The notes beneath the pieces were generated by a model, which worked only from the letters and a program-made list of their open reading frames with translations, searched no databases and was not told where the DNA came from. A DNA stretch of 64,000 bases from Podarcis filfolensis (taxonomy: Eukaryota). The stretch is from assembly GCA_964270895.1 (NCBI GenBank), contig OZ185442.1. One strand, given 5' to 3'. The position numbers were made by a program, and so were the translations under genes. Below, in pieces: positions 1 to 64,000 of this stretch; within the stretch, counting starts at the first letter, position 1, and the number at the start of each line of letters is the position of its first letter.

Positions 1-457
1 AATCTTCAATGCAGATGGCCCTTCTAACATACTGAAGGCAGTATCAGTTTAATTTACAATTTCACAAACAAATGCTACCACGTCTTCTTAGAAGGAAAAG
101 GCCGTCTTCCATAGATCCGTTTCCGCTGCCTTCTAAATTAATGCAAAATAGCTTCCAAGAATCGCAGTCCCGCCAGTCAAAATTTGTCCCCCCCCCCGAT
201 TAGTCCAAGGGAGCATTCGTTGATCAATGCCATCCCACCCACCACCCTCCTTCTTCAAAGAGGGCTGTTTGCTCACGACAGAGCTCCAGTCCCCTTTTCT
301 ACCTCAGAAATGGCTGAGAGTATTGCCACCCCTCCGCTCTGGAGAAGAACCCAGCTCCACCCCATTGCAGAAGTGGAAGCATCAGTCCTTCATCCATCCA
401 TCACAGGAGTGCATGCAGGAAGCGGGAGGGGGAAGGGAACCACAGGCTTTGTTTGTT

Positions 458-463
458 TTTAAT
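458..463 (-). terminator. TMEM54: Candidate TMEM54 polyadenylation signal (ATTAAA on minus)
   Basis: TTTAAT at 458-463 on plus, about 370 nt past the TMEM54 stop; first polyA-type hexamer I found downstream of the stop on the minus strand. Confidence 0.5.
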
Positions 464-472
464 AGCTTCAAA

Positions 473-478
473 AATAAA
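473..478 (+). terminator. Plus-strand AATAAA with downstream U-rich tract; candidate 3' end of a convergent gene outside the window (HPCA by synteny)
   Basis: AATAAA at 473-478 followed by GGTTTTTTTTTTTGTC; gene identity is inferred only from mammalian gene order. Confidence 0.4.
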
Positions 479-834
479 AGGTTTTTTTTTTTGTCTCAGT
501 GCAATGGCCCGCAGAGTCATTTCAGATGCTCACGGGAGCCACGTGGGCCCAGCAGCTCCCTTCGTTCTGGAGGAGAGGAGCGCTTGGGGTCGATTTCTCA
601 GCACAAAGCACCAGAGTGCTAATCAGAGCAGTAAAAGGTTTGGGCCTCAAGGGAGGCCACTGTTCTCTCGCTTCTGGAGCCCAGTTGCTAAGCTTTGGGC
701 CTCGCCCACTGCGGAGAGGAGCACGAGGGGCCACGTCCATGCAGACTGGAGCGAGGCTGGACCACGAAGCAGAGGAAGCCACCAGATGACACGGCAAGAG
801 CAGCCGCAATCTGGGCGGCGGCAACAACTGGCCT

Positions 835-915
835 CTAGAGCCGCGCCGTCTCCATGCGGTCCAACCTCAGGAGATTGTGGCCCTCGCAGCTTTCTCTGGT
901 CTCAGGCATGACAAT
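835..915 (-). CDS. TMEM54: TMEM54 exon 6 (IVMPETRESCEGHNLLRLDRMETARL*)
   Basis: CTGCAG acceptor at 916-921; 27 codons ending in TAG at 837-835. Confidence 0.85.
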   Translation of the reverse strand: MVMPETRESCEGHNLLRLDRMETARL

Positions 916-3900
916 CTGCAGGGACACCTATAAATCAAAAAGGCCGGAATTAACAATAGTCCAAGTGCGGCAAAGCCACTTCAAGGTCATTTCTGTTTCT
1001 CAGAATTAACGTGTTGCTGCTTTTTAACCACACAAGGGAAATCTCACAGAAAACAATTGCTCACCGAGGGTGTAAATACTGAAGCTTGTCACATGAGGGA
1101 ACAGTCATCACATGGCAAACTGGGCAAGGGGGCAGGAGGAGTTCATCAGATCAGGAAGTTCACTTGTCTTGACAGTTAACAGTTCATGGGTTGGGGGGCA
1201 GTTTGTAGATAACAGACATCTAGATCATTGGACCACATTCCTTTGATTAAAACTTTAATGAGTGTTTGGAACAGATCCCATTGGCATTCATCAGAGTAAA
1301 TATGGCAGCTAGGTCAGCACAGATGTCTGTGATGTGCCGCTGTCTCATATTCAAACAGCTCTTCTGGGGTCAGTTGAAGGTGCTTCCTTTTCTGCCACAG
1401 TTTCCCCATGCAAAAAGAGCTTTTAAGCCCTTTGCCTTGATTGCAGGGCAAGACACACTCAGGACACCAGCTCCAGAATGATAGGGATACTTCTGCAAGA
1501 TCTTGCAGGAACTTGGGACAGCACTGGAAGAGCGTCCCCAAAAAGGCCCACCAAGAGGGCCTTGTGCCGCCCCCGCCCCCTGGCAGCAAGACGGAAAGCT
1601 TAAAAACACTGCCATTCCTGCATTTCACTCGTGCGACTTCAGCCAGCCAACCTTCAACCATGTGTGGTTGAAATAATGCAATTTAAATATGCATAAGATG
1701 CAGTTGTGCTATATCAGTTGCTGGGAATCACAGCAGTCAGGCGCTGCTTTGTGGGCTCCCCCAGAAGAGGCAGGATGGGCCCCCTTTGGCCAGATCCAGC
1801 AGCCAGGTTCTTCTTATGTGCCAAATCAGGTCACAGTGTCACTGTCAGGGTGGTGTATATGGAGCTGGCACACAGACACACTGATGCACAAATGATAGAA
1901 AGGTTCTGTTATTGGCAGGTATATTGCAAATTAGGTACGGCCAGAATTAACAAGATGCAAATTTACCAATGAGTTGCAAATTGCTAATTATGTGACACTG
2001 GCCAAATTATTCAGAGGTGGTTCAAAGGCCCCAGAGGGCTTGAATTTGAATATTTGACAAGATTCTGACAGGCGTAATTGGATCCAGGAGTTTCAGGGTC
2101 CCAGCTGCATCAGAGGAGAAGGCCAGCGTTAAGAGCCTTGGCTGCCCTGCGGAATTGCTTTCAGTTTGCAGAGTAAAGGCTCTGCAGACCATTCGCCTAC
2201 CATCTGAAGCTGCCACCATTAACTCGGTGCCCTCTAGATGTTCTGAATAGCAGCTTATCATCAGCCTTAGCCAGCACAGCCACCATCACTGGGGCTGATG
2301 GGGAGCTGTAGTCTGAAACATCTGGAAGGCTTCCAAGCTGGCAAAGGCCAATGTGAAGAATGGAAGCAGGCAACTGACATAACCAGAGGGGCTGGTGGAC
2401 TCCCAGCAGCCAACGAGGCCAGTGGGTTAGGGTTAGAATTGGTGGGGCCCAGCAAACCCTGGAGGGCCACAGATGTTCCCTGCATTGTGGCATTTATTCG
2501 CTTATTCATTGCATTTATTATACTGCCTTTCTGCCAAGGCACCCTGTGAGGTTAAAAGGGTTAAAACAAATGATATTACATGTAAAGTTGGGTGGGGAAG
2601 GGGACAGTCCGGCTAGAACAGTCCCAGTATGATCTTCACCTGCCTCCCTCAGTCTCAGATCTTAGATCCTGCCTCTAATTTGTTTTATTACACAGGTGGG
2701 GCACCTCTGGCCCTCCAGATGCTACTGGACTGTCATCAGCCCACCTTAGCCAACAATTGGGGGTTGTAATCCAGCAACATCTGGAGGTGAAAGGAGCTAT
2801 CAGAATTTGGGAGTGGTGGTAGAGTGGGGGAATCGCACAACAAACCCTTCTGCAAAGTACATGATCAAAGGAGACAAGAACCTGAATCAGGAGGGTGGTG
2901 CAAGGAGATTTGTACCTTCTTCTTGCGTGTCCGCCTGTGACACAGCCTCAGATTCAGGAGCACAAGGGTGACCAGGAAGCATCGAATGCTGAAGATGATC
3001 TCTATGGCATCCAGGAGGAAGGAGATGCCCCAAAGGACCAAAGCAGAGCTCTGTGGGGAGGGAGGAAAGAGGGTGGGGGGGGGCTTTAAATTTTTGGAGT
3101 CAAAACCCAATGCCTCATAGAGCCATGAAGGCAGGACCTCCGGATCACCTAATGCAGCATTTGCAATCAACCCATGCAATCCAGGGCCAGAGTATATCAC
3201 AATCCCAGATGGGGCAACAAGGAAATGCAAGAGATGACCCAGCTAAGGTCTTGCATTAGCTGAATGAGTGTGCATGGACTCTAGAGACTTCTGCAAACTG
3301 CAGAGGATCCTCAGCAGGAAAAAGGAACAGCATTAAAGTGTCCCTAGAGGTTAGGAACTAAACCATGCTAGAACCCTAACGTTACACTAGAAGCTTTTTA
3401 TAATCCCGCCCCCTCCATCTTAGCACCTCTCCCATTGCTTCTTCCAAGAGCTCCCTCGTGGCAGGAGCCCACTTGGCAGACTTACATAGACCCGGGTGGG
3501 GTCAAAAGGGCACTCGTGTGCAATCTGGATGATATCCACGTTGGCAAAGGTGCAACGAGCCAGGAGGGATCGCCCGTTGTTGATGAATGTGTAAATGATG
3601 GCGATGGCCAGCCCCACTGAGCAGAACAGCGAGAGGAGGACACTGCTGATGCTGAGGGAGAAAACGGCCCATCTCTGCAATGGAGAGAACACAGTGGTGG
3701 GTCTGCTAGTCAAATAGGCCAGGCACACATGGCTTGCTGCAGCAGGGAGCAAGGGGTCCAAATCTCACCCAAAGTCACCATGGGAAAGGACACTCTAAGG
3801 TCGGGGGGCATCATCTGGGAGCTGAGCAGAGAGCTCAGGTTTCTTGGACACCCACAAACTCCCAGGAACATGCAAAGTGTTTCTTTCACTGTTGTGTTTG

Positions 3901-5832
3901 GGCTCTGGTATCCATTCAGTCATTTATATATTTCTAAAGATTTGTCGACAGCTTAATCACCACTCTCTCAAAGCCAAATTGAGATGCCAGGCATTAAACG
4001 TGGCACACCTCAAAACCTGCAGCCTGGCTTCTATGCCCGTCCCCTCCCCAAGCCAAGCATCCCCACACCGAAATTGACACAGCCACCATCCCAGAAAGCG
4101 GGTCGTGTCCCCCCCCCCCGCTCCTGGAACAGCCCCAGGAAGGAGTCAAACAGATTGCAAGGTAGCAATGTGGAAACCAATCATTCTTGGGTGGGGCTCT
4201 TTACTCCCCCCTGATTCTTGAGCTGCAGCCAGTGGGGATATTTTACAACTTCTGAAGCTATCAAACTTTCCATGCCATCATCTCATCTCCTGGGTGGGGC
4301 AGGCAGCTGAGCTGACAGTAACTTAAGATAGGAGAGTACTTAGCTGGGGGTGGGTCTCATGAAAAAGAGGGTCCCCTGCCTGAAGGTCAAGGCTTCGATA
4401 AACAGCTGGGTGTAACTAAGAGCCTTGAAGGGCTCCTCCACTCGGAAACATGACCCGCCTCTTAAGGGAGATGCCTCTGCTCCAAGAGAGGGGTTTCTTA
4501 CCAGCGATTTCCGGGATACATATCTGGAGAGCACAATTGCTGCTATTCCGCAGGAGATTGTCTGCAAAGGGGTGACAGATGACAGGAAATAACACACTGC
4601 AAAGAGTTTTACAAGGTTACAAGCTGGGCTGTACGTGTGGGAAGCCAAATCCCCCAAATCCAAATGGTGCATTCAAGGGGCCATATGTGCGAATAAAGCA
4701 CATTTGAGAACTTTGCACCATCTATTTGCACGTGGGGGACTAAAGAAGAGGGCAAAAAACAGTGCTCCCCCAATTTTGGCTCTGGCCATTCCCACAGTAG
4801 ACCAGAAGCCCCCAGCCTCAACAGAACACAGGTTCCCTACCCTAAAAGCAAATCATTTCCTCCACCATAAGAGTATAGCATACTCTTTATATATACTCTT
4901 TATATAGCATAGCAACCATTTACTTGTATGGAACCAGAAAAGGGGTTGACTCAGCTACACCATTGGGGGCGGACTGCACTGCAAGATACTACTACTACAG
5001 ATTGCTCTCTGCCCACCATATCCCAAACTGGAGCACATTTAGTTCATTTCCTAGAACTTCAAGGGCACCCTCTCTGCCTTTGCAGAGCTGGCCCCGAGAA
5101 GCCACGTCAGTCTTCCCTCCTCCAGCAAAGACACTGCAAGGAGAGGCGTACCAAGATGGCAGAGATCACGGTCACAATGTTGGAGATGGCGTACTGCAGG
5201 GAAATGGTGTCATGCGGGTTGGCAATGTGCCGCAGCACCGTCCCATGGACCAGAGCGCTGGTGATGAAGTTTAGGTGGCCAATGACTATCAGGATGAGTC
5301 CTGTTTTCATCAAGAGCTTCTGGGCGCTGCTGGAGTCAAGGTGACCTGAAAGAGAGGAAGGCGAGGTCTTTCTTCCAGGACTGAGTCTGGCTCACAAGCC
5401 ACTCTATCACCTAGACCCAGAGCATGGAATGTTGCAAAGTAAAACAAAGACAGAGGGAAATTATTATTTATTTCATCCTTATTGCCCTACCCTTCCTCCC
5501 ACTGGGAGCACAATAAAAACAAGCTAGTTAGAAAATTTAAAAACCTCCCCCTTTCCATGCCAGGCATCGTCTCCCTCCCCATGCCAGTACTTACCCTTTC
5601 TCTAAACCAGGGGTCAGCAAACTTTTTATGCAGGGGGCCGGTCCACTGTCCCTCAGAGCTNNNNNNNNNNNNNNNNNNNNNNNNNNNNNNNNNNNNNNNN
5701 NNNNNNNNNNNNNNNNNNNNNNNNNNNNNNNNNNNNNNNNNNNNNNNNNNNNNNNNNNNNNNNNNNNNNNNNNNNNNNNNNNNNNNNNNNNNNNTTGCTA
5801 TGCACACTGCGAGGGGGGCAAGTAGTCCTCCA

Positions 5833-5864
<32 letters not shown>

Positions 5865-7785
5865 CCCAGCCACCTTCTCGGTTTGCCGCCTGCCTCATTC
5901 GCTGAAGGGCTGGCAGCGGTGGCGCGAAACGAATGGTCTTCCTCCCCACCTAGAGAAAGCATCTGGCTCCCAGGCCTTAGTTTGCCGACCCCTGCTCTAA
6001 ACCTTAGTTTAGAAAGTTCAGGTCCCAAGCATCATAATCTTCCCACATAGGGAGGGAAATTTCTTTCAGCTGCTTGATGGCTGCCTTTGTTGTCCTTTTC
6101 TGCCCTTTCCCCAATTCTACAGTATCCCTTTTGAAAGGTCCCAGAACTATATACATGGAGGACGCCAAGTGTGGCTGTGCCACAGATTTGTATAAAAGCA
6201 TCACGTGAGTTGATATAACGTGGCAGTTTTATGTTGATCCTTTCCTAAGAATCCCTAGAATGGAATTTCCCTTCCACACACCCCACCTCCAGGCTTCCAT
6301 GTGCTACAACATTTTTACCAAGTTTTCCCGAAGTGATCCCAAGAGCTTGTTCCTGCTCTGTCACTGCCCCCTTAGACCTCCAAGTAAGGTATATATATGT
6401 GAAACTGGATGTCTCTAAAGCCCACTGCTTTCTTCCTCTCCTTTCTCTGCAATGAGGGCCAGAGCAATTGATAGTTTCTCCTTGCTCTGGCAAGCAGATA
6501 ACGAGGCTTTCATTATCAACTTATTTTATTAAACCCTGTCCTTCCAAAGGAGCTCAGGGTGGCAAACACTTCAGTAATAAAAAAATACTTTTAAAAATAA
6601 ATAAAAACATTTAAATGAAGCTGAATGTTGGAAGATTCAGGACAGATAAAAGACAGCTGTTCTTCATGCAGCTCATAATTAAACCATGGAACTTGCTCCC
6701 ACAGGAGGCAGGGATGACCACAAACTTGGATGGCTTTAAAAGAAGATTAGATAAATTCATGAAGGAGAGGGGTCTCCATGGCTGTGCTCTGCCTCCACAG
6801 TCAGCAGCGTTAAGCCTCTGAATATCAGCTGCTGGAAACCACAGGAGAGGAGTGTTGCTGTGGCTCTCAGGTTCTGCTTGTGGACTTCCTATTGAGGATC
6901 TGGTCAGCTACTGTGAGATCAGGAGGCTGGACTAGATGGGCCGTTGGCCTGATCCAGCAGGCTCTTCTTATGTTCTTGTCTTTTAAGCACAAACTGCTTA
7001 AAACATCTAAAACAATACTAAAAAAAAATAAATCTAAAAATTTAAGAACAGATGTGACAAAATCATGTGGTCTGGATATGTCCTCTGAAACAGGAGTTTT
7101 CAGCAAGCATCTAGAGGAGCACAGGAATGGCACTTCCCCAATGTAAATATTTGATTTGTTAGTCACCTAAAACAAGGTAGGTCTCTAGGCAACCTACGAT
7201 CAAGTTTTAAAATTACAAAATTGCTTTAAAATGGCCATGAATTTTTTTTAACAAATCAATATATTAAACATGGAAACATCACCAACCTCCACAAGAAAAC
7301 AAAGAGGTTTGTGAGAGCTTAGCACAGTGGAAGTCAAGAGAATGAGGAAACTAACCAAGTAGAGGCTGGGTACTGCTTCCTTTTTCTTTGATGGTGTTAC
7401 AGCTTCATGCCCAGCATGAATTGTTTGCATTTCCAGTTAAATTCTAAATGCTCCATTTAAGCCGCTGAAGGTCTTTTGCTAAAGTTCAAGGTGTTTTACA
7501 AGTTGAGCCTACCAGTCAGAAGCAAGCACCGCTGAGCTTAAGGGAGTTTACTCCCAGGAAACCATACACAGCCATGTGGACTTGCTATAGAGCAGTGTTT
7601 CCAACCTTGGGCCTCCAGCTGTTTTTGGACTACAACTCCCATCAACCTTAGCTAGCAAGACCAGTGGTCAGGGATGATGGGAATTGTAGTCTGAAAACAG
7701 CTGGAGGCTCAAGGTTGGGAAACACTGCTATAGAGCATAAAATAGCTAAATCCATGGATCAGCACAGCTGCTGCCTGCACTCCTT

Positions 7786-7828
<43 letters not shown>

Positions 7829-10800
7829 CTGCAGGAGGTGTCATGATGAGCTCCTGCTCTTGTACATGAGTGGTACAGCCCAGCAACCCAGTGCCATGGA
7901 CTAGTGGGCAATAGTGAGTCACCCTAATACAGATTCTGATCTGCCTTTGGTGGGAACTAGATGTGCAGGTAAGCAGATTTTTCTTAACGGTGACAAGGCA
8001 AGCCACACACCACAAGTTCAATGCACAGGGCTCAGGATTCCTCAAACTGTGGGCCTTGGGCCACTTTCAGGTGGGCCTCAGCACCACAGCCTGTTCAGGG
8101 CCTCCTCACTTGCCCTGCCAGAGCCTTTGGGCTGGACCAAAGCCAGCCTCTCCTGCTGTGTAAAGGCGGTCCCTGGGAGACAGAGAAGTTCAAAGGGGAA
8201 GAAGAAAGGAAGGTCTCCTTCCTTTGAAAGGGTCAGAGGTGCTGAAGGAAACTAGAAAGCGAGAGAAAAGCCTAAGATTGAAAATGCTATTCTCATACAA
8301 ATTTTCAGAGCACTTCACAGCTTAAAGCCAAACAAAGGGGGGTCCAGGACAAAAGCAGAATAAAACACAAGCTTTGGAAATAATAAAATCAATTCAACAA
8401 CTTCCAAAACCAGCAAAACAATTTTATCCAATATAAAAATGATAATCCATAAATGGTTGAGGAAAGCCTTCCTAAATAACAAGATATTCAGTAGGTGCCT
8501 AAACATCAACACTCCAGGTGCCTGCCGGATTTCAGCTGGTCATTTATTCCAGAGAGCTGGAACTCAGACACTAAAAGGCCTGTTTCTAGTACAGGCTAAA
8601 TGCAACTCTGGGGCAAATGGCACTCTCAGTGGTGCCTCATCTGAGAAACACAGTTGCTGGGCAGCAATATAGTGGTGAGGAGGAAATAGATAGAAATAGA
8701 GAGACTGGAAATAGAAAGAAAAGAGGTAAGAGGGGAAAGCTGTTATCGGAGGAAGAAACGCATATAAAAGATCAAGAGAAGAAAGGCACTGGCAGAAAGG
8801 GTTTTTTTGGGGGGTAGGGATAAGGCACATGTGGTAGGAACATGAGTAAAAAATACTTTTACTAGTGTGGCAAACACAAGGGCTATAGGGCTTTCCTGGT
8901 GGTGGCCCCATACTTGTGGCCCCACCTTACTACAGAAACTACGAAAGGCCCTTTCAACACACACATTCAAAACAAGCCACGAGGGCCATTTTGTTCCCTT
9001 CTGCCTTTGCTTGACAACATTTTAATGCCAGTGATTCTGATTCTTATGTTTCTAACCCCTCTCCAAAGTATTTTAATTGTATCTCCTTTGGTTGCACATC
9101 ATCAAAGCCCTAAGTGATGGAATATAAATAAATACTTTAAATAAAGAGCTAAAACATTGCAGATTTGGTAGGCTCCTGATTACCAATGCCTATGTTGTGT
9201 TTCAGCTGGAGTTACCACAGACACATACAATATCTCCTGAAAATCAAGATGAAAACAGGACAATTGGAGGGTAAAGCATCTCCTTTTAAAGTATTCCAGG
9301 GAAGGAGGATCTTGCTTGCTCTGACCGACAGTCCCAACAGCTGCTGCCAGTCAATGTAGACAGTACTGAGCAAGATGGACCACGAGCCTGAGTCAGTACT
9401 AGACAGGTTCCTGTGTTATGTTCTTATAGCTCAGTCGGTAAAGCCTTAAACTCTTAATCTCAGGGTTGAGGGTTCAAGCCCCATATTGGGCAAAACATTC
9501 CAGCATTGCATGGGGTAGGACTAGATGAGTCTCAAAATCCCTTCCAACTCTATAAATCTATTATTCCTACTGGGGAGCCTGGGGTCCTGCAGATAATATT
9601 AGACTCCAACTCCTATCAGCATGGCCAGGGATGATGGGAGTTGTAGTCCAACAACTTATGTAGGGCTGCAGATTCCCTAGCCCTGGGCTACATGGACCAA
9701 AGCTCTGGTGCAGGAGACTATTGAATGGCTACACCGACTCTATGGTGACACCATGCTAACTCCCAGAAGCCTCAGCCAGGCAGATGGAAGCTTCTGGCAA
9801 TACAGTTTTTTAAAAAATTCCTGTAAGACCATAGAACAGGTTTTAGGGGACCCACTTTTTGCTGATTTATCACACTATTTGCTTTCTTATGGTGACTTTG
9901 TACTTTCATTATATGTTTGGAGAAGGACAGGACAGATATGAGACTATAAATCAAGATACACAATGTACTACCATATGCAAAGATATACAAATTGTACCAA
10001 AAAATAAAACTTTTTCTATTTCCAGCCCCACTGCATCTTTGCCTATTAACAGCAACCATTTATCTTGCCAGATTGCTGGTGTAGTGCCCAATATACAGAA
10101 TGATATACATTTCATTTACTGAAAAATGCTGGATATGGGAAGGGAAGGAGCAACACAACAGGTTAACAGTTACAAGAGTCAATGGTTAGAAAGGCAAGTT
10201 AACCTAACTCAGATGCAGGAACAAGTTTGGAACCATTCTCAATATTCCCCTGTGGTGCTTATCTGCACCTATACAGTATTTGCACTGTGCGCATACTTTA
10301 TTGCTCTTTGGACTAGGGCACAGGGAAGGTCTCTCAGAGGCGTAACTGTAAGCTAGGCCGATGTTGTTCAATCTTGGGTGCCCAGACACTGTTGGACTCT
10401 CATCAGCCCCAGCCCCCAAAGCCAATGGGATTATATGAGTTGGCGTTGAACTATATCTGGGAATCTAAGGTTGAAAAACCACTGGGTCAGGCTGTCAGGT
10501 GGCAGCTGGGAGTCACCAGCCACAGCCTGACAAAAGGCACAGCTCCCAGACCTCAGGCGTTCCAGGCCTGAGGATCAACACTTCTCTTCCAGAAAGGAAG
10601 TGAAGGAACCTCAGTGGCTGTTCGTGGGGCAAGCTCCTCTTTACCACAACTGTGTTGCAGAACAGAAAGATGCAGAGCCACCTTCCACAGATCAAGGCAG
10701 AGAGACAGAGACAGAGAGAGGAAGTGGGGAGACAGACACCTTTTCAGAGGGAGAATTTCACACCATTGGATCAAGGGTTTATGGAAAACATTCAGGCATG

Positions 10801-11732
10801 TTGACTCAAGCTCCATAAGGAAGTCCCAGCAAGGTGGCATTTCCTTTGGAAAACAAGTCCGTGTCTTTAAAGATTAACCACTCGTTAAACAGCAAACAGC
10901 AATCAAGGTCATCTTCCTGCTAGAACATCCCAAAGTCTACAGGCTACAAGTAGGGTTTTTGGGTGGGGGGAGGGAGGAGAAGGTAAAATTGTAAAGGACA
11001 TTCAGCATGCTAGTGGTTTAGACTCTCGTTTTTTGCTCTTGCAGGTCAGTGTGGTAACCGGTGGAGGCAGGTACTTCTCAAGAATATGTTCTGGAAATCA
11101 TCTTTGTAGACAGGTGATTTCCCAGGGCGCACAGTCTTCCTCCCTGTTTTCTTCACTTGTCAACATTTCACTTAAGCACCTTAGGCACAGGTGCCTGCCT
11201 TTTGGGCAGGGGGAATTATGAAAATTTGTAAAGTCCCATGTGTGCTGATGGTTCTAACTAAAGCAGTTTTTAAAGAACAAAAACCACCAATAGCTGAAGA
11301 AGAAAACAGGAGTTCCATTTTTATTCTACTAGCCAGCCTTAGGCAAATCACTTTCTCAAACACTGTGCCTTGACCTCATATACGACTGAAGCCCATGATC
11401 CCTTTGGATGCCACAGAACAGCCTTCGCCAACTTTGTGCCCTCCAGATGTTTTGGGCTGCAACTCCCATCAGTCCCAGGACCAGCACAGCCTTGCTGGCT
11501 GACACTAATAGGAGCTGTAATCCACTAGCCAGAGGGTGGCCAGGTTGGCTGCCAATGAAGATGCTGAGCCAAACCTCTTAAGCTGTGTTTGGTTGCATTG
11601 CGGGACACTTGGCACTGTTGCAAGGAAGCCTGACGGTACTGATATCTTTCTAAGGAACGGAAGTGCCAAGGGTCTGCCCTGCCCCGCTTGCCTTTGACTT
11701 TGGAGAGGAGCCAACTCACCCAGCCGACACAT
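835..11732 (-). CDS. TMEM54: Transmembrane protein 54, 6 coding exons, 223 aa
   Basis: Exons 11720-11732, 5152-5345, 4502-4561, 3486-3674, 2916-3050, 835-915 total 672 nt, all GT-AG and phase-consistent. Motifs LMKTGLxLxVxGH, GIAAIVLSRY and CPFDPTRxY match vertebrate TMEM54; next to RNF19B as in mammals. Confidence 0.96.
2916..3050 (-). CDS. TMEM54: TMEM54 exon 5 (SSALVLWG...RKKK)
   Basis: 135 nt, CCCCACAG acceptor, GTACA donor. Confidence 0.95.
3486..3674 (-). CDS. TMEM54: TMEM54 exon 4 (RWAVFS...CPFDPTRVY)
   Basis: 189 nt, TTGCAG acceptor, GTAAGT donor. Confidence 0.96.
4502..4561 (-). CDS. TMEM54: TMEM54 exon 3 (TISCGIAAIVLSRYVSRKSL)
   Basis: 60 nt, TTGCAG acceptor, GTAAG donor. Confidence 0.95.
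5152..5345 (-). CDS. TMEM54: TMEM54 exon 2 (GHLDSSSAQKLLMKTG...ISAIL)
   Basis: 194 nt, CTCTCTTTCAG acceptor in phase 1, GTACGC donor. Confidence 0.96.
5608..5994 (+). mobile_element. Non-autonomous hAT element (MITE) containing the assembly gap
   Basis: 16-bp TIRs CAGGGGTCAGCAAACT / AGTTTGCCGACCCCTG with one mismatch; perfect 8-bp TSD CTCTAAAC at 5600-5607 and 5995-6002. Confidence 0.92.
5661..5795. other. Assembly gap, 135 N
   Basis: Run of N, close to an (AC)n tract at about 5834-5862. Confidence 1.
6010..6500 (-). mobile_element. CR1 LINE ORF2 fragment, decayed
   Basis: Minus-strand translation LYKSVAQPHL...DTVELGKGQKRTTK resembles the CR1 ORF2 segment LYKSMVRPHLEY...DIVELEKVQKRATK. Confidence 0.8.
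6612..6977 (+). mobile_element. CR1 LINE 3' end
   Basis: MKLNVGRFRTDKR...WNLLPQEA...NLDGFKRRLDKFM is the CR1 ORF2 C-terminus; 3' UTR ends GGACTAGATGGG...TCTTCTTATGTTCTT. Confidence 0.9.
7593..7727. mobile_element. Palindromic 135-bp hAT-type MITE
   Basis: Arms CAGTGTTTCCAACCTTGGGCCTCCAGCTGTTTT... and ...AAAACAGCTGGAGGCTCAAGGTTGGGAAACACTG; perfect 8-bp TSD CTATAGAG at 7585-7592 and 7728-7735. Confidence 0.92.
7787..7827. repeat. (TG)n microsatellite
   Basis: Direct inspection. Confidence 0.98.
9425..9561 (+). mobile_element. tRNA(Lys)-like SINE with CR1-derived 3' tail
   Basis: A-box TAGCTCAGTCGG (9427-9438), B-box GGTTCAAGCC (9471-9480), then GGACTAGATGA...CCCTTCCAACTCTATAAATCTAT, which is the CR1 3' end. 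Confidence 0.8.
11720..11732 (-). CDS. TMEM54: TMEM54 exon 1 coding part (MCRL G)
   Basis: ATG TGT CGG CTG G|GTGAGT; phase 1 matches exon 2; resembles mammalian MCLRLG. Confidence 0.88.
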
Positions 11733-12924
11733 CTTTGCAGTTTGGGATCAGGCCATCAAAATACATGAGTTAAAGTCCTCTGTTCTCGTTGTCTCTGCAG
11801 AGCACCTGGGAGCTGGCCTTGTTGCAGCTGCAGCTGCCTTGGCACTTCTTGACCATCCACCTATTTCGCGCTTCTTCTGGTGCCGCCTGGCTCTCAGCAT
11901 CAACCCTCCTCCTCCTCCTCCTCCTCCAGCCCTACAACTGCAATTTGAAATCAGCTCTTCCTGTTTGACCAGCTCTCCAGGCTCTAGAACAAAGGGCCAA
12001 ACTCCACCTTCTCCTTCCCGCAGGAAATGTGATTCACCTCCCAAACCCCACCCACTCTGGAGTTCCTTGCTCCAGCCTTCCTGACTTGCTCCCCAGGTAT
12101 GTCAGCTTGACTTAACATGCTCAGACTCCAGTGGCTTGTCTGATCTAAGCTTCCCACCCTGCCCCCTCTGCATGCTTTTCACTGCAAGAGTTTTGGTATT
12201 TATTTCTCTCCCTCCCATCTGCAAAACATTTGAGACAGAAAATGTGGCTTTGAAAAGCTCATGTGCATTCCAAAATAGAATCAGGAGTGTCATTCCAGAG
12301 CAGTAACTTGAATATCTTTTGATCAGCCCTGCATTTCAAGGTGCCCAAACTTGCAATTCCGGATGTCACAAATTCGAAGGCAGCAGAGTCAGGTGCACAA
12401 CAATCTTTCTGCAGGTCTATTCTTAGGGCCATTGGCTTCTTGGATTCACTTTGCTGTAGTGCCACCACCATTTGCCAGACAAAAATACACACACAGCAAT
12501 TTGTAGTTCTTATAGTAGACTACGCAGCCAGCACTGCTCTCACAGAAGCCACTTGGTCCCATTCCTCACACGCTCTGGAAAACCAGACCATAGTGCCCAC
12601 CTTCCAACCTCCAGAAGTGCTTTCGAGTCAGAATTTCTTTGTGAGGATTCATGCAATTGAGTTATTGTAGCACCTTGTGCATTTCGTTTTCTGCAACTGT
12701 GCTTAGAGGAAACTGCATATTTACTGCTCTTTCCCTTTGTTTGTTGTAAAACATTTGAAAATGGTATCTTTTAAAAGTTAATATGTTTACCAAGAGATGC
12801 AGGAAGGGCGAGGAGCAAGCAGGCGCACAAACATCTGGTGCTCTTCTAAGGCAACGTGAGCCATACCACCAACAGCAAGTGTGCTCTGGTAATTTCCTAA
12901 GGCTGGCTGACTGGCTAGCTATCT

Positions 12925-13115
12925 AATTTTATATCACCCTCCATCTGGAGATCTCAGGGCACTTCAAAGCATAAAAATACAAGATAAAAACACAAAATAC
13001 ATAATAAAAACAAAAACAACCCAATACCTCCCCCCACAAAAAATCCCCACATTTAAACGGATATAGTATGTTTATCAGCCAAAGGCTTGGTTGAAGACTT
13101 CTCTTTGTCAGCCAA
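12925..13115 (-). mobile_element. L2-type 3' end fragment
   Basis: TTTTATATCACCCTCCATCTGGAGATCTCAGGGC followed by an A-rich tract, typical of the reverse strand of squamate L2 tails. Confidence 0.6.
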
Positions 13116-13119
13116 TTGA

Positions 13120-13426
13120 CTCCCAGTATGTTTCCGAGCACAATTCAAAGTGTTGGTGCTGACCTTTAAAGCCCTAAACGGCCTCGGCCCAGTATACCAG
13201 GCAGAGGGCCTTCTTGGTAGTGACGCTCGCCCTGTGGAACGCCTTCCCATCAGATGTCAAGGAAATAAACAACTATCTGACTTTTAGAAGACATCTGAAG
13301 GCAGCCCTGTTTAGGGAAGGATTTTAATGTTTGATGTTTTGTTGTGCTTTTAATATTGTGTTTGGAGCAGCCAAGAGTAGCTGGGGAAACCCAGCCAGGT
13401 GGGTGGGGCATAAATAATAAATTATT

Positions 13427-13466
<40 letters not shown>
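13120..13466 (+). mobile_element. Young L2 3' fragment with (GTT)n tail
   Basis: FRAQFKVLVLTFKALNGLGPV and ALWNAFPSDVKEINNYLTFRRHLKAALF are L2 ORF2 C-terminal segments; they appear joined by an internal deletion near 13196; (GTT)n at 13428-13466. Confidence 0.85.
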
Positions 13467-13551
13467 GAGAACCTGAACTCACCTGCCCTGTCTGTATGTC
13501 TCTTTTACCCAATTCCAGACTGAGGTGAGTGAAGAGAGAGCAAACCACTTA

Positions 13552-13737
13552 GGAACATATAGGAAGCTGCCTTATCTGGAATCAGAATATAGGCCCAGCT
13601 AATTCAGTGTTGTCAGCAGTGACTGGCTCTCCAGGTTTCAAACAAGGGACATTTCCTTACACCACCTGAAAATGAAATGGGTTGAACCTGGGATCTTTTG
13701 CATACAAGCAGGTGCTCTGCTACTGAACTATGCCCCT
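13552..13737 (-). mobile_element. tRNA-derived SINE (Squam2-like); related copies at about 24835-25040 (+), 51640-51790 (-), 57425-57540 (+)
   Basis: Minus strand reads GGGCATAGTTCAGTAGCAGAGCACCTGC...CCCAGGTTCAACCC (A/B boxes) and ends GGCAGCTTCCTATATGTTCC. Confidence 0.7.
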
Positions 13738-15861
13738 TGTTTTCTTCCTTTGCTGCATGGCTTTTAGCTTTTCCATCTCGTTCACCAATAGGAGAGTTTG
13801 GCTTGCACTGCAGATTCTGGGATAATCAGGATACTATCAACGCCCACCAGCTAAGTGCCTTCAGCTATTAAGCTGTAACAGAAACCTCAAGAGGTTGCCA
13901 ATTTTTCACATCACAACAGAAAGAGATAGAACAGACTCATAGAGCTGGGAAGGACCAAAATGCCTAGTTCCAAGTGTCATCCATTCCCCAAGGCCTCCCT
14001 CAGATCTCCAGGCAATCCAAATCACAAGCAGAGAAATTTCAGGTACTCACAGAGGCCTAGTTTCAGAGGACTCAACAGAGCAAGTGAAGCTGCATTGCAA
14101 GGAAAATGAAAGCACAACATCACCACATGCACATCCCGGTATCATAACCAGTCTGGGCTAGAGGGAGATTCCTTCTTAAACACAAGGTAATCAGAGTGCT
14201 TCAAGAGGATTTTTTGGTGGGAGCTGCTGAAGGTCAAGGGTATTTTGACATTACACTCAGGGAGTCTCCAAATTTCCCACATCCTTAGTTATAATGTTAA
14301 TACCATGTGCAGAGGCTACTCACTACCAGCACATACAGTCATTCAGCAGCAGGGAAGGTGGGGGGGGGGGAGAGATAGGATTGCAGGGCCTCCCTGTCCA
14401 CTCTGCTTGAAGATTAGCTCCGTCAGGCTCCTCCTTCAGCTGTTATCTACAGCAACCATTCCACCAGGCTGTAGAAGTGAGATGGGACTGTGGAGCCTCT
14501 CAACTAGCATTACTGGAAGACAAGCAACTTTTGGCTCCTCTTCTCCTTGAAATATTTTCATTTTAGCTGATCAGTTAAGGAATAAATAGCACCTGAGTTT
14601 ACTTTTTTCCACCCTCCTTCCCAGTCTGTTTTCCTTTTGATTCATGTATTGAGATTGCAAGCCTGGGGGCAGGCACTAACATTTGTTAAGTGCTCTGGGA
14701 GCCTTTTTGGGGTGAAGAGCAGGATAAAAGCGCATTAACACAGAATTATTCTCTGTCATGCCCTGCTTGTGAACTTCCTGGAAAGATTTGGTCACCACTG
14801 TGGGAGATAGATAGGGACTGGTCTAGCAGTACAGATCCTGTGCCTTATTCTCTCACCACGCATAGGGCTGCTATCAGAATTCAAGCTGTGTGTGGGTTTT
14901 TTGAGAACTTACATTGTAACTTCTGTATTATCTTCTACATGCCACCATCACTGGTATGTCAGGGACACAGTCAATTATTCACATCACCAGTATCCTGACA
15001 GTCATTCATTACTAGGTTCAACTCAGATAGCACCCCATCCATTTCTGCACAGGACTACCAAACTGGTGCTGCTCTGTACTGCTGCTCCTTCTCTTTCTAA
15101 TTTTAGAATGGAGCAGTAATGACAGCTATTTCCTCTCCTTGATTGCACTTGTTTTAACTGCTCTGCTCCAGAGCTCATTAAGGAGAAAAATGCTGAAATA
15201 TTTAGAAATTCAAACAGCAGTTTAACAGTTGGGCATCTTGCATAAGGCTACAAGAATAGAAGTGTAGGAAAATTTGGCTGTAAAGTGCTTCAGTCATGAA
15301 TTTTGTATTGTGGAGGCAGCATTCACAACTAGCCCTTGAACTAGAGTGCAAGGAGGATGCAGGCTTCAGGCCGGATGCAGGTGTCTTGTCCTGTGCACAC
15401 AACACTTTGTATACCAGATACCAGAAACTGCCCGGGCAAAGAGAATGGGAAACTCGGTTTTGGTTACTGAACAGTGAACTGCTGAACAGTTAAGTCAGAG
15501 CAAGTACATGGTACTGGATCCTCAGGACCTATACCACTTCAGAATGAAAGTAGTTGTCACATTTTTAATACATATAACATCCCAAACATGAAAGCTAGTG
15601 TTATCAGGAGAAAGTTTCCACTTTCTACATGCAGGAAATGTTTGACACTGGGGAGCTTTCAAATACGCAAAACAAACCCCCAAAGGCTTGAGGGAATTGT
15701 ACCACACGGTATTCCTACATATTTGGATCTCCACTTTGCCCTCTGAGAGGCTTTCACTCTAAACACCTCTGCATGAAGGGTTAAGGGTGTGTGGGTGGAT
15801 GTGCATGTGCGCACAGAAAAGCAAAGCTGCTTATACAAGGACTAACAGGATGTGAGAGTCA

Positions 15862-15863
<2 letters not shown>

Positions 15864-15902
<39 letters not shown>

Positions 15903-15929
15903 CACTCACTCACTCACTCACTCACTCAC
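15864..15929. repeat. Compound (AACT)n(CACT)n microsatellite
   Basis: Direct inspection. Confidence 0.97.
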
Positions 15930-16499
15930 ATTTCCCAAAGAGCCTCCTTCACCTTTATGCTTCTGCTATCTTTCGCAGCCTTTTACACGCATTCCTGTTA
16001 TACAATGTGGGAGTACCCAGTGGGGCTATTGCTACATGACATACATCTGTTCCACTTCAGCCCTCCAGTCACTTGCCACACTCCAGTTGCAAGCTGCATC
16101 AAGCTTTCCTCTGGACTCATTTCCTTCAGGCTATGCCTCCTAAATGAAGTGTATTGTTGTCAAGTGTCCTTATCACTTCAATAGTCTCAGAGCATTGAAC
16201 ACCACAGTATCACTGAGTGCTCTGTCATGATGCAAAGCAAACTTGCAACTGCAGGGACCTAAGCAGCCTCTGGAGGGCAGCAAATTCAAACTTTCACCTT
16301 ACTCTTGTTGGAAGTATGTGTGCCACACCCAGGCTTCTACACAACAGCACTAATCAGACTGAGTTAGAGGTACATCACTTATATTTTAGGGCAAGGAACA
16401 AGCTTTACCAAGGCAGGAGCGCAACAAGGAAAATTCAGAAGAACTTACTAGTCCTATGAAAAGGGAGGACAGGATCCACTATGAATGGCAACAGGAATC

Positions 16500-16505
16500 T
16501 TTATT
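16500..16505 (-). terminator. RNF19B: RNF19B polyadenylation signal AATAAA
   Basis: TTTATT on plus, 300 nt downstream of the RNF19B stop. Confidence 0.75.
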
Positions 16506-16805
16506 AAAGGCGTTCTTTAGGCGTATGTTTGGCAGACATACGATGTACACGCACACTTTTATGTACACTCTTACACAACTCACAGAGCATCACCAAGCGC
16601 TTGAACCAATAAATTAAAAAAAAGAGAGAGATCAAGGGTTTATTATCGTGTAAGAAATGCCATTTCCCCAGAGTCAGGTTAGGGCAGCAGTCTGGGGAAT
16701 CAGAAACAAAAGCCAACAATGACATAATCACCCCCACTCCTGGGTGGCCCTCACCATAGTAGAGGCAGTAACAATCAGTGTGCTTCTTCTCAGGAGAGAG
16801 CGGCC

Positions 16806-17262
16806 TCATACTCGGGCCTCAATGCACTCCAACGTAGAGACTCTCTCCTCTGGCCTGTGCCCTTCTGCTTGGGCACACTGGCCAATATGGGCACTTGGGC
16901 TCTCAGCACCTCTGGCGTTTGGGGGATGCAGGCAGGCAGCAGTCTGGGGATAGGGGGAATCACATTCATCAGAGGTAATGTCAGGCACATCGTCCGACTG
17001 ACTGTCTGAGCTCTCCAAGTCACTTCGGATGCTTTCAGGCTGTGCTAGAGTGATGTCCCAGGTTTTGCTAGCAATGCAGTCTTTTTGCTCACAGCTTTGG
17101 TGGTTGCACATCTGCTCCTGCTCTTCTTCTGCTTCCTCCTCCTCATTCTCTGCCATCTGAGTGTGAACATGGAGAGAATCCTCTGTGCTGCTCCCACTAA
17201 CAAGCTGGTAATGGCTCGGCTTGGTCTCTATGTCCACCTGGATCTCCATATTATTACACTCT
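16806..17262 (-). CDS. RNF19B: RNF19B exon 9 ([12 protein letters not shown]...EARV*)
   Basis: CCTTCCACAG acceptor; TGA at 16808-16806. Confidence 0.95.
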
Positions 17263-20200
17263 CTGTGGAAGGAGGAGCCCATGTGAGTTCTAGGATACAA
17301 CTTTTATTTCAGAACTATTTATTGCAATTCTGAAGTTCTGGCAAGCTGACATTTCTAATATAGTTTTTTAAAAAACCTACTACAAAATAAACAGTATAAT
17401 ACATGAACAAGGCCCCACAACATATTGCTATGTATCCCTGATGTGTGTGCGCTACCTGAGCCTGTGGCTAGAAAAAACCCAAAATGTTAGCATCAACAAC
17501 ATTAAGTCACTGCTCCAATGTGGGTCCATATGTGTGCACAAAAACACACACTTAGACACATAGACAGACGGATGTTTTTTAAACACTGACAAAGTGCAAC
17601 CATAAGAAGAAACCCTGCTGGATCAAGCCAAAGGCTCATCTAGTCCTGCTCTGAACCTCACTCTTGCAGCCTGCAACAGGGGTACACCCAATTCAAAATA
17701 ATGAGATGGCTAACTCCTGCAAGTGATTTGAACTGCCATCTTGAGTTTCAGCAGCCTTCCCTGATTCTAGGTTACACACAAAACTAAAGAATCCTGAAAA
17801 CATTCCACATAACTTTATGCAAAAGTTGTTGCTTCCCACTAGGTGCTGCAAGCCTATAAGAGCAGGCAACAGTTGAAGTACACTGAGAGCACATAGAAAT
17901 ATGTTAGCTGAAACAAAGTGGCAAGAGAGGTACAGTGGACCCTCGGGTTACATTACCTTTGGGTAACGTAACGTTTGGGTTGCAAACATGGCAAACATGA
18001 AAATGTATACTTCCAGGTTTCGCCGTGTGCGCATGCACAGAAGCGCTCTATCGCGCCGTGTGTGTGTGCAGAAGCGGCGCCTCATGTTACAGACTTTTCG
18101 GGGTACGTACGGACCCCCGGAACGAATTAAGTACATATCCTGAGGGTCCACTGTATCTGAAAATTTACTCTTTAAGTTAGTCGCAGAATAATGAAGTATC
18201 CAGTATGTGTATTCTTATGTCTTAGCTTCCGGTTAATTTTTCACTACACATTAATCAGCCCCTGTAGCTAAATACTTCTGAATGATCTGCAGAGAATGAT
18301 AGTCAACAAAGTCCACACCAAGTCACATTCATCCAACTTTCCATCCAAATCTGCCATACAAGAAAAGGCTCTTCTCACTAAATGAAGTTTTCCATAGAAA
18401 ACAAGTTATGGTGACCTCCGGCCAACATCTGTTGACAAGATCAGAACAAAAATGATGGGCTTTCTTCAGAGACCACTGACCCCATTACAAACACAAACTA
18501 ACTGCATTAACATACCTGTCTTGGGGGTTGTAAGAACTAATGATGGAGCCTGCCATAGCTCGCGTGCTGGCATTGTCACTGATGGCTCCAAGGCTGACCG
18601 AGTCCTTCGGGAAAATCTCTTTCTGGACATCAGCCTGCACTTCCAGCCTGGGCAAGGGACAGGCATTTATTAGGTTCTTTATACTAATGTAGCTCTCCCA
18701 CCTCACTTGATGTTTGACTACACAAAGGAGTTATTTAATTCACAAGAATTAAGCATAAAGTGATTCAGTTTTAAGCAACAACTTATTTTGCTGAATTTTG
18801 CTTTGCCTGTTTTTCTCTAGAACAGGATTAGGTCATGTCTGTGGTCATGACTAACAGTTCCTGTGTAGCACGTTCCCATACATTCTACAGTCAAATTCTC
18901 GGCTGTATATTTGGTGCTGGATAGAGATTTGATTACACAGCTGCCTATTTCAGACACTGAATCAGAGGAACAGACCTTATAACCTTACGATTCAGGAGGC
19001 AAGCTTTCTTGTCATTGTGCCTATGGGATGTTAAAGCATGCAAGACAATGCATGACGAAAGGACAGAAAAGACTTAACCCAATTCATTTTTATTTCTAAT
19101 CTAAAAGAACCATGAAGTAAGAACAGGGGACATTCTTGCATGGGAACACCTAGCTTGGGGTTGTGCAATACAAGCAAACTAGGTTTACTTATGACTGAGT
19201 CTCAAACCCATGATATCACACACAGGTGCTGTAGCCTAAATGAACTTTTAATTACCTGCTGTACTTTCCTTTCCCTCCCAAGAGGACTCCACCGCTCAGG
19301 GTGCCCCCTGAGAGCGCAGCAAAGCTGGCTGTCTCACTGTAGTTGCCCTGCATGACACTGAGCCCATCAGTAGGGCTCCCACTGGTGCTCAGTACACTGG
19401 TAAGGCCTTCAATGCTGCTTTCCCCAATGCTGGGATTCTTCAGAGCCCTCCAAGCATCCGCCACTAGAGACCATGAAAAATATAAGAAGGAACATAACAC
19501 AAAAGGTGACTAGACAGCAGCATTCCTACATTAGCCAATTAAGTTCTATGTAAACTAGCATACCTGGAAGCAAAACAATGAAGCTGAATGAATCTAGTAG
19601 TTTTAAATATTTTCGTCCCTATCAGTTTGGAGCAGCAAGTGAAGAATATGTACAAAGTAATGTGTTTGTAATGTTAGCAAGAAAGAGAAAGAAAATCAAA
19701 CTGACCTTACAAGTTCACCCCATCAATTATCTAACCCTTCCACTTGCCCCTGGATACAGCTGTTAAGCACAGTCCTAGTTGTTTTTCCCCAATAAGATTA
19801 AAAACACAGTTACTTCTTTACCTGTAATTGGCCCATCATCTTCATCAAACTCGATTTTGACTCCTTTCCCATTGGCTGTGCTAACTCCACAACCGCCACC
19901 ACGACACAAAGAAATTGGCACGACTCCATAGACATATGCCAACATAATAGGGACTCCAATACCTGGAAAAAAAGAATAAAAGTTAGTAGGAAACCAGAAT
20001 CCTACAAATACAGGTACATGTCCTCTCTGCACATTCTTCAAGGACAGGATGAGTGACATCTCGCTCAGTTATCTTCTTACCACCATGAAAGTGCTTAGTC
20101 AGAGACTAAGAACACTATCAACCGGAGAGAAGAGTAGTTTGCATAGATTACACAGATGGCTACTAGAAGAACAGCAGTAACATGTAAGTAGCTTGCCTTT

Positions 20201-23200
20201 CTTTCTTGCAGTTTGTGTGCTATTCCATAACTGAGTGATTGAAAACCTCAGGAGAATGTCTCTTTCAACTGCAGTACCAGCACAAACTTTCACATCAAGG
20301 ATTAAGTGAGCATAGTGGGAGCTTTGTAGTATAACAGAGACACCCAGGATATACTGAGAAAGTAGCCATTTCTCAATTGAGATTTGTGATTATAGGCTGT
20401 TTGACCAACTAGCAAAGCATGAAAGTTGAAACAACCAAACAAGAGAGCTTTGAAACCAGTTTGCCTTTGCACTAAGTCACAACAAACATTTTATTCTAGC
20501 AAAAATCCTTGATTCTATGAAGATAGAAGACAATTATGAAACTGACACCCAGTGTGTGCAAAGCAAACTTCCTGTCATTGTGGGTGGGGGAGGCAGGGAG
20601 ATGAATGACTTTATATCTCGACTAAGGTAAAAACAGGAAATAGATTTCAATGAAAGGTGAGGTCTGGTTGACAAATCACCTTGTCCTCGTGAAAGGCAAA
20701 GCTTAGCAAGAGAACAGGGATAAATAAAATTCTTTTAAAAACGTAATTGTTAAAGAGTGAGAAAATGCTGATCTATGGCAGGACTGAGGTGGAGGAACAT
20801 GGGTCCAGAGGTAAAATATCAAACATTAAATATGACACAGGGTCTAAACTTTAAGAAGTAGTAAATATACAAAAGTCTATCCATTTTGCATAAGAAGACC
20901 TCCAAGTGGAAGGGTTCTGTTCATTCAAAAATATCAAGTTTACTTCCTTGGAGGTTATTTGGTTGGGATGTATCTACTAAACTGTGAGATCAAGGGACTG
21001 TAAAGTATGGTGAAGAGTTCTGATATTCTTCTCAGCCTATGTCAGATTAGAAATGGAAGCATCTGTACTTGTTGTTCTGGGCACAGTGAAAAGACTCTTA
21101 GCGCTGTAGAGATAGCAGATAATACCAGTAGCAGGTATTGTGAATCACAACAAGAGATCTATAGAGTTGCAGTGGATATTAATGTCAAAGCAAACATCCT
21201 CTAGATCTATGAATGGAAACCATATCAAGGGTATCAGCAAAAGAAACCATATAAATCTACTGGGCATGGATAAAGGAAGCAGAGCTGCTTCTTTTTGAAA
21301 GCATGCTCTGTTGCTTGGACACAGTTGCCTATTTAAGTAATGTTAGGGAAGGTATTGACCAAGGCTCATTTTCAAGGAAAGACACACAACTTTTTATTGA
21401 GTTATTATTTCAAGCAAAGAAGGGAGTAACAATGTTCAACCTCATTCAGTATGGCTTATTGTAAAAGATGCTGTGGTACTACAAAAGCTGGAGGGCACCA
21501 TGTTGACTGCCCCTGCTATAGAAAACAGAGGTGGTACATGGCAACATTAATATAAGTGATAGAAAACTCCATAACTATATAGGGACAACGAGGAGAAAGA
21601 TAGTTTTGTTTTTCTGAGCTCTCTCAAAGGAAGTCCTTGGCTGTACCACTTCCACAATGCCAGAAGATTATTGAGCAGAAAGGAATTCACCACCACTCCG
21701 CAAAGCATGAACACTGACCACCACCACCCACCCCAAGTTCTGCAGATGCTCTGCAAAGGCACTGCATTGCATCCTGAACTGAAATATATGTGTTCCATGT
21801 AATTAAATTATAACCCATCTAAGGAGTGTTGGGGTTTGGAAATTCTTAACGCCACTGTCAGACTGTGCTTTCTAACACAGAACTCATCTACTTACCTACA
21901 CTGACAGCAGCAATGACAGGCGATGCAATCACAGATAAGGTTACTCCACCAGTGATGGCCAGGTTCCTCTTGTGCTTAGAGGTTTTTTTCCCCTCATACC
22001 TGCTATGAATCTGATATAAGAAGAATCAAGGATAAAAACAGGCAATGCAACACAAAAGAAGAATGGCATTCTAGGAAGATGTTACCTATTGCGCTCTTAA
22101 TAGTTTATAGCAGAGATGGATTCTCCAGAAAAAAAGAAGAGAGGCTGAAGGACTCTCTAGAGGTGGAAGTCTCACTCTGTCCATAACTGGACAGGCTGGC
22201 AGAAATCAGAGCAGGGACCATCAACAAGAATCAATGCCACAAAATCAGCAGCAACTTCAATGAAACTTACTAGGCATGCAAAGCCGCAGGCAATATGCAG
22301 TTGGGCTGGCCACACACGTGGTCTAAGGAAAGATTACCCACCCCAGGTCCCACAATGCAAACTTCAATTATCACTGAGATCTCTCCACCTCCAACCTAAG
22401 AGTAGCCTCCTGGATCTATCTATAGGCCCTTCTAGTCCAGCATCTTGTTTCTCAGTAGCCAACCAGATGCCAATGGGAAGTCCACAAACAGCTATGTGTA
22501 CAAAAGCCCTCCTCCACTGTCATTACCAATGATTGATATTCAAAGGTATGGTGTAATATACTGTATGGTCCCTCTTAACTATCAGGGGAACCACCACCAC
22601 TTCTGCACCTCCCCTCCCCCCTGCAAAAAAAACCATCAGCCTTGTAGTTGGATTTAATTCAGCGTATACAGTTATTATTCTTACCTTTCTCCCAACATAA
22701 ACCGGGATTCCAATGACCATGGCTGGAATGGCAATGCCAGCAATGAGGGAAATACCCACTGGGGCACCAATCAATGTTCCGAGCTGCCAGAGAATCTTCT
22801 TTTTACGACTCCATGGCTTCTTGCCCCAGAATGTGCAACCAGAAGGGCTGCAAGAGATTTTATATTTGATCTTCAGAGGAACAAGAATCAAAAATGGGGG
22901 GAAGGCAGACACCTGCCCACAAAGGTTCTACCAAACCTCTCCCCTCCTCTTCCTGTCCAAGTAGCTAAAGGTGTGTCTACAGCACAGATGGGGAACTGTT
23001 TCGACTCTGCGGCAGCGTTAGAAACTGAGATATGAAAGCTAGGAGCTAAATGGCACCTTAAATCTAGGTTATGCACACAACAACAGAATATCTAGGTGCG
23101 CTTTTTTAATAACAAGAATACAAAAATGAAAATGAATGAACTGCAGCTAAAAGTCTTATGTTCATTTTTCACATGGTCTAGTCCTCATCTGAAGACTGCA

Positions 23201-26200
23201 AAAAACAAAGCCATTCTTCCCCTGCCCACCCCTCTAATATTCTTAAGAGGGTTTCTTTTCCAGTCTTCAGAGAGTGGCTGGAAATGAGGAGGCAGAAAAA
23301 AGTCCTCCTTTCCTTCCACTGTGCAATTTTAATCTGAAATCTTAGGCTCAGAAACTGCTCTCGCTAATGAAATTCCCTGTCGCAAAACGTGCCTAGAACA
23401 ATGGGAGTTTCGAATGCTGCTCTGAGGCATGCATTCCCTCGCTGCCAACCCTCCAAGGGCCAGATGCCAGCAGTGGGGGGGGGAGGGAGGGCACACTTTC
23501 TCACAGACACATAATACGCACACACATGTATGTACACAGTACACAGCCCCCCACCCCTGCAGCTGATCCATGTATAGTCATGGGTAAAAGAAAGTGCACC
23601 TCCTTTGAATTCTGTGGCTTTACATATCAGGACATAATAGCAATCATTTGTTCCTTAACAGGTCTTAAAATTAGGTAAAAACAACCTCAGATAAACAACA
23701 ATACATGACATATTACACCATGTCATGATTTGTTTAACAGAAATAAAGCCAAGATGGAGAAATCATGTGTGAAAAACTAAGTGCACCCTTACTGCTTCCA
23801 CAGGAATTAAGAGGCTAAATAGCAGACAGGAACTGCTAATCAAATGCCCTTGCTTAATTTATCATCAGCAAGTGTGCCCACCTCTATAAAAGCCAAATAT
23901 TTTAGCAGTTTGCTGGCCTGAAGCATTCAGGTGTGTTTTAACATAATGCCAAGGAGCAAAAATGACAGAACGCTTTTAGAGAAGCAAGTGCTGCTGCCCA
24001 TGAAATTGGGAAGGGTTCTAACGCCATCTCCAATCAATTTTAAGTCCATCAGTCTACATTTCTAAGTATGAGAACACAAATCAATATTTTATGTGTTTTG
24101 ATACTCCCACAGCACAGTATCTTTTGAGTAGTAAAGGTTTTGGACCACAGCAACATAGCTCTAGCAAGGTAGAGCAGCTTGAGGGCATTTTACCCTCCAA
24201 CTTACCTGAGGTAATGCAAATCAGAGATTTCCTTCATACAAAGCCAGCAGAATTCACAGCCACATACAGCACAAGTCATGTGATTACAGCTGCCATCATT
24301 CATCTTGATGATGTAGGCACTGCAACGTGGACATGGCTTGATGTCATCTGCTATGGAATTGAAAAGGAGAACCCAGTCAAATTTTGTGCGCCTAAATAAA
24401 TCCCAAGAAGGAATTGAAAATCTTTGAGATCTTCCATTGTAAGAAAGAAGGTGAAAGAACCACCACAGTCTTACTCTTCCAGCCCATCCTCCTTTGAATG
24501 AAAAAAAGTGTTTAAATCACATGGCAGGTCAAGATTCAAAAACCTCATTGTTTCTAATTCAATTGACTGTGCTTAGGACCATGGCCTGACTCACTTATTT
24601 ACCAAATTTAAATCTCACCTTTCCTTCAAGGAGTTCAAGAGAGAATATGCTCCTCCCTTCCACCCCCATTTTATCCTTACCACAATCCTGTCATATAGAC
24701 AGGGGGGCGGACTGAGAATGAATGTCTGAAAGTCACTTGGTAAGGTTATTGCCTGAGAAACTCATTCTTAGTTTAAAAGGGTAAGAGTATCCTGGGCCTG
24801 ACAAGTAATTCATCCCTGATATTTTTAACAAGGCTGCATAGGATCATAGCTCATTATTACTGCAAGTCCTTTAAATTCAGGAGGTCCCAAATTCAGTCCC
24901 CGGCATCTCTAGTTATATCAAGTGATGGGGAAAGACTTCTGCCTGAGACCTTGGAGAGCCACTGCCAGTCAGATTGAACAACACTGGGCTAGATGGAGAA
25001 ACAGTTTGACCTAGCAGAAAGCAGCTTTCTATGTTCCCAACTCCACCAAAACACACTGCTGTTGCCAGCATGCAATTTGAAGAATGACATTTGATTTGAA
25101 CTAGTTATGTTCAATAGTTATGTTATGTCTGAGGTAAAAGTTTTATAACTCACTTGAAGCAAGTGGGTACTTTAAAACAGAGGTGTGGAATCTTAGACCT
25201 CGGTGCTAAAAGCATCCCTCAAGGCCTCTCTATCCAACCTTGAGATTCTTCTCAGGCCACATCCCTTATTCTCCTCAAGTAGTTTTGCCTGTCCAGAATG
25301 TGTCCTTGAACTGTGATGATGCTTCCTGCTTGCCTAGATAGAGGAGTGTATGTGTATGTGTATAAACCTTTGCCTTTTACATTGCTGAAATTTAGCTACC
25401 ATACAAAGGTAAAAGTCACATTTAATCAAGTCAATCTCTTTCCAAGATCTTCACACACAACTGCAATAACTGGCAAGTAGCTCACTGGTACGTACCTGGT
25501 CCAGATTCTTGTCCATAACTGAGGCCTGAGGTGTGCTTTGTCCGTACCCGCAGAGTTTGTGCTCTTTGTTGGCGGGCCATGTCGCAAGTTTGGTTTGGGT
25601 GCCATATCTGCTTGCAGTGATAGCAAAATTCAGTCTGGCAGCCTTCTCTCTCACATGTCAGTTTGGGGCAGCTTGCACATCCATAGGCAATAACAGCATA
25701 ACTAAGCAAAAAAGGAAATGGGAGGACAGTGTTTTGTTTGGGACTTGTATTGACAAAACTGGACTATGTGAAGTAAAGCCACAAAGACAACTGTCTCTGT
25801 AGAAATCTACTCAGCCACAATTAGCCTAGCTTTCTCAGATTTACTACCTATATCTCAGCAAAAATTAAGGTACTTTATTCGATGTACTGTAGTTAACATC
25901 TACAATCTAACATATAGTTCTCTTCCTTGGTGAGAACAAGACATTTACTGACTTGCTTGTGTAACATTCTAAGAGCTCTAACCATGGGAAGCCTGTCATA
26001 ATAAAGTTAGTTTTCTCCCCATCTCTCTTAATGGGCTTATAGTTAGTGCTTTGGAAACAGAAGCACCAATTGGCAAACAATTTCTACCTGAGCACAAAAA
26101 AGAAGTCAGAAGAGAGGTAAAAAACAATTCTTTGTCACAGAAGCTACCCACCACACACACAAAAATGACACAAGGAGGTTGTCTAACACTGTAGTCTGCA

Positions 26201-29200
26201 TATTTTGTAAGGATCAGAAATATCACCCTTGTTACTCTTCTGGCTTTTAATTCCCAAATAATTCAGGTTGCATGACTATTTCTCAGATCTTGCAGCTTGA
26301 GAAATCTGGAATAGTCCACATGATTCACAACCTGTGGGAGCTGGAGAAACCATTTTACCCAAGTGTAGCACAGTTAGAAAAGGTGACCATCATATACCTA
26401 CATGCCAATATGCAGATTCAAAAGACAGAAAAGGAGGTCCATGTATGTCTGTAGGACTGCTCTATATTTCTAGTATACAAAAATGCCCAGTACCAGCAGA
26501 GAGGCAGATTTAAATATATTAACTAGCACCACCTGTTATCAAATGGATTACCCTCAATTCATGCAAGTCCTCAATAAAAACAATTATGTTTCATCAGGAG
26601 ATACAGAAATATGCATGACTACAGAGCATGCTTCCCTTTATTCTGCACTGTCAAAATTCAGGTAATTTCAACTTCCCCAGCTCAATCAAATTCTGCAGAA
26701 CATGCAACCAGAATAAAACATGTCTAGGGTTTTTTTGCAATGTACTTAACTTGCACAAGTTATTCTAAATGTAACATTTATGTTTTAGAGGATGTGATTC
26801 CAGAAAGCCATAGTTCTTACTTGGAGGACAGGGCTGCTTCTGAGGGGAGGCCCTGCGCTGTACAATTTGTATGCAGCTGCTGGGGAATCTATACTTCCTT
26901 TTTGTCAGTTTGATAATCTCCTAGCAGGTGGGGAAAGAGGCTTTGACTATCCCAGCTCTTCTAAACTGAGTCCCCACTGGGGAATTAAGCCCCCTCTAGC
27001 CATTCCACCCCATCATTATCAGGAAGACAACTGCTGTCCTACAAGAATCATCTTTCACAAGGAGAGCAAGAGGACAGCTGATAACATCAAGTTCAATGAC
27101 ATAGTGTTAATGACAAACCTTTCAGTCTTGAAGGTACAGAAGCCAATAATTAATTCTCAAGACTCCTTTAATCCATTCATGTTTTGCCTCTTAACTACCC
27201 GCATTTCCACAGCCAAAACTACATTGAGAACAGAATCTACAAGTGGGACCTGCAACAAAACACTGAAGTGCTTTTATTTAAGGTTCCAGCCAGCAAGCCA
27301 GGCCCTTTTCCAATACACTGCATTCCAATTCACATGCCTACACCCACCCTGTTTTCTGGGTATCTCCCCTCACTCCATCAGTTTTCAGCACCTACTGAGC
27401 AGTCTCAGTCTTCATATAACCATTTGGTTTTAGTGGGTCTGGGCAGGAGGAGAGTCACTGTGGTTCATAAGCTATCACTGCATTCACCAGAGAACTTCTC
27501 CCCATTGGAGCAGGCTTAGATGGCCTGCACCTGTTGTTGGGCCAGATAGATTGGGGTTGCTATCAGATGTTCTACCCACCCTGCTGCTAAACAAACAGCT
27601 TCTCTGACCCAGCTGAAGGAGGTGTCCTTGACTGTGGTGTTAGTGAACCCCAGGACTGTTCTGGAGAATACAAAGTTCATGCCTAATCTGCCTCTACTGG
27701 ACCAGCCTCCACTGCATCCATGAAGCTGTCTCAGCATATTTTTGCACGGCCTGACATACAAGATGGGATATAACTTTGATTTCAGTCTTTGCCACAGGGT
27801 GTGAGAGAGATTGTCTGGAGATGTGAAGGTATTGTTATAGCGCTGCTGTTAAGATCATTTCTTGATGAGATTTGGTGTCATTTCTTATGCAGAAAGAAAC
27901 TAGATTTATTTTTCTACTTGATTCTTTGCATCCCTCAGGTTTGAATACTGAAATTGATTATAGTTGCTTTCTATAAGTCATTACTAATGCTTGTATATAT
28001 AACACCTGTTTATGGATAAAGTTTGTTTTACATTTATTGTTTTAAAGGGGTAACTTTAAGAAGAAAAGCTCACAGCTGCAGATTTCTGTCACCTGTAACT
28101 AAAATCAATGCTGCGCCTGTCTATATAATCTTACATTGTAACAGTTGTTGTTCACTGCAGAAACCACTATGTTAGAAGTTCTATTATCTTGATACTTCAT
28201 ATATGGTATGTACTTCTATAGCACAATTGTTTATATAATTTTAATTTGTTAAAATATGTTGAATTACGACATTATATATTACTTATTTATATTATTTATA
28301 TTATATTATATATTATACATTTATATTACTTAGAATATGTACAACGGATGAAGCCCAGGAGGACGAGTTCCATGACTTTGATATACTACATATGAACATG
28401 TACCACTGATGAAGCCCATGAGAGTGAAACAAGGCATTCTTCCGGAAATCCTTGTCAACACTGTGGAACTGTAGTAGGTTCCAATTTGGACTTTATGAAC
28501 ATATGTGGCACAGAAACTAGAAGACATTTGGTCTTTATGAATGAACTGATTTATTGGGACTTCCATCTATATTATTGCACTTTGTGTGCTGTTTATGTGC
28601 AAGATAAACATTTGATATTGAGATAAGAATATATAGGAGTATTGTTTATGTGAATGCACAGCCGGTTACGTCTTGTGTGTTTGTCAAATGTATTTCATGT
28701 AACGCAAGCCTTGATGTTGTTTTGTGAGATTTGGTGTCATGACAAAAATCCCTCCCTGCAAGCATAAAGGGTCTATCAGAATGGTCTGCCATTGAAGACT
28801 TATGGAATCCAACTGATTCTTGAATGCTCTGGGGATGTTTCCTGTCTTGATGTGGAACGGTGAGATGAAGCAGGCTATCAACAAAATTGCCCTCAAGCCC
28901 TCTGTCTGACACTGTGGAGCCTGAGTAACACTGTGGTTCTCTGCAAAATTTCTGACAATGACATAGAAAAGATGATAGGTAAAGCACATTTGGCCTAAGA
29001 TGTGATGTGAGAGTGACTGAACATAATTGTGCCTATTGTGTGGTGGTGAAGGCACCAAAGGCTTAACTGGCTGCCACCATTGTGTCCTCAAGTAGCTGTC
29101 CAGCAGATCTTTTCAAAGTGGCATGTGCTTTACTTATACCTGCTCCAGCAAAAAGTAGGCTGGGACCCTCTGAGGCCTGCTGTAATAATTTTGCTAGGCA

Positions 29201-32200
29201 CCAAGTAAAGGTAAAAGCATTCATCTCCACAGTGATCTGAACACCAAAGTTAGAAAGGATATTGGTGAGGTTTCCAACTCATCATCTGGTTTAGTCCTGT
29301 AGGATCAGTTTCAGCTAAAGAGGACTGAGGATGTAGAAAAGATATTTGTAACAGTTTGTCCTACCATCTCCTTGCCCGTCAAGGCTAATTCAAGCTAGCA
29401 GGAATGGGCTGGCAAGGAAAGTCCAGGGATTGGTGAATGTGTCATTATGCAATGGGGTAGTGCCAGACAACCTTAAAGATGTGGTTGTGTGACCACTCCT
29501 CAATAAGCCCTACCTGCAAACCAAGGTTTATGATTAACTACCTCCTGAACACAGGTTCTCCCTTTTTAGCCAAATCAAGAATGGTGGAAGTCCTAACACA
29601 GGCTTATTGGAGGATACTGATTATCTTGAGCCATTCCAGACTGGCTTCAGGTCATAGTATCCTCCTGATCAGCTTTGTAAGATACAAGTTGAGGGCACGA
29701 TATTGCAGTGGTTCTGGTCCTATCTATGGGGTTGGTTCCACAGCTTCCTTGCAGTTATGCTATGGGTACTGCAGGGTACTATTCTATTGCCAATGCTATT
29801 TAACATCTAAACATAGCCATAGGAGTGGTCATTTGAAGTTTGGAGGAAAGTTCTATTTCTCTACTACATTTGAGTCGTGAGTGTCATGCATGACCTTCAG
29901 AAACTGAATTTGAATCTATCCTGGCACTTGCTGCTAGCCTCTTGTTTCTGCCAAAGTTTTTAAAGTGTAAAGCAGATTTTTATATAAGCAAGGCACTGGT
30001 TACAGGGTATAGAACGTACAAGAAAGGTTTAGATGCATGGCTAGGCACAAGTGAACACATTGAACTAACAAACAGCATGCCCCATCAACCTGTTGAGGAG
30101 GGGGTTGCTTTTAGTGTGTGGTACGGAGCTGGAGTCTTTGGAGTGAGAAAGCAAATTAGCATTCCCCTGAGTGGGTTGGAACTGTGGTTTGTTCATGCAG
30201 GTGCCAGTACCTCCATGCCCTTGAAGACGGAAGTGAGTTGGCTCTGCATCCAACCTAGTCTGTTGCCTCCCCAAAAGGCAGCAGCTCATCACTAACAGGA
30301 GGCAACATCAGAGGTGGTTCCACAATAGCAGGTCTGACTAGAGGCAGCTGTTATCACAGAACAACAACATATCTCTGTCAACCCACTCGATCCCTCCCCT
30401 GAATCCAGCTGTGCAGTCACTGCCCCCTCCTTTAGTTGAGATTCCTGCATTACAGGGGGTTGGACTAGATGACCCTCAGGGTCCCTTACAACTCTATGAT
30501 TCTATGATTCAATTCCGTGGGATCCCAATTTCATCTTCCACAACCCACTGGGACCCTTCTCTATATTGCCAAACTTCAACTCCCCAAGTTCTTATTTTTC
30601 ATCTGGATTGGACCAACCGCTCCACAAGACCTCCACAGGACTCATGGCAGAATCCTTAATGAAGTACATTGTGGGTGGGTGTTTTTGAGTCTGGAAATAG
30701 GGAAATCTGCCAGTTCTAGATGGGGTTGGACTCCTTTTGGAAGGACAAGTGCACAGTTTGGGGGTACTCTTTAATCCAAGTGACCTCAGTGGCAGGAAAT
30801 GCCCGGCAGGTCTGCTAAGTATGATTACAGGGATACAAAGCTACTGTGATCAACATGCTGGTAACCTTACAATTGGGTTACTGTAACACATTCTATGTGG
30901 GCTAACCTTGAGGTTGGTCTAGAAACTGCACCTAGGTTGCTGAAGCTTCCTACTGCACACATGTAACATTAATAAAGAGGGATCTGCAATGGCAGTTCAT
31001 TAGCTGCTGAACAAAGTTTTAAGTGTTGTTTTTGACCTCTGAAGCCCTAAACAGCTTGGGAACAGATTACAGTATATTCAAGACTCCCTTTTCTTTATAG
31101 TCCATCAATGACACTGTGTTATTTGGGTGGGGCACTTCTGACTGCACTGCTTAGTTGGCTGAAGGGACAACTATTGTGGCACCCATTTTGTGGAATAAGC
31201 TCCCCGTGGAGATCAGGAGAGCAGTGGTGATAGTTAAAAACCATTCTGTTTATCATGACATTTTCCAACAGCCAATTTTAAGATATTTTTGGGTTCTAGC
31301 TGCTGAAAAGATATGACTATCTAGTATTTTAACTGTTAATTGTATTTATTTATTTTATTTATTTGCATATTTTCAACTGCTTTGAGGTGCACAAATTTAT
31401 AAATAAAAAGCTGTATGTATACAAATATAACATAGTATAGTATAATATAATAAATATAATATATAATACAATACAAGTCAATAAAAATAGATATAGAATT
31501 CTGCTTCTACCTTGACCTCAAGTACCAATCTGCCTACCACCTTTCACTTCCACTGACTGAATGAGAGCTAAATACATGCCCCACCCTATTCATGCTCTGC
31601 TCTACTCGTTTACTGGTAATTCTGCCAACACAATGAATTTATTTTAATGCCCTGAAATTTCCCCCTCAACCTCAGGGAAAAATACAAAGCAACGAATGTC
31701 AGACAGCAGCACGAGCTGACTACAATGAAAAAGGTAGTTCCAGATTTGTATGCAGATCTAACTGTGCACTAGAAGACCAACATTACCATGGAAACACACC
31801 CTTGTGTTATGTCTGCAGTTTACCTCCCTAGGCAGAATAGCTAAGCTTGCCAATTTATGAAGATGCTTGAAGCATGGGTGGGATGCAGAAACCATGAGGA
31901 TTTTGCATGCTATTTTTCTCAGAACATGCTTTTACTGCAGTCTCACAGAGAAACTGAACTATGAAACCTATGTGACAAAGATTTTCTACAAAACATGTGA
32001 GAAGCAGGGAGAAAGAAATCATATGCATCGTTCTGAACCCACACAAATTACTGACAGCTCTTAGGTACTACTTCAGGCAGCACATATGCTATCTTGGCAC
32101 CATGTACAATTGACTTTTGTGTAAATGTGACAGCTATTCATCAGAGCACATGCCCTATCCCACTGTCTCTTCCAAATGTTTTTTACACATAAAATCCCCC

Positions 32201-35200
32201 ACCTGATAGGTGAAAAATTGATAGCTGCTGTTCAAGCAAGTGATATGCAAAACTGCAGCTGGATTTTGTGCAACCAATTTTTTTGATACTGTATTCTAAC
32301 GGTATTACTAGCACTAGCAGCTGCACTGCCTGCTTGTGCTGCTCACCAACCCACCTAACAGCCCAGGGGTCAGCAAACTTTTTCAGCAGGGGGGTGGTCC
32401 ACTGTCCCTCAGACCTTGTGGGGGGCCAGACTATTCTTGGGGTGTTAACGAATTCCTATGCCCCACAAATTACCCAGAGATGCATTTTAAATAAAAATTA
32501 CACATTCCACTCATGTAAAAACACGCTGATTCCCGGACTGTCCATGGGCTGAATTTAGAAGGCGATTGGGCCGGATCTGGCCCCCAGGCCTTAGTTTGCC
32601 TACCCATGGGTAGATCTGTGCTCTTTCTCCATCTCTCCCTGCCTCCCGAAAATTCTATGAAGATTGAACAATTGCAAAGGGGGAAGGAAAAGCAACAGTT
32701 AGGGCATGGGTAGGCAAACTAAGGCCCGGAGGCTGGATCCAGCCCAATTGCCTTCTAAATCCAGCCTGCAGATGGTCAGGGAATCAGCGTGTTTTTACAT
32801 GAGTAGAATGTGTCCTTTTATTTAAAATGCATCTCTGGGTTATTTGTGGGGCACAGGAATTTGTTCTCTCCCCCCTCCCAATACAGTCCAGCCCCCAAGG
32901 TCTGAGGGACAGTGGACCAGCCCGCAGCTGAAAAGATTTGCTGACCCGTGCCCTAGAGCTTCCCCTTCCCACCCCATGCAATTCCAAAGCTTAATTTTCA
33001 CCTCTCAAACCCCATTTCTGATGCCAGTTCTCTCTATTCTATAGACTCACTTTGCACTCATTTCATCTTCACCCCCTTGTCTGTGCCTCGTCCTCTTTCT
33101 GTGCAACACACTTACATACAAACCAACCGCATGGTAATCTCAGGTACCTTCCTCTTCCAACACAGAGCAACTAAGCACCTTTTTCACCTTCCACTCAATT
33201 ATGAAGCTATTCCCTCTTATTCTGCAGACCCTTTCATGACTCTGCTTTAGTCTTCAACCCCATTCCCATGCCTCTTACTACCTCTTTTTTGCAACCCCTT
33301 TTACACTCCTATTTTTACCATCACCCCCTTTTTTATTCCACCCTCGTCCTCACTTTTCTCAACTCTCCGTTGCACACAGATCACCATTTGCATGCTTTCT
33401 CAACTCCCCTATTCTGCAGCCCCCTTTGTGGACACACACCATGATGATATACATTACTGTAACTTTAAAAATGAGTAGAATCTTAAAACCAAGACTGTCA
33501 GTTGGGCTGTTCAGTTTTAAAGGATGTTGTACATATATAGATGTTTGATTGTTAACAAACTAACTCTTCTAAATTACTACACTGAATCTTCACTGAACTT
33601 CATGTTGAAGACAACACATGGTATCAGGAGTGACATACATTCTGTGAAGCTACTGTGGGATATTTGAGGGCTCAGCATCCTTTATTTCTCTGAGGAATGG
33701 AAGAGAGAGAAGTTTGAATTCAGCAACAAGGAAAAAATACTGAAAGAGGAAAAGAGGTTGTTTTAAACTGGTAAAAGTTTGAATAAAGCTGTGGTGGAGT
33801 AACCCTGGGGGGGTGGTGGTTGTGATTTTAAACAACAGCAGAGGTTTGAGTAAAGCAAGAATGGAAGACCATTGAGGATTTTTGCTTGTTTTAAACCAAA
33901 TCGGTTTTAAGAAAGAGAACAAGCAAAGATGCATACAACACAGAAGCTAACAGCACAAAGCTAAAGCAAAGCCTTTCAAAACTCCCTTCTCAGTGTACTC
34001 AAACCCTGTTTTAAACTGCCACTTTGCCCCACTCAGTGTCACCCCTGCTACTCTACTCAAACTTCTGCCATTGTTTAAAACCACTTTCCCCCTCATAATG
34101 CCTCTCTTCTTCTTTTTTTTGCTACCATGCCATGGCAACCTTCTGCGCAACCTGCCTGTAACTTTGCCCCTTACCCCACCCTGATTTCATGCAAATCCAG
34201 GATTGTGATGAGGCACTACAAATGGGGGCTACATTCTTACATTGTTATTATATACAGAGAAATGTAAAACATAACACTTTAATATGGAAAAGGTCTGGTT
34301 CATTATCTCTTGCCTGTTTCCAGACTTTTGGCAGGGGTGATATTTCATTTTTAAATGAACTTCTGCAAATTTAAGAACAGTGTATTTTTTAACAAAACAA
34401 AATCTAGATTCCAACAGTGAACATCACGAAACCCACAAGTGTCTCAAGTTTGTTACAAAGGATACAGTGCTGAAGCTTTTCGGAATGTTTCTGGGTAGTC
34501 TTCAGGGTCTCTATGTACAAACTATTAGCTTAGAATACAAGGCAACCAGATAGGATATATTTCATTTCAGTGTTAAATAGCACACTAACCTTCAGAACCC
34601 TGCCACAGAAGTAGCACTATCTCAAATAAAGCAAGTTGGCGGCATCTATCCAAGAGCAGGGTGTTCCATCAGCTTGTTTTATGTTTCCTATCAAATCTGA
34701 TAAATTTTGCATCAGTTGAATAGAGGAAACAGTTAAGTGATAACCAGATTCTTGCTAATTAAGCAAAGCAGAAAAACTGCCCAACAGTATTTAGTGGAGC
34801 TACCATGTGGGTGGTATGCTTGCCCACCTTCTTTTGATCTCTAATTCCTCTAATTATGCAGTACAGCATAATTTGGGACTGCCCAGCAACAACATATGCA
34901 TGACAGAAATCAACAGAATCAGAAGCAATTACAACAATTCCAAGAATATTCTGCAGTGCCCAGTACATTACAACTTCCCTTACCCCATGTTTTAAGATGA
35001 ATGTTCTAAAGGACAACTTAAAGAATCATTGCTTGTACTTTCCATGCTGTCTTAAGAGAAACATTGGGAGGCTGATTTAAAAGAAAACAGAAGTGAAAGT
35101 AAAATAAGACTTACTCAAATCTCATTCTGACTAACTGCCAAAGGCTAGGCCATTTCCCAGTTACCCAACTGGATGTTGAATCACAATGATTCAACATTTC

Positions 35201-37946
35201 ACCACCTGCATCCCCATACATAAAATGCTTTCTTACCAGAATGTGCAAGTTTCTGTTCTTACTGAAAGTCATTGTTTACAGTTTCCTCCACTATTGTGAA
35301 AGGATAGCTTAAGGCTGCTGAACTTCTCAGCATACAGAGGGGCTGGGAAAGACCCACAATTCCCTGGCATTTTAGAAACAGGAACTTTTCAGTAAAAAAA
35401 ATTCCACCACAAACCTGAAATACATGCAACACTTGTGATCAGAAAATTTCAAATCAAACTCCCCTTGCCCCTACTTCCAAGGATCACCCACTCCTCCTCA
35501 TCTGTAACATCAACCCCACATCAATAAATATTCATTAATACTTAAACAAGATTCTCAGGAAAATAAATTTTACTGACAAAATGATTCTGAGCAAAGTCTA
35601 CCTGCAACTAAGTAGACAGGAATGACACAAAGTACAATTCACACCTCACTGCAGGACCTAGTTAATTAACTACTATCAGCAGTGCCAGCCAGTCCTTGCC
35701 AAGGATTCAAGCCACAGAATGATTTGGGAGTATCTAGATCACCATAAACTGGGACTTTCCACAGCTGTCTGACACATTATCTTCCCTCTTGATGGGCCAC
35801 CCCTCCTCTATTACTGAGACCAACAAGTCATAGTCTATAAGGTAACAATAAACCACAGCTTAAGATTTGTTAAGGTCTTTTGAAGAAGGGCAGTTTATTA
35901 CTAACCACCACCACTCATGGTTTCTTAGGTTTGTTTATGCTCCTTGTACTGGGGAGGAGAAATGTGGGATCAATCAAGCAGCAGGTACTACTCGTTCATG
36001 CTAAACCACAATAACCCAGAGATCCCAGCTTATCTTTACATGCCAACACAAAGTGTTTGAGATAGCATTTCCATTTCATATAAGTATTCCTCTTGAGGAT
36101 TTGATAGCCACAGCATAGAGTGAACTGTTTCATTATAGTCTGCCCTTTAATAAATTTCTAGAGGCACAAATCCTTGTAAATGCAGTTAGTTTTGTTTACA
36201 CATACATGTGCTTCCTTCCATTACTTATGTGTTGCCCTCCATTTACAGAGGGAAAGACAGTCCTTAATAAACACCTCAAACTTTAAAGGATATACTGATC
36301 TTGTAAAGTTTGTGTCTTCCACGTGTTTTCAGTCTGCACCAAGATAACTGATCTTATACATACATCCTATTTCCCTTCCTACACTGTGACCGTGTTCAGT
36401 ATTACCCAAGCCCTGTAAAGAAAGTGTTCACTCAAGAGATGCAGCTCCCTGGGTCCTCTAAAGGTTTAGACTACAATTCTATGAGGAATGTATATGCTGA
36501 TTTGCTGGTTTTTAAATACTTAACGCAGGTTCTAGCACATCTTTGGCACTTCCAAAGTACCTGATAATGAAAGTTTTGTTTTCATTTTCACTTTCACTCA
36601 CACCTATTCCTTTGCAAAATTATAACCATTAGGCAGCAAAAGTAGCTGCCTTAATGAGATTGAAGAAACTCCTTTAATAAGGGCTGCGAATGACTGGAAG
36701 AAGCTAAGTGCATTCAAATTGACACTTCATTGCTGGACATAGTCCTGCTGGTGCACTGCATGCACTTGATCAGCAATGCTTTAGTCTTAAAAAATTCTGC
36801 TGTTTGCCACCATTTCCCCATGGATATTGAAAGAGACAGTGTGAGCAGTTTGGGCACAGGGCACTTACTTGTCTCCCTCTGGACAGAAAAAGTCAGATGA
36901 GGCACCATTGTTGAAGCAACATTCCCCGTACTACACTTAATTTCTATAGGAACATGGAGCAGTCTGGGCTCCTTTCAGAGGAAGGGCAGGATAGAAACTT
37001 AATAAAATAAAATAAGTGAACAGTTGTTAAAAATACAATACTTATTACTGCATACAATGTTCTTAGTGTTCAAGTGTTTTTCAAACACTCCTACAAGTCG
37101 GAAAAAAATATAAAATAATGATGTTAACTTGATTGCAGATAAGGGGCTAAAGCTAAATGGCTTGCTATGACTGTTCATGGCAGGTGAGATATGAACTATA
37201 AACACAATTATGCACTATTTCCCAAATGAAGCAGCAGTGTGTGAACTAAACAAGAATATAAAATCTGCAAAAACCACCTCTCCCACAAAGCCTCTGGGCT
37301 TAATTCCCAAAGCCCTTATCCCCAACAGAAAAAAGCCAGAGGATGCTCTTCACACCCCTTTTTCTTATATTTCCATCACTTTGCCATTTTCTCTCTAAAC
37401 TATCCACTTTTAAACTGTAAACTGTTGATGGCAGAGTGACATACCATTTTTGCTCATTTCACTCTAATGCACCATGTATTCAGCTGGTACAGAACATTGG
37501 CTTGGCTACAAAGACAATATTTAGTCAATGCAAAGGCACCTCCCCTGCACCTTTAAACTTTAAACTGCAGCTAGGGCTCAGTGACATGACCTTTAAAAAG
37601 AGTTCTCTCCCTAGTAGTGCATGCCCGTCCGTGAACCTTGAAACCTGGTACACACCCTGCCAATCATGGCTGGCCCCAATCGAAGTACTGGCTTGCTTTC
37701 GCTCTGAATTGGTGCAGCACTAAGCAGCTTGGAATCATGCTGTTCTTAGGTTTAATGTCCCCCACTGGCAAGAGCCCGCTAGGTGGTGCTGTCTGGACCT
37801 CACCCACCCCTATCTGTAACATGGGGGGCAAGATCCAAACCGGCCAACCTTTCCAGGGTTGTTGTAAAGATCACAGCAGGCTAATGCAGATAAAGCAATT
37901 TACTTCCCATAACGGCCACCAAAGTAGCAGCTGCTGTTTTGACTTA

Positions 37947-37979
<33 letters not shown>

Positions 37980-38846
37980 GCGTGTCCTTCCTCCTGCCCC
38001 TGCCTTTGCTCTCTCTCACCCGCAGTCCGGGGCCGGGCACCACCTGCAGTCCGGGTCGGCGGCCAGGCAGCGGCGGAGCATGAACTCCTCATACTTGGCG
38101 ACGAGGTGGGGCGAGTCGCGCAGGAGGAGGCGGATGTCGGCCGGGTTGAGGCGCTCGCTGCACTCGGGGCAGCTGATGTTGACGCGCGACTCGGTGATCT
38201 CGATGCGCAGGTACTGGCGGAGGCACGAGCGGCACGAGCGGTGCGGGCATGAGAGGAGGCGCGGCGCGTTGCCCGCCGGCTGCCGCACCAGGCACAGCGG
38301 GCACTCCAGCTCCGACGGGGAGGACTCCTCGCCGCCCTCCTCGCACTCCGCACCACAAGACGACGACGAAGACGAGGTGGCGGCGGCGGCGGCGGCGGCG
38401 GCATCGCCCTCCCCGGTAACCGCCGCCGAAGGAGCAGGAGGAGGCTGTGGCGGCGGCGGCGATGAGGGCGGCGGCGGAGTGGCCTGGGTTGATGCTGCGG
38501 TGGGGCTGGCGATCGCCGCCGCCGCCACCGCCTCCACCACCGGGGCGGGCTTGGCTTGAGGCGGCTCTGGCTTGGCCTTGGCCTTCCGGCGGCGGCGGAC
38601 TCCGGCCCCGGAGGCTGAGGACGAGGCGGCCGAGGCGGCAGCCGAGAAGACGCTTTGGAAGCTGAGGAGGCGGCGTCGGCCCCGGCTGGTGCCGCTGTTA
38701 CTGCCGCTGTTGCCGTCACCTCCTCCGCCGCCGGTGCCTCTGCCGCCTCCTGCTTGTCCTGAGCCGCTCTTGGGGCATTTGGCCGGCGGGGCAGCCGCGT
38801 GGATCGAGGTAGAGCGCGGCGACTCCGAGTCCTTCTCTGAGCCCAT
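16806..38846 (-). CDS. RNF19B: RBR E3 ubiquitin ligase RNF19B (NKLAM/IBRDC3), 9 coding exons, 797 aa
   Basis: Exons 38020-38846, 25496-25701, 24206-24350, 22685-22847, 21896-22010, 19822-19962, 19256-19463, 18516-18647, 16806-17262 total 2394 nt and are phase-consistent. RING1 (CPLC...CPHRSCRSC...CPEC), IBR (WCPAPDC...CYHC), RING2 (KPCPRC...CNHMTC..C..EFCWLC) and hydrophobic TM segments are present. Confidence 0.98.
17933..18153. mobile_element. Tc1/mariner (Tigger/pogo-like) MITE
   Basis: 12-bp perfect TIR CAGTGGACCCTC / GAGGGTCCACTG, with TA target duplication at 17931-17932 and 18154-18155. Confidence 0.9.
18516..18647 (-). CDS. RNF19B: RNF19B exon 8
   Basis: [15 protein letters not shown]...SYNPQD; 132 nt; AG/GT boundaries. 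Confidence 0.96.
19256..19463 (-). CDS. RNF19B: RNF19B exon 7
   Basis: [17 protein letters not shown]...GKYS; 208 nt. Confidence 0.96.
19822..19962 (-). CDS. RNF19B: RNF19B exon 6
   Basis: [27 protein letters not shown]...DDGPIT; 141 nt. Confidence 0.96.
21896..22010 (-). CDS. RNF19B: RNF19B exon 5
   Basis: [38 protein letters not shown]; 115 nt; not in the ORF track, read manually. Confidence 0.95.
22685..22847 (-). CDS. RNF19B: RNF19B exon 4
   Basis: [32 protein letters not shown]...VGRK; 163 nt. Confidence 0.97.
23575..24066 (+). mobile_element. Tc1-family (IR/DR type) transposon 5' remnant with transposase N-terminus
   Basis: TA|TAGTCATGGGTAAAAGAAAGTGCACC end; internal repeat AAGTGCACC at 23592-23600 and 23779-23787. 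ATG at 23946 gives MPRSK and, after a frameshift, [27 protein letters not shown], a Tc1 paired-like HTH. Confidence 0.85.
24206..24350 (-). CDS. RNF19B: RNF19B exon 3 (RING2)
   Basis: [48 protein letters not shown]; 145 nt, or 142 nt with the distal NAG. Confidence 0.96.
25496..25701 (-). CDS. RNF19B: RNF19B exon 2
   Basis: [16 protein letters not shown]...QESGP; 206 nt. Confidence 0.97.
27882..28740 (+). mobile_element. Penelope-like element relic with hammerhead-ribozyme motifs
   Basis: CTGATGA-A-GCCC...GAAAC core at 28406-28430 with a degenerate tandem copy at about 28345-28366; AT-rich microsatellite; 16-bp direct repeat TGAGATTTGGTGTCAT at 27866-27881 and 28725-28740. Confidence 0.5.
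29380..31420 (+). mobile_element. Decayed, interrupted L2 LINE
   Basis: RT-like remnants ([23 protein letters not shown]) at about 29470-29660; L2-like 3' segments at 30840-31400; interrupted by a CR1-type tail at about 30440-30510. Confidence 0.6.
32364..32608 (+). mobile_element. hAT MITE, same family as 5608-5994
   Basis: CAGGGGTCAGCAAACT...AGTTTGCCTACCCATG; shares the GGTCCACTGTCCCTCAGA subterminal motif; no matching TSD. Confidence 0.85.
32705..32950 (-). mobile_element. hAT MITE, inverted copy of 32364-32608
   Basis: CATGGGTAGGCAAACT...TTTGCTGACCCGTG; its reverse complement aligns end to end with the neighbouring copy. Confidence 0.85.
37948..37977. repeat. (ATT)n microsatellite about 40 nt from the RNF19B exon 1 donor
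   Basis: Direct inspection. Confidence 0.97.
38020..38846 (-). CDS. RNF19B: RNF19B exon 1 ([12 protein letters not shown]...WCPAPDCG)
   Basis: ATG at 38846 matches the mammalian [10 protein letters not shown] start; GG|GTGAGA donor; CpG-island composition. Confidence 0.96.
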
Positions 38847-38954
38847 CGCGAAGGAGAGGCGGACGGCCGGAGAAAGCGGCGGCAGCGTCGCCCGCTCGGC
38901 TCTGCGCCTCCTCTGAGGTGAAACGAGAGAGAAAGGGGAGTGAGGCGGGCGAGG

Positions 38955-39155
38955 AGAGAGCGCATGCGCGGCCGATGGCCCGACCAACCGACCCACTGAC
39001 TGACTGCTGAGGTAACCCAACCGCCGCCAACGGCCTTCCAGCTCCTGCTGCGCAGGCGCGTCAGCTCCACACAACTCGCTTTCCTTACCCAAGCTGTCTG
39101 CTCCTTTCGCAATGCGCATGCGTCACAAGCGGGGGAAGGCGACTTAAGAACCAAT
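38955..39155 (-). promoter_or_regulatory. RNF19B: RNF19B CpG-island promoter with three NRF1-type motifs
   Basis: GCGCATGCGC (38960-38969), TGCGCAGGCGC (39049-39059), TGCGCATGCG (39113-39122); CCAAT near 39150. Confidence 0.7.
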
Positions 39156-41224
39156 GTATTTTATGTAATTACATGTAATGCAGGCGTTGTGCTTTGAGCC
39201 TACGAGCTGCTCATAGAGAGTGAAGGTCCAAAAGGAAGGCTCGTGAGGCGCTCTCAGTCTCAGAGGGTGGGCAGGCAAAGCCTTGTTTCTCTGTGTGTGC
39301 AGAGTTCATGTGAGCCTCTGCTATTTTTGCCTTTGATTTGCCTCCCCCCCACAAAAAAGACAGTGTATAGGTCTTATAAAATAAATACTGGGCCGGAAGA
39401 TGTTCAGGTTGAGGAATAGCATCAAACAACTCTAGCTGGCTCCAACGCCTTTTTTGGGGGGGGGCTAAAGTAGGTTTTCTAAATGCCACACGTTCCAGCT
39501 GCCACCCCAAGCCCCTAATTTTGCCCCTCTAGTTGACAAAGGGTGTAGGGCACAATCCTCAACATATGGGTAATAGCAAAGCACATGCTTGGCATGTAGA
39601 AGGCCAAGATTCTAGCCCTGGCATCTCCAAGCCCCCTGTTCCCCTCAAAGAGCTACAGTTTCCAGGGTGATTTAACAAACCCAGAGAACTCAGAGAATTG
39701 TAATTCTGGGAGCAAAATAGGGGACCTCGACAACTCTCAGAACCCTTTAAAAACTACAGCTCCGAGGATCACCATCCTTAGCTCTTGATAAGCCTGTAGT
39801 CGTGACAAGAGCCAAAAAGTCTCAAGCTGCTCCAGGTAAGGGAGCCTCATCTTGCATGATGAAATCCCAAACGACCAAGATCTTTCAGTTTCTTTAAGTT
39901 ACTTTGTTGCAGCTTCCTCCATTTCTGACGGCTTGATTTGTATTTATAGCCAGACACATATTATGTTCTCTGTGTGTGTAATTATACATGCATGACAAAT
40001 GCCCTTTAGACACTTGTCCTCTAGTGTCAGTTTTTCTATGCACAGTGAAAACCAGAAGCCTAGATCATCTGCTCCCATAGGTTCCAAAGCTTGTAAATCC
40101 TATTGGAAGCACTTGCCCTGCACAGGAAACACCAGCAGGAACCAAGGAACTGGGGACCTATTGTTCTTGAGATGCCATGACAGAAGGTGCATTTCTCTCT
40201 GTCTCTGGGAACTACAAGGTGAACCCTAGAGTTTGCATCTCCTTTCCTGGGTGAGGGTCTGGACCAGCAGCTCCCTGTTCATCTGTTCAAACATCACTTG
40301 TTTTTTCACTAGAACTCGTAAGATCTGGACACCTAATAGACACATGGAATCAAATTTGCATAAAGGTCTTCAAGTGTGTTCTACCATTCAGCTTCAGTCT
40401 CCAGCCTCAGGTTATAGACTTGCAGCCCCCAGTCCAGTGGGGGGACTTTCTGTAATAATGAATAAACCACGAGTTCCAGAGGAATCTGCATGGAAGCAAC
40501 CTTGTGCCTGGGAGAGATACATATACAAGGAGATATTTGGGCAAATATTGCTTCTTGCACTACCAAACCCAACCCTTTGGGTTCTGAGCAGGCAGCAAAA
40601 AGCCAGAAATAACTTTTCGCCTATTTCAGTAAGAAAATTCCCACCCTTTTCCAGTGTAAGCTGAGCCCTGAAGGTCTACTCCAATATGGAGGTCTTGCAA
40701 TACTTCTGGAAGGTGTTTAGTGCAGTTGTTCCCAAACCTTTTCCCCACAGACCACCTGAACATCGCTGAGGGTCTTGGCAGATAGTTTTAGCAAGTGTAA
40801 TATGCTGTGCTAAATGCCATATTGTTCTTAATTGTATTTGTATTGCTTCCTTTATTTCTTATATATTGCATTTTATAAAAGAGATACAGGCAACAATACA
40901 AATAAAAACCAACATGGACATTTAATGCAATGCATATGCCACTTCTCTTCTTCAGCCACAAATCCAGACACTCCATGGGCCAACCTGAACGGAGCTTTTC
41001 CTTGTATGGGGATGGATATTTATTTAAATTAATGGGCAGTCGATTATTCAACCAAAAATCTCTGTTTTTAAATTTTTAGCGCCCTACTCTAGTAGAATGA
41101 ACATAGATGAGGTTGAGCCTAGGGAGACTTCATAAAAAGTATAAATAAAATCCCATTGATAAAACTGTCAGGTGGGGAAGAGCCCAATTCCTAGCCTCAA
41201 TGAGCTGAGGTTTTCCTTTCTGCA

Positions 41225-41375
41225 AGTGTGCTGCAAGTGTCCAGCATTCTTTTCTCACAGTGGCCAACCAGATGCCTTTGGGAAGCCCACAAGTAGGACC
41301 TGTGTGCAACAGCACTCTCCCCGGCTGGCATTCCACAGCCATCGCTATTCAGAACATCAGTACCTCCACCACTGA
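41225..41375 (-). mobile_element. CR1 3' UTR fragment
   Basis: TTTTCTCACAGTGGCCAACCAGATGCC...GGGAAGCCCACAAG is the reverse complement of the CR1 tail type seen at 6880-6960. Confidence 0.7.
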
Positions 41376-41735
41376 AAGCGAAGCACAGACAAACGTGGAC
41401 ACTTGACAAGTCCTGTCCTGTCCACAGCTAGGATCACAGACCTTGCTATCTGCAAGCCCCAAGTTAAATTTTCTCTTTGAAGTATCATTACTTCCTTTCC
41501 TGCCCCACCCCCCACTTAGAACACAGCTGGCTGTGGTTTATCCTTCTGGTTTCTCTCTTCAGGGTTCAGGTTGCTATCGGGGTTTAAATCTTCCCTGAAG
41601 CCTGTGCAGGACCTGAGACTTTGCAAGAGAAACAGGTCACAAAGAACTTGAGCCTATTGCTGCAACCAGCCTCCCACAGTTCCCCACACCCAAAATCAAG
41701 GGACAAAATTGTTCAGGTACAAAAGTGACAGCCAT

Positions 41736-41741
41736 TTTATT
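41736..41741 (-). terminator. AK2: Candidate AK2B polyadenylation signal
   Basis: AATAAA on minus about 740 nt after the AK2B stop. Confidence 0.55.
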
Positions 41742-42477
41742 GAAGCAGCAGGTGGGCCCTAAAAGGATGGCAAGTAAAAGAACTGGAAACTGCAGTTGTT
41801 TGAGGGCAGGGGGAGTGTTCTTGGTTCTGATCTTTCGATATTTAAGTGAATACTACGCTGAACAGTAAAGCAGGCAGCACTGCCCCGTCCAGAAGGTGAC
41901 GACTTCAGATGCCAATTGCTGATGCAGGAATTCTGCAGCATCTCTGCAGTGGGAGTGATTGAAAGAGCCGTTATACCTGAGGCCAAAATTGTCCACCCCA
42001 AGTGGAGGCTACGTGGAGAAAAGGCACAGCAGAAACAAGGACTTGTGCACAGCTGGAACTCCTGGGCTTAGAGAAGCCTTTGAGCGGATTTCTTGCAGTG
42101 CATAGTCTGCTAATTTCTGCGCTGTGCCTCCAGTGAACTTCCTAAATCACTGGGGCCATCCAGGGAAAAACAACTGGGTCCAAGATAGCTTCCCCTCCCT
42201 GCCAAGTTAAATTTTTACAATGCAACTGTCTAGAGTCAGAGCTATGGTGATATCCAGCCTTTACAAGCCCATTTCAACACAATACAGTACACATTTTCCT
42301 CCCTAAATTCTGGTTTGACTTTCTTAAAACAAAATTCCTGTCAAGTTACCCCTTGTGCTTCCTGCCCCTTTCCTTGCCCTCCCTTCCTCTGCCCCCTTGG
42401 CTTGAGGGCAAAAGGGTGAGGGTGATGAACATGCAGCATTCGATCGTGTTCTGTCCTGTCTCGTCCACCTCCTGGAT

Positions 42478-42485
42478 TCATGCGG
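42478..42485 (-). CDS. AK2: AK2B alternative terminal exon, coding part (S-A-stop)
   Basis: Strong acceptor TTCTCTTTTTTTATATTTTGTCTTCATTTCAG|CC GCA TGA in phase 1, matching the internal donor ACA T|GTAAAG at 45401/45400; gives ...SKATSA*. Confidence 0.75.
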
Positions 42486-45374
42486 CTGAAATGAAGACAA
42501 AATATAAAAAAAGAGAAATGGTCCTTAAGAACTCAAAAGGAATACTTCTTTATGGCAGACAGAGGGGGGATAAGAAATCAAGGAGGGGGGGCTTGGGGTA
42601 TTTAACACACTTGTGTATTGCCCTTCATAATATTTATCCCAGGGTAGCTTGCAATGCAAATTAAAACAAAAGAGCAATAAGGATGATGGGTGGCGAACGG
42701 ACTGGCAGCTGCAATGGAGCTAAATGGACTTGCCTGTCCTTGTTGGGAAGTTCTTGTTCTTAGGCTCTCTTAATAAAACCTCCATCCCCTATAGGAAAAC
42801 TAGCTCTCCCTTCACTATTAGATTATAACAGCCTTCCTTTAGAAGGCCTCAAAGGATTCCCAGTGTACAGACCAAAGCTGCTTACGCTCAAGGGATTGCT
42901 CATAATCTTAAACTAACAAGGCACCATCAGTGTCTCAGAGACGGCAACAAAAGCAAGCCTCAGACCAGGTGATTTGCAAGCTTGATTCAGTTGCATCCAT
43001 CTCCAAGCAAAGCCACGCAATCTGTGCCCCCGGAAACCTAAGCACCTGAGTAGAGTTCTCTGTTTGAATAAGAGATTAAGGCAAGAGCAGCCATAGGTTG
43101 GTTGCAAACGGGAAAGGGCTGCAACCCCATGGGATGAATGGGTCTTTTTAAAATCACAAATTCTGTGAAATGGGCCTCCTCTTGGAAAGAGATTCTCTTT
43201 TCAATAAATCACCATTTTGAGAAGGTGTAATCAAGTCCCATTCTTTTGAATCCCATGAGAAAATACCATCAAACATCCGTTCTGAGAAAAACTTTACAAA
43301 AACAAAACAAAACATTTTGAGGGGTGAGAATGGTATGTCTCCCCAGTGCCATCAGATAATATAGTGAGACAAGGCAATTTAGATTTCAGGACTGTTATCA
43401 GGCCATCAAACAAGCAAATATTTTCGACTAAACTACATAATTCCCATTGTGAATTTTCTTTTTTCAAAGCTGCAAAATGCCTCTCAATATACTCTGCAGT
43501 TCAATGGGTTAAAGTGTTCTTCTCACTGCTGCGTTTCTTGCGCAGCGAAATACTATTTCAGCCTATTTAATCAAAAGAGGAGCACAGGTCTTTCAGAAGA
43601 GTCATTTGGGAGCAAAAATGCATTTAAGAACAATGTAAGAACAATTAAAGGAAGGATAAAAAGAGAGAAGTGGAAAAAGACAAGGACACAGGTCAGTGGA
43701 CAGGCACAATGACTTCCCTCCCCCCACACCCACCCGCCAAGGGCACTCTATACTTTACAGTCCCTGATCTATCAAGTCAGCTACACATACACAAGGACAA
43801 GAGAGCTGGAAGGTTGTGAGGCTAACTGGCAGATATAAATGTGATCCCAGAGGTAGGCAGCAACATCCACGCATGCTAGAATTTGCACCTTTATTGTGTT
43901 GCAGCAAAACACAGGAAAAGACCCCGGCAGCCACAAGAGCCAGGTGAAGGCGAGCAATGTAGCTGTAAGCTGGCATGATGAGCCCCGCACATGGAAGCAC
44001 ATTATGAAATCAGAGTTCCCTCCCCCACCCTCTGCACGCCAGCAACACCGCTGCTTGTCTCAAGAAAACTCAAGTGCATCTCAAGGATATCACAAAGGCA
44101 GGTCAAGTTTGAATGAGAACAACAAGGCTGCTTCAAAGCAAGATTGCAAAGGGGAGAGCAGGGGCTCCATTTCCATATCACTTCACTGAAAGGCAAGAAC
44201 AGGGTCACTCCCAGCCAGCCTTCCCCAGCCTGGTGCCCCCTGCCTCCGTGTTATTTTGGAGTACAACTCGCATCAGTTCCAGCCATGCTGAGAGTTGCAG
44301 TCCATACCATCTGGAGGGCACCAGGTTGAAAAAGGCTGCCTTGGCGGGATACAAAGTCAATTCTCATGAATAAATTAAGTGTGCCAGGAATACAGGGCAA
44401 CAGCATCCAGGCTCTGCCAGACCATTGTTAAGTGGGTTTTCAGTTTCTTCACCACAAATACAATCTGGCCCACATTCTGGCGCCACCGCTAACCTGCCAG
44501 AGGAAGGTAAATGGGAGGGAGTGTTGATTGTCTTGCACCTTTGCCCCACGGTGGCACAATTCAGCACAAAGCCTAGGAACCCTCCGTCTGCATTCTCACC
44601 TTGTCAAACCAGTCCTCATTTTGCCATCTTATGCAAGTTATGGCTTGTACATTAATATACTAAGCCACAAGCACACACACAAAACTTATGAAGAAGTTAT
44701 GCAGATTAGATGCTTCCACATATGGGCTTCCTATTTCAGGCTTTCATCATGAAGTTGTAGAAGTATGGGATATGCACCGCACTTCCAGTGATGTGCTGGT
44801 TGTAGAGTTTCCGCTTGGCCCGTGGAAGAACAGGATGTGCCTCTTCACACAGGCGCACACATCTGTGCTGCTTTTGCACACCCCTTCTTTAAGCTGACAT
44901 GGCATTTAATTTCCTGCAGTTTTAGAGCCAAGGACTTAGGACAAGGCCAGCCAGCAACTTTGCTTCCCGCCCACAGCCGCTAGTTTGTGACCTTCAGAAC
45001 TCCTACAACATCGCACCAGGCCACCCGACATGTAGGTGGAACAGGAGAAGCGGCAGCAATTTTCCAGTTTAACCCTGTCGCCAAGATGAGTAGCAGAGCG
45101 CTTTCACTTTTGACTGAACAGGCGCAGCAGCCTAGTTCCCAGGTTCCGGAAAGCGGAGCGTGAAGCCGCTACGCCCCCTGCAGGCCACCTGCACACAGCC
45201 CACAAGCTCTTCAAAAAATATATGAATACAAATCGGAGAAAGCGCGGCATTTCTGTTTAATGGACAGTATATAAACAGCCTTCCTCCCTTGCAGCTTGAC
45301 ACCTCTCCTACAGAGCTTGCTCTTGCAGACCCCAGAAAGCAGGAAAGGAGAAGAAAGCATCAGACAGGAGAGCC

Positions 45375-53897
<8,523 letters not shown>

Positions 53898-53944
53898 CGC
53901 CGCGATCCTCCTTTGCCGCCTGACCCCGGAGAAGGCGTGCAGAG

Positions 53945-54135
53945 AGGGCCCGCCCCCTGCCGGGCCTCCCATTGGCCCGCGCTCCCGGTCCCGTCCCTGC
54001 ATGGCGTCCCTGTGGCCCAATAGACTCGGAACAGCGACGGGAGTACTTGCTGCTGATTGGGGGACTCGAGGGTTGAAAGGGGAACGCGAAGCGGCTTAGC
54101 TGCGCCTGCGCGCTCTCAGCTGAGCGGCCACGTGT
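53945..54135 (-). promoter_or_regulatory. AK2: AK2 CpG-island promoter
   Basis: GC box CCCGCCCC at about 53949-53956; CCAAT boxes near 53971, 54016 and 54055; NRF1-type TGCGCCTGCGCG at 54101-54112; E-box CACGTG near 54130. Confidence 0.75.
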
Positions 54136-54227
54136 GAGGCTGCCTTTGGAAGGGCGGTTTGGGCAGAGATAGGCAGTCAGTCGACCGAGCCTCCTCCTCT
54201 TCCCTGCAAATCTCGAGAATTACCGCT

Positions 54228-54340
54228 TAGAATCATGGAATTGTAGAATTGTAAAGATGGAAGGGATCCCAAGGGTCATTTAGTCCAACCCCCTGCAATG
54301 CAGGAACCTCAGCTAAAGCGTCCATGACAGATGGGCATCT
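54228..54340 (-). mobile_element. CR1 3' terminus
   Basis: AGAATCATGGAATTGTAGAA...GGAAGGGATCCCAAGGGTCATTTAGTCCAACCCCCTGCAATGCAGGA. Confidence 0.8.
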
Positions 54341-54347
54341 TGTTGCT

Positions 54348-54695
54348 GACGCGGGTGTCCCTGTGGTCTAAACCCCTGAGCCTCTTGGGCTTGCCGATCA
54401 GAAGGTCGGCAGTTCGAATCCGCGTGCGACAGGGTGAGCGTGTTGCTTTGTTCTAGCTTCTGCCAACCTAGCAGTTCAAAAGCATGCCAGTGCAATAGAT
54501 AAATAGGTACCGCTGCAGAGGAAAGGTAGACAATGTTTCTGTGCACTATGGTTTCCATCACGGTGTGGTGGAAGCAGTTTAATCATGCCCCGGAAAGCTG
54601 TCTGGACAAACACTGGCTCCTTCGCCGCATCCCATAGAGTCTCCTTTGACTGGACTTTAACCATCCAGGGGTCCTTCACCTTTTATCTTTACCTT
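54348..54695 (+). mobile_element. Sauria SINE
   Basis: GACGCGGGTG...CTTGCCGATCAGAAGGTCGGCAGTTCGAATCC...CTGCCAACCTAGCAGTTC...TAGATAAATAGGTACCGCT...GGGGTCCTTCACCTTT(T)A tail. Confidence 0.9.
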
Positions 54696-55079
54696 ATTGC
54701 TATTATCACTAGCGCTGCTTTCATTGATGTTTTCTTATATGAAAGTAGGTTTGGTGTTGTTTTTTAAAAAAAAGTATATGAAAGCTTGTTAGCTAAATAA
54801 ATGATGCCACTATATAAATGCTACTATAGCACCATCAAACTGCATGGAGCTTTAGAGAAGGGGTGGATAGATTGGGATCTACTAGATGGTCGATTTGTAG
54901 TAGATTGGTAAGAGAGGGTGTTTCTCGTATTTATTTATTTTTGCATAACATGCACAAATGTATGTAAAGGGCACCAGAACAAATATACACCTTGTTGAAA
55001 AAGCAGGAACATAAAATTATCAAAAAGCAAAACTATTATAAGGCTACCAACAACTAATACTGAAGAAAAGAAAAGTTTG

Positions 55080-56935
55080 TTTGTTTTAATTAATATTTAT
55101 TAAAGTTTTAAAGGTTACAGAAGAAAAAACAAAAAACACCATTTTATTTTTTTTTATTTTTTTTATAAAATATTTATTGAAATTTTACAAAAACATAGGT
55201 TTACAGAATACAAAAAAAACATAGGAAAATAAAAAGATAAAAAAGAAAACATACAAAAATTCATAAAAAATAAAAAATAAAAATACAAAATACAAAAAAC
55301 GGATAGATAAAAAAGAGTTAAAAACAAATCCATTTTTTGTAACTTTAAACTCATTAGCTTGTTTCCTTGACCTCCTCACACCTCCCCTTTTTGTATTCCC
55401 ATTTAAATAATCAAATCAGCAAATCCTTACCCTCTTTCGTTTATCTTAACTCTATATCTTAACATATTATAACTCTATATTTTCATCCATTATCAATTCA
55501 TTTTTGCATATTCTCATTAACTTTGTTGCTAATGCCACTTATTCTCAATCCAACATCATTTTTAACATTCATTAATTTTGCAGTGTTTCTGCAAATAGTC
55601 TTTAAATTTCTTCCAATCTTCTTCCACCAACTCTTCTCCCAGGTCTCGGATTCTGCCAGTCATTTCCGCTAATTCCATATAGTCCATCACCTTCATCTGC
55701 CACTCTTCCAGGGTGGGTAAATCTTGTGTCTTCCAATACTTTGCAATGAGTATTCTTGCTGCTGTTGTTGCATACGTGAAGAAAGTTCTATCCTTCTTTG
55801 GCACCAATTGGCCGACTATGCCCAGGAGAAAGGCCTCTGGTTTCTTCAGGAAGGTATATTTAAATACCTTTTTCATTTCATTATAGATCATCTCCCAGAA
55901 AGCCTTAATCTTTGGGCACGTCCACCAAAGGTGAAAGAATGTACCTTCATTTTCTTTACATTTCCAACATTTGTTATCGGGCAAATGATATATTTTTGCA
56001 AGCTTGACTGGTGTCATGTACCACCTGTATATCATTTTCATAATATTCTCTCTTAAGGCATTACATGCCGTAAATTTCATACCGGTGGTCCACAACTGTT
56101 CCCAGTCAGCAAACATAATGTTATGACCAATATATTGTGCCCATTTAATCATAGCAGATTTAACCGTTTCATCCTGCGTATTCCATTTTAACAGCAAGTT
56201 ATACATTCTTGAAAGTATCTTAGTTTTGGGATCTAACAGTTCTGTTTCCAATTTTGATTTTTCCACCTGGAAGCCAATTTTTTTGTCCAAATTATAGGCC
56301 TCTCTTATTTGATAATAATGAAGCCAGTCTCGCACTTTATCTTTTAATTTCTCAAAACTCTGCAATTTCAATTTATCTCCTTCTTGTTCCAATATTTCCC
56401 AATATTTCGGCCATTTGGCCTCCATATTGAGCTTTTTCTGAGCCTTCGCTTCCATTGGTGACAACCACCTTGGGGTTTTATTTTCCAGTAAGTCTTTGTA
56501 TCTTATCCAGACATTGAACAATGCTTTCCTGACAATATGGTTTTTAAATGCTTTATGCAAAAAACACCATTTTAAACAAAAACAATACAACACATCACAA
56601 TAAAGAAAAAACAAGAATGAGAAAAAGAAAGAAAAAACACACACACAAAAATCCATTAAAAAAGCAAAAAAAGGGAATACAGCGCATCTTCCAATAACTT
56701 ATCTTTCATTAGCTTCTTTCCTTGACCTCATCACACCTCCCTTTTTTGTATTCTAGTTCAATTATCTGTTTCAGCAAATCCTTTCCATCTTTTAAAATTT
56801 TTGTCCTGTAATTTATCTTAATATAATGTATCTTTACTTTCCCTCCTTTCACCTATTAACAGTCAGTTTTTCCCAAATCCTTTATAACATTTCTGCTAAA
56901 GCCACATAACATCATTCCAACATCCTTCTAACAGA
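55080..56935 (-). mobile_element. Older L1 3' UTR, split by the younger L1 (segments about 55080-55129 and 56575-56935)
   Basis: Own AATAAA at 55101-55096; shares the block TCATTAGCTTnTTTCCTTGACCTCnTCACACCTCCC (56706-56741) with the younger copy (55351-55385). Confidence 0.7.
55147..56557 (-). mobile_element. Young 5'-truncated L1 LINE with uninterrupted ORF2 C-terminus
   Basis: 331 stop-free codons including the CX2CX8HX4C knuckle (CWKCKENEGTFFHLWWTC); 3' UTR, AATAAA (55178-55173), A tail; 17-bp TSD CAAAAAACACCATTTTA at 55130-55146 and 56558-56574; TT/AAAA endonuclease site. Confidence 0.93.
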
Positions 56936-57544
56936 AGAAAAGAAAAGTTTGAAGGGCAAAAGGACATAGGGCCAAATAAAGTCAATATTGTTGGAATCTG
57001 TCTGTCTCGGAAGACAATGGAGATGTGCGGCTTTGGAGGGAAGTCAGACTGCTGGAAGCCAAAATTGGCAAGAATGAGGTGATGGATAGCCTCAATGGGA
57101 AAGAGTTTTAACAAAAATATTTAAATATTTATTCCACCTATATATAAGGCTGGAGTTCTGTGTGAAACTGTGGTGAGGTCAGTTCAGTTCTGGTAGTGAA
57201 ACCAAATTTATTGGCTTAGAATATGCTCAGAAGCACCCTGCCCTTTAATTCTAGCTGCATGTCTTTTGCATCTGGCTCTGGTTGGTAGATCTTGGGATTC
57301 TAGTGGGAAAAAGCAGATTCTGTAAGCCTGAAATCTGCTCAACCCCTTACTTTGCATAATGTAAAAAGACAGGTCTCTGTGTGAGATGTTTACAATCTAA
57401 TATTTTGCGGGCTTGAGAACATATGGAGAGGGGAAGAGAAGCAGAACATAGTTTCTTATGCAAAAGGACCCAGGTTCAACTCCTGGCATTTCTAGGTAGG
57501 ACTAGGAAAGACCCCTTCCTAAAACTCTGTAGAGCCGTGGTCAG

Positions 57545-57671
57545 CTGTTTTGGCCCTCCAGCTGTTTTGGGACTACAATTCCCATCATCCCTGACCACTG
57601 GTCCTGTTAGCTAGGGATGATGGGAGTTGTAGTCCCAAAACAGCTGGGAGGGCCAAGTTTGGCCATGCCTG
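57545..57671. mobile_element. Palindromic hAT-type MITE, same family as 7593-7727; second copy at about 57878-57985
   Basis: GGCCCTCCAGCTGTTTTGGGACTACAATTCCCATCATCCCT...AGGGATGATGGGAGTTGTAGTCCCAAAACAGCTGGGAGGGCC. Confidence 0.85.
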
Positions 57672-60525
57672 GTTTAGACCAAATTTCCATTGGCTCCAGC
57701 TGGATGTGCCTGATGGGAGAGGTAGTTCCTGGCCAAGCCTGCTGCAGAGGACCTCTGCCGCCAGCACTCCAACCTTGGTGTCCTTTGTGCCTTGAAGAAC
57801 ATGCAGTTAGCAACCAAGTGAGCATAGAGTCCATAGGTCTCCACTTGTCCCATTTGTATTAGAATAAAAGTTTAAACCAGCCTGTCCCTACTCTTATCAT
57901 CCTTACCTGAACTGTCTGTGCTGACAGTGGCTGTTAGGAGTTGTAGCCTAAAACAGCTGGAGGGCACTGGGTTGGGTAAGGCTAATTTATATTCTGTAGA
58001 CAACACAGCAGCAATCATTTTAAACAGTGAAATGAGGCGATTAACATTGAATGTAGCCATATTACTGTGGTCATTGTGGCATTCTTTAATTTTAAAATAC
58101 GCTACAATCCTATATGGGACTCTCTTGTGATCATTTGTAGAAGCTTTGATGAATGCTTATAAATCAGGGATGCTCCCCCGGATAACCTTGGCAGGACGGT
58201 CAAGCACTCCTTTTGGATCTGTTTGGTTTTTGCCTTTGTTAATCTGAATGCAACCTTTCTTCAGTGGTATGTGGAGCGTTTATAAGAAGTCACTGTTTGT
58301 GGTAAGCTCACCCTCTAATCCAGCCAGAGATTCAAGCACTTGCCAATCAATTCTTCAAAAATATGACTATTTGAACTATTTTCCATCCGAAATGTGCAGA
58401 CAAATTAGAGAGCATGGCATGTATAAAAACAAATTCAGGATCCTCCAGAACCACTGAGTCAAGGCTAGGACGGCTGCATTGTTGGTTATTTTTGCTTGTT
58501 TCTCCAGCTGTATCTTAAGGTCTGGAACTTGCCTTGATAGGAGAAGCAGAATAACCCTGTTATTGCTGGAAGAGGGATTCATTTCTCCTTTCTGGCAAAA
58601 ATTCAAGGATGGTTTGTTAGTGCTGACAGTGGAATAGATAAACCCCTCAAAAGACATGGCTCAAAAATTAATACAAAAGTTAAGCATTGAAGAGTACATC
58701 AGTTCTGACAGGCATAAACTGTAAACGGTTAGAGTGTTTGGCTATGACCTGGGAGACTAGGGTTCAAATCCCCACTTAGTCATGAAGTTGACCTTGGACC
58801 AGTGACCATCTCTTAGCCTAACCAACCTGTTGTGAGGATGAAATGGGGAGGAGGAGAACCACCTTAAGCTCCTTGGAAGATAGAAGTGGTATATAAATGT
58901 AATAAATAAATATAGTTTGTACACTTCATTGGGCTGTCACCCGTCTTTAAAATGTCTTAGAATTATAGAGTTGGAATGCATCCCCAGGGTCATTCCTGCA
59001 ATGCAGAAATCCTGCCCACCACCATCCCTGGGGGGACTTGAACCACCAACTCTCTGGTTAACGGTCAGATGCATTGACCCCTTGCACCAAACGATCAGTT
59101 GCAAGCATTTTCATTAATGCTTCATCAACTGCATCTGCATCTGTTTGCATTGAAGCAAAGCATTAGGTCTGAAGAAGAAAAAACATATACTTTGCTTTTA
59201 GATGATGCTCACTTGAGTGACCCTCACAGAAGATGAATTTCCTTATGCACGTGTGAGAGGAAAAGCACCCTCAATTTCTGTGAGTATAAGTATTGGCAAC
59301 AGGTTTTTTAAGAAGAGAAAAACATTAACTCTTAGAAAACATCATGACTTTCTCTTCTCCCCCAACCTCCAGCTGTTACACCAGGAGGATTACAGTAATT
59401 AAGCCAGGCTGTCAGCAGCATAGCACACAAATCCAGGCCAGGAAAAGCTTCACTCTGGTTGCAGCCTCAAAACTACAGAATAATGAGGGATTCCCTCCAG
59501 AGGTAATTTCGCAGCCACAGAAGGATTTTCTAGACTGTGGCAGGGAAGCAATGAACTACACCCATCCAGTGCTGTGCACTGCAGTCCTGATTCAGATAGG
59601 GTGGGCAGAAAGACAGGAGCATTGCAGCAGTTGCTGTTGAAAACTGTACTAAAATACACTGGGTGTAAAGTGTTCGTTGGCCCAACTGACACAAAGGAGG
59701 GCCAGTCAGGGGAGGCTGGCCATGATCCAGCAGATGGCCACATGTCCTCTTGGAGAAAGGCAAAAGGGAAGAATAATATTGCCCTTCAACTACTGTGTTA
59801 GGAAATGCATGTGATTCTGCCCACCACTAAAAGCTGGAGCCGGTAGGTTTTGGGGTATGGGTGTGGTATATCAATCTCCGCACTAAACTGCTTTGAGGTT
59901 TTTTGTTTTAGAATCAGGTGGTACATAAATTTTATTAAATAAATCACCCAAACATCGCACCCTGGATTTGTGACCTGTGGCAGAGGTCAGGAAGCCTGGT
60001 CAGAAAGCCCACATTAAAGCAAATGCCGCCTTTGCAAGAGGAGAGGTGCTGGGGACCCAAAAGCCACATCCCTTGAGTTTGGGGAGCAAGAGAAAGGAAC
60101 TTGCTGCCTCTTTCACAAGCCTAAGCAACTCATGCAGGTCAGACACAAGTCGGGCTTGACCCAAGCCAAGCGGCTGCCCCAGTGGCGGCACCAGAACCTC
60201 AGGCTCCCCTGTCAGGTTGCAGGGATGAAATTATTGGGTGGCATCGTGCAGCCATTTGGAGGGACACACAAATGTTTTGGACACCAGCTCTGATCTATTT
60301 CAGTTCTGCTGGTTGGGAAAGCCATTCCACCACCAGCAGCAATAACACACATCTCCACCATACCCACATTAGCCTGTGAAAGCGACAGCTTCCCCCCTTC
60401 CCCAAACTCTGGGATTGTCCTCCATGCCTTGCCTGTAGCTGCACCTGTGTGCAGCTGAAGCTGGAAGGAGAGAGACAAGAGAAAAAGGAGGATGGAGCGC
60501 CTGTGCTTTGTTTTCTCTCCTTCAG

Positions 60526-60600
60526 CCAATCGGATTGCTGTGCTTGGTTGCCAAGGCTACCCTTATGAGCAGAGATGGAGGGGGCAGCTGCCTATATAAA
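60526..60600 (+). promoter_or_regulatory. AZIN2: Candidate AZIN2 core promoter (CCAAT and TATA)
   Basis: CCAAT at 60526-60530 and TATATAAA at 60593-60600, upstream of a GC-rich leader that ends in AAG|GTGGGT; predicted TSS about 60620-60630. Confidence 0.65.
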
Positions 60601-60624
60601 GGACCAGCATTCCTCCTGTGTCTA

Positions 60625-60752
60625 AGATTAGCTGGTGCTGCTTTGCATGGTGTAGGCTTTGGAGTGGGGGGAGGAGGAGGAGCAGCCACTGCCGAAGCCT
60701 ATATTTACTCTTGGGAGACCCATGGGCAAAATCCGTTTAAATGCTTTTTAAG
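60625..60752 (+). other. AZIN2: Candidate AZIN2 5' UTR exon 1 with uORFs MV* (60647-60655) and MGKIRLNAF* (60722-60751)
   Basis: Follows the TATA box; donor AAG|GTGGGT at 60752/60753 followed by intronic G-runs. Confidence 0.6.
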
Positions 60753-60950
60753 GTGGGTGGAGGGGTATTCTGGGTACCAAGGTGGGTGGGGAGGGGATGG
60801 AGGCTCAAGGGAGAGAAGAGGGATGGTAGTGTATCAGGGGGAGGGGGCAGGGAAGGGAACGATTTTCTTGCATGGTTGACTGAGCTGTTCTGGTAACCAG
60901 GTGGATTTCCCGCCCCACATCCTCCATATCCCCACCCCCACCCCTTACAG

Positions 60951-61069
60951 AGATCTCGGATCCCCAGCAGCAACTGCGCCTCGGGGTGTTGCAAAAGCTC
61001 AGAGTTCACCGGAGAACCCCCCTGGCATTACACCTAGCCACCCAGGAAGGAGGAAGGCTTCGGGACTTG
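60951..61069 (+). other. AZIN2: Candidate AZIN2 5' UTR exon 2 encoding the uCC C-terminus RSRIPSSNCASGCCKSSEFTGEPPWHYT*
   Basis: Acceptor CCCCACCCCTTACAG (AG at 60949-60950), donor TTG|GTGAGG at 61069/61070; EPPW codons at 61014-61025; TAG at 61035-61037. Confidence 0.72.
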
Positions 61070-61489
61070 GTGAGGCCTTGGGAGGAAAGCTTGGAGGTGG
61101 GGGGAGTGGAGGGTGGGGTGGGGTGGGGAAGGGCGCTTCGTTCACCTCCCAGGGAGAGGAGGGAGGGAGGGAGAGGGACAAACATTGCAGGCACACCTTC
61201 ACCTGAAATGGGCACCTTTCCCCCTCCCCAAACCCCAGGTCTGCACGTCACTATTATTAATCTGGGTTAAAGACACAATTCCCCTGTTTTGTTTTTCTGT
61301 TTTGTGGCAGGGGGAGGAGAAAGAGAGAGAAAGACCTTGACGTATATATGCTGTTGTTGGCAGGTTCAGGACAAATAAAAATAAAGTCCTCCTTTATGCA
61401 GCTCATATTTAAAACCATGGCATTTGCATGGCCACCAACTTGGATGACTTTGAGAGAGAACTGGGCAAATTCACGGAGAAGGCCACAAT

Positions 61490-62140
61490 TATTACTGTTG
61501 TTGTTATTATATTATATGTTATTATTAATCACCTATCCACTGTAAGGTCCTCAGAGCAGGTTACAGCGTTGAAACACAATATGAACAATTTAAAACAACT
61601 TGCAACCATAAAAATAAGGCTGTTCCTAAAATCATACACTTCAAATGTCGAAAGCCAGGGTAAAGAGGTGTGTCTTTAGCATTCTCCAAAAGCTGTATAA
61701 TGAAAGTGGCAGATGCACTTCTGTGAAGGTCTTCCACACTTTAGGGGCTGCCACTGAGAAGGCCGTTACCCCCTAAGCCTTTGAGGGTAGAGGAACAACC
61801 AGGAGGGCGTCCTCCACTGACCTCAGCACCCAAGAGGTTCTGAAGGGAAGGAGGTGGTCGTTCAGATATTTAGGGGCCTGTGTTATTTGAGACTTTAAAC
61901 ACCAACATGAGGACCTTGATGTGTGCAGAAATGACCTGGCAACCAGTGCAGCTGCTTTAAAACAGGATTATATAAGATTTAAGTGGAACCCCAGCCAGTA
62001 ATCTAGCTGGTACATTTTGGACCAATTGAAGTTTCTGAGTTGTCTTCAAGGGGCTTTGCAATAATCTAGAGTACATTGCAGTAATCTAGTCTGGAAGTTA
62101 CCAGAGCAGAAGAGTACAGTGGTCAAGTCATCTCTGTCCA
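61490..62140 (-). mobile_element. L2 LINE 3' region, decayed
   Basis: (TTA)n-like tail at about 61490-61530 and reverse-strand L2 ORF2 motifs (GGCAACCAGTGCAGCTG, TTCTGAGTTGTCTTCAAGGG, TACATTGCAGTAATCTAGTCTGGAAGTTACC). Confidence 0.75.
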
Positions 62141-62905
62141 AAAGGGGCAAAAAAGCTACAACTCCTTTTGTTAACAGCCACACATAGAAGCTTTTCCTAT
62201 GCATCCCAGATGCCAGCTATATCCCTTAATTCCAAAAAGCTCAAATCAGTGGTTCTGATTTATCGATTGCAGGGCTGTTCCATTGGCTAAGCTGAGGCAA
62301 CAGTAACTTTAGTCTCTCCATCAATGGTTTCCATTCTAGTCAGTTCAAGAAATGCTAAGTGTCTGAGTTTTCTGTTTTCCTCTTCCCTCCCAATCACTTT
62401 TCCTTTTGTGTCACATCTTTTAGATTAGAGGGCAGGGAGTGTCTTATTACTGTAAGCTGCTCTCAGAGCCTTTTTTGGCTGCAGAGCAGGGTAAAAATGG
62501 CTTGGGTCCAAAGTGCTACTCAGAATCATGCAATGTATTTCTGTTATCTAGTGGAATTCGCTTTTTTAAAATATGAAGAAGTGTTTTTGAAATGTTCCTC
62601 ATTGCTGTGTGACATGAAAAGACTGTGATTCAGCCTAAAGTTGGTTTAGAAATTATAAATTCAAGTTTAGTTGTTTATTCCCAGGTAAATGGGAACAGGA
62701 TTGTGGCCTTAGCTACTGCTTTGGTTAGGTTAATCATTTTTAAAAACTCTTTAATCAGCTAAAAAGGGGGCTCACAATCAGGCCACATATTTGAAAAACA
62801 TAAATTATATTTAATAAAAGTGTTTGTGCAAAAACCCCTGCAACCAACTAACAGTGTATTAAGAGAAACATTTCTTCCTTGCATGGAAGGAATGTCTCTT
62901 CAAAG

Positions 62906-62951
62906 ATGATGCCTGCTATGGCACATGTATGATGCCTGCTATGGCACATGT
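62906..62951. repeat. Perfect 23-bp tandem duplication ATGATGCCTGCTATGGCACATGT x2
   Basis: Direct inspection. Confidence 0.95.
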
Positions 62952-63376
62952 GTGCATCTGTGATGCTCTAATCTCTTGCCCCTGAACTCTGTGCAGTGCC
63001 CCAAAGAAGATAAAGGACAAACTCTGCAAGATCCGCTTGTCCCAACATGAGAAGAGAATGGAACAGATGCAACAGAAGTCAACAGAGGCTTGGTGAACTC
63101 CTGAAAGGCTGTGCCTTCAGCTAGGGAAAATCTCTTTCCAGACTTCCATGTTTCTAATCCTCATGGCTGGTCATTAGGAATAACTTGGGTCGTGCCCATG
63201 GAGGCAATGGAAGGCATGGCTGCTGAGCACCTTTCCTTGGCCTGAATGGGAGAGGAGGAGGAGCCTGCCTTAACTGTTCTTCTCCTTCCTTTTCCTTCGC
63301 AGTGTGTTGCATACTTAAAAACTATACCCCCTACTGACGGAGGCTTTAGAAGCAATATCCTCCTTCGACAGTAACG

Positions 63377-63475
63377 ATGACCAGGTACTTGGATGAATCG
63401 GACATCATGATGGTGGAGGAGGGCTTCACCACCAGGGACTTGCTAGAGAATCTCCTCCTGGAGGTTTCCCAGGCG
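63377..63475 (+). CDS. AZIN2: Antizyme inhibitor 2 / ODC-paralogue, first coding exon (MTRYLDESDIMMVEEGFTTRDLLENLLLEVSQA)
   Basis: Not in the ORF track; read manually. Exon 63303-63475 has a strong pyrimidine tract plus CGCAG acceptor and a GCG|GTAAG donor. Matches mammalian AZIN2 MAGYLSESDFVMVEEGFSTRDLL better than ODC1 or AZIN1; head-to-head with AK2 as in mammals. Confidence 0.92.
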
Positions 63476-64000
63476 GTAAGAGGCAGGGGCAGTTGACATA
63501 CTGGGTGGGTGAATTGTAGTCCTTTTGGTGTCTGCATCCCATTATGCTCTGTCCATACTAGAGAGTATGATGCTATCATGTACATAGGAGGGAACAGTTT
63601 TCCTGAGCCTGTCATTTGCCCCTCTTTTTTAAAAAAAGTTTTTTTAAAAATTGCACTAACATGCTTCTTAAATATTAGCGCTATTTCATGATGATTAAAA
63701 AGGAGAAGGAAAATTATAATAAAATGACATGACAGGAAAGACAGAGCACAAGTGCAGGACTCCAGGTTTTACGAGGGTTGGGAGCAAGTTTCTTGACCTT
63801 TCGGTTTGAAATATATGCTTGAAAGTCCATGTGCTGTTCCTGGCGAAGCCTTGGGAGCCACAGGAATAGTAGCTGAGCAGGATTCCCTGGGATCAGGGCA
63901 AGGATCCTGCTTCAGGGCCTTTCCTAACATTTTGCTTCTCCCCCTTTCGCTTGCAGAAGCAGAATAAATCACGCAAAATAAGAGTAGCCAGCTTTGTGCA

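Follow-up and report, generated by a model that had tools for sequence, protein, structure and literature searches.

The window analysed here, a stretch of 64,000 nucleotides of Podarcis filfolensis DNA (contig OZ185442.1, assembly GCA_964270895.1), carries the leader and the first coding exon of AZIN2, a gene of the ODC family, and, on the opposite strand, exons of the gene for adenylate kinase 2 (AK2). Specifically, the 33 codons that start at position 63377 (MTRYLDESDIMMVEEGFTTRDLLENLLLEVSQA) can be aligned in register with the N-terminus of ODC and, in a search covering 1.8 billion representative proteins, the best matches of this first coding exon (MTRYLDESDIMMVEEGF...) were N-termini of AZIN2, among them those of proteins from Varanus and birds that bear the annotation antizyme inhibitor 2. 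The first exon of AK2 lies about 6.7 kb upstream of the AZIN2 TATA box, and the gene order AK2/AZIN2/NDUFS5 is common to ostrich, pheasant and Phrynosoma, with AK2 placed head-to-head as in the lizard. A run of 134 N, either an assembly gap or a masked stretch, occupies positions 5661-5794 of the window. The features of the locus, including a candidate upstream conserved coding region (uCC) that contains a Pro-Pro-Trp (PPW) motif, are the following:

51276-51608 and 53490-54095, minus strand: exons 2 and 1 of AK2 (adenylate kinase 2), head-to-head with AZIN2.
60526-60600, plus strand: core promoter, with a CCAAT box (60526-60530) and the TATA box TATATAAA (60593-60600), read directly.
60625-60752, plus strand: AZIN2 exon 1, non-coding, with the 5′ end inferred at about 25-30 nt past the TATA box and the donor AAG/gtgggt at 60752.
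60647-60655, plus strand: two-codon uORF, AUG GUG UAG, kept in squamates and turtle and absent in ostrich.
60722-60751, plus strand: uORF1, 9 codons (MGKIRLNAF) plus UAA, overlapping the uCC start codon in a different frame.
60741-60752, plus strand: uCC codons 1-4, AUG CUU UUU AAG (MLFK), in the context guuuaaAUGc, identical in four other amniotes.
60753-60950, plus strand: intron 1, 198 nt, with GT...AG boundaries, alignable within squamates only.
60951-61037, plus strand: uCC codons 5-32 plus UAG, with PPW at 61017-61025; orthologous frames are present in Phrynosoma (L004), Thamnophis (L005), Trachemys (L006), ostrich (L001), a neognath bird (L002) and frog (L009).
61038-61069, plus strand: remainder of exon 2 3′ of the uCC stop, 32 non-coding nt, with indels between species.
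61070-63302, plus strand: intron 2, 2233 nt, read from the window sequence.
63303-63477, plus strand: exon 3, with a 74 nt leader opening with the conserved TGTGTTGCATACTT, the AZIN2 start codon at 63377, 33 codons and the donor GCG/gtaaga.

The sequence-only reading had proposed that a splice-bounded exon of 119 nt (60951-61069) contains an open frame ending at a stop codon at 61035-61037, and its coordinates, splice sites and frame could all be verified in the sequence. In the window, this exon 2 is delimited by the acceptor ...ccccttacag/AGATCT and the donor CTTG/gtgagg, and its first frame reads RSRIPSSNCASGCCKSSEFTGEPPWHYT up to the TAG at 61035-61037, the C-terminal end of the encoded peptide being ...KSSEFTGEPPWHYT-stop. 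Exon 3 begins at 63303 after the acceptor cgcag/TGTG, and the spliced distance from the uCC stop to the AZIN2 AUG amounts to 32 + 74 = 106 nt with no ATG, exactly as had been counted. In Phrynosoma, an extra ATG absent in the other species is found in the same interval (L004, ~10009).

The joins between exons 1, 2 and 3 of the lizard were deduced from consensus splice sites together with frog and bird RNA contigs. Spliced AZIN2 mRNA contigs of the frog (L009-L016) contain both the homologous exon 1-2 junction (...GTTAAG/AGAACA) and the exon 2-3 junction, and the latter is also present in the neognath RNA contig. These homologous junctions support the earlier claim that the segment is exonic in AZIN2 mRNA. 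That the frame is open merely by chance, in a segment that is not spliced or not exonic, is an explanation to which we give a practically negligible probability. In 64 kb of the same composition, read in six frames, the expected number of EPPW occurrences is 0.37 and that of PPW-x-x-x-stop is 0.4, while the full F-x-x-EPPW-x-x-[ST]-stop pattern occurred in none of 60 simulated sequences. The motif is, moreover, found again at the equivalent place in 6 other tetrapods. Expected counts below one and this recurrence make a chance origin of the PPW frame unlikely, and the exon itself is part of the frog and bird RNA contigs.

Joining position 60752 to 60951 opens the PPW frame back to an AUG at 60741-60743, immediately preceded by an in-frame TAA at 60738-60740. 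Accordingly, the lizard uCC consists of 32 codons, with MLFK encoded by exon 1 and the other 28 codons by exon 2, and it is split by the 198-nt intron. Its AUG lies in a middling context, with A at -3 and C at +4. The same TAA-AUG arrangement occurs in all 6 intact uCCs (the window, L001, L004, L005, L006 and L009), the frog start reading uaaAUG CGU GUU AAG. Since TAA directly precedes the AUG in the spliced frame, a near-cognate start further upstream is ruled out. The frame had originally been interpreted as a weakly initiated uCC of the AZIN1 type, with a non-AUG start and initiation boosted by queuing ribosomes, and this interpretation does not hold with an AUG in exon 1 directly behind a stop codon. 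The resemblance between the C-terminal motif and that of AZIN1 speaks in its favour, but the stop codon in front of the AUG is shared by every intact orthologue, and among vertebrate ODC homologues a non-AUG uCC has been assigned to AZI1 orthologues only (Ivanov, Atkins & Michael 2010, PMC2811004), so that we regard an AZIN1-type start as very improbable.

The uCC start codon is embedded in a short stretch of exon 1 that is itself well conserved. uORF1 terminates with the exon's last complete codon, its AUG has C at -3 and G at +4, and this small frame recurs with unchanged length and position in Phrynosoma, Thamnophis, Trachemys, ostrich and frog. Over the last 47 nt of exon 1 (window 60706-60752; ostrich L001 8388-8434) a single variable site is found among five amniotes (with L004, L005 and L006 as the other three). 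Further upstream, the CCAAT box, the TATATAAA box and the block between them can be aligned with Phrynosoma, Thamnophis, Trachemys and ostrich. The one mammalian locus obtained (L008) has the same CCAAT/GGTTGCC block immediately 5′ of an N run (5524-5998) that takes in the promoter and the exon 1-2 region, and the uCC comparison therefore covers squamates, a turtle, birds and a frog.

The comparison loci, namely those of Phrynosoma, Thamnophis, Trachemys, ostrich, the neognath, the frog and a pheasant (L007), were obtained by exact-protein look-up, which returned no locus for Xenopus tropicalis (P0185), bullfrog (P0189), Peromyscus (P0172) and Gavia (P0028). With the lizard as reference, the two-AUG element of exon 1 is identical in Phrynosoma and Thamnophis and differs by 1 nt in Trachemys and by 1 nt in ostrich. 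The uCC of the window, ending in KSSEFTGEPPWHYT-stop, corresponds to frames ending in ...EPPWHFT-stop in Phrynosoma, ...EPPWHYT-stop in Thamnophis, ...EPPW-stop in Trachemys, where the His codon is a stop, and ...GSSAFLGGPPWHNT-stop in ostrich. Phrynosoma, Thamnophis and ostrich share with the lizard both the AUG and the length of the uCC, and the five amniote uCCs are free of indels, which do occur in the 3′ non-coding part of exon 2. In the frog mRNA contigs, uORF1 (MGSGRVNAC) overlaps the TAA-AUG start of a 33-codon uCC that ends in ...KSSEFIAEPPWAL-stop, 75 nt 5′ of the AZIN2 AUG, and the length change with respect to amniotes is in-frame only.

Nine residues (R5, S10, G16, S20, S21, F23, P27, P28 and W29) are invariant in 7 sequences, PPW thus being present in 7/7, and the start, the frame and the SS-x-F-x-x-x-PPW core are kept from frog to lizard, turtle and ostrich. 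In other words, the PPW frame is ancient and conserved in AZIN2 leaders, and the proposal of an ancestral feature is well founded to this extent. The residues past PPW, on the other hand, vary between HYT, HFT, HNT, AL and none (0, 2 or 3 codons), and a Pro-Ser terminus was not found in any of the AZIN2 uCCs compared. Because these residues differ in number and identity, the identical F-x-x-E-P-P-W-x-x-S/T-stop spacing that had been noted with respect to AZIN1 is not a conserved property; what stands of that observation is a resembling C-terminus with PPW. In Trachemys scripta (L006, 5796-5873), CAT has been replaced by TAG right after Trp and the ancestral TAG remains two codons downstream. 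With the turtle uCC stopping directly after Trp, the post-PPW tail seems dispensable.

In the two other birds compared, the element looks altered or decayed. In the neognath RNA contig (L002, 170-703; SRR31383128) the stop codon that should follow PPW is missing: the PPW frame opens at a far upstream AUG located in a different 5′ exon, spans 177 codons and overlaps the AZIN2 start (ATGA). In the pheasant (Phasianus colchicus) the exon 1 element is degraded (L007, 4790-4850), and no uCC exon or PPW frame was detected at L007 4850-6000, between AK2 and the AZIN2 AUG, where local alignment scores equal those of shuffled queries. The uCC therefore appears, from these sequences, to have been lost in a galliform, and its decay in some birds indicates that it is dispensable in some lineages.

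As to the nature of the conserved signal, peptide-level selection on the uCC is, judging from the aligned sequences, weak overall, with a modest coding signal. Variable columns are distributed almost evenly over codon positions 1/2/3 (10/11/9); the lizard-turtle comparison gives a pN of 0.07 against a pS of 0.24, and the lizard-bird comparison a pN/pS of about 0.85. The last 11 codons give, between frog and lizard, a pN of 0.15 against a pS of 0.59 (P ~0.06), and in the frog the conserved Lys and Glu, both Ser and one Pro are encoded by other codons. Selection appears, from the substitution pattern, to be concentrated on the C-terminal SS-x-F-x-x-x-PPW, the AUG and the frame, the same distribution that has been described for uCCs generally (PMC2811004).

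A different possibility is that conservation reflects a nucleotide-level element, that is, a promoter-proximal, splicing or RNA-binding signal, in which the open frame is incidental. The nearly invariant 3′ end of exon 1 among amniotes and the lack of third-position bias over the whole uCC would fit with such a signal, as would the TGTTGCATACTT motif of exon 3, which testifies to non-coding constraint in the AZIN2 leader. However, the frog has, in spite of many nucleotide differences, retained the AUG with the TAA in front of it, the frame and KSSEF..EPPW, with different Ser, Lys, Glu and Pro codons, and neither a significant structure nor an Rfam family is associated with the region; hence, this explanation seems improbable to us. 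The 12-nt TGTTGCATACTT motif lies at the start of the AUG-bearing exon (window 63305-63316; L008 6450; L009 292; L001 9933) and is identical in lizard, Phrynosoma, snake, turtle, frog and mammal, with one base off in each of two birds. An explanation of the conservation by RNA structure was considered and discarded: the Rfam search for an RNA family in the leader gave no match, and RNA folding revealed nothing unusual, with z-scores of 0.16 (frog leader) and +1.2 (lizard exon 2).

The kind of element found in the lizard is already known. Vertebrate ODC and AZI2 orthologues have been reported to carry an AUG-initiated uCC (Ivanov, Loughran & Atkins 2008, summarised in PMC2811004), and the lizard element is a member of this described class. 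In particular, it shares with the class the leader of an ODC homologue, a frame conserved between species, adjacent prolines (in PPW) and an AUG start, while the rule that animal uCCs end in Pro-Ser does not extend to the AZIN2 uCCs, which end in HYT, HFT, HNT, AL or with a stop after W. The sequence-only reading knew of no such switch described for AZIN2 and called for a literature check; the literature shows that the element is not undescribed. The AZIN2 uCC is, nevertheless, little known: PMC2811004 states its existence, while a comprehensive AZIN review (PMC6313458) and a paper on Xenopus AZIN2 (PMC6738921) make no mention of an AZIN2 uORF. As of 2010, the AZI1 uCC was the only one tested experimentally (PMC2811004), and we found no later experimental test of an AUG-type uCC in the literature.

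In AZIN1, the PPW motif needs eIF5A and high polyamines lead to a pause at this site (Ivanov et al. 2018, via PMC9082881, PMC11550727 and PMC8705083); ribosomes queuing behind it then increase the use of the weak AUU start codon, with repression of the main ORF as the outcome (PMC9082881, PMC11550727, PMC8705083). The AZIN1 uCC peptide is printed as ...DFNAEPPWEPS (PMC9648851), in agreement with the C-terminus given in the sequence-only reading.

Taken together, the element of the lizard is a real and ancient one and, by analogy with AZIN1, it probably senses polyamines through stalling at PPW. Our preferred reading, to which we assign a probability of roughly three in four, is that it represents the AZIN2 orthologue of the ODC-family uCC in its AUG form, with 32 codons and a polyamine- and eIF5A-dependent pause at PPW that lowers AZIN2 expression. 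The open frame, the splice consensus, the AUG behind a stop codon and the conservation are properties of the sequences themselves, and the polyamine and eIF5A function is attributed by homology with the tested AZIN1 uCC. Following this reading, ribosomes translating the AZIN2 uORF would need eIF5A to form the Pro-Pro-Trp bonds, and high polyamines would interfere with eIF5A and cause a ribosome pause at 61017-61025. The paused ribosome would block those behind it or make them queue, thereby reducing AZIN2 and closing a negative feedback loop. Since the start codon is an AUG in a middling context, basal use of the uCC is expected to be higher than in AZIN1, and for the same reason control should rely less on the rescue of a weak start. 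It would probably operate more through a roadblock combined with lost re-initiation. Speculatively, uORF1, by overlapping the uCC AUG, may allow part of the ribosomes to skip the uCC start and to initiate again at AZIN2.

It might be argued that translation of the uORF represses AZIN2 constitutively, as with any AUG uORF, polyamine sensing having been lost and PPW being a relic. In line with this alternative are the AUG start, which does away with the weak-start sensor known from AZIN1, the lack of a Pro-Ser terminus, the variable tail, the decay of the element in birds and the weak selection signal. PPW and the preceding SS-x-F are, however, invariant from frog to lizard in spite of synonymous codon changes, and in AZIN1 it is PPW itself that constitutes the polyamine- and eIF5A-dependent stall site. 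On balance, we hold constitutive repression to be unlikely, though less so than a nucleotide-level element, and favour the polyamine-responsive AUG-started uCC.

The rationale for such a feedback also needs to be revised. It had been argued that feedback would be logical given that the Xenopus AZIN2/ODC2 product has been reported to be an active lysine/ornithine decarboxylase, an argument that probably fails for squamates. The catalytic Cys is retained in the AZIN2 of frog and sea turtle, in GPTCDG and GPSCDG (P0235, P0223, P0258), while 6/6 squamate AZIN2 proteins (P0155, P0156, P0179, P0187, P0191 and P0193) have Gly in place of Cys-360 (GPTGD). Cys-360 is lost also in the 2 bird proteins that could be matched over this region (GPPGHAED or GPLGHAED), and the Lys-69 motif is kept in every AZIN2 protein where it can be scored. 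With Gly at this position, lizard AZIN2 probably lacks the decarboxylase activity of its Xenopus counterpart. For an AZIN2 that binds antizyme, feedback would still be logical, as it is for AZIN1. As far as the sequences compared indicate, the uCC survives the loss of Cys-360, but it is lost or altered in some birds.

A more far-reaching and tentative proposal, which we regard as possible but clearly less probable than the preferred reading, concerns the leader as a whole. The AZIN2 leader might be a two-uORF switch distinct from that of AZIN1, with an AUG-started PPW uORF whose start is nested in a conserved 9-codon uORF. This switch would have persisted over some 350 million years, in frogs as in lizards, through the change from an active decarboxylase (frog and turtle, which keep Cys-360) to a presumably regulatory protein devoid of Cys-360 (squamates and birds), and would have been dismantled in some birds. 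If the two-uORF switch were true, polyamine sensing by roadblock and bypass, instead of start-codon rescue, could be new in detail.

The results presented here provide a correct annotation of the lizard AZIN2 leader, with three exons and three small uORFs, one of which is the PPW uCC. In addition, fresh genome and RNA data bear out what the literature offers in a single sentence, the presence of an AUG-started uCC in AZIN2 orthologues, with the small comparative additions that the post-PPW tail seems dispensable and that the uCC start is nested in a conserved 9-codon uORF. These findings leave the understanding of polyamine feedback unchanged and amount to sound but ordinary annotation.

The closest known system is the AUG-initiated uCC of ODC and AZI2 orthologues, from which the lizard element does not differ in kind: the gene family and the gene itself (AZI2), the position in the 5′ leader, the AUG start and two adjacent prolines near the C-terminus are all shared. 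The AZIN1 uCC is likewise found in the leader of an ODC paralogue and has a similar C-terminal [DE]-F-x-[AG]-E-P-P-W (...DFNAEPPWEPS in AZIN1, ...SEFTGEPPWHYT in lizard AZIN2). By analogy, the eIF5A- and polyamine-dependent pause at PPW would be expected in the lizard element too, with the same negative direction of feedback. The two differ, however, in their architecture. The AZIN1 uCC, 52 codons long, starts at AUU, contains PPW at codons 47-49 and ends in Glu-Pro-Ser, whereas the lizard AZIN2 uCC is split by an intron and has 32 codons, an AUG with a stop immediately upstream, PPW at codons 27-29 and an HYT tail; among the AZIN2 uCCs in general, 32-33 codons instead of about 50 and a tail of 0-3 variable codons lacking Pro-Ser set them apart from the AZIN1 type. 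Other polyamine-responsive uORFs include the MAGDIS uORF of AdoMetDC/AMD1, the short uORF of plant AdoMetDC, which ends in Pro-Ser, and the yeast HOL1 uORF, which ends in Pro-Ser-stop. These are also short leader ORFs, and they stall ribosomes at high polyamines via the nascent peptide or termination. They act at or beside the stop codon, whereas the conserved element of AZIN2 would block elongation internally, at PPW, and the residues adjacent to its stop codon are free to vary.
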